Source of the DNA: Lama guanicoe
Taxonomy: Eukaryota
Direction: 5' to 3'
DNA length: 64,000 bases
Assembly (NCBI GenBank): GCA_013239625.1
Contig: MU053588.1
Span: 2,366,508-2,430,507 of the forward strand
Shown here: positions 1-64,000 of the stretch, piece by piece
How positions within the stretch are numbered: position 1 is the stretch's first letter
Layout: each line of letters starts with the position of its first letter
Translations under genes and position numbers: made by a program
The notes under the pieces: model-generated
The model's input: the letters and a program-made list of their open reading frames with translations, nothing else
Databases searched by the model: none
What the model was told of the DNA's origin: nothing

Positions 1-339
1 ATCTAGTAGGAACTGACATGTTGCTCACATAACGGCTTGATGTGAGTGTCCAGCAGAAGCCTGTCCCGCACTGATTGGGAGCCACTGTCCTTCCATCATC
101 AACCCTGGGAGTCATTTGCTGGACCTTCTGCATCCAACTGCAGAGGAGAAGAGAGCAGGAGGATCACATGGGAGGTTTTAGGGACTAAACCTGCGCTCAC
201 GTTCTATTGGCCCAGTGGCCCCAACCTGTCTGCCTGGGAGGCTGGGAAATGTAGCCTGGCATGTGTCCAAGAAGACAAGGACCTGGAGAGTGGTGGATGC
301 GTAGCACTGTGTCTGTGACTGTGGGGCCTTGGGCCTGCA

Positions 340-960
340 TTCATTTACTCAGCAAATATGTATTGATGACTACTGTATGCCAGAAGGTGAGCCCCTGCCC
401 TGATGCAGCTTACATTCTGAGAGAGGAGACAGGCAACAGTTAAGTAAATAAACAAACACTTAATATTATTTCGATAGTCGTAGTGCTCTGAAGAAAAATA
501 AAGCAAGATAAGGGGACCTGAGTGAAGGATGGTGAGTTGGGTAAAGTTTTAGGGGGAAGAGTCTTCCAGGTGGAGGGATCAGCAAGTGCAAAGGCCCTGA
601 GGTGGGTTGCAGTTAGACATGTTTGAGGAAAAGCTGGACAAGCATTGTAGCTGGATGGAGTGAGTGGTAGGGGAGAGTGGAGACTGGTAGGAAGTGAGGC
701 TAGAAGAGAAATAGGGCATGGTGAGGAGTTTGCCTTTCCTTGGATTGAGATGGTAGTCATGGGATTGCGTAGAGCAAGGGAGCAATGTAATATAATGTAC
801 ATTTGAGAACGATCACTCCAGGTGCCTAGTGGGTAACGGACTGTGGACAGCCAGGTGGAAGCAGGTAGACCAGTCAGGAGACTGCTAACATAATCCAGGT
901 GAGAGGTGATATTGTCTTGGCCCAGGGTCGTGGTTGAAGAGATGGCAAGAAATGATTGGC
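340..960. mobile_element. LINE-2-like fragment
   Basis: CATTCATTTACTCAGCAAATATGTATTGA and AAGTGCAAAGGCCCTGAGGT, hallmarks of L2. Similar fragments at about 16690-17410, 41770-42300, 44240-45220, 52490-53020 and 56440-56830. Confidence 0.6.
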
Positions 961-1487
961 TTTAGGAATTGAAAAAATCTTATTATGAAAATTTCAAAAA
1001 TATACAGAAGTAGCAACAACAGTATAATGAACCCACATGTGTAGAGTGAACACTGGGCTTGGACAACCATCAACATTTGGCCAATCCTGCTTCATCCATA
1101 CGCTCCCCTTCCCCATCCCATCCACCCTTTGCTGAGTTATTTTAAAACAAATCTATGATTTTATATCATTTCAGAGTATGTTTTGCAGTTATAAATGTCC
1201 AGTCTTGAGTGACTGATTAGCTTCAGGGGCTGAGGGGGAAAAAGAAGAGTCACGGATGAATGATGGGTGAATTTACTGAGTTGGAGAATTTTGGGGAGGG
1301 TACGTTTGGGAGATAGGGGAGAATCAGGGAGATTGTTCTAGGCATATGAAGTCTTAAGTAGGAATCATCACAATGTGGGACCATCAGAAATGCATTTGGA
1401 CATATTAAGTCTTATAAAGCTCTACTTGTTGACTGGTTGAACCCTCAGAAATTTGAGATTTGTTTTGCACAGATAATAGCTTAGAAT

Positions 1488-1819
1488 GATGCTGTCCAAT
1501 AGTTACACAATGCAAGCCACCAGTGTGAGCCATGTATATAATTGAAGATTTTTCTTGTAACCACATTAAAAAAAAGTAAAGAGAAGCAAATGAAAATTAA
1601 TTTTAGTAATTAATTGTATTTAACCCAGTGTACCCAAAATACTATTACTTCAACATATAGGCATATGAAAATTATTGAGATATCTTACCTTCGTTTTTAT
1701 ACTCAGTCTTCAAAATATGGTGTTTAGTTTACACTTGAACACATCTCAAGTCAGACTAGCCACATTTCAAGGGTTTGACTGCCATACATATCTAGTGGCT
1801 ACCATATGGGACAGCACAG
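1488..1819. mobile_element. hAT-Charlie DNA transposon fossil (MER33-like)
   Basis: Terminal inverted ends GCTGTCCAATAG...GGACAGCAC, about 330 bp, internal CTAGCCACATTTCAAG as in the recalled MER33 consensus. Confidence 0.7.
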
Positions 1820-1870
1820 ACTGAGAAGTTTAGAATCATTGGCTAGTGGAAACTTAAGAAGTATACCTTT

Positions 1871-1966
1871 GCCACAGGTGAGTACGGCTCAGTGGTAGAG
1901 CACATGCTTAGCATGCACGAGGTCCTGGGTTCAATTCCTAGCACCTCCATTAAAAAAGAAAGAAAG
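1871..1966 (+). mobile_element. tRNA-derived SINE (camelid Vic-1-like)
   Basis: A box GCTCAGTGGTAGAGC, B box GGTTCAATTCC, A-rich tail, 15-bp TSD AAGAAGTATA(C/G)CTTT at 1856-1870 and 1967-1981. Confidence 0.85.
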
Positions 1967-2239
1967 AAGAAGTATAGCTTTAAAAAATGAGAAAAATTGG
2001 ATCTTGAAATTCTAGGTTAGAATCACAGAAGTGTGACATTTTAGCACTTGGGGAAAAGTTGGAGTCATTGAATCAGAGTGAAGAACCTTGGCCCCTCAGA
2101 ACTTGGTCATGGGAGGTGGGTGTCCTGAGATGGTGTGGAATCCCAGCCTCAGGGATTTGGGCTTATCAGGACCTGCATATATGGGGCGAATCTAGGGAGG
2201 CTTCCCGTGGCTCAGACCCCTACCCACCACCCACCATAG

Positions 2240-2808
2240 GGACGTGTCGTCGGTGGAGGTGCTCATGAACTACCATCAGGGCCTGAAGACCGAGCTGGAG
2301 GCACGGGTGCCCGAGCTGACGGCCTGCCAGGAGCTGGGGCGCAATCTGCTGCTCAACAAGAGTGCCATGGCTGATGAGGTGGGGAGGGTGCAGGGGTCCT
2401 CCTCTGCCACCTGTGCCTATTGGGGTGGGAGCCACCCCTGATGCCTCTCCCACCCACCTGCCACTCCCAGATCCAGGCACAGCTGGACAAGCTGGGAACC
2501 AGGAAGGAGGAGGTGTCGGACAAGTGGGACCGCCATTGGGAGTGGCTGCAGCAGAGTGAGTGGGGGCCCAGACATGCGGCTCAGAAGCACAGGGACATGC
2601 TCCAGCATGTTCAGAAGAGCCCAGAGGGTGACTCAGTCATGCTTTGCACACCCCATGGCTGCCCAGCAGCAAACATAAAGGCCTGGGAGGGTGGGCAGGG
2701 TGCTGCCCTATCATTGACTCCCTGGTGAAAAGCCAGTGCCCTCAGAAATAGCCCCAGCTGCTCTCATTCCTGCTGAGCCCAGAGTGGTCCGGGCTGGGAT
2801 GGAGGAAG

Positions 2809-2853
<45 letters not shown>

Positions 2854-5800
2854 TACAGCCAGTGAAAACAGCCACTGCCACTATGAAAGGTCCACAGGTG
2901 CCCCTAACATCCTTACCCCCAAACGTCTCTCCATAGTGCTGGAAGTGCACCAGTTTGCCCAGGAGGCGGTGGTGGCCGATGCCTGGCTGACCGCTCAGGA
3001 GCCACTCCTGCAGAGTGGGGAGCTGGGCAGCAGCGTGGACGAGGTGGAGCAGCTTATCAGGCGACATGAGGCCTTCCGTAAAGCAGCTGCAGCCTGGGAA
3101 GAAAGGTTCAGCTCTCTGCGGCGCCTGACCACGGTCAGCACACCCCAGATCCTGCCCTAGGCCCCTCCCGTGGCACCACACCCATCTCTCTATATAAGAC
3201 AAACACACAGGCTCAGCACTGTGTTGAGTGAGGGCCAAGCCAGTCAGTCACTGGGCTCCCAGTGCAGTGTGGTGGGGGGACAGATCTGTCACCAGACAAT
3301 GTAGCCCAGGACTGGGATGGGGGGAAGCACAGGGGGCCATGGGAGCCCAGAAGCATTTGTTCTGGCCTAGGGGAGTCTGATCTGAGACTTGAAGAGTGAA
3401 GAGAAGGAATCATTTTAATAAAAGTCTTAAGGTCTTGAAGGAAGGAGGCAATTGGGGGCCAGAGGAGAGAAAGGCACATAAAGTGATGATTTAGCCAGTT
3501 CTTAAAAGAACACTAAGTGTTTGCTGGAGAAAGTAGGAATTCAGCTCCTGGCAGAGAGCTAAGCAGGGATACTGGCCTGGACAACCTTGCTTTTTCACTG
3601 ATAAGAGCTAATAAATGGGGTGGTGAGGCAGACGACCCAGAGCCACCTTCCCAGGCCCTACCCCCGGCCCCCGACCCCCACCCCGCCCCTCCACCTGAGC
3701 CTGGCTTCTCTGTCCTCAGATTGAGAAAATCAAGGCTGAACAGAGCAAACAGCCGCCCACCCCCTTGCTGGGGCGCAAGTTCTTTGGAGACCCTACAGAA
3801 CTGGCGGCCAAGGCTGCGCCCCTGCTGCGGCCAGGGGGCTATGAAAGGGGCTTGGAGCCCCTGGCCCGCCGGGCCTCGGACACGCTCTCCGCCGAGGTGC
3901 GGACCCGGGTGGGGTACGTGCGTCAGGAGCTCAAGCCGGAACGCCTCCAGCCGCGCATCGACCGGCTGCCGGAGGTCCCGGGGATAGTGGAGCCCACGGC
4001 CCTGCCGGCCGCAGCAGAGGACGCCGCGGAGACCCCCGGGGCCCCCGCATCAGCAGAGCAGGTCCGGCCGCGGCCAGAGCGCCAGGAGTCAGCTGATCGC
4101 GCAGAGGAGCTACCCAGGAGGCGGCGGCCCGAGCGTCTAGAATCGGCAGATCAATCCGAGGAGGCTGCGCGGAGGCGGCGGCCCGAGCGGCAGGAGTCAG
4201 CGGAGCACGAGGTTGCACACAGCCTTACCCTGGGCCGCTATGAGCAGATGGAGCGGCGGCGCGAGCGGCGGGAGCGGCGGTTGGAGCGGCAGGAGTCCAG
4301 CGAACAGGAGATGCCCACGAGAGGAGACCTGGCCAAGGGGTGAGGCCCCATGTGCCCAGGGGGTGGAGGAAGGGGGACACGGAGAGCTCCTGGAATCACA
4401 CAGGCCAGTGGAGAGGGTTTCCTGGCTCAGAACTGCCTAAGGAGGGAGATACATTCGTGATACCCATTTCACAGAGGTGTAAATGGAGGTTGAAAAAGGG
4501 TAGGAGTCCTGCCCATTATTCCACAGTGGCAGTGACCTCCTCCAGGTGCAGGTTCTCAGCTACTGAGTTCTGACCCCTGCACCAAATCCCCTGGGTGGCC
4601 CTGAGCAGGAATTTTGTCCTCTCTGCATCTCAGTTTCTTCATTGGGCTAATGGTGGAACCATCACCTGCCTGATTGGAGCTAAGATCCTTTATCACAATC
4701 TGTCTCAGCCTTATAAACTGGAGGCTGTAGTCATATCTATTTCATGGATGGGGCAACTGAGTCTCAGAGAGGGTAAGTCATTCAGCTTGGGTGAAGCAGG
4801 ACTGGAACCCAAGCCTTTCAGAATCCAGAGTTAACCAGTATATTGTGCAGATCACTTCAATCAGCTGTGTCCCCAGAGGAGGCCTTTGGTCAAATATGTT
4901 TCAGTGACAATGACTACCAGACCCTTTTCAAATTTTGTACATCTTGAACATGTGTCCACTCTGCTTGTGGTATGTGCTGGGGAGAGCAATGACTGAACCA
5001 GCTCCATCCCTGCATTCATGGGGCCCACAGTCTAGGGAGGGAAACAGACTTGTCACCAGATAATGTGACCCAGAATGATGGGGGCTGGGGATGAGGGAAG
5101 TCCAGGGAGCTTGACAGCTGGGGGTAGGGCGAGTGGGTGGAGAAAGGCAACAGTTTCTTCAAAGGCTTGAAGGCACCAGTTTGCATCTTGGCCTTTGTGG
5201 TGCTTAAGGGGAGAGAGATTCCACCCTCCATTCAGCAGACATGTGCCGAGCACCTGTGGTGTGTAAAGTAGACATCTGACACAGGCAGATGCAGAAGTGG
5301 ATAGGGACCTAGCATCTCAGGCTGAGGCTCCTCCAGCCAGCCAGGATGGTCTCTGGGAGAAGGCATCCCAGTTCCATTGGGTCTTTCTGCGCCTCCCCCC
5401 CCCCTCCAGGAAGGCCACCCTGGCTGACATTGTGGAGCAGCTGCAGGAGAAAGAGGCAGGCCCTGGGCTCTCTGTTGGGGTAAGTTGAGCCTTGGCATGG
5501 GTGGGGGTATGGGGGCCCCTCTCCTCCAAGCAGGAGTCAGGATCCCAGAAACACTGATGTCAAGCCCTGCCCCTCTCATCTGAACCCTGCAGAGACTCTC
5601 AGGGGATGGGAGAGGGCTCCCAGATGCCTCTGAAATTTTCTCCCTCAGAAAGTTGAGGCCACTAACCTAAGAGATTCCTAACCCCTTCCACCCACACACA
5701 AGTAGACTTCAGACTCTTCCCACATCTGTCCTAGATTCTTTCTCTAGCTCAGTGGCGGAGATCTCAAATTTCCTTACAGACAGCCACACACATATGAGGT

Positions 5801-8800
5801 GCCAGGTTCCTCCAACAGGCAGCTGGGACACCCACCAGCCTACACCCCCACCTCCATATGTCTAGCTCCCCTCCAAGATCGAGAGGGATTCCAAACCTAG
5901 GACCCATGCCCAAGACCTGGGGAGCCAACTGTTAGTTGGACCTCCAACCTTGAGGCCCTCACATACTCGCTTCCAAGACAGATGGCCCTGCAGACAAATG
6001 GGACCCCTAGACCCCTGAGTTCGCCCAGATGGCCCCCACACCCCACTATGGACAGCACCCCTCTTCCCCCTCCCTTCACACAGCCGTCGCTGCCTCAGCC
6101 TCGCGAGCTTCCCCCCGGTCGCCTGCCCAACGGGCTTGAGCCGCCCGAGCGGACACCTCGGCCGGACCGGCCGCGGGCGCGGGACCGGCCCAAGCCGCGA
6201 CGGCGGCCGCGGCCCCGAGAGGGTGGTGAGGGCGGGGGAAGCCGGCGCTCGCGCTCCGCCCCGGCCCAGGGCGGCTCCGCCCCCGCGCCTCCGCCACCGC
6301 CCACTCATACAGTGCAGCACGAGGGCTTCCTGCTGCGCAAGCGCGAGCTCGACGCTAACCGCAAGTCGTCCAACCGGTGAGCGTGTGGGCGGGGCTTTGG
6401 AAGGTGGGTCCCAAGCTCAGTGCCCAATGAATGAATAAGTGGGCCGGTGGAGGGGGGGTGGGGCTAAACTTTAGGGCATCCAACCCGTGGTTGGGTAGGC
6501 GGGGCCTGAAAAACGGAGCCTTAACTTCAAAGAATCAATCAATGAACCGGAGGAGCGGGGCCTAAGGTTAGTGTGTCCAATGGGTGAGCCGGTGGAGCTT
6601 ACATGGGGTCGGGACCTGAAGAAAATGTTACGAACGTGAATAAATTGCAACTCAATCTCACGGAAACCAACGCAGGAGTTAACTAGAGCTTATAGCAAAC
6701 TGGATGTGGGGTCTAGCTGGAGGGTTCTCATGACTCGTGAGGTGGAGCCTGGAGAGGTCCTTCAACCAATGAGTGGGGTGGGTCCATTCATTCAATTTTA
6801 AGTTGAGGGAGGGTCTGATAAGGGGCAGATCCCAAACTGAGGGCTAAGAGATAGGGAGCATGTCATATAGGTTTCCAAATGAGTATCTAACAGTGATGTA
6901 TCTACTCTTGGAGTCCGACTGCAGGTTGTCCAGCCTTTTTTGAATCTAGGGAGAGGTGGAGCCCAAAAGGGAAGTGTTGAGCAAACAGAATGAAATGGGG
7001 GGAACAGATTGAGGTTTTGCTTTTGGGGCCTGGAGGCAGTCTTTCCTCCTTGTGCTGAGACCAAGGTGAAAATAAATATGGGCACCTGGGTGTGGTTTGC
7101 TCGTGGGAGACTTCCTTCTCTGTTGGGGCTTTGGCTGAATGGGGAGACAAGAATTCCTCATTCCAGACAGGGTGACCAGTAAGCTAATAGATCTCCCTTT
7201 AGGGGATTCCGTGGTGGTTGGGGTGGGGGTTGGATGAATGGTGAGGAAAATGCCCAAGCAAAAGCTTGTGGCGGAGACAGCTTGAGGATAAGGAGGGGCA
7301 GCCCCAGCAGGGACCAGCTTGGGCAAAGACTTGGTACCGCGGGACTTAGACTCTCCCCCCAGCTCAGGAGCAGCCATAAGCAAGAACACTCCAGGCCCTA
7401 CTGGGGCAACGGCCTAGAAGGAGGAAGGCTCAGGTATAGTCAGCCCTTGAAAGGTATTGATGAAGAGTACCCAGGCAGAGCTGCGACTCTGCCTTGAGCC
7501 CCATCTCGTCACCCCAGGTCGTGGGTGAGCCTGTACTGCGTGCTCAGCAAGGGGGAGCTGGGCTTCTACAAGGACGCCAAGGGCCCAGCATCCGGGGGCA
7601 CACACGGCGGGGAGCCACTGCTCAGCCTGCACAAGGCCACCAGCGAGGTGGCTAGTGACTACAAGAAAAAGAAGCACGTCTTCAAGCTCCAGTGAGCCCC
7701 CACAATGGGCAAGAGGGAGGGTCCAAGACCCAGCTTCCCTCTCCCAGCAATACCCTGCTCCAGTGGGGGATAGTTGGTGGATGGGTGGGCTGGTCCCCTG
7801 CCCTAGAGCCCCCAAGTTCTGTGTCCTCTCCCACAGGACCCAGGATGGCAGTGAGTTTTTGCTCCAGGCTAAAGATGAGGTGAGATCTGTTCATTTCTGT
7901 CCTGTATTCAGACTTCAGGAACCACCTAGCTGGCTGGCTCCTGACCCAGGGACGGGGCTGTGAAGAGAGGAAGCACAGGCCAGAGTTACCAGGGCTGCAG
8001 TGGGAAAGCCAATGGGCAGTGAGAGCCCAATAGGAGTTCCTAATCCAGCTGGGGGGAGGTGGAAGATCAGGAGGGCTGCCTGGAGGCCCCAGGACAGAGT
8101 CCAGCCTCCTTGCCTTGGCTTCTGAGGTGAGACTGGAAAGTTAGGAGAGAGTTAGCTTAAAAAAAAAAAAGAACTGCAAGTTCAAAGATCCAGAGGTACA
8201 GAACTGCAAAGGGTTAACTCTGCTGGAGTTCAAGGAGGAAGTTTCCCAGGGGCTGGATCTCCAAGAGCACTGTGGGCCATTCAGGGGAGGTTGGAGTTTA
8301 TTCTCAGGGCACTAGGGAGACATGGCAGAGGCTCTTTGAGCAAGGGAGGGTTACAGTGAGGCAGAAGAAAGATCCCTTTAGCTACCATGTGCAGGGTAGA
8401 TTGGAGAGGGTAAGAGTGGAGGTGTGGAGCACAGGAGGTGACTAGGGCAGGGGCCCAATTGGGAGAACACAAGTCTGGGCCAGGGCAAGAGGAGGAGCAG
8501 ATGTGGAAGCAGTTTGAAGAGATGCTGAAAATAGTAACAAGAGGCTATGAAGTAGGCCTTTATGCTCTCCATGCCTCTTCAATTTATCTTCAAAATGGAG
8601 ATAACAATAGTTTTCCATCATAGGGTTAATATGAGAAATAAGTTGATATAGGAAGAGTCCTTACAGGGTCTGGAAAATGTCAGTGCTCTCTAAGTGTCTG
8701 CTGATTTTATTGTTTCTTGTTGTTTATCTCTATAGTGGGAGTTAGATATACTCCGATTGCATAGGGTTAAGTGAATTAATCCACAAAAGTGCTTAGAACA

Positions 8801-9149
8801 GAGCCTGGCACAAAATAAGTGCTATGTAACTACATCACCACCACCATCATCATCATTATCATCATCATCATTATCCTGTTTAATAGATGAGGAAACTGAA
8901 GTTCAGAGAGGATAGTCTGATTCCAGACTCATCTATTACTCAGTCTCCTCTCTTCCAAACACAGACTGTGTGCCCTGTTTCTCTCTCCAGGAGGAGATGA
9001 ATGGCTGGCTGGAGGCTGTGGCCACATCGGTTGGGGAACACGCGGAGATCGCCCGTTGGGGCCAGACGCTACCCACAACGTCGTCTACAGATGAGGGCAA
9101 CCCTAAGAGGGAAGCAGGAGAGCGCAGGGCCAGTGGGCGCCGGAAGTGA
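2240..9149 (+). CDS. SPTBN4: Spectrin beta chain, non-erythrocytic 4 (betaIV spectrin), 3' part; gene starts upstream of the window
   Basis: GT-AG exons with consistent phases: 2240-2378, 2471-2555, 2937-3133, 3720-4339, 5410-5479, 6084-6376, 7518-7691, 7837-7879, 8991-9149 (TGA). They encode the last spectrin repeats (DVSSVEVLMNYHQGLKTELEAR; LEVHQFAQEAVVADAWL), the betaIV-specific ERQES region and the PH domain (QHEGFLLRKRE...SWVSLYCVLSKGELGFYKD...EEMNGWLEAV). Confidence 0.97.
2811..2850. repeat. (GT)n microsatellite
   Basis: 20 perfect GT units. Confidence 0.98.
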
Positions 9150-10023
9150 CTTACTACCCCCAGGGCCTGACACCTCCCCGCTCCTCCTCTCCGCACTGTG
9201 GGCACAAAGACACTTTCTCTTCCGCAGGGGCGGGAGCCCCTAGTCCCACCAACACTGCGGACGCGCCATGGACGGGCACTGGAAAGGAGGGGATTTCTCC
9301 TGCACCCCAAGAAGTGCTGGGGGAATTGCTGCCCCTATAGCCATATCTCGGCCCCTTCCTGCTCGCCACCCCCACCCCAGGTGCTGGGGCTTCATTATTT
9401 TTATGCAATAACTGAGCTTGGGCGGGGGCCGGTAAGGGGCCAGTTGAGCGAAACTCCCTGCCCCGATGCCCAGATCCTGCCCCAAGAAGCTGGGGTGGTA
9501 GGGGCGATAATTCCCGACCCGCTCTCTGCCCTAGGGATGGGCATGGGGGGCGCTGGTGAGGTCCCCTGGACCATCCAGGGTGCTAGGGGGTGGGGAGGGG
9601 ACGCCCCCTCCCCGCCTTTACCTCACTTCCAATGCTGCCTTGATCTCTGTCTGGGAAGGGGGAGTGAAGGGGCCCTAGCCTCCGCACTCCGCCGTCTCAG
9701 AGCCATGCGGTTAATTCCTGACTTAGTTTATTTTTGCAAAATGTCGACCTCCTCCTCCCCCGCCCCGCATCCGCGAAGGCTTTTAAATGGGAGGGGCGTC
9801 AAAGCTCTAAATTGTCTTCCTCTCTCCTCCCCCCTCCAACTGTAAATGCCACTTCGTGAGGGGAGGGGCGAGGGGAAGCCCTCCCCCTGCATGCTTCTGG
9901 CTGGAGCACCTCCCTGGGGAGTAGGGGGACTGGGTTGTGGGCAGCCCCCATGGCCGCTTGGAGAAGCCGCTGGGGCCCAGGAGTGTGGGGGCGGTGTGGC
10001 GGGCGCACACTCTATGTACCTAT

Positions 10024-10029
10024 AATAAA
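10024..10029 (+). terminator. SPTBN4: SPTBN4 polyadenylation signal (AATAAA)
   Basis: AATAAA about 875 nt after the stop, with TGTA upstream and a GT/T-rich tract downstream. Confidence 0.8.
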
Positions 10030-10269
10030 TCCTTTGGCTTTGACGGTCTATGCTAGTTCGTGTTTAATGGGCTGCACCCGAGAGGGTTGGGTGGAGCGAG
10101 GGGAAGAAACTGAGTTGCGGAGAACAGTTTGATGTCCCTCTTGGTGTGGACTAATTTCAGGTCTAAACACGTGCCCCTGACGAAACACCTAGATGCCTTT
10201 CCAAAATCGGGAGCCCCAGGGGGATGGAGGAACGTTTTGCTATCCGTAGTACCTAAACTTCTCCCAAAG

Positions 10270-10461
10270 AGCCGCTGGGTCCGCCCCGTCCAGGACAGGA
10301 AAGGCGGGCCCCTTTAAGGAGGCGGAGAAATTAACTGCGATGGGTGAGCGCTTTGCCCAATCGCGGGTGGCTCTGGTAGTCTCCGGCCCAATGAGCACGC
10401 GGTGGGGGCGGGGCGTGCACACCCGGAAGCGGGTGCAGGCCGGCCGGCTAGCCGGGGGGCC
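10270..10461 (+). promoter_or_regulatory. SHKBP1: SHKBP1 CpG-island promoter and 5' UTR
   Basis: CCAAT at 10357-10361 and 10388-10392, GC box GGGGCGGGGC near 10405, ETS-like CCGGAAG at 10423-10429, strong Kozak GGCCATGG at ATG 10462. Confidence 0.8.
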
Positions 10462-13400
10462 ATGGCAGCCGCGGCCCCTGCAGCAGATGGGGTCCCAGGT
10501 CGGGGGACTCCCGGGGAGGTGATTCATCTGAACGTGGGAGGCAAGAGGTGAGTGTAGGATATTCCTACTCTCGTGGGCGGGAAGTCGGGTGGGAGTACCC
10601 TCTCCTCCCGGGGGGGGGATTCCTGTCCATCAAGGATTGCTCCGCCCCCTCCTGGAGGCGCGGGAGCCTAGACCCGCGCCCGGGTAGGGGAGGGAACGCG
10701 CCCGGGTAGGGGAGGGAACTCACCCGGTCCTGGGACTGAGGAACGCATTTTTCTCATCCTCCTATCACCTCGCGCCTGCTCACCGTCCTGAAGATTCAGT
10801 ACCTCTCGCCAGACTCTCACCTGGATCCCGGACTCTTTCTTTTCCAGGTGATTGGGAGAGCGAGTTTGGGGTGGGGGGCGGGAGGAGAGGGCATGGGGAG
10901 ACGTAATCTTGCCCTCACGCACGCACTCCGGCCCGTGACACCTGTTCTGCGTCCCCTTTCTGCAGTCTTCTGAGCGGACGCATCTCGACACTGAAGGATG
11001 AGACTGGAGCCGTGAGTAGAGCAAAGCTGAAAGGGGGCAGCCGGTAGGAGGAGGGACAGAATCCCCACTCAGCCCCGCAGTTTGTCCCATCCATCATCCC
11101 TTCCCCTTCCCTGCAGATCTTCATCGACAGGGACCCCACCGTCTTCGCCCCCATCCTCAACTTCCTGCGCACCAAAGAGTTGGACCCCAGGTTGGCATGG
11201 ATGATAAAGGGGATTCCCCCACCGTCTTCACCCCTGAGAAGGCTCTTCTTCCTCTAAGAATGTTCATTAAGCTCTTTGATCATATTTAAATTGTGTCCTT
11301 AGAATTCCCCGCAAACACACACACATACACACACATTTTCACCCCCAAATCATTGCTGTTTAGAATCTTGATCCCATTAGAATTTGCTGCCCCTTGGGAT
11401 TCTCTGTGCAGTTTCGAAAACTTCCTCCTAGAATTCTCTGCCCACTCCCACTCACGAGACTCTGACCCCTAGTCAATTCTGCTACCCAGGGGTGTCCATG
11501 GTTCCAGCCTCCTCCACGAAGCCCAGTTTTATGGGCTTACTCCTCTGGGTAAGTGGGGCCGGCCCCCCTTAACATCCTCATTGTATAGAAAACCAGCTCT
11601 CTAGTGATGCTCCCTCTTTCCCTTCTCTCCTGAAAGAAGGTTGAGTTAGAGCTGAGAGCACTGGATTTGGTTCTGGGTCTCAGGAGAGTGGTGGTGTTCT
11701 GTGGAGAAAGAAAGCGGGGAGGGAAAAAGGGATCTTCCTCAGTGTTCCCCAAGTCCCAGCCTTTGAGTCCTTCCACCTCAGTTCGACGTCTGCAGCTGAG
11801 GGAAGAGTTGGATCGATCTTCTTGTGGAAACGTCCTCTTCAATGGTTACCTGCCTCCGCCAGGTGGGAACTACTAAAGAATGGAGGGGGGTGAAGGGGTG
11901 GCTAAAGACTACATTTCCCATAAGGCTGCAGCCCTTGGGTGCCTGGGCTATGAACCCTGAGACGCTATGGGAGTTGTAGTTCTATAGCAGATACTTGGAC
12001 TGATGCTTGGAAAGGAAGTAGGAAACAGCTTTTCCAGTGAGGCAGTAGGCCAAGCTTAACCCCCTTGAGGCTCAGAAGCATGCCCTAGAGCCCGATGGGA
12101 GTTGTAGTCTAGGCTTGATTTCCTTGTAGGGAGGCTCAAGAAAGACTTGTGTCTTTTTCACAGAGGGGAGAAATATTAAAGGAAAGTTATTGACTATAAT
12201 CTCCATGAGACCTTGGAGCGGCCAGCCCACTGGCCATGGAAAATATGCCCTAGTGGTTTTAGAAATTGTAGTCCACTAGGCTTTGCTGTTTGGTGAAAGG
12301 AACAGAGTGGGGAAATTCGATTTATGGCTTTATTTCCCTAACCTCAGTCAATACCTACTACTTTCATGAAGTTTGTGAAATATGAAGACCTATACTGTTG
12401 TTCTCTTAACTTAGTTTGACCCTGTCTTTTTAAAAAAATTTTTGTGGGGGTGATTATAGCTCAGTGATAGAGTGCATACTTAGCACACACGATGTCCTGT
12501 GTTCAGTCCCCAGTATCTCTATTTAAATTTTTTAAATTAAAAAATTATTTAAAATAAAAGCTTCTTATCACTACCTTTATGCCATAAATTAGTAGACATA
12601 AAAATAATCCCCAAACATAACAGTGTAATTAACTCTGGGTAGATGCTGTTGTCTGCCAAGGGGACAGGCTTCCATTTCTTAAAAGGAGAAATTAGCAAAT
12701 ATTGAAGAGGTATCGATAGCCAAGGGGACAGGCTTCCATTTCTTAAAAGGAGAAATTAGCAAATATTGAAGAGGTATCGATATCATGGCCACACCAAACT
12801 GATTCTTACTTTGTGATAGGCTCCAAGAAACTGCAAAGGGAGTAGCTCTCTGTGTGATTCAGTGTCATGTAATGCCACGTCCCTGCACCACCTAAAATCT
12901 TTTTGCCAGGAGACGATGTTCCCCGTGTGGGAAAATCAGTATCAGACACATTTTAAATGCTTATAATGTGGTGATTATTACAATTATTGTCATTCTGTCC
13001 CTTTTCCCTGCCATAGTGTTCCCAGTGAAGCGGCGGAACCGGCACAGCCTGGCAGGGCCCCAGCAAGCAGGGGGGCGCCCAGCTCCTGTTCGCCGGAGCA
13101 ACACGATGCCCCCCAACCTGGGCAATGCAGGGCTGCTGGGCCGAATGCTGGATGAGAAAGCCCCTCCTTCCCCGTCAGGTATGTATCTGTCTCTTGAGAG
13201 ACTAGAGTAGCCAGTGGGCCCTTGGGACCCCAAGCTGATCCCTGCTTTTCCCCACAAGGGCTACCCGAGGAGCCAGGGATGGTGCGCCTGGTGTGTGGAC
13301 ACCACAACTGGATCGCCGTGGCCTATACCCAGTTCCTTGTCTGCTATAGGTGCTCAGGGAGGGCGGTAGCAGGAGGCCTTGAGCCCTGTGGATGGGGTAG

Positions 13401-16400
13401 GCTCAGGGTGAGAGTTAACGATGTCCCCATCCTCCAGGCTGAAGGAAGCCTCTGGCTGGCAGCTGGTGTTTTCCAGTCCCCGCCTGGACTGGCCCATTGA
13501 ACGACTGGCACTCACAGCCCGGGTGCTCAGTGGGGCTTTGGGTGAGCATGACAAGATGGTGGCAGCGGCCATGGGCAGCGAGATCCTGCTGTGGGCTCTG
13601 CAGGCAGAAGGCGGTGGCTCTGAGATAGGTAGGGCATCCAGCTTTTCCCAGAACCCTTTGCCCTTTAGATTTATTTATTTACTTTTAATGCAGGTACTGG
13701 GGATTGAACCCAGGACCTTGTGCATGCTAAGCACACGCTCTACCATTGAGCTGTACACTCCCCTCCCCCCAGCCTTTGCCCTTTAGAATTATATTCCAAC
13801 CTGTGGCCTGTTAAAACAACCCACCCTACACAGTTCTCACACCCATAAGAATTCCATATCCTGTTAGAATTCCTTGGCCTGGTAGAAAAATCCACCCACC
13901 TAGAGTTCTCTCCTCCATCAGAATTCACCATCCTCTCAGATCTCTGCTTTGTTAGAATTCTCCATGCCAGTAAAATCCCTGGGCCTGTTAGAATCTGTTC
14001 CCATTAGAAATCTGACTCTGTAGGCTAATCTGTTCCCTCACAAATCTTAATCCTCGTGAGAAGCCTGTGCCGCCCATAGTCTTTTTTTTTTTTTTTTTGG
14101 CCTTCGTTGAAAATCTCAGCTGTGTTAGAATTCCACACCCCTTTAGAGTCCCACACCCTATCAGGCATCTGGCTCATTGTAATCCTCTGTAATTCCTGCT
14201 GGAATCCTCCATCCTGTTAAGATTCCATGACCCAATTGAATCCTCTGGCCCTTGGAGGTTTTCCTGTCACCCTTCTTCTCCCCTGTGAAGGGGGGTCCTG
14301 GCTGAGTGCTCCTCGCCCTCCACAGGAGTCTTCCATCTGGGGGTGCCCGTGGAGGCCTTATTCTTCGTCGGGAACCAGCTCATCGCCACAAGCCACACAG
14401 GGCGCATCGGGGTGTGGAATGCCGTCACCAAGCACTGGCAGGTCAGGTCGCTGGCCAGCCTGCCTGCCTTTTTCCCACGTGTCCAGACTGGTCAGACCCA
14501 GGGAGGAGTTCCTTTCTGCCCCGACTCAACCTGGAGAGAGCCAGAGACCCTAGCAGTGGGCCAGATCCAGTAAGGAGGCGAGGGCAAGTGTGATAAAGGC
14601 CTAAGGAAAATCAAAGAGGCCCTCCTGGAAGAGGAGCTACTGAGCTGACATGAAGGATAGGTGGGTTTGGAAAGGAAGAGAGGATTCTCCAGGCCCTGGG
14701 AGTTGGTGTAGGAGGCAGAACCCAGAGATAGACATGCAAATGTCTGTGATTCTCTCTGCGCACACCCAAGCTATGTCCAATGGGAAAAAAAAATACACCT
14801 ACAGTGTTGTTTTCTGAAGTGTGAGTGGGTGAGAGAGACAGACAAGCAGAGAAAACAGAGAAAGACACAGAGACAGAGGGAGAGAACCAGAGGCGACAGA
14901 GAGAGAGAGAGAGAAGGGTGGATAGAGAGAAACCAGGACTGAATGACTGGTAGACACAGGGACAGAGAGAGATAGATGGAGATGAAAAAAGACGTGTCAG
15001 AGATACAGAGTCAAGGAGAGGCCAGGAGACAGAAGCGCCAACCAAGAGCCATTCAGAGACAGAGAGACACAGGCCTGGAGCAGGCAAGGCTGGAGTGGGC
15101 CTAAGAAGGCCCCGGGGGAGGTCCTGGAGCAGGGAGGAGAGGCCATGTCAGGAGGGGCACTGCGGAGTCACAGCCCGCCCCGCCTCACCCGCCCCGCAGG
15201 TCCAGGAGGTGCAGCCCATCACCAGTTACGATGCAGCAGGCTCCTTCCTGCTCCTGGGCTGCAGCAACGGCTCCATCTACTACGTGGGTGAGCAGCAGCG
15301 GGCATCCCCGTTGCCTGAGAGCCTCCCCTTGGTGGTGGGAAAGAGGAGAAAGACTGGGGTACCTTGAACAAACCTGCACTACCCTCCCTGCTCACCCCAG
15401 ATGTGCAGAAATTCCCCCTGCGCATGAAGGACAATGACCTCCTTGTCAGCGAGCTCTACCGGGACCCAGCGGAGGACGGAGTCACAGCCCTCAGCGTCTA
15501 CCTCACCCCCAAGACCAGTAAGCTATGACTCAGCTCCCCATTTGGCCATCAGCGGCCAGCTCTGACCCCAGGCCACAGCTGTCTCCCTACCACCTGTGTA
15601 GCATGACCCAGGGAGGTCTACTGGGAGGGAGACAATTCAACTTTCATTTTGTCATTTAACAAACACTCACTGAGCACCAGTTATGTATAAGCTCTGTTCT
15701 AGGTGCTCGACCATGGCAGGCCTCTCCATCAGGGGCAAAATAGATTTCTAATATGTCATCTTTGGGTCTCTGTACCATCTCTGTGAGTAGGGCATGTTGT
15801 TTGCACACTCCTAAAACAAAGAGGACGTGTATTTTACAGTGGACAAAGCTGAGTTCTCTCACTTGGGAGAGTTTTTTGTTTTTGTTTTGCTTTGTTTTCT
15901 TGATCTCAAGTGCAAAAAATAAGTTAATTTTTTGTTTGTTTTTGAGATATAATTCCCATACCGTAAAATTTACAATTTAGTCATTTTTAGTAGATTCACA
16001 AGATTATGCAGGCATCACCACTGTCTAATTCCAGAACATTTTTATCACCCCTGTAAAGAAACCCCACGCACAGTAGTCACACCCCGGTCCTCCCTCCTGA
16101 CAGCCCCTGGAAACCTCTAATCCTCTTTTTGTCTCTATGAATTTGTCTGTTCATTCTCTCTCTGATCCATCCCTTTGTCTCCCGTTCCTCCGTTTCCCAC
16201 ATCTCACCACCTGGTTATCTCCATCTCCCCCTCTCTCCCGGCTTTCTGACTCTGTGTCTGTTCTTTGTCTGTCTGCCTCTTTCTCATTGCCTTGGTTTCT
16301 GTCTGTCTTTAACCCTGTGCCACTCTCCCTCCTCGGCCGGCCCCCCTACCAGGTGACAGTGGGAACTGGATTGAGATCGCCTACGGCACCAGCTCGGGGG

Positions 16401-19400
16401 GTGTGCGGGTCATCGTGCAACACCCCGAGACGGTGGGCTCGGGGCCTCAGCTCTTCCAGACCTTCACAGTGCATCGCAGCCCTGTCACCAAGATCATGCT
16501 GTCGGAGAAACACCTCATCTCTGGTGAGCCGTGCCGGGCTGCCCTGGGTTCCCATCTGCCTGCAGCCGAGGGATGGCTCAGATGGGACCACGAAGCCAGG
16601 CAGATGGGGACATTGTGTGTGGGTGGCCTCTGGAGAATACTGTGAGGGGGACCAGTCTGGGGGAGAGTGAATTTGCAGGGGAAAGGGGAGGACTCATCAA
16701 TGCAGCACTTGGCCAGGCACACGGGACACAGCGATGGACAAGACAGGCCAAGTCCCTCCCCTTATGGAGCTGATGTTCTAGCAGAGGCAGCAGACAATAA
16801 ATCATTGAAAATGTAAATCACAGTCCAACTGTGATGGGGGCCATGAATTAAAAAAAGCCATGTGAGCGGCTAGAGAGCATTAGGGTTACTGGAAAGTATG
16901 TGGTACCGAGAAGGTCTTCATGAGGAAGGAGTTCTGGATGGAAATGAGCAGTGCTGATCATTGTGGACAAGTGTTCCAGGCAGAGGGAAAGGGCGTTGCA
17001 AAGGCTCTGAGGTGGGAGGATGTTTGGTGTGTCAAAGGAAGAGCAGGGACCCCCCTGTGCCGGGAGTGGAGTGGACAAGTAAGAGGGTGGGAGGTGATGG
17101 GGGCAGGTCAGTGGGACCTTGTAACCCTTGAAGAAGACTTTGTCCTTGACCCTGAGTGAGATGGTGCCACGGGAGGGCTCTGAGCAGAGGAGGGCCATGA
17201 CCTGACGCAAGCGTCCAGTGTTCCCTCTAACTGCACATGGGGACAGGCTGTGGGGCAGGACAGAAGCAGGAAGGCCAGGGAGGAGGCCGCAGCATCCATC
17301 GAGGCAGGAGATGAGACAGACAGGACCAGGGTGGGGGTGGGGCAGTGGACAGGGTAAAGTGAGATCTGGCTTGGAAATGATTTGGAGGCAGAGCCAACAG
17401 GATTGTTGACATTTTGAGGAATAGTTCTGGGGAAGAGAGAGTTCTCTGAAAGGGAAGACTTCCGAGGGTCCTGAATCCCAACACCTCTGAAAGGGGGTCA
17501 TCCTGGGGCTCGGGAAGGTAGGGCAGTGGTGATGCCGTGCCTGAGCCTGACCCTCTGCTGCCTCCTCGCTCCTCAGTCTGTGCCGACAACAACCATGTGC
17601 GCACCTGGTCTGTGACTCGCTTCCGCGGCATGATTTCCACCCAGCCCGGCTCCACCCCACTTGCTTCATTCAAGATCCTGGCGCTGGAGTCAGCTGACGG
17701 GCATGGCGGCTGCAGTGCCGGCAATGACATTGGTGCCTCCTGGCCCCTGGTCCCCCACCCCCCGGACCCTGCCTGACCTCCATGGACCTCCACCAATCCC
17801 TTACCTGACCTCTGTAGACCTCTCCTGACCCAGCTGATGTGGTTGACCTCCACCCACCACCTCCTGACCCATGTTGACCTCAATTACTCCCAGTTGAATT
17901 CTGTTACCCTTCCCACTGATTTCTGCTGACTGCTGCCTGACCCAGGAGCCTCCCTCATCCCTGACGTGCCTGAACGCCATTGACTGTTGCTAATCCCCGC
18001 CTCTGAACCCTCTCGGACCTCGCCCAACTCCAGCAGCCTTGGGATGGGGACCCGGTCCTGCAGGGGATGTTCCATCAGTGGGAAAGGGGGCAGAATCTTG
18101 GGGTCTGGAGGTCCCAGGGACCCCAGCTGGCCCTGACTGCCCCCCTCTGACTTGCCCAGGCCCCTATGGTGAGCGGGATGACCAGCAAGTGTTCATTCAG
18201 AAGGTGGTGCCAAGTGCCAGCCAGCTCTTTGTGCGTCTTTCATCCACTGGTCAGCGGTGAGGACCACCCCATCAAACAGGGAGGGTGGTCAGAGGAGAGG
18301 ACAAAATGCCAGCTTGGTCCCAGAGGTCGGAAGAGCATCCCAGCCAAGGGGCACTGCAGGAGCAAAGGCTGGGAGGGAGCACAAGGTCCTAGGTTTAGGG
18401 GCTGGGGTATCATAGATTTGGGAGGGATGGAGAAGCTTAGGTGCTTCTCCCAAGAAGAGAGGCATGAACTGCCACCGTAATGGTGGGAACTGAGGCCGGG
18501 AAGGGAGTAAGGATAAGAGGGACTGGGCCAGGTCCTGGTGTGGCCAAGGTGACCCCTTCCCCTGCCCTCTCAGGGTGTGCTCCGTGCGCTCCGTGGATGG
18601 CTCACCCACCACCGCCTTCACGGTGCTTGAATGTGAGGGCTCCCGGCGGCTTGGGTCTCGGCCCCGGCGCTATCTGCTCACAGGCCAAGCCAACGGCAGC
18701 CTAGCCATGTGGGACCTGACCACTGCGATGGATGGGCTCGGCCAGACCCCTGGTACTCCCCTCCCCAAGGCCCCTAGACTTGCCCTGAATTCCTCTCTAC
18801 AGCCTCCTTCATCACGACCTCCCTCCCCAAGCCCTTGCCCTCTGATCCCCTTCTCTGCCCACCAACCCCTCCTTGCCTTTGCTTTTCAATCGCTCTCTCT
18901 TAGCTTCTGACCCCTGTCCTTTGACCTCTGCATCTTTTCTATTATCCCAACCTCTATCCTTGCACATGACCTTTGTCCCTTGGCCTATGACCCTTGCCTT
19001 GCCCCTGACCCAGCTTCCTCATCCCCCCTCCCCCAGCAGGCGGCCTGACAGAGGAAGAGCTGATGGAACAGCTGGAGCAGTGTGAACTAGCCCCGCTGGC
19101 TTCCTCGAGGGCCTCCCTCCCCAGCCCCTCACCCCGTGCCTCTCTCACCAGGTAGGCATGACTCCACTTTCCTTTATGAGCAATGGGGGAGAGGGCAGAA
19201 CAGGGAGGCCTTGGGAGGGGGTTGGCCCAGCTCCACCCTGATGACCCGCATCGACCCTCATCACCCCCTCAGTCTCCACTCAGCCTTCAGCAACTCCTCA
19301 CTGTCCAGCCGCCGTGGGAGCCCGAGCCCCCCACAGGCTGAAGCCCGGCGCCGCGGAGGAGGCAGCTTTGTGGAACGCTGCCAGGAACTGGTGCGGAGTG

Positions 19401-19504
19401 GGCCGGAGCCCCGGCGGCCACCAACACCAGCCCCCCGGCCCTCCTCAGGTCTCGGGGCTCCCCTTGCACCCCCCAAGATGAAGCTCAATGAAACTTCCTT
19501 CTGA
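10462..19504 (+). CDS. SHKBP1: SH3KBP1-binding protein 1 (BTB/POZ plus WD40-like, KCTD3 family), 704 aa
   Basis: 18 in-frame exons: 10462-10547, 10794-10847, 10966-11011, 11117-11190, 11490-11548, 11782-11862, 13017-13178, 13259-13349, 13438-13628, 14326-14441, 15200-15287, 15401-15517, 16353-16523, 17577-17732, 18160-18256, 18574-18752, 19037-19151, 19273-19504 (2115 nt). BTB starts [28 protein letters not shown]-terminus is KMKLNETSF. PxxxPR motifs PSPSPR and PTPAPR are present. Confidence 0.97.
12446..12545 (+). mobile_element. tRNA-derived SINE (Vic-1-like), diverged
   Basis: TATAGCTCAGTGATAGAGTGCATACTTAGC...GTTCAGTCCCCAGTA followed by an AT-rich tail. Confidence 0.75.
12655..12782. repeat. 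Perfect 64-bp tandem duplication
   Basis: 12655-12718 is identical to 12719-12782 (GCCAAGGGGACAGG...GAGGTATCGATA). Confidence 0.95.
13670..13772 (-). mobile_element. tRNA-derived SINE (Vic-1-like)
   Basis: Reverse-complement copy with a perfect 15-bp TSD CCTTTGCCCTTTAGA at 13655-13669 and 13773-13787. Confidence 0.9.
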
Positions 19505-19666
19505 ACACAGCTGCCATGGTGCCTTGGGGTACCAGGTCTTGGGGGACTCAGGTGCCTCCCCCGCTTCCTGTCAGAGCCCTGGGTTCAGGGCCAGGGCCTC
19601 CGTGGAGTGGTTACTGTTACTAGGCCCCACTATCTCCCCTTTCTAGAGCCAAAGTCACACTTCCCT

Positions 19667-19672
19667 AATAAA
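19667..19672 (+). terminator. SHKBP1: SHKBP1 polyadenylation signal (AATAAA)
   Basis: First AATAAA, about 160 nt after the stop codon. Confidence 0.8.
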
Positions 19673-19812
19673 GTTCTCACTGCCAACACCTTGGTTACAT
19701 TCTTAGAGGGTTTGGGGACCCCTAGGAAAATGTTGGGAGAGATCTGGTGCCCAACCAGGCCCATGGCTGTAGTTTCAAGAACATTTGTCTCTCCAGGTTT
19801 AAGTAAAGAAGA

Positions 19813-20003
19813 GGGCTGGAGGGTATAGCTCAGTGGTAGAGTGCATACTTGGCATTTTAGCATGCACAAGGTCCTGGGTTAAAATCCCAGTACCTCTAGA
19901 AAGGAAGGAAGGAAGGAAAGAAAGAAAAGGAAGGAAGGAAGGAAAGAAAGAAAAGGAAGGAAGGAAGGAAAGAAAAGAAAAGAAAAGAAAGACAGGAAGA
20001 AAG
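19813..20003 (+). mobile_element. tRNA-derived SINE (Vic-1-like) with expanded (GGAA/GAAA)n tail
   Basis: GGGTATAGCTCAGTGGTAGAG...GTCCTGGGTT, then about 100 nt of purine microsatellite. Confidence 0.85.
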
Positions 20004-21184
20004 GTTAATCACATCCACCTACTAGGAAAAAAAACAAGAAGGAGGAGGAGAAGAGAACTTGGTTTTTATAACTGGCTTCAGGTGTGGCTGGATCCAGGGC
20101 TCAAACACTCATCTAGAATGTTTTTTCATCTTTTGGCTTAGCTGTCCTCTGGGATCATTCTCAGTCACCTTTTCTCCACTCTGTGCCAAGATGACTCCAG
20201 GCAGCTCCTCAGCAACTTTTTTTCTCTAATAGCAGCTAAAATGGCAGGACTGATTTTCACTGGCTTAAACTGAGTCAGATGGCCACTCCTGAACCAATCA
20301 CTATGCCCTTCCATTGTTCCAGGTCTCATGTGCCCTCACAAAGCAGGCAGTGAGGTCATCCTCATGTTTTCAGAGTGGAGGAAGAGTTCCTGAAAGGTGA
20401 ATCAGGGTACTGTTACCAAAGCTGGGATAAATGGGTACAGGTTGACAGAAACACAGATGTCAGCTAAATGATTGCCACGTCCTTAACATTTGTATCCCAA
20501 ACTTCACCACTGCAAACATACTGCCCATATCCCTGGCTGTCCAATCTTTCATCTCTCTCCTGACCACACCAGAGAGGGTATGTGGAATAGAATCAGCTCA
20601 CCCCAGCCTGACATCCTTGAGACTTTCCCCTAGATAATACCTGTTTCTATGGCAACTCCTCAGGAAAGTTTTCTGCATCTTTTCCTTGGGTCAATGAAGA
20701 GAAGAGAAAGTGGGCCAACTAAGAACAAGGGATTTTAGGATATGCTAATTCCAGAATTCCAGAGTGTCTGGAATGCCAGTGCTTCTCTAACATGATGGAA
20801 TGGGGTCTAGAATGTTAGGTAATCTGGAACACAGGCATATGCTAGAGTGCTAGTGGATGAACAATATTAGGCTTCTCCCCTGCATAGCAAAGAATCCAGA
20901 CTGTTAAAGTTTCTGACAAAGGGACCTAGAAAGTCAGTGATTCTAGAACGGAAGAGCGTTCTAGAATGCCTGTGAATCTATACCAGTAGGAATATTTTAC
21001 AAGCCAGGGATTCTGGAATGCTAAGACTTATAGGAACACAGAAAGGAAATTGTATTACTAGGAAATCTAGAGCATAGGGGTATTCTGGAATGTCAGCCCT
21101 TCTAGATCATTAGAGGATGTGTTTGTGTTCAAAGAAATCCATAATGGCAAGTAGTCCTGGATTGCCAGAGAATCTAGAATGTGA

Positions 21185-21200
21185 ATGGGAGACCTAAAAT
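21185..21200 (+). CDS. LTBP4: Putative alternative first coding exon of LTBP4 (MGDLK...)
   Basis: ATG GGA GAC CTA AAA T followed by a consensus donor GTGAGT. It splices in frame to 25524-25582 (second frame) and then to the acceptor at 25736. It resembles the recalled human isoform start MGDVK. Confidence 0.55.
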
Positions 21201-23329
21201 GTGAGTGATTCTAAAACATGAGTGTTCTGGAATGTCTGTGAATCTCAAACTCTGGAAATGTTTTGACATTTCAGGGCATTCAGAACACTGGGGAAATGTT
21301 TGAATGTTAGGAAGTCTAGAATGTAGGAAGAGGTTGGGATGTGAGGGATCTAGAATATGGGAGTGTTTTTACAGATGCTCACAGATCTAGAATATTGAGA
21401 TTATTCTTTCCATGCCAGGGAATCCAGAACGCTTGTGTTTCTGGGATGCTAGCGATTCTAGAACTGAGAGAGAGAGAGAGAATGTTGGAAAATCTAGAAC
21501 ACTGGAGAGATTTGTTTGTTTGCTAATACAAGTGTAAAACTGTGTGTGAGCACATACAATGGGAGGGATCTTCTGGAATGCCACGACTCTAGAACTCAGG
21601 GATTCTGAAGGATTGAGATCAGATCAGAATCCAGGAGCGACATAGAAATGACCGTGGGAAACAGTGGCGCTGATAAGGAGGGATTGGGAGCAGAGAACTC
21701 CAAATTCTGGGGGGAGGGGAAGCCAACGCCATCCCCGGAAGTTGCAGTGGTGAGCCAGAGGCTGTTGCCTAGCAACGAGCATTGAAGATGCCCTGGATCC
21801 CAAGCAGAAGGGAGAAATTCGGCAGCGCCCCCAGCAAATGATCCAGCCACAGGGTAGGAGATGGGGAGGGGGGCAACAGGGGCAGGGACATGCTATCCTG
21901 CAGGGCCACGTTAGCAGGGATCTCGGGAGCTACACAAAGACAGGGACACTGAGCACATTCAGTGGGCAGAGCCAGACACTCCATTACTGAGCTGGGACAA
22001 ACCACGAAAGACTGTGAGTGGGGCCTGAGTACCGTGGTTTCTGCTCCAAGGGGCTGTGTGTCCCTGGATGGTGGGTGGGCCCAGGCTTCTGGGTGTCAGT
22101 GTTGGGTGGAGGCGTAGATTGCTGTAGGTGACAGTAATGGTATGAGTGTGGCTGTATGAGTCACCCCGTGTGCCTCACGGTAACACAGGGTGGAGGGATC
22201 CCCTATCCTCCTTGCACACCCTCCGTTTGGAAGAAGGAGCGGGAGATGGGGATAAGGTCGAAGCTGAATCGATTGCTTTTCTTAGTCTGGCGTTAGCCCT
22301 ATGGTCAGGGCTAATGGCCTAGTGTGGGCGGAGCCTGGGATCCACTGGGGTCGGGGCTAACGACACAGAACTGGAAACCTTAAGCATCAAACTGCTGAGA
22401 GAAATGGGGGTATGGAATCCCAGGACAAGGGGCAAACATAAAAGGGCTAGGGATTGGGATCCTAAGTGTAGGGCTGTGGCCCGATTCTCTGTACCAAAAG
22501 GTGTGGACTGAAATTCAAAGGAGAAATGGGCAACTAGGGGGCGGGGTCTGAACTCAGGATGTTTTTAGGAGAAGGGATGCGGAGTTTGTAATTTCTATAA
22601 GAAAGAAGTTGGGGCCTTGAATTCATAATGAAAGGAAGTGGCTAGGCTTGAGACCCTCTGTGTTGGGAGGTTGTGAGCAGGGTTTGGAGCCTGGAACCCA
22701 CGAAAGCAGGTGCAGGTGGGTAGTAAGGTACCTCGTGGCTTGGGGCTCCCCCTGGTAGAGGGGGCTGAAATTCTCTAAAGAAAGAATCTACAATTCTGGG
22801 AGTGGGAGGAGTGCTCTTGGGAGCCTTTAAAGACTCAGGCAGGGAAAGAATGTGTTACCCTCTAGGGGTGACAGTGAACAGGGGTGGGAGTGGAGTCTAT
22901 GGGTCCAGGACGGGAGGCTACAGCCTTCTGAGGAAGGGCTATTGTTTGTTGAGCCTGGAACCGCTGAAACACAGGGCCTTGAGAAGTGGCAAATCTTTGG
23001 GAAGGGCCTGGGGCCCCCAGAGGGGCCGGACCTGGAGCTCAGTGCAGGATTAGCACTCTGTCCCCAGAATTCTGAGTCTCTCATGTGAGAAGTGGGGACC
23101 TGTGATGTCTTTCAGCATCTATGTCAGTCAGAAAGCAAATTCTGATGGACTTCTCCCAGGAATGTAAGCAGAGGGATGAAGTCTTCGAGTGGGAGTCTAA
23201 TTTAGGGGAACCTGCCTACAGCCTACGCATTCCTCTCAGTCGTGAGAGGGGTCCCAGCACCTCCACAGGTGGGGACTCTCCTTTATGAGAGGATTCACTG
23301 AGGCAGTACCCTAGACAGCACTGAAAATT

Positions 23330-23572
23330 CCAGGCCCCGGCGCCCTCCGCCCAGCACCTGTCCCTTTGGCCCCTCCCCTGTCGTCTCCCGATTGGCCTCG
23401 CGGGCAGCGCCCCCTGGCGGCACCGGACTCTGATTGGCGGGAAGTTCGCAGCCCGCGACTGGGACAGTGGAGAAAATGAGTCGGCCTCCGGCGGGGGCGG
23501 AAGGCGGGGCCGCTCCGAGCCGGACCCGCTGGACAGACGGGCCGCCTGGAGCACTACTCCACGCCGGACACG
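23330..23572 (+). promoter_or_regulatory. LTBP4: LTBP4 long-isoform CpG-island promoter
   Basis: Inverted CCAAT (ATTGG) at 23391 and 23433, E2F-like TTGGCGGGAA, GC boxes, CTCF-like motif at 23404-23421, directly upstream of ATG 23573. Confidence 0.7.
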
Positions 23573-26500
23573 ATGCGGCTGCCTGGCCCCAGCGGCCGCC
23601 GCCCCCTCCTGCTGGTGCTGCTGCTACCGCTTCTTGCAGCGGCCGCCACAGCCGCCTCCGCCGCGGGCCTCAGCCCCAGCCAGGCCGTCGAGGTTGCGGT
23701 GATCCCGGGCCGCCCGGCTGGGTAAGCCCTGCTGCGGCCCCCTCATCCTTGTGCCCCCTCCACCCAATAAGTCTGGCGGTCCTGAAAGACCAGGACTTTC
23801 GGATTTAGGGGGATATGAGCCCACTGCCTCTGGATAGGAATGAAGACCAGAGCTCCTGGATTTATTAGGGCCCTCCCTCTATTTTGTAGGGGTTAGAATC
23901 CGAGGTGTACTGAGATTTTGAGGGGAAGGATTCTCCTCCTGTGTGGTAGAGACGGATATGGTTCCAGGGAATTCTAGAGTTTATTCGGAGAAGGGCCCCA
24001 GTTTATATGGGGATGGGGCTTTGAGCTCTCCTAAAATGATAGATGGGCGGGGCCGAGCTGGGATGGGGTTCCCCAAGCTTCTTGGGTGCTTAAGGAGGAA
24101 GAGTATGGGAGGTTATCACGGGACTTTATGGGGGAGTTGAGACGTCTTGGTTTTCTAGGGTTTGGGAACGCCTGAAATAATTAAAGGGACCTTTTCCTAA
24201 TAAGTTAGGAAAACGTGGACTTTTGGGTTGTTGGTGGAGGGGCTGTGGAAAACTGTGCGGAGGTGGGGCCTCCAGGTTTCATGAAGGTTGGGGATGCTCT
24301 AGTTTCCTAGAATTAGAGGATTCCAGGCTTGAATGAGGTACCAGTGATTTTGCGGCAAGAAATCCAGAATTTCCTATAGATTTGGGGTTATAGCCACCCT
24401 TCCTGTCCACGGGTGACGAGATCGAAGGAAATAGTCTGCCCAGTACCCCCAACCCCCGCCCTGCGGCCAGAGCTCCGTTACAAAGGCCCCGGGCTCCGCT
24501 CCCGCCTCGGTCTCTGCGAATGCGTTTAGTAACCCGAGCCGCGCCGGGGGCGGGGCTGGGAAGGGGTTAACCCGGAGAAAAGGCGGGAGGGATGACGACA
24601 GGATCAGGGGTCCCGGAGGCTCCCACCCGAGCAGCCACCTCCCCTACTGGGCCCCACCCGTCTGAAAAGAGTCCATACGCCCAGAGTCCCCTTCACAGCA
24701 TCCCCCCACTGCCCCTCTCTCCAGGCCTGCGCGCACTCCCTCGTCCCTCGTCCCCCTTAGCATGGGGACAATGGATTTGTCTGGGGGGCCCCTTGGTTGC
24801 GACGCACTTGCGCCCGAGCTGAGGGCTTCTCCAGCAAGAATCTGAGACCCTCCGGGCGCGGAGATTTCTCCAAGAACGACTCCTTCCTCCTGGTCAGGCG
24901 GAAAACTGAGGTTCAAAGACCAGGAGACGCTGGCTCCAGGACACACAGCGAGGAAGGGCAGGAACTGGCTAGAACTCTGGCCTCGGGATTCTCAGTCCTG
25001 GGCTGTGGCTCCTGTATCCCCCTCCACCTCAGCACCCCGCTGGACCCACAGTCAAAAGAGGACCTCCCTCCCCAGCCGTTGAGGCCTGTGGAAGTGGCGT
25101 CACCTGCCGGCCAATCTCGGGATGACGGCTGAGTCCAGGACAGGGACGTGCGGGGAGGGCGGGGTTCTAGATTCCCAGTTCGGGCTTGGAAATGCGGTTC
25201 GAAATCCTTTGAGTCTTTTTGAAAAATCATTTTTAAAGACTTTAAAATGTCGTTTCCAATAATACCTTACCCCAAACAATTCAAAAGTAAAATAGAACTG
25301 AGGTTTTTGTGACCTTAATCCCTGCAGAGTCTAAACCAGTCTGCTTCCCATTGTACAGATGGGGAAGCCGAGGCATCCAGCGCAGTGCCTCAGATTGGTC
25401 ACATCTCAATTTTGAGCACCCTCAAGCCTTACCTTGGCTTTCCCTTCCCTATCCCTCATTTCCCTCCTTTGGGGAGTTCTACAGTGCTAGGGGCCTGAGT
25501 GACTTCCTCTCCTCTATTTATAGTGTTGCTGCTTGTCGCTGCTGCCCAGGCCGGTTGCCCAGGAGGAGCCGCTGCTTCAGAGGTGGGTTCCTGTAGGTGG
25601 GGTATAGGTGTGGGGGTGGGGGGAGGTGGTAGGAGCAGAGGAGCTGAGGGCTCCCTTCCCCACCCCCTTATTTCAGCTGGAGAGCTGAATGCACTTGGTG
25701 GAAAGAGGGACTCAGTCACCTCCTTCTCCACTTAGTCCCTGGCTGTCTCTGAAGCCTCCTGCAGGGTCCTGAGCTGCCAGCCCAAAAAGTGTGCAGGCCT
25801 TCAGCGGTGCCTGACTCCAGTGTCCCCAGAGCTGCCCAGCCCCAGCCCTAGCGTGAAGAAGAGACAGGTGTCCCTTAACTGGCAGCCACTGACGTGAGTG
25901 TGTAACCCTCCCCAATAGCTCCCAACTCCTCCACCATTTCCAGCACATCTTTCTCTCCCCTCCTTTGCTCTCTCTCTATCAACTTGTATCTGTTTCTATT
26001 TCTCCTTTTCCTGCCTATCACTGTCTCTGGGTCTTTCAGTTTCTGTCTCTCTGTCTCTATCTCCATGTCCCCTTCTCTGTATTTGTTCTTTCCATCTGTC
26101 TCTGTTCCTCTTCGTACTTACCTGTCTCATTTCCTCTGTGTCTCTCTTCTCTCTCTCTCTCCTTTCTTCATCTCTGTTTCTCCCACCATCTTTTTCTCTG
26201 TTTCTTTTAAGCTTCTACGGAGCGCTCAAGGCCTGGTCCCGGTAAGGAGATGGAGGTGGGAGGGACAGAGCCTCCACTAGGAGACCTCCTGGTGTGGGAG
26301 GCCCCTTCCAGCCGAGGGTGAGCCAGCCTAACCGCGGTGACAGCTCCTCCTCTGCACCCCTCCAACCCAGGCTGCAGGAGGCCCGAGCTCTGCTGAGGCG
26401 ACGGCGGCCCCGCGGGCCGGGGGCCCGGGCACTGCTGAGGAGGAGGCCCCCGCAGCGCGCCCCCGCCGCCCAGGCCCGGGGTAAGAACATCCGCCCTTCC

Positions 26501-29500
26501 TCCTTGGGGAGGGGGGGGGGAGGATTCCGGGTCAGATAAAGCTGTCTGGTTCCCACGGTCCAGCCGCCGCCTAGCCGCCCCCCATTGTAGCTCGGCACCC
26601 CTCCCCAGGTCGCAGCCCCCTCTAGGGACCCTGGCGTCCGGCCGCGCGAGGTGAACCCGGGACAGGACCAGACGCCGGCCAGAGGCGCTGACCCGAGGGG
26701 GTGGGGCCGGGAAGCCAAGTGTCCGGGCTCCCGGCAGCCGAAGAGGGGGGCGCTGTCCCAGCAGAGAGTGCAGCCGAACTAGCCCAGACAACAAAAGCGA
26801 TTGTACGGGTTGGCGCCTGCCCGGTCACCGAATGCCCAAAATTGAGGGGGGTGGCTAGGGGCCAAGGGCCTCCCACTGCGTTCCCCACCCTCCTTCTGCC
26901 CTCCTCTGGCTTCAGCGCTCGGCTCCTGGGCTAGCACACCCCCTAGTCTCAGCCACCCTCGAAAGTCCCCCTCTTGCTGTGGCCTTCAGCCCAGATGTGT
27001 CCCCTCCTCCCTAAAGTCTTCCAGATGTGGGCCTCCGGCCAGACGTGAGGACCCCCGCCCACAATCTCAATCCACCGTTTCCCCTAATCCATTCCGACTT
27101 ATACCAGGTGTGAGGGTCTTGGTCAGATGTGACTGCATCCTCAGATGTGCCCCTCCAGCGTCCTGCCCACCATCCAGACCCCCAATTCCTGCATGTGCCC
27201 TGGTACACCGACCCTTCTCCTCTCCCCTAGATGTGCCACCTGGCTGCCCAGATGTGCCATGACAGCCCCGTACCCACATGAAGCCCCTTTCTCTGTGCCT
27301 AACGCGGAGACAGCCTTTAGCCTTCTCCCCAAATGTGGCCCCCACTACTCTTTCCTTTTTATGGATTCAGCCCTGTCGGGGGGGGGGGAATCGGCCCGCC
27401 CCCACCTGTTGCCTTCCCCGCCACTCCCCTGCGGGCCCCATTCACTTGTTGGTGTGAGGCGGGGGCAGAGGGGGCGCTCCCCTTCCCCCTGCGAGTCTAG
27501 CGCCCAGCCTGCGCGCCTCTGGCTGCGGGCCCAGCCCCACGCGCCCCCGCGCGGCCGCCGGGGAGGGAGTGGTGGGGAGGGGGGGCCTGAGCGGGGGCCC
27601 CGCCGCCCTCCCCCGCGGGCGGGCGGGCGCGGCCGGGCCCCTCGGGCGGGCTGGGGCGGCGACGCGGCGGAGCGCGGCGCTGCAGCCATGGCGGGCGGCG
27701 CGCGGCTGCTCTGGGTGTCGCTATTGGTGCTGCTGGCGCTGCTCCGGCCGCAGCCCGGGCTGTGCCGGCCCCGAGAGCGCCTCCGCGTGCGCTTCACCCC
27801 GGCCGTGTGCGGCCTGAGCTGCGTCCATGGGCCCACCGGCCCCCGCTGTACCCCGACCTGCGCGCTCCGCAACGCCACCAGCGTGGACAGCGGCGCGCCC
27901 GGCGGGGCGGCCCCGGGGGGACCCGGCTTCCGCGCCTGTGAGTGCGGGGTGGTGGTCCCGAGGGAGGGGTTCCCAGGGGGAGGAGGATCCTTGGGATGGG
28001 GGAGTCAGTCCGCTAGGGGGAGGGAGCCCAGATTCCGTGTGCAGTAGGGCTGGGGAATCCCTAGCCTATTTAAGGAAGAGAGCCTCAAATTCCTGGCTTT
28101 TGGGGTTGGGTCCTGAGGGTCTTGATTTCGCAAGCAATAAGGGTTCCCAGGGACCTGTGGCGTCCCATGCGAGGGGATTGGGGCCGAATTTCACGCCTTT
28201 GAGTCAAATTGGGGAATACCAGAATTGAGGGGTTTGGGAGCTTGAGGGAAAGGGGTCCCAATTCTGAGACTGAGTCAGGGGTCCCCAGAATCCAAGGGGG
28301 AGTTCCAGGGCTATGAAGGGTGTCCCAATTTCTGCATCTTTGGATGGGAGGGATTAGGCAAGTCCAGGATGGGAGTGCCTGGAAAGAGGGAGATTGGGGT
28401 GAGGAAAGTTGGTCCGGAGAGCTGAGAGGGAAAGAGTCTATAGAAGCAGGGCTCTGCAGGACCCTGAGTTGCAAGGGTCGCACGTGGAAGAGCAATCCAG
28501 ATAGGAAGCCTAGGAGGAAATGCGCCCCCTGGGGGCGGAGGGGACAGAAGGAGGTTGTGTACCAGGCTCCCCTAGAGACGGGGAGCCCCTGGGAGGGGTT
28601 CAGGTGAGGTGGGGGGTTGGTAGGACACCTGTTGGCCGCAGGGTGTGGTGATGAGTGGGCTCTCAGGGTCCGGCCCTACCTGCCTCCAGCCCCGGAGGCC
28701 CTCTGGAGTGGGGAGTAGGGGCCCCTGGCGCTGAGAACTCGCCCAGCCTGGCCTCCAGCCAACCCAGCCCTGGCCGGCGTGAGCTCATCTCCCGCCTGAG
28801 CCCCCGCCCACTGCCACTCCCTCTCTCCTCCCCTTCCTCCCTCCTTCCTCCACTCCCTCCCGGCCCAACCCCAACTTGCCCGTGCCAGGCGCCGTGCCCA
28901 GGAGGGTGCCAAGCCCCTGGAGGCACAAGGAGGGGCCTCCGGAGGGGGACTGACCTCGGGAGGACCTCGATGTCCTCAGCTCCTCATTCTTCTAGGGGTG
29001 TGGGGCATGGAGATGCCTGTGCCCATCTAGCAGCCCGCCCTGGGTGTGGGAGCCCTCAGGGAGCTGGGTGGTGGGTGGGGGGCCTACATTCAGGCCAAGA
29101 AAAGATAGAGAAATTTCTTTGGAGATTAGGAAATGCCCCCAGAACTAGCTGGATTACCACCACTCCTAGCAGAGACCCTATTTTGGAATTTGATTCCTAG
29201 TTCAGCCTCTCCTTAGACCTGCCACTCAATTAAGGACCCTTATTAGAGCACCCTGGAACCCTGGCCTGACTCTCCTCACCAGCAAAGCCCAGTGTCTCTA
29301 CCCTCAGGCCCTAAACCCCTCCGCACCTCTATCAGCAGACTCCGGACCGACCCCTCCAGTGAAATTCGCTCCCATTCTTCTGATATAATCTCCCCAAACT
29401 GTGCCCCTCACCAGATAACTCTGTAGTGTTGTCCCTTAGCTACCCCTCCTTGCTTCCAGGGGAAACCCCAGATTACAAGCTCTATAATAAGCAGAGTGAT

Positions 29501-32500
29501 ATCTCTGCTCCCTAGCCAAATTCTCTTCCCACAAAAGGCTTCCATTTTCCTATATTTCCAAGTGGATCCCATCAGAGATCCCTGATTTCTGTCTAGCCAA
29601 GTCGTTCTCTTCCAGCTCACTCCCTCCCCAGGAACTTCTGATGCATCCATCTTCAGAGAAAACCAAAGTTGGTCTTGATCAGCTGTTTCTCCCAAGAGGA
29701 GTCCAGATACTGTTCTCCCCACAAGCAGCCATTAATCAAATGACTTGGGTACCTAATCTCTTAGCTGGGAGGGGAAAGGTAATTCCAAGTATCTTAGAGC
29801 CTTCCCAGACAATTGAGGCTCTCATGTGCTGGGGACTCCCAAGAATTTCACTTTCCATCTAAACCTCAGCACCCTCAAACTGGCCATTCCCTAGAAGACA
29901 ATAGAGTCCTGTTTTTTAGGTAACTCTCCCTAAAAAGACTTGGATTTCTTCTGCTGAAGGATGCTCAGTTTCCTCCGGGATAGCTCCTTTTCTGTTCCAG
30001 AAAACTTGAGCGGTCTCTGAACCCCAGAGTGCTGCCTTCTAACTCCTCCCAGGAGTCCAGTCTCTTTACCCTTCTAAATTGAGGAGGGTCCCTCTATGCT
30101 TTCCTCTCTCTGCAGTGTGTGGCTCAAAATCCCACACACGCCTTCCTGGACGGCCCCGGACGCCTGCCCCCTTCCTCCCCTCTGCACAGCTGTCTCCAGC
30201 TGTTCTCGGCAGCCCTGGGGGAGAAAGGGAGGGGGTGTCCTTGCAGGATACGTCCAGCCTTCTTTGGCTCAGCGGGTCCAGTGCTCCCCAAGGGTCCGGA
30301 ATGCGGAGCCGCCGCCCTGCCCCCGCCGCACCCCTCTCTTTGTTTACACCGCCGCACAGCTGGCAGTGCCCCGCCCAAAGGTGGCCTGGGGCCCAGCGAG
30401 GGCGCGCAGAGGGGAAAGCAGGCGCGTTCCCGCTGGCCCTGCCCCGGGGCTACCGGAGGCGGGAAGACAGAGCTAGAACTGGGCGGAGACAAAGAGCGGT
30501 GGGTCGGTCTAGGAGCCCAGATCGCCAGGAGGTGGGGTGAGAGGAACGTGAGCCAGGGCAAATCAACATGAGGAAAGGAAGGTGGGTGGGGCTAAAGGCA
30601 GCAGGTTAGACGTCTTGATAGGAGAGGTTTACAATCCTGCGGGTAGCAGAAGGTGATGTGGGCGGGGTGCATAGATGGGGCGGGGGACACATAGCCTATG
30701 AGCGGAGCTTGAACGTCGTGGACCTGGCCAAACAGGGTGTGGGCGTTCCTAGAACGGCAAGGAGACAGAGTTAGTTGCTAGAGGGGAATGGAGCCAGGGA
30801 ATGGCTAAAATGTGGTTTTAGTCAATAGAAGTGACAAGCGCTGGGACTGAAGGGCTGGAACAGTAAAGATGGGTGGGGCTAGATGTGAAGGCACGAGCTA
30901 GAGTGGGCGGGGCTGAGCCCTTGGGTGGGGACAGCGCTGTCTGGGCAGGCCTGGACTCAGCCAGAAAGTGGGACTTGAGAGGGAGGGCGGGGTGAGAGGA
31001 AAGTGAATCAAGAGCTGGAGGGCGTGGCGAGCGGATCCAGTGGGAGGAACTTTACCGTCGAGGGGTGTATGACTGGACTCAGGCAATGCAAGTGGCCAGG
31101 ATTACTGGGGAGGTGACAGCTCATGGCGGAACTACTTAGAACTGACTGATGTCTTTAGGGTGTAGTTATAATGTTAGGGACTGAGCTAGCTTGAGTACAC
31201 TGACCCTAGGAGTGCTGCCCAGAGGGTTGCCTGCCCTGAGTGTCCTCACTCTCCCCCTAGTCCTGTGTCCCTTGATCTGTCACAACGGAGGTGTGTGCGT
31301 GAAGCCTGACCGCTGCCTCTGTCCCCCGGACTTCGCTGGCAAGTTCTGCCAATTACACTCAACCGGCGCCCGGCCCCCGGCCCCTGCTATGCCAGGCTTC
31401 ACCCGCTCTGTGTACACCATGCCACTGGCCAACCACCGCGACGATGAGCATGGTGAGGAGAGTACAGCCTGAGTCCCCTCCGACTCCTCTGTCCACCACC
31501 TCAGCGTTCCTCTGATGCACATCTGTCCTGCCTTCCCCGGAGTACCTTTCTCCATCTTGCCCTTTTCCCCATTCCTAGTCCCAGTCCCTAAGAATCTGTG
31601 CAGACACCACTTTGCTCCTCCGTGCCTCTCTCCAGGCGTGGCGTCTATGGTGAGCGTCCACGTGGAGCACCCCCAGGAGGCGTCCGTGGTGGTGCACCAG
31701 GTGGAGCGTGTGTCTGGCCCCTGGGAAGAGGCGGACGCTGAGGCAGTGGCGCGGGCAGAGGCGGCGGCGCGGGCAGAGGCGGCAGCGCCCTACACGGTGC
31801 TGGCACAGAGTGCGCCGCGCGAGGACAGCTACTCAGATGCCTCAGGCTTCGGTTACTGCTTTCGGGAGCTGCGCGGAGGCGAAGTGAGAGGAGGCTGGTG
31901 GGGAGGGGCCCGGAGCGTGCCACCGCGCGGGGGCGCGCTCACCCTACACTTCCCCACAGTGTGCGTCCCCGCTGCCCGGGCTCCGGACGCAGGAGGTCTG
32001 CTGCAGAGGGGACGGCTTGGCCTGGGGCGTTCACGACTGTCAGTTGTGCTCGGAGCACCTGGGTAAGCTTCAGGACGTCCCCGAGGTGCTTGGAGCTGGG
32101 GAGGTGTGAGAACCTCACCGCTCCTGGTACTCTGACCATAGATATGTCCTGTACACAAATTCTAGCTACTCCTACCCCGTCGTGGGGATCTTTTCCAGTT
32201 TAGGCCTATCCATACTGTCTGGGACCACTCACCTGACTTTCTGACTTCTGACCTGTTCTCACCCCACCTTTGTGCCATAGCGCCACTCATGCAGATCACC
32301 AACATAAGGCTCACCTAGCACTCAAACCACACCAAACATCTTTTAGTTCCTTCCATTCCATTTTCGTCCCCACTCACTCCATTCTCTCTTCGCCTGCCCC
32401 TCTCCTCTGTCCACAGGTAACTCTGACCAAGTTGGAGCCCCAGATGGACCGTGTCCAACTGGCTTTGAAAGGGTTAATGGGTCCTGCGAAGGTGAGCCAG

Positions 32501-35500
32501 GGCAGGGGTGGGAGGAGCTTGGCTCGAGGGATGGGGCTGGCGAGGAGCTTGCCCCTGACCCCACTGGGATCACCCTGTACCTCGTAGATGTGGATGAGTG
32601 CGCGACTGGTGGGCGCTGCCAGCACGGCGAGTGTGCGAACACGCATGGAGGGTACACCTGCGTGTGCCCCGACGGCTTCCTGCTCGACTCGTCCCGCAGC
32701 AGCTGCATCTGTGAGCCACCGGGGCCTGAAGCTGGGTCCCATGTCCACCTGCTTTTATGCCAGAGCATCCCTGGGTCTAATTCTCTTAGACTGCCACTTC
32801 CCCAACCTCTCAGACTCTTACACACTCTCAAACTCCCTGGACCTTCTTCAATTTCTTTAAGAACTCCCCAAACTTTTTGGATCTAGATCTCTTTAGATCC
32901 CCCAGACTTTCATCAGCTCCTCTCGGGCTCCCAAATACCCTCATCTGTCTCGACCACCACACCTTCTTCAGATCCTGAGATCCTTCCCAGATTGGCTCAT
33001 CCACCCCTCAGATTCTCCTCAGGCCCCAAACTCTTCTCAGACCTCAGACCCCTCAGCTCTCCTTTAGACTCCCAGAGCTCTCCTAAATGCCCCTCACACC
33101 CACCGAACCCTCCTTGGGACCCTTCCCCTGCCTCACAGATCCCCTAATTCCTCTACATTCCCAACCCCGCCCTGAAGAATTTTCTCCCTTTCCCCCAGCC
33201 CAACACGTGATCTCAGAGGCCAAAGGGCCCTGCTTCCGCGTACTCCGCGACGGCGGCTGCTCGCTACCCATTCTTCGCAACATCACCAAACAGATCTGCT
33301 GCTGTAGCCGCGTAGGCAAAGCCTGGGGCCGGGGTTGCCAGCTCTGCCCACCTTTCGGCTCAGGTGAGTTCCTCCTGTCAGGCCCTGCTCTAGATTTGAT
33401 GCAAACAGCCCCAATTCCAGTCTTTGCCCCTCCAACTAGGTTAGACCCTAGCCTTGACCATTCCCTCGGCCTCTGAGACAGCCTATCTTAAGACAGGACT
33501 CTGCCTGGGTCCCCACCCCACTTTGGCCACACCCACACCTAAGACACAGGAACTTGAAGTTAGGCTGTGTCCTCTGGGTGTCACCCCCAGCCTCTGCCTC
33601 CCCTAGCCCTTGAGATGTGCTGCCTCCCAACCTTTCCCCCAGGCTTTGGCCAAGTCCCCAGTTCCTGAGACACTGCCTTCATCCTAGGCTCCACCTTGAG
33701 CCCCGCCCCAGATATGCCCCTCCCAGAGACACCTCCCTGGCAATCTTCTGCATAAAGCCAAACCCCACAATGGACCTTACTGTTTCCTGGCCTTCAACCT
33801 TGTCCCTGTAGACACCAAACCACCTGCTGTAAACTACTGTCCCTGCCATCATCCCAAAGAGAAAAACATCATTGGTCCTACCCTTAGCCTCTGAGACATC
33901 CATTCTTTGGCCAGGGTACCACCCCATCTCAGCAGCCAACCCAAACTCCTGACACACTCCCAGGCCAAGCTCTATCCTCAGTCAGGGCCAGACACTATAC
34001 TCCCTTCCTTTCTCCCTCCCCACCTCCTTCTCATCCCCTCCTGCTCTCTTGACCTCTCTCTGCTGATCTTCCTCCCTTTCCTGTTCCCAGAGGGATTTCG
34101 GGAGATCTGTCCAGCTGGCCCTGGCTACCACTATTCAGCCTCCGATCTCCGCTACAACACCAGACCCCTGGGCCAGGAGCCACCCCGAGTGTCCCTCAGC
34201 CAGCACCGTGTCCCATCCTCCACCTCTCGGCCACCCACAGGTGAGCTGGCTTCTGGAGGAGGGAGTGTCATCTCCAAGGGGCTGCCCCAGCCCTATAGAG
34301 AAAAGGGGAGATGAGTGAGGACACCCAAATACAGGTCTCCACTGCTGATATCCCTTCTTTACCAGGCTTTCTGCCCACTCATCGTCCAGAACCCCGGCCA
34401 GAGCCCCGGCCAGAGCCCCGGCCAGGCCCTGAGCTTCCCTTGCCCAGCATCCCTGCCTGGACTGGTCCTGATATCCCAGAATCAGGTGTGGTAGAGGGGA
34501 TCAAGGGCGTTAATGGGGGTATTACAGGCAGGAGTTGGGGGTGGGAAGCTCCAAAGTGAAGATTGCAGAGTAGAACAAATAGGGATGTGACAGACAGAGG
34601 AGTTATGGAGTGGGTGAGAAAAGAAAGATTTGAAGGATGGGGTGCTGTTACATCAGGAGCTGGAGTCAGACTGGTCTGGATGCAAGTTCTCTATCAATTA
34701 GGCATATCATTTTAACCTCTCTGAGCCTCAGTTTCCTCATCTATAAAATGCGGAGTTGTCTCTGAAGTACGTGGCACATAGTAAGTGCTCAGTTAATGTT
34801 AAACAAATAATTAGTTTTCACAACACTAAGAACATATCTCAGGCAGAGGACTGGAGCAAAATACTCAAAAATGGAGACTTTGGGGCTGGATTAGGTAGAG
34901 GATCTGATGAGAATGTCCCATGATGAAGGACAGGGGTGTCAGAGGGGGAAGACTGGATTTGAGGAGAGACATCCATGAGGGTGTTTTAGGCGGAGGATCT
35001 GAGGGGATTGTGCTGGGATGAAAGGGACAGAGGATTTATAGATGGGGGAACTCTGGCTAACTCGATCCCCACAGGTTCTTCTGCGGGAGAGTGTCAGCGC
35101 AATCCCCAGATCTGCGGCCCTGGACGCTGCATCCCCCGGCCCAGTGGCTACACCTGCTTATGCGACTCCGGTTTCCGGCTCAGCCCGCAGGGCAGACACT
35201 GCCTGAGTGAGCCAGGTGGAGGGGGGGGGGNNNNNNNNNNNNNNNNNNNNNNNNNNNNNNNNNNNNNNNNNNNNNNNNNNNNNNNNNNNNNNNNNNNNNN
35301 NNNNNNNNNNNNNNNNNNNNNNNNNNNNNNNNNNNNNNNNNNNNNNNNNNNNNNNNNNNNNNNNNNNNNNNNNNNNNNNNNNNNNNNNNNNNNNNNNNNN
35401 NNNNNNNNNNNNNNNNNNNNNNNNNNNNNNNNNNNNNNNNNNNNNNNNNNNNNNNNNNNNNNNNNNNNNNNNNNNNNNNNNNNNNNNNNNNNNNNNNNNN

Positions 35501-38500
35501 NNNNNNNNNNNNNNNNNNNNNNNNNNNNNNNNNNNNNNNNNNNNNNNNNNNNNNNNNNNNNNNNNNNNNNNNNNNNNNNNNNNNNNNNNNNNNNNNNNNN
35601 NNNNNNNNNNNNNNNNNNNNNNNNNNNNNNNNNNNNNNNNNNNNNNNNNNNNNNNNNNNNNNNNNNNNNNNNNNNNNNNNNNNNNNNNNNNNNNNNNNNN
35701 NNNNNNNNNNNNNNNNNNNNNNNNNNNNNNNNNNNNNNNNNNNNNNNNNNNNNNNNNNNNNNNNNNNNNNNNNNNNNNNNNNNNNNNNNNNNNNNNNNNN
35801 NNNNNNNNNNNNNNNNNNNNNNNNNNNNNNNNNNNNNNNNNNNNNNNNNNNNNNNNNNNNNNNNNNNNNNNNNNNNNNNNNNNNNNNNNNNNNNNNNNNN
35901 NNNNNNNNNNNNNNNNNNNNNNNNNNNNNNNNNNNNNNNNNNNNNNNNNNNNNNNNNNNNNNNNNNNNNNNNNNNNNNNNNNNNNNNNNNNNNNNNNNNN
36001 NNNNNNNNNNNNNNNNNNNNNNNNNNNNNNNNNNNNNNNNNNNNNGCGTGGGTGAGCCAGGTGGAGGGGGGGGGACGGAGGCAGGGCGGGAGGGGGCGCT
36101 CTACCTGGTCACCTCCTGACCAGACCCCTCCATACCCTCAGACGTGGATGAATGTCGCCGTGTGCCCACGCCCTGTGCTCCCGGGCGCTGCGAAAACACT
36201 CCAGGCAGCTTCCGTTGCGTGTGCGGTCCGGGCTTCCGAGCCGGCCCGCGCGCTGCGGAGTGTCTGGGTGAGAAATACAGGCTCCACCCCTGCTGCGGTC
36301 CCACGCCCCTTCGGCCCAACTACTGCCTTGGCCCTGGCCCTGGCCCCAGAACAGCTCCCGCTCTCGCTTCGGCCCCACCACTGCCTCTTCCTGGCCCAGC
36401 GGGCCCTTCCCGTCGGGGCAGGTCCCTGCTCTACTACCGCCGGGACTCTCCGGGACTAGGTCCCGGCTCCGTCCCTCCCTTTGCCCCTCCCCTGCAATAT
36501 TCCAGACTAGCTCCTGCCCTCTGCCAGGCCCCTCCCCTGTCAGACAGCTGTGGCAAACTATCTCCTGACCACGACTCCTGATTTCCATCCAGTGCCAGGT
36601 CCCCAAACCAGCCCTTCCCTCGCTTCTGCCTTCCCTTTGTTCGGCCCCCAAAGCTGTCCTTCCCATCCTTGCCCTCCCCAGGCCTTGCCCTCCCCAAATG
36701 GCCCCCCTCACGTTTCTCCTCTTTACCTCGGCCCTGGCTGGGTCCCCAGCCACAGTCCTGCCCTTCCCGCTTATGCTTCGCTTTAGTCTTGAACCGACCC
36801 ACTCCGAACCCCCTACAGCCCCGGGCTCCCGCCCCAGCCGGCCCCCGCCTAAGCTTGGCTCCGCCCCCGCCATCCCCGCTCCGCCAAACCGTCTGGGGGA
36901 GGGGAGGAGGCTGAGTGTCTGCCCCAGTCCCAAGCACTCGGTTTGTGCCCGCAGACGTGGACGAGTGCCACCGCGTACCGCCACCGTGTGACCGTGGGCG
37001 CTGCGAGAACACGCCAGGCAGCTTCCTGTGCGTGTGCCCCGCTGGGTACCAGGCTGCACCCCATGGAGCCAGCTGCCAGGGTGAGGGACTGGGGATGTAG
37101 GGGGGGAGGGTAGAGCAGCAATGGTGAAGGATGGAGAGATGAAGAGACAGAGCAATTAGGAAGAGGGAGGCTGATTGATGGGTTCTCAGAGGCCAGGCTC
37201 TGAGAACCAGACATGCAGCCTGTTGGGGATGGAGAGGTCAAATGATGGAAAATAGGAAGGCTGAGCCATAGAGGATAGAGAAGCAGGATGGGGGATGGAG
37301 ATGTCATTAATGGGGGAAGGGGTAGAGTTATGGAGGACAGAGTATAAGGAGGCCAACTGACATGGACTAGGAAGATTGAGTTCTAAGAGGCAGACAGGAA
37401 GCTTAATAGGGATTGAAAAATGAGACGAATGGAGGATGGAGAGTTAGAATGATGGGGGATAAGGTGGCAGAGTGATGGAGGGTGGAAACTCCAAGAGATG
37501 GAGGTCAGGGAAGCGGAGTAGAGCACGGAGGCAGTTGGTTTGCAGGGAGGTTCATAAAGAAGGTGTGACCTGGGTCCTTTGCTCTGGGCAGATGTGGACG
37601 AGTGCATCCAGAGCCCAGGCCTGTGCGGCCGAGGGGTCTGTGAGAACCTGCCTGGCTCTTTCCGCTGTGTGTGCCCGGCTGGCTTCCGGGGCTCGGCGTG
37701 CGAAGAGGATGTGGATGAGTGCGCCCAGGAGCCACCGCCCTGTGGGCCAGGCCGTTGTGACAACACAGTGGGCTCCTATCACTGTGCCTGCCCAGCTGGC
37801 TTCCGCTCCCGAGGGCCAGGGGCTCCCTGCCAAGGTGAGGGTGCTGAGTCTAAGCCCACTTCACCTGCATTTGCTGTGAGGACTGGAAAGAGACACGATT
37901 GGGGGGCAGAGAGGCAGGGTGATGAGGCTCAGTGAAGGAGGGCAGGGAGGGGGTGCAATGAAGGGATGGGGAGGGTCTGGCTTCAGAGTCTTCTCCTCTT
38001 TCTCCAAATATGGAGAATTCCTCCTCCCTTTTGAGTGTTACTTTGGATGTGCTTGTGAGAACCCTTAGGAGGGGACAACTCTGAGGCAGGGAAAGCAACA
38101 TACAGGAGGTGGTGCCCTAGCCTCATCTGGGCAGCTGCAGAGACAATTAATGGGGAAACAATGAAAGGGTCTGTCCTTCTGGGAGGAGGGAGCATCCTGA
38201 GCGAAGTCCAGGATGCTGCCTCCAGGATGGAATGTTGTGGTGCACGGTGATGGTAGGGAGTCCAGGCCCTTTCCTCAGCCCCACTGGTCTCCTCTGCCCC
38301 AGATGTGGATGAGTGTGCCCGTAGCCCCCCGCCCTGCGCCTATGGCCGGTGTGAGAACACAGAAGGCAGTTTCCAGTGCGTCTGCCCCACGGGTTTCCAG
38401 CCCAATGCTGCTGGCTCCGAGTGCGAGGGTGAGGCCGGGGAGGGAGGGAGGAGTGTGGATGGGTGAGGAGGCTGTTGGGCCACTCCTTCAAGACCACCCT

Positions 38501-41500
38501 CTCCCCTGCCTCCCAGATGTGGATGAATGTGAGAACCACCTGGCCTGTCCTGGGCAGGAGTGTGTGAACTCTCCGGGCTCCTTCCAGTGCAGGTCCTGTC
38601 CTGCTGGTCATCACCTGCACCATGGCCGATGTACTGGTGAGACCAGGCCCTGGCTGTGACCTTGGACCTGCATCATGACTCCTGACCCAGACTGTGACCC
38701 CTATCCTCGGCTACAACTCTGACCTGGCCCATAACCTCCTAACCTGGATCTCAGTCACCTTACCTGAACCACAACCCCCAGAGCCTAACTGTGACTCTTG
38801 ACCTAGACTGCAGACACCACTGACCAGACTATGGTTGCTGGTCTGGACCACGACCTTGCATGTGATTTCTGCCTCAACTCAACTGTGACATTTGACCTTA
38901 ACCATGACCCCTGCTGATAACCCCTGATCCTAACCATAATAGCAGTTGTGACCCTCCTGACTCTGCCTGTCCCCTGGTCCTGTATGTGACCTATGATCCC
39001 TAAACTTGACTGTGACATTTGACTTAACCATAACTGTTGCCCATAACCCTGACCACAACCCCTGACTCTGTGTGATGCTTGATCCTGTCTCTTTCACTGC
39101 CACTGTCCCTTCTCAGAGTCCCTTCCCTGTGACCTGATTTGGGTTCATGATCCTCAACAGTGACCCCTAACTAGACACTCTGACTCCTGACTCAGCAGAA
39201 TCCCATCCAATGATCCTGATTTATAATACCTGACCCCTTATAATTAATGTCAGACCTCTGTCTCAGTCCAGAGCTCCTTCACTTGACTCCAGGATCCTGG
39301 CACAGGGAGTTTGAAGAAACCCAGACTCAAAGGACCCCCAATCATGGTCCCCAGAATTAAGGAACCCTAGTCTCCCCTACACACTTATGCCATGGAGCCT
39401 TCATCACATATCCAACCCAAAATCCATACCCATATCCAACTTCCAATCATCTCCTTCAGACCCCTTTGCCCAGTGGGATCCATCAGTGTGTCCCAAGATT
39501 AAACCCCTTCTGTAATCCCCATTCTCACAGATGTGGACGAATGCAGTTCGGGCGCCTCCTGCGGCCCCCACGGCCACTGTACTAACACCGAAGGGTCCTT
39601 CCGCTGCACCTGCGCTCCAGGCTACCGGGCACCACCTGGTCGGCCCGGGCCCTGCGCAGGTTTGCAGGGCAGGGCGGGGAAAGGGCTGGAGAACCTGGGA
39701 GTGGGACCTGGCTTCCTGGGCAAAGCCTGCTGGGGAGCTGGGAGCTGAACTAAGGGACTGATGGTGGAGTTTTAGAAACTAGCCATCTGGGGTGTGGCTT
39801 GGGGGCAGGATTGCCGCTTTGTGGGCGGGGCCTGGGTCTCGGGGGCCGGGACTGGTGACCCCGCAGCCCTATCGCTCACGTACCCTAGACGTGAACGAGT
39901 GCCTGGAGGGCGACTTTTGCTTCCCCCACGGCGAGTGCCTCAACACCGACGGCTCCTTTGCCTGTACTTGTGCTCCCGGCTACCGGCCTGGACCCCGCGG
40001 ATCCTCTTGCCTCGGTCCGTACCCGGGTTGGGCCTGGACCGGGAAAGTGTGGGCTTATGCCAGGAAAAGGCAGGTCAGGGAGAAGAAAGTGGAATAAGGA
40101 GTCTGAATTTTTGGCCAGGGTTTTAATGCATCAAGAGGGCGGGGCTTGTGGAATCTCCTAGGGGCGGAGTTGGGAGTGGAAAAGGGGAAAGGGCAGTTGT
40201 CGGAAAAATTGGGCAGTGATTGGAAAGGACTGAGATAAACCTGTTGGAGAAGTGGAGCTTGCAGGGAAGGGAGGAGAATAAGGCAGGTGCAGAAGACGTC
40301 AAGATCTTGGAGCCAGAAGGGCAGGAAAAGGGCGGTGGAGGGGAGTGTCCTGGAATGTTAAGCCAAGAAGGAGATGGGCTCCTGATTTCGGACACTGTCC
40401 CGCAGACGTGGACGAGTGTAGCGAGGAGGACCTCTGCCAGAGCGGCATCTGTACCAACACCGATGGCTCTTTCGAGTGCGTCTGTCCTCCGGGACACCGC
40501 GCTGGCCCAGACCTCGCCTCCTGCCTCGGTGAGCGGCCCCGCCTGATCCCTTTCCCCTCTGTCTCCTGGACTCCTCCACTGGTGTCCCCCATTTGTATCC
40601 CCCGCTGCCTCCCCTCCGCTGCTTCCTCCCTTTCCCTTTCCCTTTCATGCGTCTCACTCCTCCCCCTTCTGACTCTCCACTCCCCTCCTTGACTCCCCAG
40701 CCTTTTCTCCTCTTCTTCTTTGCCTCCTCTGCTTCCCTATCTGACTTTCTGTCCTGCCTCCCCCCTCAGACGTGGACGAATGTCGCGAGCGGGGCCCGGC
40801 CTTGTGTGGGTCCCAGCGTTGTGAAAATTCCCCTGGCTCCTACCGCTGTGTGCGCGACTGTGACCCTGGCTACCATGCGGGCCCTGAGGGCACCTGTGAT
40901 GGTGAGACCACTGCCCTGGCTCCCACAAAGAGTTGTATAAGTTGGCTCTCTTGGAGACCCAGAAGGGGCACCAGGCCTCATGGACTTGGGAGGAGGGGAA
41001 AAGCTCCAAACCAGTGTACTTAATTCTCTCCCCATCCCTGTGGTGGAAATAAGCCACCAGTGTACTTTCTTGCAGAGGGGAGGCCAGAAGATGAGGGAAG
41101 ACACTCCTATCAGGAAACAGGCCAAGCCTCACTTTCAGAAGCAGCGCATGCTCCTCTGAATTTGAGCACAGGCCACATTTTAGGCTATACCCAGTTAGAC
41201 ATCTACTAGAAAGAACTGTTAGCCTCCCTCCCATTTCCAATCAGCCTATGGTTTAAAATTCCATTTCTCCCTCTTCAGACCACTTCAGTTTGGACCTACC
41301 CTTTTCCACCTTTGACCAATTGTTTTACTTCCAGCTGCCCCTCCATAGAGCCTCTACCCTGGCTGCCCTGGGCTCTATCCTTTCCCAGTGTGAAATTCCT
41401 AGGTTTCTTCAAGCTCTGATTCTAACCTGCTTAAGCTCCACCCTTCCAAGTTCAAATAGGACTCTTCAGATTCTGTTTTCTCCCACTCCTCAGACCTCTT

Positions 41501-44500
41501 CAGGTCTCAGGAAAGTACAGGCCCACCCCTTCCAGTCTCTGTTCTGCCTTCAGACCACCCTTTGCCTCTTCTCACTTTCCATGGTTTCCCACCCCTGACC
41601 TTCCTCCTTCCCCACCAGGTGCCAGCTGGGTACTAACCAAGACAGGAGGCTAGGACTAATCTAAGATTTGGGGGAAGGAGAGGGTGAAACAGATGAAATG
41701 ACTGTGGGCTGCCTTTGGTGCTCGGGTTGCCAGAATTCTGATTCATGGAAATCTAGTTTCATGGGATCTCATTCATTAATTCCACAAGAATTCACTAAGC
41801 ACCTACTGTGTGTGACACTGGAGGCAGAACAGGCAATGAGTCAAACAAAATCACTGTCCTCATGGAGCTGACATTCTAGGGGAGAGACAGACAATAAATA
41901 TGTAGATAAATTCAACAGTCATTCAGCAAACAATTTGGGGGTGTCAGGCACTGTTCTATACCCTGGGGATACAGTGTGGAACAACACAGACACAAATCCC
42001 TGCCGACATGTTGTTGGCATTGTAGAAACGTGACAGTTGTCATGTCAATAAATGCATGGGTATAATATAATGTCCAGTTTTGGAAGGAAAATAAAGCAGG
42101 ATAAATGGACAGAGATTAAAGAGCAGTAGCAGTGGGGGCACTAGGAGGGCTTGACCTAGACCTTTGAGTGAAGGGCACCTGTGATGGGCACCCCGGGAGC
42201 CACGCAGATAACTGAGGGAAGAGTATTCTTGACAAAAGGAACAGCAAGTGCAAAGGCCCTGAGGTGGAGCCATGTTTAGGCTATTCAAGATATAGTAATG
42301 TGGCCTTAAGAGTATGAAGGCCATCTTTAGAAGCTCAGACTGCTAGAATACCAGATTCAAAGACTTCTTGGTCACGGGAACTGGCAGTAGCATCAGGAAC
42401 ATGTGAATCTAGGCCAGTGACTCCCCTTCCCTCCCCTCCCCACTCTTTTGCAGACGTGGACGAGTGTCAGGAATACGGCCCAGCGATTTGTGGAGCCCAG
42501 CGCTGTGAGAACACCCCTGGCTCCTACCGCTGCACACCGGCCTGTGACCCTGGCTACCAGCCCACGCCAGGGGGCGGATGCCAGGGTGGGTGTCCCTGGG
42601 GCAAGGGATTTGGAGGGGACAGAATGTCCAGCAATGGCCTAACTGTCTGGTGGTTGCAGATGTGGACGAATGCCGGAACCGGTCCTTCTGCGGGGCCCAT
42701 GCCGTGTGCCAGAACCTGCCTGGCTCCTTCCAGTGCCTGTGTGACCAGGGATACGAGGGGGCACGGGACGGGCGTCACTGCGTGGGTACGGGGCTCCCGG
42801 GGTGGGTGGAGCCAGAGGGTGGGGAGGAGGTTGGTCAGGCCCTGCTCCCCTCCATAGCTCTGAATCCTTGTAAACTTTAGAGGTATGAAATTCAGGCCTT
42901 GGAATATAAGATCATCTTCATGTCAGTCAGGAAACCCTATTGATTCAGATTTGATTTTGGGGGTGCTTACAAAATTCATGCATAAAGTAGTAAAAGTGCA
43001 CTAATCTTAAGTGTACATATACATTCTTTATTTTTTCCCAACATTTAAAGAGGAAATTTTCTAACCATACAGCAAATTAAAAGACCTGTAGAATGAACAT
43101 TTGCACACCCATGATCTATATTCTATTATTATCATTTTATTATACTTGCTTCCTCACATAACTTTCCATCTAATTTTTTGGATAGATTTAAACTTAAACT
43201 GTAGGCATCAATATATTTCCCCCTAAATTCTTCAGTCTGCATATCATTAACCAGAATTCAATATGTGTTTACAGATATTTTTATTTGAGGTTCAATATAC
43301 ATACAGTGAAATGCATGAGTCTTAATTATATATCTTCTTAGTTTTGACAAATGCAAACACACCAAGCTTTATTTCTTTAAAGGGAATTAAAACTGTGAAG
43401 TCCTGGGAAATATCTGAACTTCAGGCACAGATGGATATAGGAATTGTAACAAACCTAGCTTTCTCCCAGCTCTGCTCTCCTCAATTGCATTTATGTTCAG
43501 GCAGATTCTCTTTTCACAATGACAAAAGGCACCTCTGGCTGACATCCTCAGCTTGACATCCCTAGCTACAGAGGGAGGCTCTTTCTCAGTATTTCTAGAA
43601 CAAGCCTCTGGACTGGCTTTGACTGGCCCAGCTTGGTGACTGCCTGTCTCTGAACCAGAGAAATGCAGACTTCTGTTTGGCCGATCACATGGGTTGAAAA
43701 TGGAGGAGCAGAGAGATTCCAAGAGAAATTCAGGGTTTGTCACCAGAAGATAAGTAGATGATGAGGTCTAGGTCATTAAAAAAAATAAATAAATTACACT
43801 TGAAAGCTGAGACTCTTTAGACTTATGGAATCCCAGAGGTTTACAAACATTGACTCCCTCTTTGCTGTTTTCTCCTGCTCACAGATGTGAATGAATGTGA
43901 AACGCTACAGGGTGTGTGTGGAGCAGCCCTGTGCGAGAACGTGGAAGGCTCCTTCCTCTGTGTCTGCCCCAACAGCCCTGAGGAGTTTGACCCCATGACT
44001 GGGCGCTGTGTTTCCCCTCGGACTTCTGCTGGTGAGACTGAGATCCGTGTCGACTGAACTGATGGCTGCTGGCCCCGCAGGAAAATAATGGAGTCTAACC
44101 ATTCTTGATGTGGACAGCTGCCATCAGTTAAATGCTGTTTTAAACAACAAAAAACTTAGAAAACATGAGTTAACCTGGGTGTGGGACTCAGCGTCAGGAG
44201 AAGTAGATCTTGGTCCTGACTTGACCAGATTCCTTCACTGTGTTTAGGCCATATTCTGGGTACTGAGGACTCAGTAGTGACCACCTTGTCTTCAAGGGAC
44301 TCAAAATCTAGTAGGGGCAGATAGCGATATAACCTGACAGTTAACAACCCGGAGAAGTCAGCACTGGGATGGAGGAAGCGCAGGCCAGAGGGAACAAGCC
44401 TATGATGGGAAAGGCTAGGGGCTGTGGAAATCTAGAGAAGGTGCCTCCCCAGCCTTAAAGGAGAGTTTGGGGGGAATCTCTGAACTGAGAGCAGTAGGAT

Positions 44501-47500
44501 GAGTAGAAGTGAGCCAGGCTAAGTGGATGAGGGAGGGCATTCTGGGGTGAGGATACAAGGGCAAAGGCCTGGCAAGGCAAGAGGGTACTTGACATGTTTG
44601 GAAGACTGCAGTAAGTTCAGGGTGATGTGCTTTACAGAGCAAGGGAGGGGGCGGGGAGAAGTGAGGCCACAGAGGGAGGCAGGCACCAGACCACACTGAC
44701 TTACTGTGGTCAGGAGGCTGGACTTTTCTCGAGGGCACTCTGGCACCATGGAAAGGTTTTGAGCAGGAGAGGGATATAATCAGATTGTGAAATTTCCTCT
44801 GGCTGCCATGTAAAGGGGGATTGTATTGGGTGATCCTGGGGGCTGGGACCCCAGCAGAGAGGACAGGACTGGACCAAGGCAGGGCCATGGGAGGGGAGGA
44901 GAGGGAAGGTGGGAGAGGCCCGAGAGGCCAAGTGGACAGGCTAGTGGGCTGCCTGGGTCAGGGAGAGGTGTCCAGGCCTAGACAGGGGGTTGGGTATAAA
45001 GATCCCAAGACCAGTCTGGGACACTTTGGATGTAAGGACCCTGGGAGGCTTCCAAGAGGCCAGCAAAATCTCCTCTCCTCCTACCTGAGCTGCAGCTGTG
45101 ATGACAGCTGAGATGCCTGGGAGAGGGAGGTGGGGAGGCAAGAGGTGCAGAGATGAGACGAGGTGGTAATGGGAGAAAGAGGGGACAGGTGGTGAGAGAT
45201 GTGGAATCTGGCTCTGTCACTAATGGCTGGGGGCCCTCTGGGCCTGTTTCCCGATACATAACATAGGGGCTGGAGGCTAAAGCCCCTTGTCTCCCTAGGC
45301 ACATTCCCGGGCTCACAGCCCCATGGACCTGCCAGCCCCGGCCCTGCCAGCCCTGGTCTGCCAGCCAGGCCACCCCCACCACCCCCACCCCGCCGGCCCA
45401 GCCCACCCAGGCAGGGCCCTGTGGGCAGTGGGCGCCGGGAGTGCTACTTTGACACGGCAGCTCCAGATGCATGTGACAACATCCTGGCTCGGAACGTGAC
45501 GTGGCAGGAGTGCTGCTGCACGGTGGGTGAGGGCTGGGGCAGCGGCTGCCGCATCCAGCAGTGCCCGAGCACCGAGACAGGTGGGCATGGGCCAAGGGAT
45601 GGACTCAGGGCTGAGGGTTTGGATAAAAATAAGTGGGCGTGGGACTGGGACAAGGGGACACATTTGGACATGGGGCTGAGGTGCTGGCATTGTGTGGACA
45701 AGAGTGAGCTGCCAACCAGGTGGGCGTGAGGCTGAGAAGTGAATACAAACAGGCATGAGGGCTGAAGATTGGGCAGTGGAGGGTGGGCATGGGGCCAGCC
45801 TGAGCACTGAGGCAGGTGGGCACAAGCAGGCCCAAGGCAGGGGCTGGGACAAGGGTGTCTGGGCTCACCCTTGTCTCTGTGTGCAGCCGAGTACCAGTCA
45901 TTGTGCCCCCACGGCCGGGGCTACCTGGTGCCCAGTGGAGACCTAAGCCTCCGGAGAGGTAAGGCCCATTCACCCTCAGCCCCCAGGCCCAGCTCTGTCT
46001 CACCCTGTCTCTGTTTTCTTTATCTCTGTCTCTCACCCTGTTTCTCTGTCTCCCCCATCTCACCCCTAACTTGTGTCTCTCTGTCTCCATTTTCCCTGAT
46101 CTCTACTCCTGGGTCTCTATCACCATCTCTGTCTTTCTCTTCCCTGATCGTGCCCCGCAAGCCGCACACTTCCCCTACACAGCCCTCCCCACAACCTGGC
46201 CTGCTTCCCATCTCTCTTGGTGGGGGGCGCGTCCCTAACCTTCCTTCCCGCAGACGTGGACGAGTGTCAGCTCTTCCGAGACCAGGTGTGCAAGAGCGGC
46301 GTGTGCGTGAACACGGCCCCAGGATACTCATGTTATTGCAGCAATGGCTACTACTATCATGCCCAGCGACTGGAGTGCATCGGTAGGAGCCCCACCTCCA
46401 CCATCACCCCCCTCCCTTCCCCCGGCCTGGGACTCTCCCCAACACTTGGCCACGCCAGCTTCTCTTTGGAATGTGGCCACCACCAGCACGAAGTCCTTCC
46501 TGGAGTCTAGACTGAATCTATCACACTGTCAATGCACTGGGGAAATCGGAAAGGGGAGACGAAGGCTTCCTAATCACTTCCTCCATGCCTTCCTAGATAA
46601 TGACGAGTGCGCTGACGAGGAGCCGGCTTGTGAGGGCGGCAGCTGCGTCAACACCATAGGCTCTTACCACTGCACGTGCGAGCCCCCACTTATGCTGGAC
46701 GGCTCGCGGCGCCGCTGTGTCTCCAACGAGAGCCAGAGCCTTGGTAACCTCCCCCCAGCTCCGCCCCGCCCAGCCGGCTAGCCCCGCCCCAGCCCCGCCC
46801 ACACCATCCGGCCCCGGGTTCCCTGGGCTCGGCCCCCCGCCGGCACCCGGGCCACGCCCCTCGCGCGCGTGGCTCGGCCACGCCCCTTCACGCCCCATTT
46901 AGCTTCTAGTCTCGGTGTTTGACTCAGATCCACAGGCCAGCTGGCCTGTTTCAAGGCAAAGGTTTTAAAGGAGCCTCCCTGCCACTTGCTGGCCCTGAGT
47001 GCATGTGCACGCTGCTTATCGCCTCTTGGAGCCCAGCTTCCTTTCTGCACTTTGGGTGGACTCGCAATAGCCCCTAGCTTACAGGGTGTTGTGAGGAATT
47101 TTATTTTTAAGGACAGTATGGGACCTGATCTAAAAGCGTGCTTCCTGTTATTTCCCTGCGTGTCTCTGTCTCTTTGCATCTCTCTGGGTTTCTGTCTTTA
47201 GGCTTTTCTCTGAATTTCTGCCACTGCGACTGTCTTTGCTCCTAGGTCTGTTCTCTCTGCATCTTTGCTGTCCTGTGTTTCTTTGAGTCTCTGATTCTTT
47301 GGATGTGTTTCTCTCTATTTCTTTGGTCCTTTCTCTCTTTTTGCCCATTGACTCAAATTCTTCTTCCACTTCCTGTTCCTACAACTTCCTCCCACACTCT
47401 GAGACTTCATTCAAACAATGCTCAGAGAGGAAAAGGAACAGCCCTGGGGTCGCAGAGCCCTCCAGAGGCCAGACTTGGATAGAACCCTCCTCTCAGACCC

Positions 47501-50500
47501 TATCTCCAAGCCATTGGACCCCTTCTGCTCTCTCCTCCTATATGATAGCCTTGTGCTGGCCCAAGCTCTGTACTCACATGGAGCTACCCTAGAGGACTTC
47601 CAGGAGTCAGATCACAGCTGATGGGAAGGGTTTGGTGATAGGCACAGGGTGGCTGGGCTGCTCCAGCAGGGGAGGAGAATAAGCATTTGGGAGGACCAGA
47701 GTGTCTTCCCACCTTGATGCATGCTGTCTCTGCCCTCAGACGACAACCTGGGAGTGTGCTGGCAGGAAGTAGGGGCTGACCTTGTGTGCAGTCGCCCTAG
47801 GCTGGATCGCCAGGCCACCTACACAGAGTGTTGCTGCCTCTATGGAGAGGCCTGGGGCATGGACTGTGCCCTCTGCCCTGCCCAGGACTCAGGTACCGCC
47901 ACCTGCCTGGGCCACACTCAGAGACCCTGCCCCTCAGACTCCAAATCCAGGCCCTCGGACTCCCAGTCTTAGACCTCAAGATTTCCCCAAACTCAGCCCC
48001 TCAGACCACTATGTCCCAGCCCATCCCTAAATCTCGGTCCCTTAGACCCCAAGTCACAACCCAAAGACCTCCAAGCCTCAATCACAGAAACCCCAAGGCT
48101 TGACTCACCAGGTCCCATAGAGCTCTGAAGTCTGGTCTCTCAGACCCTCAACTCCTGGTCTCTAGACCCCCAAGACAGCCCATGAGACCTCCTCCCCCAA
48201 ATCCTGGACCTTTAGATGCTCAGACCCTGCCATCCTGGCCCACAGACTCTCTGGTCATAGCTCACAGACCTCCAAGTTCCAGGGGCTTGGACACCCACAT
48301 CTGGGTGCCTGAGAATTCAACACACAGCACCAGATATCCCCATGTCTTGGCTCCTAAAATCCCTGAGTCCCCCCAGTTCTCAGTCTTTGGGAAACCAGTG
48401 TCATCCCCAGACTCCTCATCCTCTGACTTCCAGGTCCCATGGCTCAGATCCCCTCCTGTACATCCTGACCCCTCGGGCCCCCAGTACGTCTCAGTCCTGG
48501 TCCCTAATATACCTCCACCCCATTTTCATAGGCCCCTAGTCCCAGCTCCCAGCAAGGGCTGATCGTTAGGCTCGGCTCCGTTTCACAGATGACTTTGAGG
48601 CTCTGTGCAATGTTCTGCGGCCCCCTGCGTATGGACCCCCGCGGCCAGGTGGCTTTGGACTCCCCTACGAGTATGGCCCAGACCTGGGTCCACCTTACCA
48701 GGGCCTTCCCTATGGGCCTGAGTTGTACCCGCCACCTGTGCTACCCTATGACCCCTACCCTCCGCCACCTGGGCCCTTTGCCCGCCGGGAGGCCCCCTAC
48801 GGGACGCCACCATTCGACCTGCCTGACTTTGAGGACGATGGCGGCCCTTACGGTGAATCTGAGGCTCCTGCTCCACCTGGCCCGGGGACCCGCTGGCGGT
48901 ATCGGCCCCGCGACACCCGTGGCTCCTTCCCAGAACCTGAGGAGTCGCCTGAAGGTGGAAGCTATGCTGGTGAGTACTGTGCACCGAGTGATGGGGACTA
49001 AGATTAGGAGGGAAATGTGCAGAGAGATGGAGAGAGGGGGAGGGAGAGGGGGGAGAGACAGAGAAAGACGGAAACAAAGAGAAGCGGGGGAGAGACAGGC
49101 TCAGAGAGATGAGCAGAGCCACCATTGGAGAGAGTGACAAAGAGCAGGGATGAAGAGGAACAGAGACATACCTGTAGACCGACGGGAAAGAGATGAGGAC
49201 CCAGGGAAAGCTAAGGAGAGCGGAGTGACGTAAACATCCTGGCCCCACAGTGCCCCCTCCACGGCCCTGGAGTGGGATGGACAGTTTAGTAGGGAACACT
49301 TATCCGTGGAGGGATAAGGAATAGAAGGCAGAGACCTCAACCCCAGAGTCCCCGCATTCTCCACAGGCGCCCAGGCTGGGCCCTATGAGGGGCTGGAGGC
49401 GGAAGAGTGCGGGATCCTGGACGGCTGCGCCCACGGCCGCTGTGTGCGTGTCCCCGAGGGCTTCACCTGCGACTGCTTCGACGGCTACCGCCTGGACATG
49501 ACCCGCATGGCCTGCGTCGGTAAGGGGCAGGCTGGGGCCAGCATGGGGTGGGGGGAAGGGTGCGAGAGAAGGTGGAAACCTTAACTAAAGGTGAGTAATC
49601 AGGAACGTGAAGGAAACCAGCCAGCCTGAGGGGAGCAGAAAGTAATTCTTGCTCAGCGATGGGGCTTGCCTGAAGGAGAGATCAGGCTGGGAGGACAGCC
49701 GAGCTTGACCACAGGGCAGGGGCAGGCCTGAAGCAGGAGGGAAGGGTAGAATTCTGTGGATGTAATTACTAAGGACTCCCAGGGCGACCTTGGGCAATTT
49801 GCTTGACCTCTTTGAAGAGCTTTCAGTTTTCCCATCTGTAAAATGGGAATATGAATCATGTCTGCCTCGTTTAGACAGTAGTAGGTCAGGGTGGTTACAA
49901 TCAAGGACTCTGGGGGAGTTGGATAGACCTCAGGCTCAATCCAGCAGCTGGCTATGTGACCCTGGACAGGTCACTTTCCCTTGCTCAATTTTTCTCATCT
50001 CATTTTTCCCATTTCATAGAGTGGTGAATATCAGTTTACACTGACAGTGAGACCTGTGTCAAAACCAAGGTTCAGAAAATGGAATTGAATTCCCCAAAGT
50101 CTCACAGCCAAGAAATAGCAGGGAGCTGGGCACTCCGGGTTTTTGAGAACTGGTCTGGGCGGAGTGTGGCCTTATTGTGTGACACTGGGCCAAGGGGTTC
50201 CCCACACTGGGCCTCAGTTTGCATTTACAGTAAAGTGGGATTACAGTACCTACCTTATCGGGTTATTAGGAGGATAAACTTAATACATGTAAAACGCTTA
50301 AAACAATGTCTGTTACAGAATAAGCATTCATTGTTGTTGAAATCATCATCAATATTGTTTTCCTAACAAAAACCTAGTGACCTAGGGGCTTACATACCAA
50401 TCTCACAGAACACAAAGTTGAGACACAGAGAGGTTAAGGCACCTGCCCTGGCTACACAGCCAGCAGGTGATAGTGGCTGGTTTCGACTCCAACAGGAGGC

Positions 50501-50758
50501 TCAGCATCCACACACCTCTGCCCCAGGAGAGCCTCAGGGGCCAGGGAGGCGGGCTCCCGGGTCCCCAGCCTTGAACAACGCCTCTGTTATCCCCCTTTCC
50601 CAGACATCAACGAGTGTGACGAGGCCGAGGCTGCCGCTCCGCTCTGCATCAACGCGCGCTGCGTCAACACCGATGGCTCTTTCCGCTGTATCTGCCGCCC
50701 AGGATTCGCACCCTCACACGAGCCGCACCACTGCACGCCCGCCAGGCCCCGGGCCTGA
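23573..50758 (+). CDS. LTBP4: Latent TGF-beta binding protein 4, long isoform (LTBP4L), about 1630 aa
   Basis: L-specific exons: 23573-23721 (signal peptide [21 protein letters not shown]), 25524-25582, 25755-25893, 26371-26480. Shared exons: 31261-31452, 31636-31883, 31960-32062, 32417-32491, 32588-32710, 33199-33363, 34091-34240, 34366-34485, 35075-35206, 36142-36267, 36955-37080, 37592-37834, 38303-38428, 38517-38636, 39531-39659, 39889-40014, 40406-40528, 40770-40901, 42454-42585, 42660-42785, 43885-44031, 45299-45580, 45887-45958, 46254-46382, 46597-46743, 47740-47892, 48589-48969, 49367-49519, 50604-50758 (TGA). Contains cbEGF repeats (DVDEC), 8-Cys TB domains (CCC) and a Pro-rich hinge. 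Confidence 0.97.
27370..27687 (+). promoter_or_regulatory. LTBP4: LTBP4S CpG-island promoter and 5' UTR
   Basis: Very GC- and CpG-rich, with multiple GC boxes, upstream of ATG 27688. Confidence 0.7.
27688..27937 (+). CDS. LTBP4: LTBP4 short isoform (LTBP4S) first coding exon; isoform about 1561 aa
   Basis: Kozak GCAGCCATGG, signal peptide [19 protein letters not shown], 4-Cys region, phase-1 donor T|GTGAGT joining shared exon 31261. Lies in a CpG island. Confidence 0.93.
35231..36045. other. Assembly gap (815 N)
   Basis: Run of N within an LTBP4 intron. Confidence 1.
49790..50480. mobile_element. MIR SINE fragments
   Basis: MIR core CAGTTTTCCCATCTGTAAAATGGG and GAGACACAGAGAGGTTAAG. Similar cores at about 4445-4830, 8560-8930, 34660-34800, 53690-53920 and 61270-61470. 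Confidence 0.6.
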
Positions 50759-50988
50759 GCCCCTGCAGCCCCGGGCTGCCAACTCCGCGCCTGCGCACGC
50801 GGGGCCCTTGCGGCGCACACCCTCACGCCCGCTTGCGCGCATGCGCATAGGGATACCGGACTCGGCGGAAACGAGGGACGGTCAGACAGACCGACGGATA
50901 GGAGAAGCGCCCCTCCTACCAACGCCCCTGGCCTGGGCCTAGCCCACGGTCCCCTTTACATTCCCGCTCCGTTTTATAAAAGTTTTCA

Positions 50989-50994
50989 ATTAAA
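50989..50994 (+). terminator. LTBP4: LTBP4 polyadenylation signal (ATTAAA)
   Basis: ATTAAA 230 nt after the stop, followed by a long T/GT-rich tract. A further AATAAA lies at 51351-51356. Confidence 0.7.
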
Positions 50995-53650
50995 AAACAC
51001 CTCTTTTGTACCTTATGTCTCTGTCTGCCTGTTTCTCAAAGCTTGGCTCCAGTTTATTATTTGAGCCACTAAATTACATCCTCTCCCCATCTCTGCTACT
51101 TCACTCCCGTGCCTCTCTGTTGCTTGGTCTATCTCTGCCTCTCTTGGTCTCTGTTTTTCTCCTAGGTTTGTTTCTTTATCTCGGTCTTGTGCCTCTTGTC
51201 TTTCTGCTTGTTTTCTCTACCTAATTCTCCATGTCTCTCTGCCTTTGTCTTTTGGTCTATGTTTTTCTCTTTCCCTAGCTCTCTGTTTCATTATCTCTCT
51301 AAAGTTGACTGAGATCTCACATCTGGATTTTTAATTTTCCTGACCCACCCAATAAATCCTGTGGAACCCCTGCTTCCCCCGTGTGGGGCCCCAGGAAGTC
51401 ATGGGATGTGTTAGCTTCAGCCCCTGCTCAGGAAGCTATCTCTTTTCTCAGCTAGAGGGAACCCCACATTTCCCCTGCTCCCCAAAGAAGTTAAAAACTC
51501 TCTAGGACAAGTGGGCCATGGGGAGGAGACAGTTCCCCCCCCCCAAAAGAACCAAAAACATCCTGGATGGGCATAAGCTCAGGAGACAGGGGACAGTCAG
51601 GAGTTGGGGAGCTCTCTGGCACTGGAACAAATCAATACAAAAGACTGCGCCTGAGTCATTCTTCACACACTTGTTAGTGTTAGGGTCTCAAACTCAAATG
51701 GTTTGGGGCCCAGGTGAGTGATATTAGAAAGGAGCAGGTGCAGAGTAAGAAAATCAAAGCATAAAAATGAGGCTTCATAACCAGGGACATTGTGCTTACA
51801 AGTCAACTGGAACAGAGAGGGAAACTTACCCCATCTTAAATAAGATTTTTATAACCACCCTGTGGGGCTTATCTGGCCCATGAGAGACCAATTTTGATCT
51901 CCCAGGTTCAGCTCAAGTTGTGTAAATGGGGAATGGGCGCTCCTTGACTCAACCCCCCCGAGCTTTGGGGAGGGTCACTTTCTCACTGGTGCCACATGGA
52001 GGATCACACAAATAGTGCCTGCTCTCCAGAAGTGCTGGTGGCAGCTACATGAATCATTCTGTATGTCAAATGCTGAGAATGTCACCTGGCACATGGCAAG
52101 GGCTCAGTGATTGAGCCTCCCTGGAAATACTGAGACCTGGGGCTGGCCGGGTGTTGACGGCAAACAGCTACATCTTGTTCTTCACCTGATCTCCCTCCCA
52201 GGGTGATGGAGGACGCCAGACCCTCTTTCAACAGGACAGTGAGAAACAGCTAGCACAGGGCCCTGGGCAGGGAGGGGTGTCAGTCTGCTAGGGGCACAAA
52301 GCTCCACAAAGGGAACGATGGTTGCACAACTTTGTACTAAAAACCACTAAGTTATACACTTGAAATGAGTGAGTTGTATGGTATATGAATTGTCACTCAA
52401 TAAAGCAGTTAAAAAGAAAAATTCTACAAAGGGAGGTCAGGAAGTGACGATCCAGCTGATACAGGGAGACTGACTCAAACACTGACCTGTCATTCCTTCA
52501 TTCAACAAGTACTTTCTATATAACATCTGCTTTGTAATAAACAAGTGTTGGGAACACAAACTTTAACCTAGCCCTAAGGGGTGGGAGCTCTGGAGGGGTC
52601 TTGGAGGAGATGTCTTAACTAAGACCTCAACGATGTGGGGAAATGAGCCACGAAGGAAGCAGTGGAGGAGAATGTTCTAGGTGGAGGGAACAGTATCCGC
52701 AAAGGCCTACAGGTAAGGATGGCAAATATCTTTTAAATGCCCCCTCCCTTTATTTTTGGTATGTCAGTCCCTGTGCTGGACAATGCTGGTGACATTTTTT
52801 GTTCCCAAGAAATCCCTGGTCCCTGCCCTCATGGAGCTCCAGTGAGGGATACAGACACATTGCCAGACGTGACAATTTGTGCTGGAACTGGGGAGGTACA
52901 GAAAAGGGGTCAGGGCTAGGATAGGGAAGATCAGAGGTTGTGGGTGCCCAGAAGAGGCACCTGACTCAATCTGAGAGAATATCAGGGAAGGCTTCCTAGA
53001 GGAAGCAATAGAGTTCTGAACAGTCTCTGCTCAGGGTTCTAGATCCCTTTGAGAATTTGTTGAAAGCTTTGGACATTCACAGAAGAAAAACACACAAATC
53101 TTGTAGGCAATTCCTAAACACTCGCATTCCCTAAAGTGCCTGTGCCTGGGCAGAGCCCTTGGGCATCCTCCACGACCCTCCACGACCACCTTGCTGTATA
53201 AATGTCCCAGGAATGGGGAATGGGATGGACAAGAGCGGTGAAAAACTTCGAGATGGAATTTCAGCATCCTGGATGTGGGGTTGTAGAGCCCCAAACATCC
53301 CTCTCAAGCCCCACTGGGCCTGGAGGGTGTGCCAAAGATCTAGCTTTTTCCTGCCTACATTCCCCGCACCAAGCTCTAGCCCCAGCGCTGTGGGGCCCTT
53401 GGCACGTGCCTCTGGACCAACGCGTTCTCCTCTGGAATGTCCAGAGGGAAATAGTCCAGACGGTTACCGAGCTCGCGAGACAAGCGCCGCAGCGCCCCCT
53501 GACGGTCACCGAGCAAGCGCATCCCAAGCCGCCCGCGCCCCCTAGTGGCCGATGCTCATACAGTCATCAGCGAGCATCGACTGCAGATTCCAGTCTTTGG
53601 TCGGCTAGCTGGAGTCATCATCGTCGCCTTCGTCAACCTTATTTTCATCA

Positions 53651-53691
53651 GCGTCGTCGTCGTCGGCGTCATCATCATCATCATCATCATC
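53651..53691. repeat. (CGT)n(CAT)n trinucleotide repeat
   Basis: GCGTCGTCGTCGTCGGCGTCATCATCATCATCATCATCATC. Confidence 0.9.
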
Positions 53692-54159
53692 GCTAATACA
53701 TAAATAGCGCATCTTATGTACTAAGCACTATGCTGCTTTATATACGTCACATCATTTGATCCTCACATCAGCCCTGTAAAATAGGTGATGTTATCATCTC
53801 CATTTTCCTCATTTGAAGCACAGAGAGGTAAGGAAACTTACCCAAAATCACATAACTACCAAGCGGCAAGGTCTGGAATGAAACTAGGTACTTTGTTTCC
53901 TGGGTCCATTTTCTGAACTGTTAAAAAAAATAATGAAGTGAAGTAATATGATAGTTGGGAATTGCTTCAAAATAATCCTACAGAACAGCTGAGGGTCAAA
54001 GTGGAGAGAGCTTGGGTCCAGGGATCACTACATTGCCAGCCTGGATCATTTCACCTCTATTATGAGTATTATGGGTATTATGAGAGAGTGTTATGTGAAA
54101 ATAAACTTGCTTTTTTGTTTAGGTCATCATATTTTGAAGTCTCTTTGATATAGGGACTT

Positions 54160-54325
54160 AGCTTAAATCCTTAAACAAGGGCACCAGAATCACCTGGAGG
54201 GCTTGTTAAAGGGCAGATTGCTGGGCTCCACCCCCAGAAAGCCTGGAGTAAAGCTAGAATTCATATTTCAAGTAAGTTCCCAGGGTCTGCTGCTGATCTA
54301 GGGACCACATTTTGAGAAACACTAC
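54160..54325. mobile_element. MER5A-like DNA transposon fossil
   Basis: CAGAATCACCTGGAGGGCTTGTTAAA...CAGATTGCTGGGCTCCACCCCCAGA...GGGACCACATTTTGAGAAACACT. Confidence 0.65.
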
Positions 54326-54990
54326 CCCAAGTAATACAGATCTTTACTAGATATTGTTTTGTATGCTCAGCACTCATTCTCTCCCTTTAAAAAAAAATTT
54401 GGCCCCGCCCCCAAGGCTGTTCCGGTGGGTAGGTACTGCGATGCGATCCGTCCACAGAAGCTGAGTTTCCTGCCTGCGTCTGCAAGAGTGTGTTGGGCGC
54501 GGGCCCTCCTTCAAGTTAAATGTTGAAGCTGCTTTAAGGTAAAAGCTGAGAGTTGTGAAGCCACTTGTATTGAATGCAGAGATCTTTCCTTCTCAAAGCA
54601 TAGAAAATGATTTACGTCAAAAACCCTTTTGGGAAGCGTGTCCTGTGAGTCCTGTGATACCTTTGAGACAAGCCTACACCTTGCGTTGTCATCACTCTCT
54701 AGATGTATTGTAATTTCACATTTTTCTTTATCTCTATTACCGCAGTTACCTGAAAGTAGTTCTAATTTGAAAAATGAGATATTTTAATCTATGTTTTTGT
54801 GTTCTATTTCTGAATGTTTTGTGTCAAATATGGATAATGAGACGTGTAAAAAGTGTGCTCCTTAGGAGATAGGTGGATTTTGCTTTTAACTAGTGAACAA
54901 TTAATTTTTCATTATTGGCAGATGCATTTTATTGGACTATCTATTCTCTCACATGAACATTAAAAAGCATAGTAAAACCATAAAAAACGC

Positions 54991-55075
54991 ATTTTTTAAA
55001 ATGGTGGTGCTGGGGATTGAACCCAGGACCTTGGGCATGCTAAACATGTACCCTATCACTGAGCTATACCCCATT
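54991..55075 (-). mobile_element. tRNA-derived SINE (Vic-1-like)
   Basis: CTGGGGATTGAACCCAGGACC...ACTGAGCTATACCCC. Confidence 0.85.
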
Positions 55076-55820
55076 CCTGCAGTCTCTGTCTTTGGGACAA
55101 CGGCCTTCTTCAGTCTGAGTCCATAGGGTTGACCCCACTGGAAGACTCCACGCCTGGCCAATGAGTGAATCCTTCCGCTTGGCTTTTGTAGTTGGCTCAG
55201 TGTTGCGCATGTCCTGGAGCTCAAGGAATGAGAGTCAGCCCTGGAACTATTGCTGGGGGAGGGGCCTCCTAGGCTTACTGGGCTGGAAGAACATAGGCCT
55301 GGCGCATTGGGGACTTCCAGAATAGAAGAGCTAGTCTGAAAATGAAGCCAACACAGGGGAAAGTAGGGCTAGGAAATGAACAGAGAGACTGTTCCTGACA
55401 TATACCATCTGTGCCTCTGGGTCCAGTGAATCCCCAGAATGTTTCAGTAATTTCACATTTTCCTTCACATCCTACATCAAATCTATCAGTAAATTCTGTC
55501 AACTCTACCTATAAAAGATGTCCTATCCTGTCTTGGAGGAAGATCATGCTATAAATTAGAACATTATGGGGTCAATGACAAAATGGGAATACAAATAGTA
55601 GATTAGGAAAATTTTGCAAATTAGGGATAAATTTACTAACGTTGGTCATTGTACTGTGGTTGTGTAAGAGAATATTGATATTCTTAGGAAATGCACACTG
55701 AACTATTTAGGAATAAAAGGCCATGGTGTGTGTATCTTAGCTTCAAATTATACAGAAAAAAAAAATCACAGAATAGAGCAAATGTCAAAGAGGGTAAAAA
55801 TGTTAACAATAGGTGAATCT

Positions 55821-55950
55821 GGGGGGTGGGGGTATAGCCCAGTGGTAGAGCAAGTGCTTAGCATGCACTAGGTCCTGGGTTCAAGCCCCAGTACCTCCAT
55901 TAAATAAACAAATAAACAAACCTAATTACCTCTCTCCCTGCAAAAAAAAA
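55821..55950 (+). mobile_element. tRNA-derived SINE (Vic-1-like, long form) inserted in an L1-like fragment
   Basis: A and B boxes, then the (AAAT/AAAC)n-CCTAATTACCTC extension and poly-A. Confidence 0.85.
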
Positions 55951-58900
55951 GAGACTCTGAGTGAAAAGTATACAAATGTTCTTTATACTATTCTTAGTTT
56001 TGCAAATTTTTTTTATAAATTTGAAATTATCTTAAAAAAAGGTTAAACTTTTTTTTTTGAGAAATGAGAGATCTAAAATTCTGGACAACAATATGAATAT
56101 AAGTAGATTTGGGAGAGAAAGATAAAGTGCTCTATGATCCAGATAGTGTTTGGTCTGATGATTAAACTTTTCATTAAACTTCAGACCTGACTTTCTGCAG
56201 TGTGCCTGGTAACATTTCAAGGACTACCACTAAAAGAATAGAAATGGTGTATAGATTCAAAATTAGTATAAGGAAAAGAGTCAGAAAACATAAGACAAAA
56301 CAAACAAAAAAATGCAATCACTTCAGAGGAGCCTGAATGAGGGGGTGGGGTAGGGGAAGCGTAGAAATAATGGGGACAATAAAATCACAAAGACAGATGG
56401 CTGGAGTGGGTAAAATATCACTAATCACACTAAGAAAAAGTGCATTCTGAGTCTAAACACTTCTGGCCACATCCCCTGCTTCCACCCGTGTCCCACGCTC
56501 CTCCCTGGGCTTTCTGCTCCCGCCTTTGCCCTCGGAGTCACTTTCTCACGCAGCTAGAGAGACTCAACACCCAAGTCAGATCCAGTCCCTCCCCTGCTCA
56601 GAACCTTCCCATGGCTCCATCTGACTCAGAGTAAAAGCCAGAGTCCCCACTGTAGCCCCTAGGACTCGGCACCACCTGCTTCTGTTTTCATCCCCTCTCT
56701 CGCCTTGCTCAGTCCTCTCCAGGCACACGCAACTCCTTGTTGTTTCTTTAAAATAACAGACACGTTCCCACCTCAGGACCTTTGCACTTGCTGTTCCCTC
56801 TGCCTGGGGGCCTCTTTCCACTTGGCTCACTCCCGCACCACCAGCGGAGAATGGATAAATAAACCAGGTACAGCTACACAATGGGATCCGCAATGAGAAT
56901 AACCCGTTAACTACTCACGATTACAGGAAGGTGTCTCACACTGTGTTGGGTGGGAAAAGCCAGACACTCAAGATAATTTATTTTCTGAATCCATTTACGT
57001 AAAATTCAAAACAGGAAAAACCAGTCTAGGCCGTCAGAAGTCAGAATGAGGGTGACCCTAATAGGAGGGCAGATGAATGGAAAGGAGCCAGGAGAGAGCT
57101 TGGGGGTAGGGGTGGGGGAGTGGGGCAGCTGCAAATGTTTCTTGATCTGGGAGCTGGTGACAGAGGTGTGTTCAGTTGGTGAAAATTCACCCCAATGTAC
57201 ACTTACGGATTGTACTGTTTTGCATGTGTGTCTACTTCAGTAAATAGATTAAAGAAAAAACAAAATAAAACGGAATGAAATTCCGTGTTCCCACCACCCA
57301 GCTTAAGCAACAAGACATTCCCAGCCCTCAGATCCCTCTCTCCCAACACAAGGCGCTTTTCTCTCTGCATACCCTGCCCCGCCGCCCCAGTTCCTTTCTC
57401 CAGCTTACTAAGACATCTTCGTACTCAGAACTCAGGCGGGGAGCGGGCAGGGGCCGGGGCGGGGTGCTGTGTGGAGGGGATGTGTGGTTGGTGGGGGATG
57501 GTGGGGAGCAGGAAGCATGAGACTTCTGGATCCTCAGCAGGGGCAGTGGGAAGTGTTTCGCGTGCCCTTGCCCTAAGTACTGGGGCAGCGGGCACTTTGC
57601 AGGCCACCCCGCAAGTGCTCAGGACCCTGTATCTAGGAGGTGGGACTCAGCGCTGAGCCTTCCTGTAAAGTAGCCATTAGAAATACATCCTATTTCCAAG
57701 CTCACTCTCTCTCTGTGTCTCTCTTTCTCTTTCTCCCTCCCTCCCAATCTCTCTCTCCTCAAGAACCCCCCAAATTATTTACATAAAGTTTTATTACATC
57801 AGACTGTAACCAAAGGACCTAAGTTCCCACTCTGAATCTTTCAATAAACTTTGAACAAATAGTAGTGCTTCTTTTTTTTTTTTTGTACTGTGTTGTTTAT
57901 TTTTAAATTCTTTTTTACTGGCATGATTTTATATATATGAGGTTCAAGAACAGTTCAGCCTTTGCATTTCTTTTCTGGCCATTAATATTGCTCATTTGAG
58001 ATCCTGATTGTTAACGGAAGTAATCTTGTCCTATTGGAAATGGAAGTACTTGGCAGGCCTCTGTGATGTCCCACAATGCCCCAGAGGGTGTGGTGACATT
58101 TTGGTGATGTTCGGGGGCAGGGTGCTAAGGGGGGCCAGTGACACAAGGGAAGGTGAGAGGTCTAGGTGGGACAGGCCCTGAGGACTCCAGGCTCGGAGGA
58201 AGATGAAGTCAATTCTCTTGGAAAGAAGAAACCACAGAACTTAGTGTCACATTGGCTGAAATGGCTGTGAGGGAGCAGGACAGGTGGAATGAGTGCTGGG
58301 GGCGTGGGGGGGCTGTGAATGAAGAAGGAGGGGCAGGTGAGACCAACCACTGCCCTCACTGAGAGCTTCCTGGGCACCCTTCCTTACTCACTGGGTCCTC
58401 ACTGCACCCACCTTACAGATGTGGCAACTGAGGCTCCAAGAGAGGAAGACCCCAAGCCGGAGAGCAGGACTGGAGCCCAGCTCCCCTACCTAACCCTGCT
58501 CTTCAAAATCTTAAATAACCTCAGGGCTTAAACCACCTGATTATTGCTTTTTCTCCCTTTAGAAAAAAAAAATACAGAAACATAAAAGCAAACACACTTG
58601 ATTATAAAGCCTGAGGGAATTTTTGGAGTGACAAAACTGCCCTGAATCCTGCTTGCAGTGGTGGTTATATGACTAGGCATTTGTCAAAACTCATAAAACT
58701 ATGTACAATACAGACACACACCCATGATTTTTACTACTTGTAAGAATGTTAAAAAAAAAAAAGACAGTGAATATACTTTGTCTGGATTCCAATTCAAACA
58801 GAACAACTGTAAAAAGACGTTTTTGAGACAAATTAGGGGAAACTTAAATAAGGGCTGGTTATTAGATGATATTAAGAAATGTGTTAATTTTGTTAGATGT

Positions 58901-58981
58901 GATAAGGCATTGTAGTTATATAAGGAGATGAACCTCCAACCCCTTACTTTGATGCTCTTCGTGGTATTTAAGAATGATCAT

Positions 58982-59124
58982 AGGAGGAGGGTACAGCTCA
59001 GTGGTGGAGCAAGTGCTTAACATGCACGAGGTCCTGGGTTCAAGCCCCAGTACCTCAATTTTAAATAAATAAATAAATAAACCTAATTACCTCCCCCTCA
59101 AAAAATTTTTTAAAAAGAAAAAAA
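58982..59124 (+). mobile_element. tRNA-derived SINE (Vic-1-like, long form)
   Basis: A and B boxes, CCTAATTACCTC extension, 12-bp TSD AAGAATGATCAT at 58970-58981 and 59125-59136. Confidence 0.9.
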
Positions 59125-59471
59125 AAGAATGATCATGATGTACATGACTTTTTTTTTTTTAAGTACTCCCCAACAATGGGGAGGGGAAAGAAGATGAAAT
59201 GGCAAAATGTTGATGGTTCTTGAAGCTACATGATGGGCCCATATAGGTTTATTTTCTCTCTGCTTTTGGTATCTGTCTGGAAATGTTCATGATCTAAGTT
59301 AAAATTTTTAAAAATAAAAAAGAGTTCACTGGTTGTTAAAAACAATTTGGAAAATACAGAAGACTAGACGGATACCCGTCTCCCCTTTTTTCCCCAACCC
59401 CACATCACTATTGCAGTCAACATTTTGATATATTTCCTTTCAGCCTTTTCTATTTTATTTGGGCTTTAAAA

Positions 59472-59474
<3 letters not shown>

Positions 59475-59506
<32 letters not shown>
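59475..59506. repeat. (TG)n microsatellite
   Basis: About 15 TG units. Confidence 0.95.
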
Positions 59507-59508
<2 letters not shown>

Positions 59509-60409
59509 ACACCACTGTGTGAGCAAATTGTTTATACAGTCCTGCTTTTTCCCTTCTTAAAACGTAAGCTGTTCCCTTGTTAAAACATCATCGTGTAAAC
59601 ACAATCTCTAATGTTTGCATGGTGTTTACTCAACAGGGCAGTGTTGCCAGACATTGAAGCTGTTTCCAATTTCCTCCCATTATAAATAATGCCGCGATGC
59701 ACATCCTTGTGGGTCCCAGAGGCGGGATTGCTGGGCCAAAGGGTGTGGACCCCTTGGCAGCTCACAGTCAAAATCTCCACAGTGTTTCTGCCTGACCCGA
59801 AGCTGAAATGACCTCATACGGATAAAGTGAGATTTCACCGCTATTTGTTATTTCCTAAAGGTTTGATTCATGACTCGGGTTCATAAGAGGATTTTTTTTT
59901 TCCAGTTGCAGGAAACAGAAATCCATTCACACTAACTCATGTCAAAAGGGAGTTATGTCAGTCAGCAAGTAAAGCTAATATTCAGCTTTGTGGACCTAAA
60001 ACAATAAAACAGCCAACTATTTTACCAGGAAAATGAGTTTGGGAACAGCAGAGAATTACAACTTGGGACATAGACCTATGGCAAACCACAGGCAAATGGG
60101 GACAACAAAGGAGAGGAACAGTTCTTTTATAGAGGAGCAAGGGGAGTTGGGAGGGGCTGTTATAAATAGAGTCCATTGTAGGAAACTAGGAGCTTGAAGT
60201 TTACTGGCTTTTCACTGGCCAAGTTGTAAGTCTCTTACAGGCTGAGCTGTTGCTAGGCAAGAAGAAATTCTTCCTTCCTCTCGCTGGGCAGTAGAGCAGT
60301 AACCTTTATCCTGTTGGAAATGAAAAAGTATCTCTTCCTGTCATGTCTGAGACTGTAATTGCCCTAGAGAGGAAATGCATGAGAACTCCCCCTTCTGGCC
60401 TCCCATTTT

Positions 60410-60565
60410 AACTTTTTAAAATTTTGTTTTACTTTATTACATGGTGTGGGGGATTGGTAATTAAGTTTATTTATTTATTTTTTAATGGAGGTACTGGGGA
60501 TTGAACCCAGGACCTTGTGCCTACTAAGCATGCGCTCTACCACTGAGCTATATAACCTGCTCCCC
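60410..60565 (-). mobile_element. tRNA-derived SINE (Vic-1-like, long form)
   Basis: GGTAATTAAG...GGAGGTACTGGGGATTGAACCCAGGACC...CCACTGAGCTATA. Confidence 0.85.
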
Positions 60566-61539
60566 AACTTCATTTTAAATGAGGCTTCTGTTTATTAATT
60601 TCAGAGCTTGGACAAGCTATCTTGTTATGTTGATTGCTGATATATTAAATATTTCTGTATTGGATGGTAAATCATGCTGTCTCAAGATCTGCACATTTTC
60701 CTCACCATGACCACTCCAACTGCCCTGGACCCTCCCCCTGGGGACTTCCCAGACCTCCTCACAAGGCAGCAGCAGCGAAGAAGAAGAAGAAAAAGCCTTA
60801 ATATAAGGCACAGCAATAAACCATTCTGATGGCTCAGTGCCCAAAGTACTGGTTGTTAAGTATTTTGAGTAGTTTTTGATGCAAGTAACAGAAAAGCTGA
60901 CTCAGATGGCTTAAACTGTAAAGGAAATTTGTAACTGGGAATTCCACACTTGGCTGGCTTCAGCTAAAGCTGACACAGCCGTTCAGCAATGTTACCAAGG
61001 ACCTCATTTCTTTTTATTCCTCTGCTCCATCCTTTCCAGTGGTAGCTCCCAAGAAGGCTGCCAGCAGCCTTAGAGCCACAGGGAACCTCTTTCATATGCC
61101 ACAGGTAAAGGAGAGCCCCTTTGCTTCAGATTTCCACACCAAAGTAATAAGGCTGACTCTGATTGGCAGGCTAAGGTCACATGCCCTTGCCAGAGCCAAT
61201 CACTGTGGCCTGGGGTGAACCCGAATGTACAAATTGGCTGAGTCAAGTCACATGTTCCTCACTGGTAACGCCCCTGCTGACGTCACAACCAGGGCTCAAA
61301 TCCCATTTTTATCCAATCGCTGCTCCCCGCTCTGCCCTGTTTCCCATAAAACGGAGATACTGATTAACACCTCCTAGGGTTGCTGTGAGGACTAAATGAG
61401 TTGATTTATGAAGAGCATTTGGAATGGTGCTCATATACTGAAAGCGCTCAAATGTTAGCTACTGTTATTATCGTTAGATAATTATTCTCAGCTCTCCAGG
61501 CTATAGTTCTCTGCAAGCTCTTTATTTTCTGTACTCTAC

Positions 61540-62100
61540 TCTCTTTCTAGTTACTATTGCTGGGTAGCAAATCTCTCCAAAACATGGTGGCTTAAAACAA
61601 CGACAGTCAGCCTTCTATCTCTCACCATGTCTGTGGTCAGATTTCTGGGAAGGATCCAACTGGGCAGTTTTGGCTTGGGATCTCATATGGATGTTATTAG
61701 TTGGTGGCCGAAGCTGGGACAGTGATGCAGCTGGGGGCAGGTGGACAGTTCCTTCTCCTGGTAGTCTCAGGGCTTCTCCATGTGGTCTCTCCACGTGGTC
61801 TGGTCTGGGCTTTCTCAGGTGGCCTCAGGGCAGTCAGACTTCATGCATGGCAGCTCTTCTGGTCCCTAGTGTCAGTGTTTCACACAAGAGGCAGAATCAA
61901 CCTCACTTCTTCTGATCTAACTTTGGGGATCATGCAGCATCACCTCTGTCACAATTAGTTGTAAGCAACTCAGAAGCCTGCTCAGATCCAAAGAGAGGGC
62001 ACACAAACTCTGCTTCTTAACCGGAAGGATATCAGGGTTCTAGAAAAGTCTGTGGGATGGGAAATGTTATTGCAGCCATCTTTGGCAATTACAATCTGGT
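61540..62100. mobile_element. MaLR (MLT1-like) LTR fossil
   Basis: GTGGCTTAAAACAAC...GGCTTCTCCATGTGGTCTCTCCA...CAGCCATCTTTGG. Other MLT1-like pieces at about 1-260, 20040-20450, 43410-43760 and 60870-61250. Confidence 0.55.
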
Positions 62101-63410
62101 CCCTGTAATAAATCCCACCACTGTACAATCAGTGCTCTATACGATCCACCTGGGTCACAGCCACTAAATCCCAATTCTAAATGGAAATAATTTATTGAGA
62201 AGTCTTAACTCCTTGGGATCAAAAACATGATAGTTTCCTTTTGTTTTTTAGTGACTGCACCCACCTGCTATCTGTAAATTTCCTTTTATCCTGCCGAATA
62301 AAGGCTACAGGGAACCTTAATGACAATTTCACCGGATTCTCTGTTTCTCTCAGTTTTGTTCATTTTTAAACTTGGACACTAGATAATTTCATGGGATGAT
62401 TGCTCTGGTTTCTTAGGTGTGATAATGGTGTGGTTCTGTAGGAGAATGGCCTCATTCTTAGAGGATAAGTGCTGAAGTATTTAGAAGCCAAGACTCGAGA
62501 TGGTTGGGCAAATATTCACATGTGTGCGAGGTGTGGTATTCAGAGAGAGAAGGGAAACAGCGTATGTTAACGACTGCTGATTCTGGGTGGAGGGTTATGT
62601 GGGAGTCCATTGTAGCATCTTCTCAACTTTTCCATAGATTTCCACTTTTTCATAACAAGTATTTGAGGGGAAAAAAACTTCAACCGAAACCTGATTTAAA
62701 GTTCATGGGGGAAGGAAGGTCTAGCTGCTTTTCCCGAGGACTCTGCCCTCTCATTTCCTCCCAAACAGGCTGGGACTTTCTTTCCATTCTCCACTCTTTC
62801 CTGGGGGGCATGGTAGAAGTCAGGCTAAACCTCTGTCCTCTCGATGAGTTTTTTGGGTAGGTGGATGGTTCCAATCATGGTGACCTTGAACTTAGGCTGT
62901 GGGGCAGTTGGCTGCTTTGTCCCCAACTTTAGGCCTAGTACCAATTCTGGAGGTCCTGGGAAAAATCCAATTCAGCATCCTCTTACAGAAATCTGAAAGA
63001 CAGAGATTGCAGCTGGCTCTCAGCAGCTGGCGGCTAGGATTCCTACCCTGGTGCGGTGCCTGGGGGCTCTTTGGAAATGTGTGGGATATTTAGTGATTGT
63101 CACAGTGACTTGGAAGAGGGTTGCTGTGGGTAGCTGTTCTGGAAATTTTTGATGTCAGGACCCTTTGACACTCTTAAAAATATTGAGGACCCCAAGGGGC
63201 TCTTATTTATGTGGGCTATAACTGTTGATATTTACCGTATTAGAACTTAGAGCTGATACTTTGAAAATACAAGAATCCACAAGCACACATTTCATTAGCT
63301 GGCAGAGCAATGACATCATCACATGTCATTGAGCCTCTGGAAAACTCCACTGTACACTCATGAGACAATGAGAGTGAACTAGGCAGAAAACCACCCTGGT
63401 ATTGTCATAA

Positions 63411-63494
63411 TTCTTAATGGAGATACTGGGGATTAAACCCAGGACCCCATGCATGCTAAGTGTGCGCTCTACCATTGAGCAATACCCATCCTCC
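63411..63494 (-). mobile_element. tRNA-derived SINE (Vic-1-like)
   Basis: GATACTGGGGATTAAACCCAGGACC...CTACCATTGAGC, with CCTGGTATT repeated on both flanks. Confidence 0.8.
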
Positions 63495-64000
63495 AATGAC
63501 ATCCTGGTATTATTATGAAGTCTGACTGCGCTGGTATTATTATGAAACTTGTCCACAAGTTTTAACATTGTGGACAGAAGGCCTCAGGGACTCCCAATCC
63601 CCTACAGGCCTGTGCTATTCATCACTCAACTGTAGCTGACCTGAACAGATGTACACAGAGAGGGCCTTGTCTTCAGCCACCTGTCTTCCAATGAATACAT
63701 CCCTGGGGTCTCTGGTGTCTGGGCCAGGCCCAGCCCTCTCCTCAGAGTTCCAGCCCCACATTCCAACATCTTCAGGACAAACTGACTTCTGGAGGTCAAA
63801 GTAGGTCTGTTTAGCCTGAGCCCTATGTTCAGTTACCTCTACTGAAATACCTCGTTTGGTCTCTGTCTTCTTGACAAGCCTCTGACTGACACCAAGTAGA
63901 TTTTACCTGAACTGTCAATTTCCCCCCTCATACCTGTCCTCCTCCACCCCTACAGTCTTCCCCACCTCAGGTCAGAGCTCCACCCTCCACAGAGGAACTC

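Follow-up and report, generated by a model that had tools for sequence, protein, structure and literature searches.

The LTBP4 locus of Lama guanicoe raises the question of whether one short exon can be read in two frames, giving a cysteine-rich segment in one transcript and a signal peptide in another, and whether the choice of promoter then decides which 3' splice site follows. Such a coupling was proposed in a preliminary description of the locus. Frames and coordinates were read here directly from the sequence of a 64,000-nt window on contig MU053588.1, and recomputation reproduced every coordinate and frame of that description. The parts of the gene concerned are as follows.

23573..23721, plus strand: LTBP4L first exon, coding part, with a long signal peptide and a phase-2 donor, inside a CpG island
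25524..25582, plus strand: 59-nt dual-frame exon with a TAG acceptor and a GTGGGT donor
25736..25754, plus strand: 19-nt extension opened by the upstream acceptor (TAG, 15/17 pyrimidines), which restores the main frame after second-frame reading
25755..25893, plus strand: exon 3 as spliced at the L acceptor (AAG, 12/17 pyrimidines), with four further cysteines
26371..26480, plus strand: exon 4, an Arg/Pro-rich linker common to L and the mini-exon form
26591..26625, plus strand: putative alternative exon that runs into a stop after 11 codons; its product would be 125-126 aa
27688..27937, plus strand: LTBP4S first exon, coding part, placed by sequence and translation (CpG observed/expected 0.80)

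The gene was modelled exon by exon against the humpback whale L protein (1,628 aa). The modelled L form has 1,630 aa, with 1,553 identities to the whale protein, and its first exon (CpG observed/expected 0.75) matches whale L at 87%. After this first exon, the 59-nt exon encodes a CRCC-containing peptide with four cysteines and stays in frame only with the acceptor at 25755. After a 16-nt mini-exon at 21185-21200, it is read in a second frame as an LLLVAAA core plus GGAAA, and it stays in frame only with the acceptor at 25736. The two open frames, each tied to its own acceptor, are therefore as first described. The mini-exon form comes to 1,592 aa with no internal stop and an intact downstream open reading frame, in agreement with the earlier estimate of about 1592 aa. 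Mismatched pairings stop early: the L exon with 25736 at codon 75, the mini-exon with 25755 at codon 31.

The preliminary description pointed to a human isoform of this kind, and a primate one exists. Orangutan PNJ19027.1, annotated as 'LTBP4 isoform 2' (1,587 aa), has the same 5-residue first exon, the second frame, the upstream acceptor and the full downstream protein. The likeness to human NM_003573 (ENST00000204005) is drawn through this orangutan model, and the N-terminus of NM_003573 we take to be this one. On sequence grounds, Lama guanicoe appears to keep every part of this annotated minor human LTBP4 isoform. The architecture is thus less of a surprise than it first seemed, as the isoform is not new in human: besides the orangutan match, NM_003573 is named in print (PMC4019825), and a 2026 catalogue of dual-coding regions (DCRs) by Goubert et al. 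lists LTBP4 as DCR 1553, Q8N2S1-1 versus Q8N2S1-3 (isoforms 1 and 3) (PMC13160074). DCR 1553, tabulated without coordinates, would be the 59-nt exon. Q8N2S1-3 carries no evidence indicator there, DCR 1553 is absent from the frame-by-tissue table, and the main text mentions neither LTBP4 nor signal peptides (PMC13160074).

No AG occurs in the 20 nt before the one at 25736, and this acceptor has a better pyrimidine tract than 25755. It looks like the stronger acceptor for any transcript, and the proposed coupling of promoter to acceptor choice finds no support here. If the promoter did steer the 3' splice site, the mini-exon would prefer 25736 and the L exon 25755. All 11 second-frame protein models described below do pair with the upstream acceptor, and none of the fetched L-type models does; but in-frame pairings alone are visible in protein models, so this pattern is forced. 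Moreover, the one module is entered from at least five unrelated first exons, and a promoter-specific mechanism would have to treat them all alike. We consider active steering very improbable. Independent splicing followed by loss of out-of-frame products suffices, and dedicated coupling is not needed.

A different role for the upstream acceptor would be that of a switch, in which L transcripts spliced to 25736 are degraded and the L:S ratio is tuned, the third N-terminus being secondary. The strength of this acceptor and the stop at codon 75 would suit such a role, as would the catalogue itself, where a truncated protein is the usual outcome of a dual-coding region and NMD follows in at least a third (PMC13160074). 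However, both LTBP4 isoforms are marked no_NMD in the catalogue, a mark that concerns in-frame pairings only (PMC13160074), and a switch leaves the hydrophobic second frame unexplained. It appears improbable as the main function.

The candidate first exons lie upstream of the L promoter.

20750..21600, no strand assigned: degenerate 17-18-bp array with TCTAGAA-like cores, holding the mini-exons at 21185 and 21304
21185..21200, plus strand: ATG-led mini-exon of 16 nt, MGDLK + 1 nt, phase-1 donor GTGAGT
21304..21322, plus strand: second candidate mini-exon, MLGSLE + 1 nt, weak donor GTAGGA
21838..21853, plus strand: third candidate mini-exon, MIQPQ + 1 nt, donor GTAGGA
25122..25142, plus strand: counterpart of the red deer first coding exon, MTAESRT, 7/7 identity, followed by GG

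The mini-exon at 21185-21200 is borne out by the sequence, and it is the predicted orthologue of the primate first exon. Of 5,710 positions it gives the best match to the orangutan first exon, with 4/5 identity, and the start of the Molossus model also matches best here. Its donor ranks in the top 1.5% of 3,128 plus-strand GT sites by a simple frequency matrix. ATG, length, phase and a good donor are kept between primates and Lama guanicoe. It is not alone, as six short candidates with an ATG and a phase-1 donor scoring at least 1 occur in 19700-25500. The Rousettus model KAF6410889.1 opens with the 21304-21322 peptide (6/6 identical). The exon at 21838-21853, whose ATG is overlapped by the stop of an upstream open reading frame from 21788, is the best match for the non-primate first exon shared by the pangolin, banteng and white-tailed deer models, and the window keeps its ATG and GT; the Rhinopithecus start matches this region as well. 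The red deer first exon was considered as an array unit and rejected, since it maps to 25122, where Lama guanicoe has no GT donor at the equivalent place. No place was found for the Rhinolophus first exon, whose best match, at 22608, lacks a donor, and the yak model was left out of this mapping.

The array holds 23 cores against 2.7 expected (maximum 7 in 500 simulations), mostly spaced at multiples of 17-18, and the mini-exon at 21185-21200 is itself one unit. A search that skips common words returned a lone self match, so that the array is single copy in the Lama guanicoe genome and is ruled out as a dispersed repeat. It contains eight perfect two-unit and three near-perfect (8/9) three-unit heat shock element (HSE)-like sites, and a five-unit HSE-like site (12/15) directly follows the 21200 donor; no perfect three-unit element was found in the window. 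This raises the prospect of a start region under HSF control, used during stress or within a restricted tissue such as testis, that feeds interchangeable Met exons into a two-way 59-nt module kept across boreoeutherians. The product would be a selected signal peptide on a third secreted LTBP4 that lacks the first 4-Cys repeat, perhaps along with a secreted short form of about 125 aa; the peptide of 26591-26625 matches an ending common to six bat short models. CAGE would have missed such a start, as unstressed samples dominate. LTBP4 is a listed core HSF1 target, and a human K562 HSF1 list includes an 810-bp site somewhere in the SHKBP1-LTBP4 interval. That site is not among the transcribed distal elements, going by our reading of the label, and a link of RFX2 to testis was not found in print. 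After 30 min of heat shock in K562, the LTBP4S gene body fell to 0.61-fold; upstream transcripts would also cross this gene body. Taken as a whole, the heat-shock scenario is rather unlikely.

A more mundane account is that the isoform is a by-product: leaky upstream transcription, by read-through from SHKBP1 or as enhancer RNA of the array, meets a cryptic AG in an acceptor tract, and annotation pipelines retain whichever pairing gives an open reading frame, with no selected protein. The SHKBP1 poly(A) hexamer lies just 1.5 kb upstream, array units supply ATG and AAT|GT words by composition, and the first exons vary among species. In human, FANTOM5 CAGE shows no promoter for NM_003573 (PMC4019825). 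The 19-nt extension also sits within the tract of the L acceptor, which confounds its conservation. Against this account stand the primate-type exon, retained from primates to Lama guanicoe, and the non-primate exon that three other species share.

How far the arrangement is kept in mammals was judged from protein models. The second frame with the upstream acceptor occurs in 11 of 82 fetched proteins (11 of the 56 that carry exon 3), from orangutan, pangolin, red deer, white-tailed deer, banteng, yak, four bats and common shrew. These parts recur in models of five mammalian orders. With at least five different first exons among them, the 21185 mini-exon does not hold up as the conserved partner. 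Many of these models may derive by projection from human: TOGA projections and transcripts are mixed in the bat annotation, so that all four bat models could be projections, and the orangutan model is presumably open to the same doubt. Five of the 11 come from RefSeq (XP models); the first exons of those that could be mapped are not orthologues of the primate exon, a result that projecting the human protein would hardly produce. No second-frame model was found among the fetched carnivore, horse, hedgehog, rodent, whale, afrotherian and sloth proteins, with 15 of 131 main-cluster members listed, and a cotton-rat read-through model suggests that the upstream acceptor is weakened in rodents. A representative-protein search gave 11 matches (10 already in the set, one unrelated), and a metagenome scan for DNA of other mammals matched 267 stretches, none confirmed. 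A query of 20900-21900 matched 24 sequencing runs, of which 14 RNA or RNA-guess runs contained only 6-16% of its words and are not counted as evidence.

Whether the second frame is there by chance was addressed by 100,000 synonymous recodings of the 59-nt exon under three codon models. It stayed open in 86%, 75% and 92% of them, so openness alone is at chance level and was rejected as a sign of design. The exon shows the two frames open over a shared interval by which Goubert et al. define a DCR, as chance would lead one to expect. All three frames are in fact open, and each has a rescuing AG, the third at 25765, which again suits a by-product. What this account does not predict is the hydrophobic core, since the first seven residues are as hydrophobic in only 0.2-0.6% of recodings, and an equally hydrophobic 7-residue window arises anywhere in 2.8%. 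Across a 12-species tree, limited to species with an intact model, three wobble changes fall in the seven core codons (two of the three Ala to Val) versus 14 in the other 12, a difference with a binomial p of 0.056 in a test that was picked after the data were seen and omits the last codon, which the donor fixes; a one-residue gap was hand-placed in two short models (Rousettus and Pipistrellus). The exon begins with four T wobbles in a row, found in none of the 30 other exons of the gene, and splicing constraints at the exon start could equally hold these bases. The rare core and the fewer wobble changes hint at a selected signal peptide, and the by-product account is possible, though doubtful.

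That the second-frame N-terminus is a signal peptide is plausible. The preliminary description judged the peptide to look like a real one, and its hydrophobic core stands, but the n-region has one Asp and one Lys and no net positive charge, and basic residues are absent from the versions that start at 21838 and 21304. Sec signal peptides have an h-region of about 7-15 hydrophobic residues and, behind a helix-breaking residue, small side chains at -3 and -1. The h-region here is marginal, with 8 residues and a hydropathy of 3.1; over 12 residues the mini-exon form reaches 2.1 versus 3.05 for L and 2.93 for S. Candidate cleavage sites are A-Q-A at 13-15, or Pro/Gly followed by A-A-A at 21-23. 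Cleavage after the latter is most likely and would also remove the lone cysteine. Residues 21-23 are AAA, AAV or ATA in 12 of 12 peptides, and the L frame also fixes these codons.

The explanation we favour, at somewhat better than even confidence, is that the locus is an intact orthologue of the minor human NM_003573 isoform, in which an interchangeable first exon feeds a module of exon plus upstream acceptor without dedicated coupling. Weak transcription outside a CpG island, upstream of the L promoter, would supply a tiny exon, one among several, that opens with ATG and ends at a phase-1 donor. Splicing onto the 59-nt exon would set its hydrophobic second frame, a short, presumably secretory signal peptide would replace the first four-cysteine segment, and by arithmetic the AG at 25736 would restore the main frame. 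Every transcript probably has access to both acceptors, mismatched pairings being lost to early stops, and the exon and upstream acceptor would form the conserved core. Production of the isoform in useful amounts and any promoter-splice linkage are putative.

LTBP4 is the gene behind cutis laxa type 1C and a modifier of muscular dystrophy. NM_003573 serves clinical papers as a reference transcript, and reviews describe L and S only; if the isoform is a by-product, it is a poor reference. Variants in the 59-nt exon would call for interpretation in two frames if the third form is secreted. Compared with the primate isoform, the Lama guanicoe peptide has the higher 8-residue hydropathy (3.10 vs 2.73) and lacks the RSRR stretch that follows the primate core, and the locus retains further candidate mini-exons.

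LTBP4L and LTBP4S likewise differ at the N-terminus, each with its own promoter, and share a common body (PMC4381339, PMC8224675), with two N-terminal 4-Cys repeats in L and one in S. The third form would keep the exon 3-4 segment of L but not the four cysteines encoded by the 59-nt exon, presumably the first 4-Cys repeat. The L-specific N-terminus gives tighter fibulin-4/-5 binding, and part of it would be missing from a secreted third form. The catalogued dual-coding regions share the plan of one exon, two frames and different upstream exons, yet 81.7% truncate the C-terminus, and internal regions that return to the original frame number just 56 (4%) (PMC13160074). If selected, a frame-shifted signal peptide with downstream frame restoration would therefore be an uncommon architecture. 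In CDKN2A, alternative first exons likewise set the frame of a shared exon for INK4A and ARF (PMC13160074); that gene yields two unrelated proteins, whereas in LTBP4 the frame is restored after 59 nt and the N-terminus alone changes.

We lean, if only somewhat, towards reading the third form of LTBP4 (the one that starts at a 16-nt mini-exon) as a low-level or narrowly expressed LTBP4 with a short predicted signal peptide. It would arise because the first exon and the acceptor are spliced independently of each other, the out-of-frame products then being lost.

LTBP4 stands after a gene that is read as SHKBP1 from its 3′ coding sequence and the human gene order, with a poly(A) hexamer at 19667. 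The region is single copy in the genome. The full model, which required a wider search at one exon junction, yielded an L form of 1,630 aa (1,553 of 1,628 residues identical to the humpback whale model) and a third form of 1,592 aa, as the preliminary description had estimated. An 815-N assembly gap (35231–36045) lies within an LTBP4 intron and costs no exon. A short tRNA-like sequence, presumably SINE-like, followed by an (AAGG/AGAA)n tail, occupies 19810–20004 directly after the SHKBP1 poly(A) signal. The positions and frames first proposed for the mini-exon, the 59-nt exon and both acceptors all proved correct. The parts of the N-terminal region are:

21185–21200, forward strand: mini-exon, ending in phase 1
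23573–23721, forward strand: coding part of the L first exon, ending in phase 2
25524–25582, forward strand: 59-nt exon, open in three of three frames
25736, forward strand: upstream acceptor; TAG, 15/17 pyrimidines, first AG beyond a 20-nt AG-free stretch
25755, forward strand: acceptor of exon 3; AAG, 12/17 pyrimidines
25765, forward strand: third AG, restoring the main frame after the third open frame of the 59-nt exon

After the L first exon, the 59-nt exon encodes a cysteine-rich peptide and only 25755 is in frame. After the mini-exon it is read one frame over, and only 25736 is in frame. The mismatched pairings reach stops at codon 75 (L with 25736) and codon 31 (mini-exon with 25755). 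It is improbable that the upstream acceptor serves as an NMD switch for L, by way of the former pairing. A model from arctic fox uses the third frame. The supposedly alternative acceptor 25736 looks stronger than 25755 and is therefore probably used behind any first exon, so that the coupling of promoter choice to acceptor choice originally suggested becomes superfluous. The matched pairs that seemed to speak for active coupling are forced, since protein models cannot show out-of-frame pairings; such coupling is very improbable.

Signal peptides are judged by the charge before the hydrophobic stretch, hydropathy and small-residue sites. The proposed resemblance to a signal peptide held in part: the third form has a hydrophobic stretch of eight residues (hydropathy 3.1 across them; L 3.17) and small-residue sites at 13–15 and, after Pro-Gly-Gly, at 21–23, but no net positive charge precedes the stretch, and hydropathy taken over 12 residues is lower (2.1 vs 3.05 in L and 2.93 in S). 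The predicted signal peptide is plausible but marginal. The orangutan peptide is weaker (2.73).

The L peptide was held fixed in 100,000 synonymous recodings under each of three codon models. Under gene codon usage the second frame stayed open in 86%, under uniform usage in 75%, and in 92% when usage was made to depend on the following G, so its openness is no evidence. Seven hydrophobic residues at its start were found in 0.64%, 0.47% and 0.2% of recodings, a 7-residue window of equal hydrophobicity anywhere in 2.8%, and the four consecutive T wobbles on which this core rests start 0 of 30 other LTBP4 exons, figures that overstate the case because the core was chosen post hoc. The rival view of the third form as a by-product has the readily open frame on its side and the core against it; we hold it rather unlikely.

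Protein searches and cluster look-ups gave 82 proteins, the main cluster being represented by 15 of 131 members. Exon 3 was present in 56 and the L-frame cysteine motif in 41, while 11 combined second-frame reading with acceptor 25736 (orangutan, pangolin, red deer, white-tailed deer, banteng, yak, Molossus, Rhinolophus, Rousettus, Pipistrellus and common shrew). Their first exons differ among species, and were placed by scoring about 5,700 upstream positions of the window, minus one 80-base stretch:

21185, forward strand: orangutan and Molossus, best-scoring position
Array unit directly after the 21200 donor: Pipistrellus, best-scoring position
21304, forward strand: Rousettus, 6/6
21838, forward strand: pangolin, banteng and white-tailed deer, best-scoring position
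~21957: shrew, best-scoring position
25122, forward strand: red deer, 7/7, no donor at this site in the window

The ATG and a phase-1 GT are retained at 21185, 21304 and 21838. The stop of an upstream ORF (21788–21840) overlaps the ATG at 21838; since its counterpart in white-tailed deer and Rhinopithecus models is in frame with that mini-exon, a one-base indel sets this genome apart. Two X-box-like palindromes (~20643 and ~21764) are the sole matches to the RFX pattern in the 64-kb window. Some 70 nt separate the second from the 21838 mini-exon downstream of it, which may hint at expression in ciliated cells or testis.

The second-frame peptide discloses the L wobble base of each species. By parsimony on a 12-species tree, with intact models only, three changes (two being Ala to Val) fell in the seven core codons vs 14 in the other twelve (p = 0.056), and at the core positions the L peptide itself varies freely (V/A/L/I, A/P/L/S/V/G, A/S/V). 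This pattern, expected of a constrained second frame, weakly suggests one; splicing constraints at exon starts also bear on wobble bases. Better, though indirect, signs of real splicing probably come from the five RefSeq XP models whose first exons are not of the primate type, given how such models are built. The independence of the bat models is limited, because their annotation is described as mixing TOGA projections with Iso-Seq transcripts from brain, testes, liver or kidney (PMC8075899).

Six short bat models (four second-frame, two L-type) end in the peptide of candidate exon 26591–26625, which stops after 11 codons, suggesting truncated forms of 125–168 aa. No canonical poly(A) hexamer occurs at 26400–27700. 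Acceptor 27108, before the S promoter, resembles, with what looks like an indel, the ending of the short pangolin model. A possible cryptic exon at 26208–26242, between exons 3 and 4, has an AG-ending pyrimidine tract and a GTAAGG donor at its flanks.

A degenerate array between SHKBP1 and LTBP4 (20750–21600, CpG o/e 0.26) holds 23 TCTAGAA-like cores, mostly spaced by multiples of 17–18, where 2.7 cores would be expected and none of 500 simulations gave more than 7. It contains eight perfect two-unit heat-shock-element-like sites (reached in 0/300 simulations), three near-perfect three-unit sites (1/300) and no perfect three-unit site; a five-unit 12/15 site begins 20 nt past the 21200 donor (12/300). 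In HSF1Base, LTBP4 is one of 162 core human targets of HSF1, entered as bound, activated and uncharacterised (PMC6888953). A study of cows with high body temperature (five animals per group) reported that no gene was more strongly up-regulated in their blood cells than LTBP4 (PMC11482606). A K562 list, taken to be of HSF1 sites, holds chr19:41,099,759–41,100,569, between the SHKBP1 end and LTBP4S start in human (PMC5557961). A heat-induced upstream transcript is disfavoured, because the LTBP4S gene body dropped to 0.61-fold in that heat-shock experiment (PMC5557961).

No discussion of LTBP4 dual coding or of this signal peptide was found in the literature searched. Giltay 1997, Saharinen 1998 and Kantola 2010, the first accounts of its cloning and promoters, may describe this third N-terminus. 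Reviews and functional studies recognise two main isoforms, L and S, each with its own promoter (PMC3669142, PMC8224675, PMC4381339, PMC11960800, PMC12587707); of the two, L carries a pair of 4-Cys repeats at its N-terminus and is the tighter binder of fibulin-4/-5. For the minor human isoform NM_003573, FANTOM5 data are reported to show no promoter (PMC4019825). A dual-coding catalogue enters LTBP4 isoforms 1 and 3 as DCR 1553, without NMD; isoform 3 carries no evidence indicator there, and DCR 1553 is missing from the frame-by-tissue table (PMC13160074). Judged by its sequence, the third form is a real, intact orthologue of the annotated minor human isoform, and its parts, as had been proposed, survive in a distant mammal.
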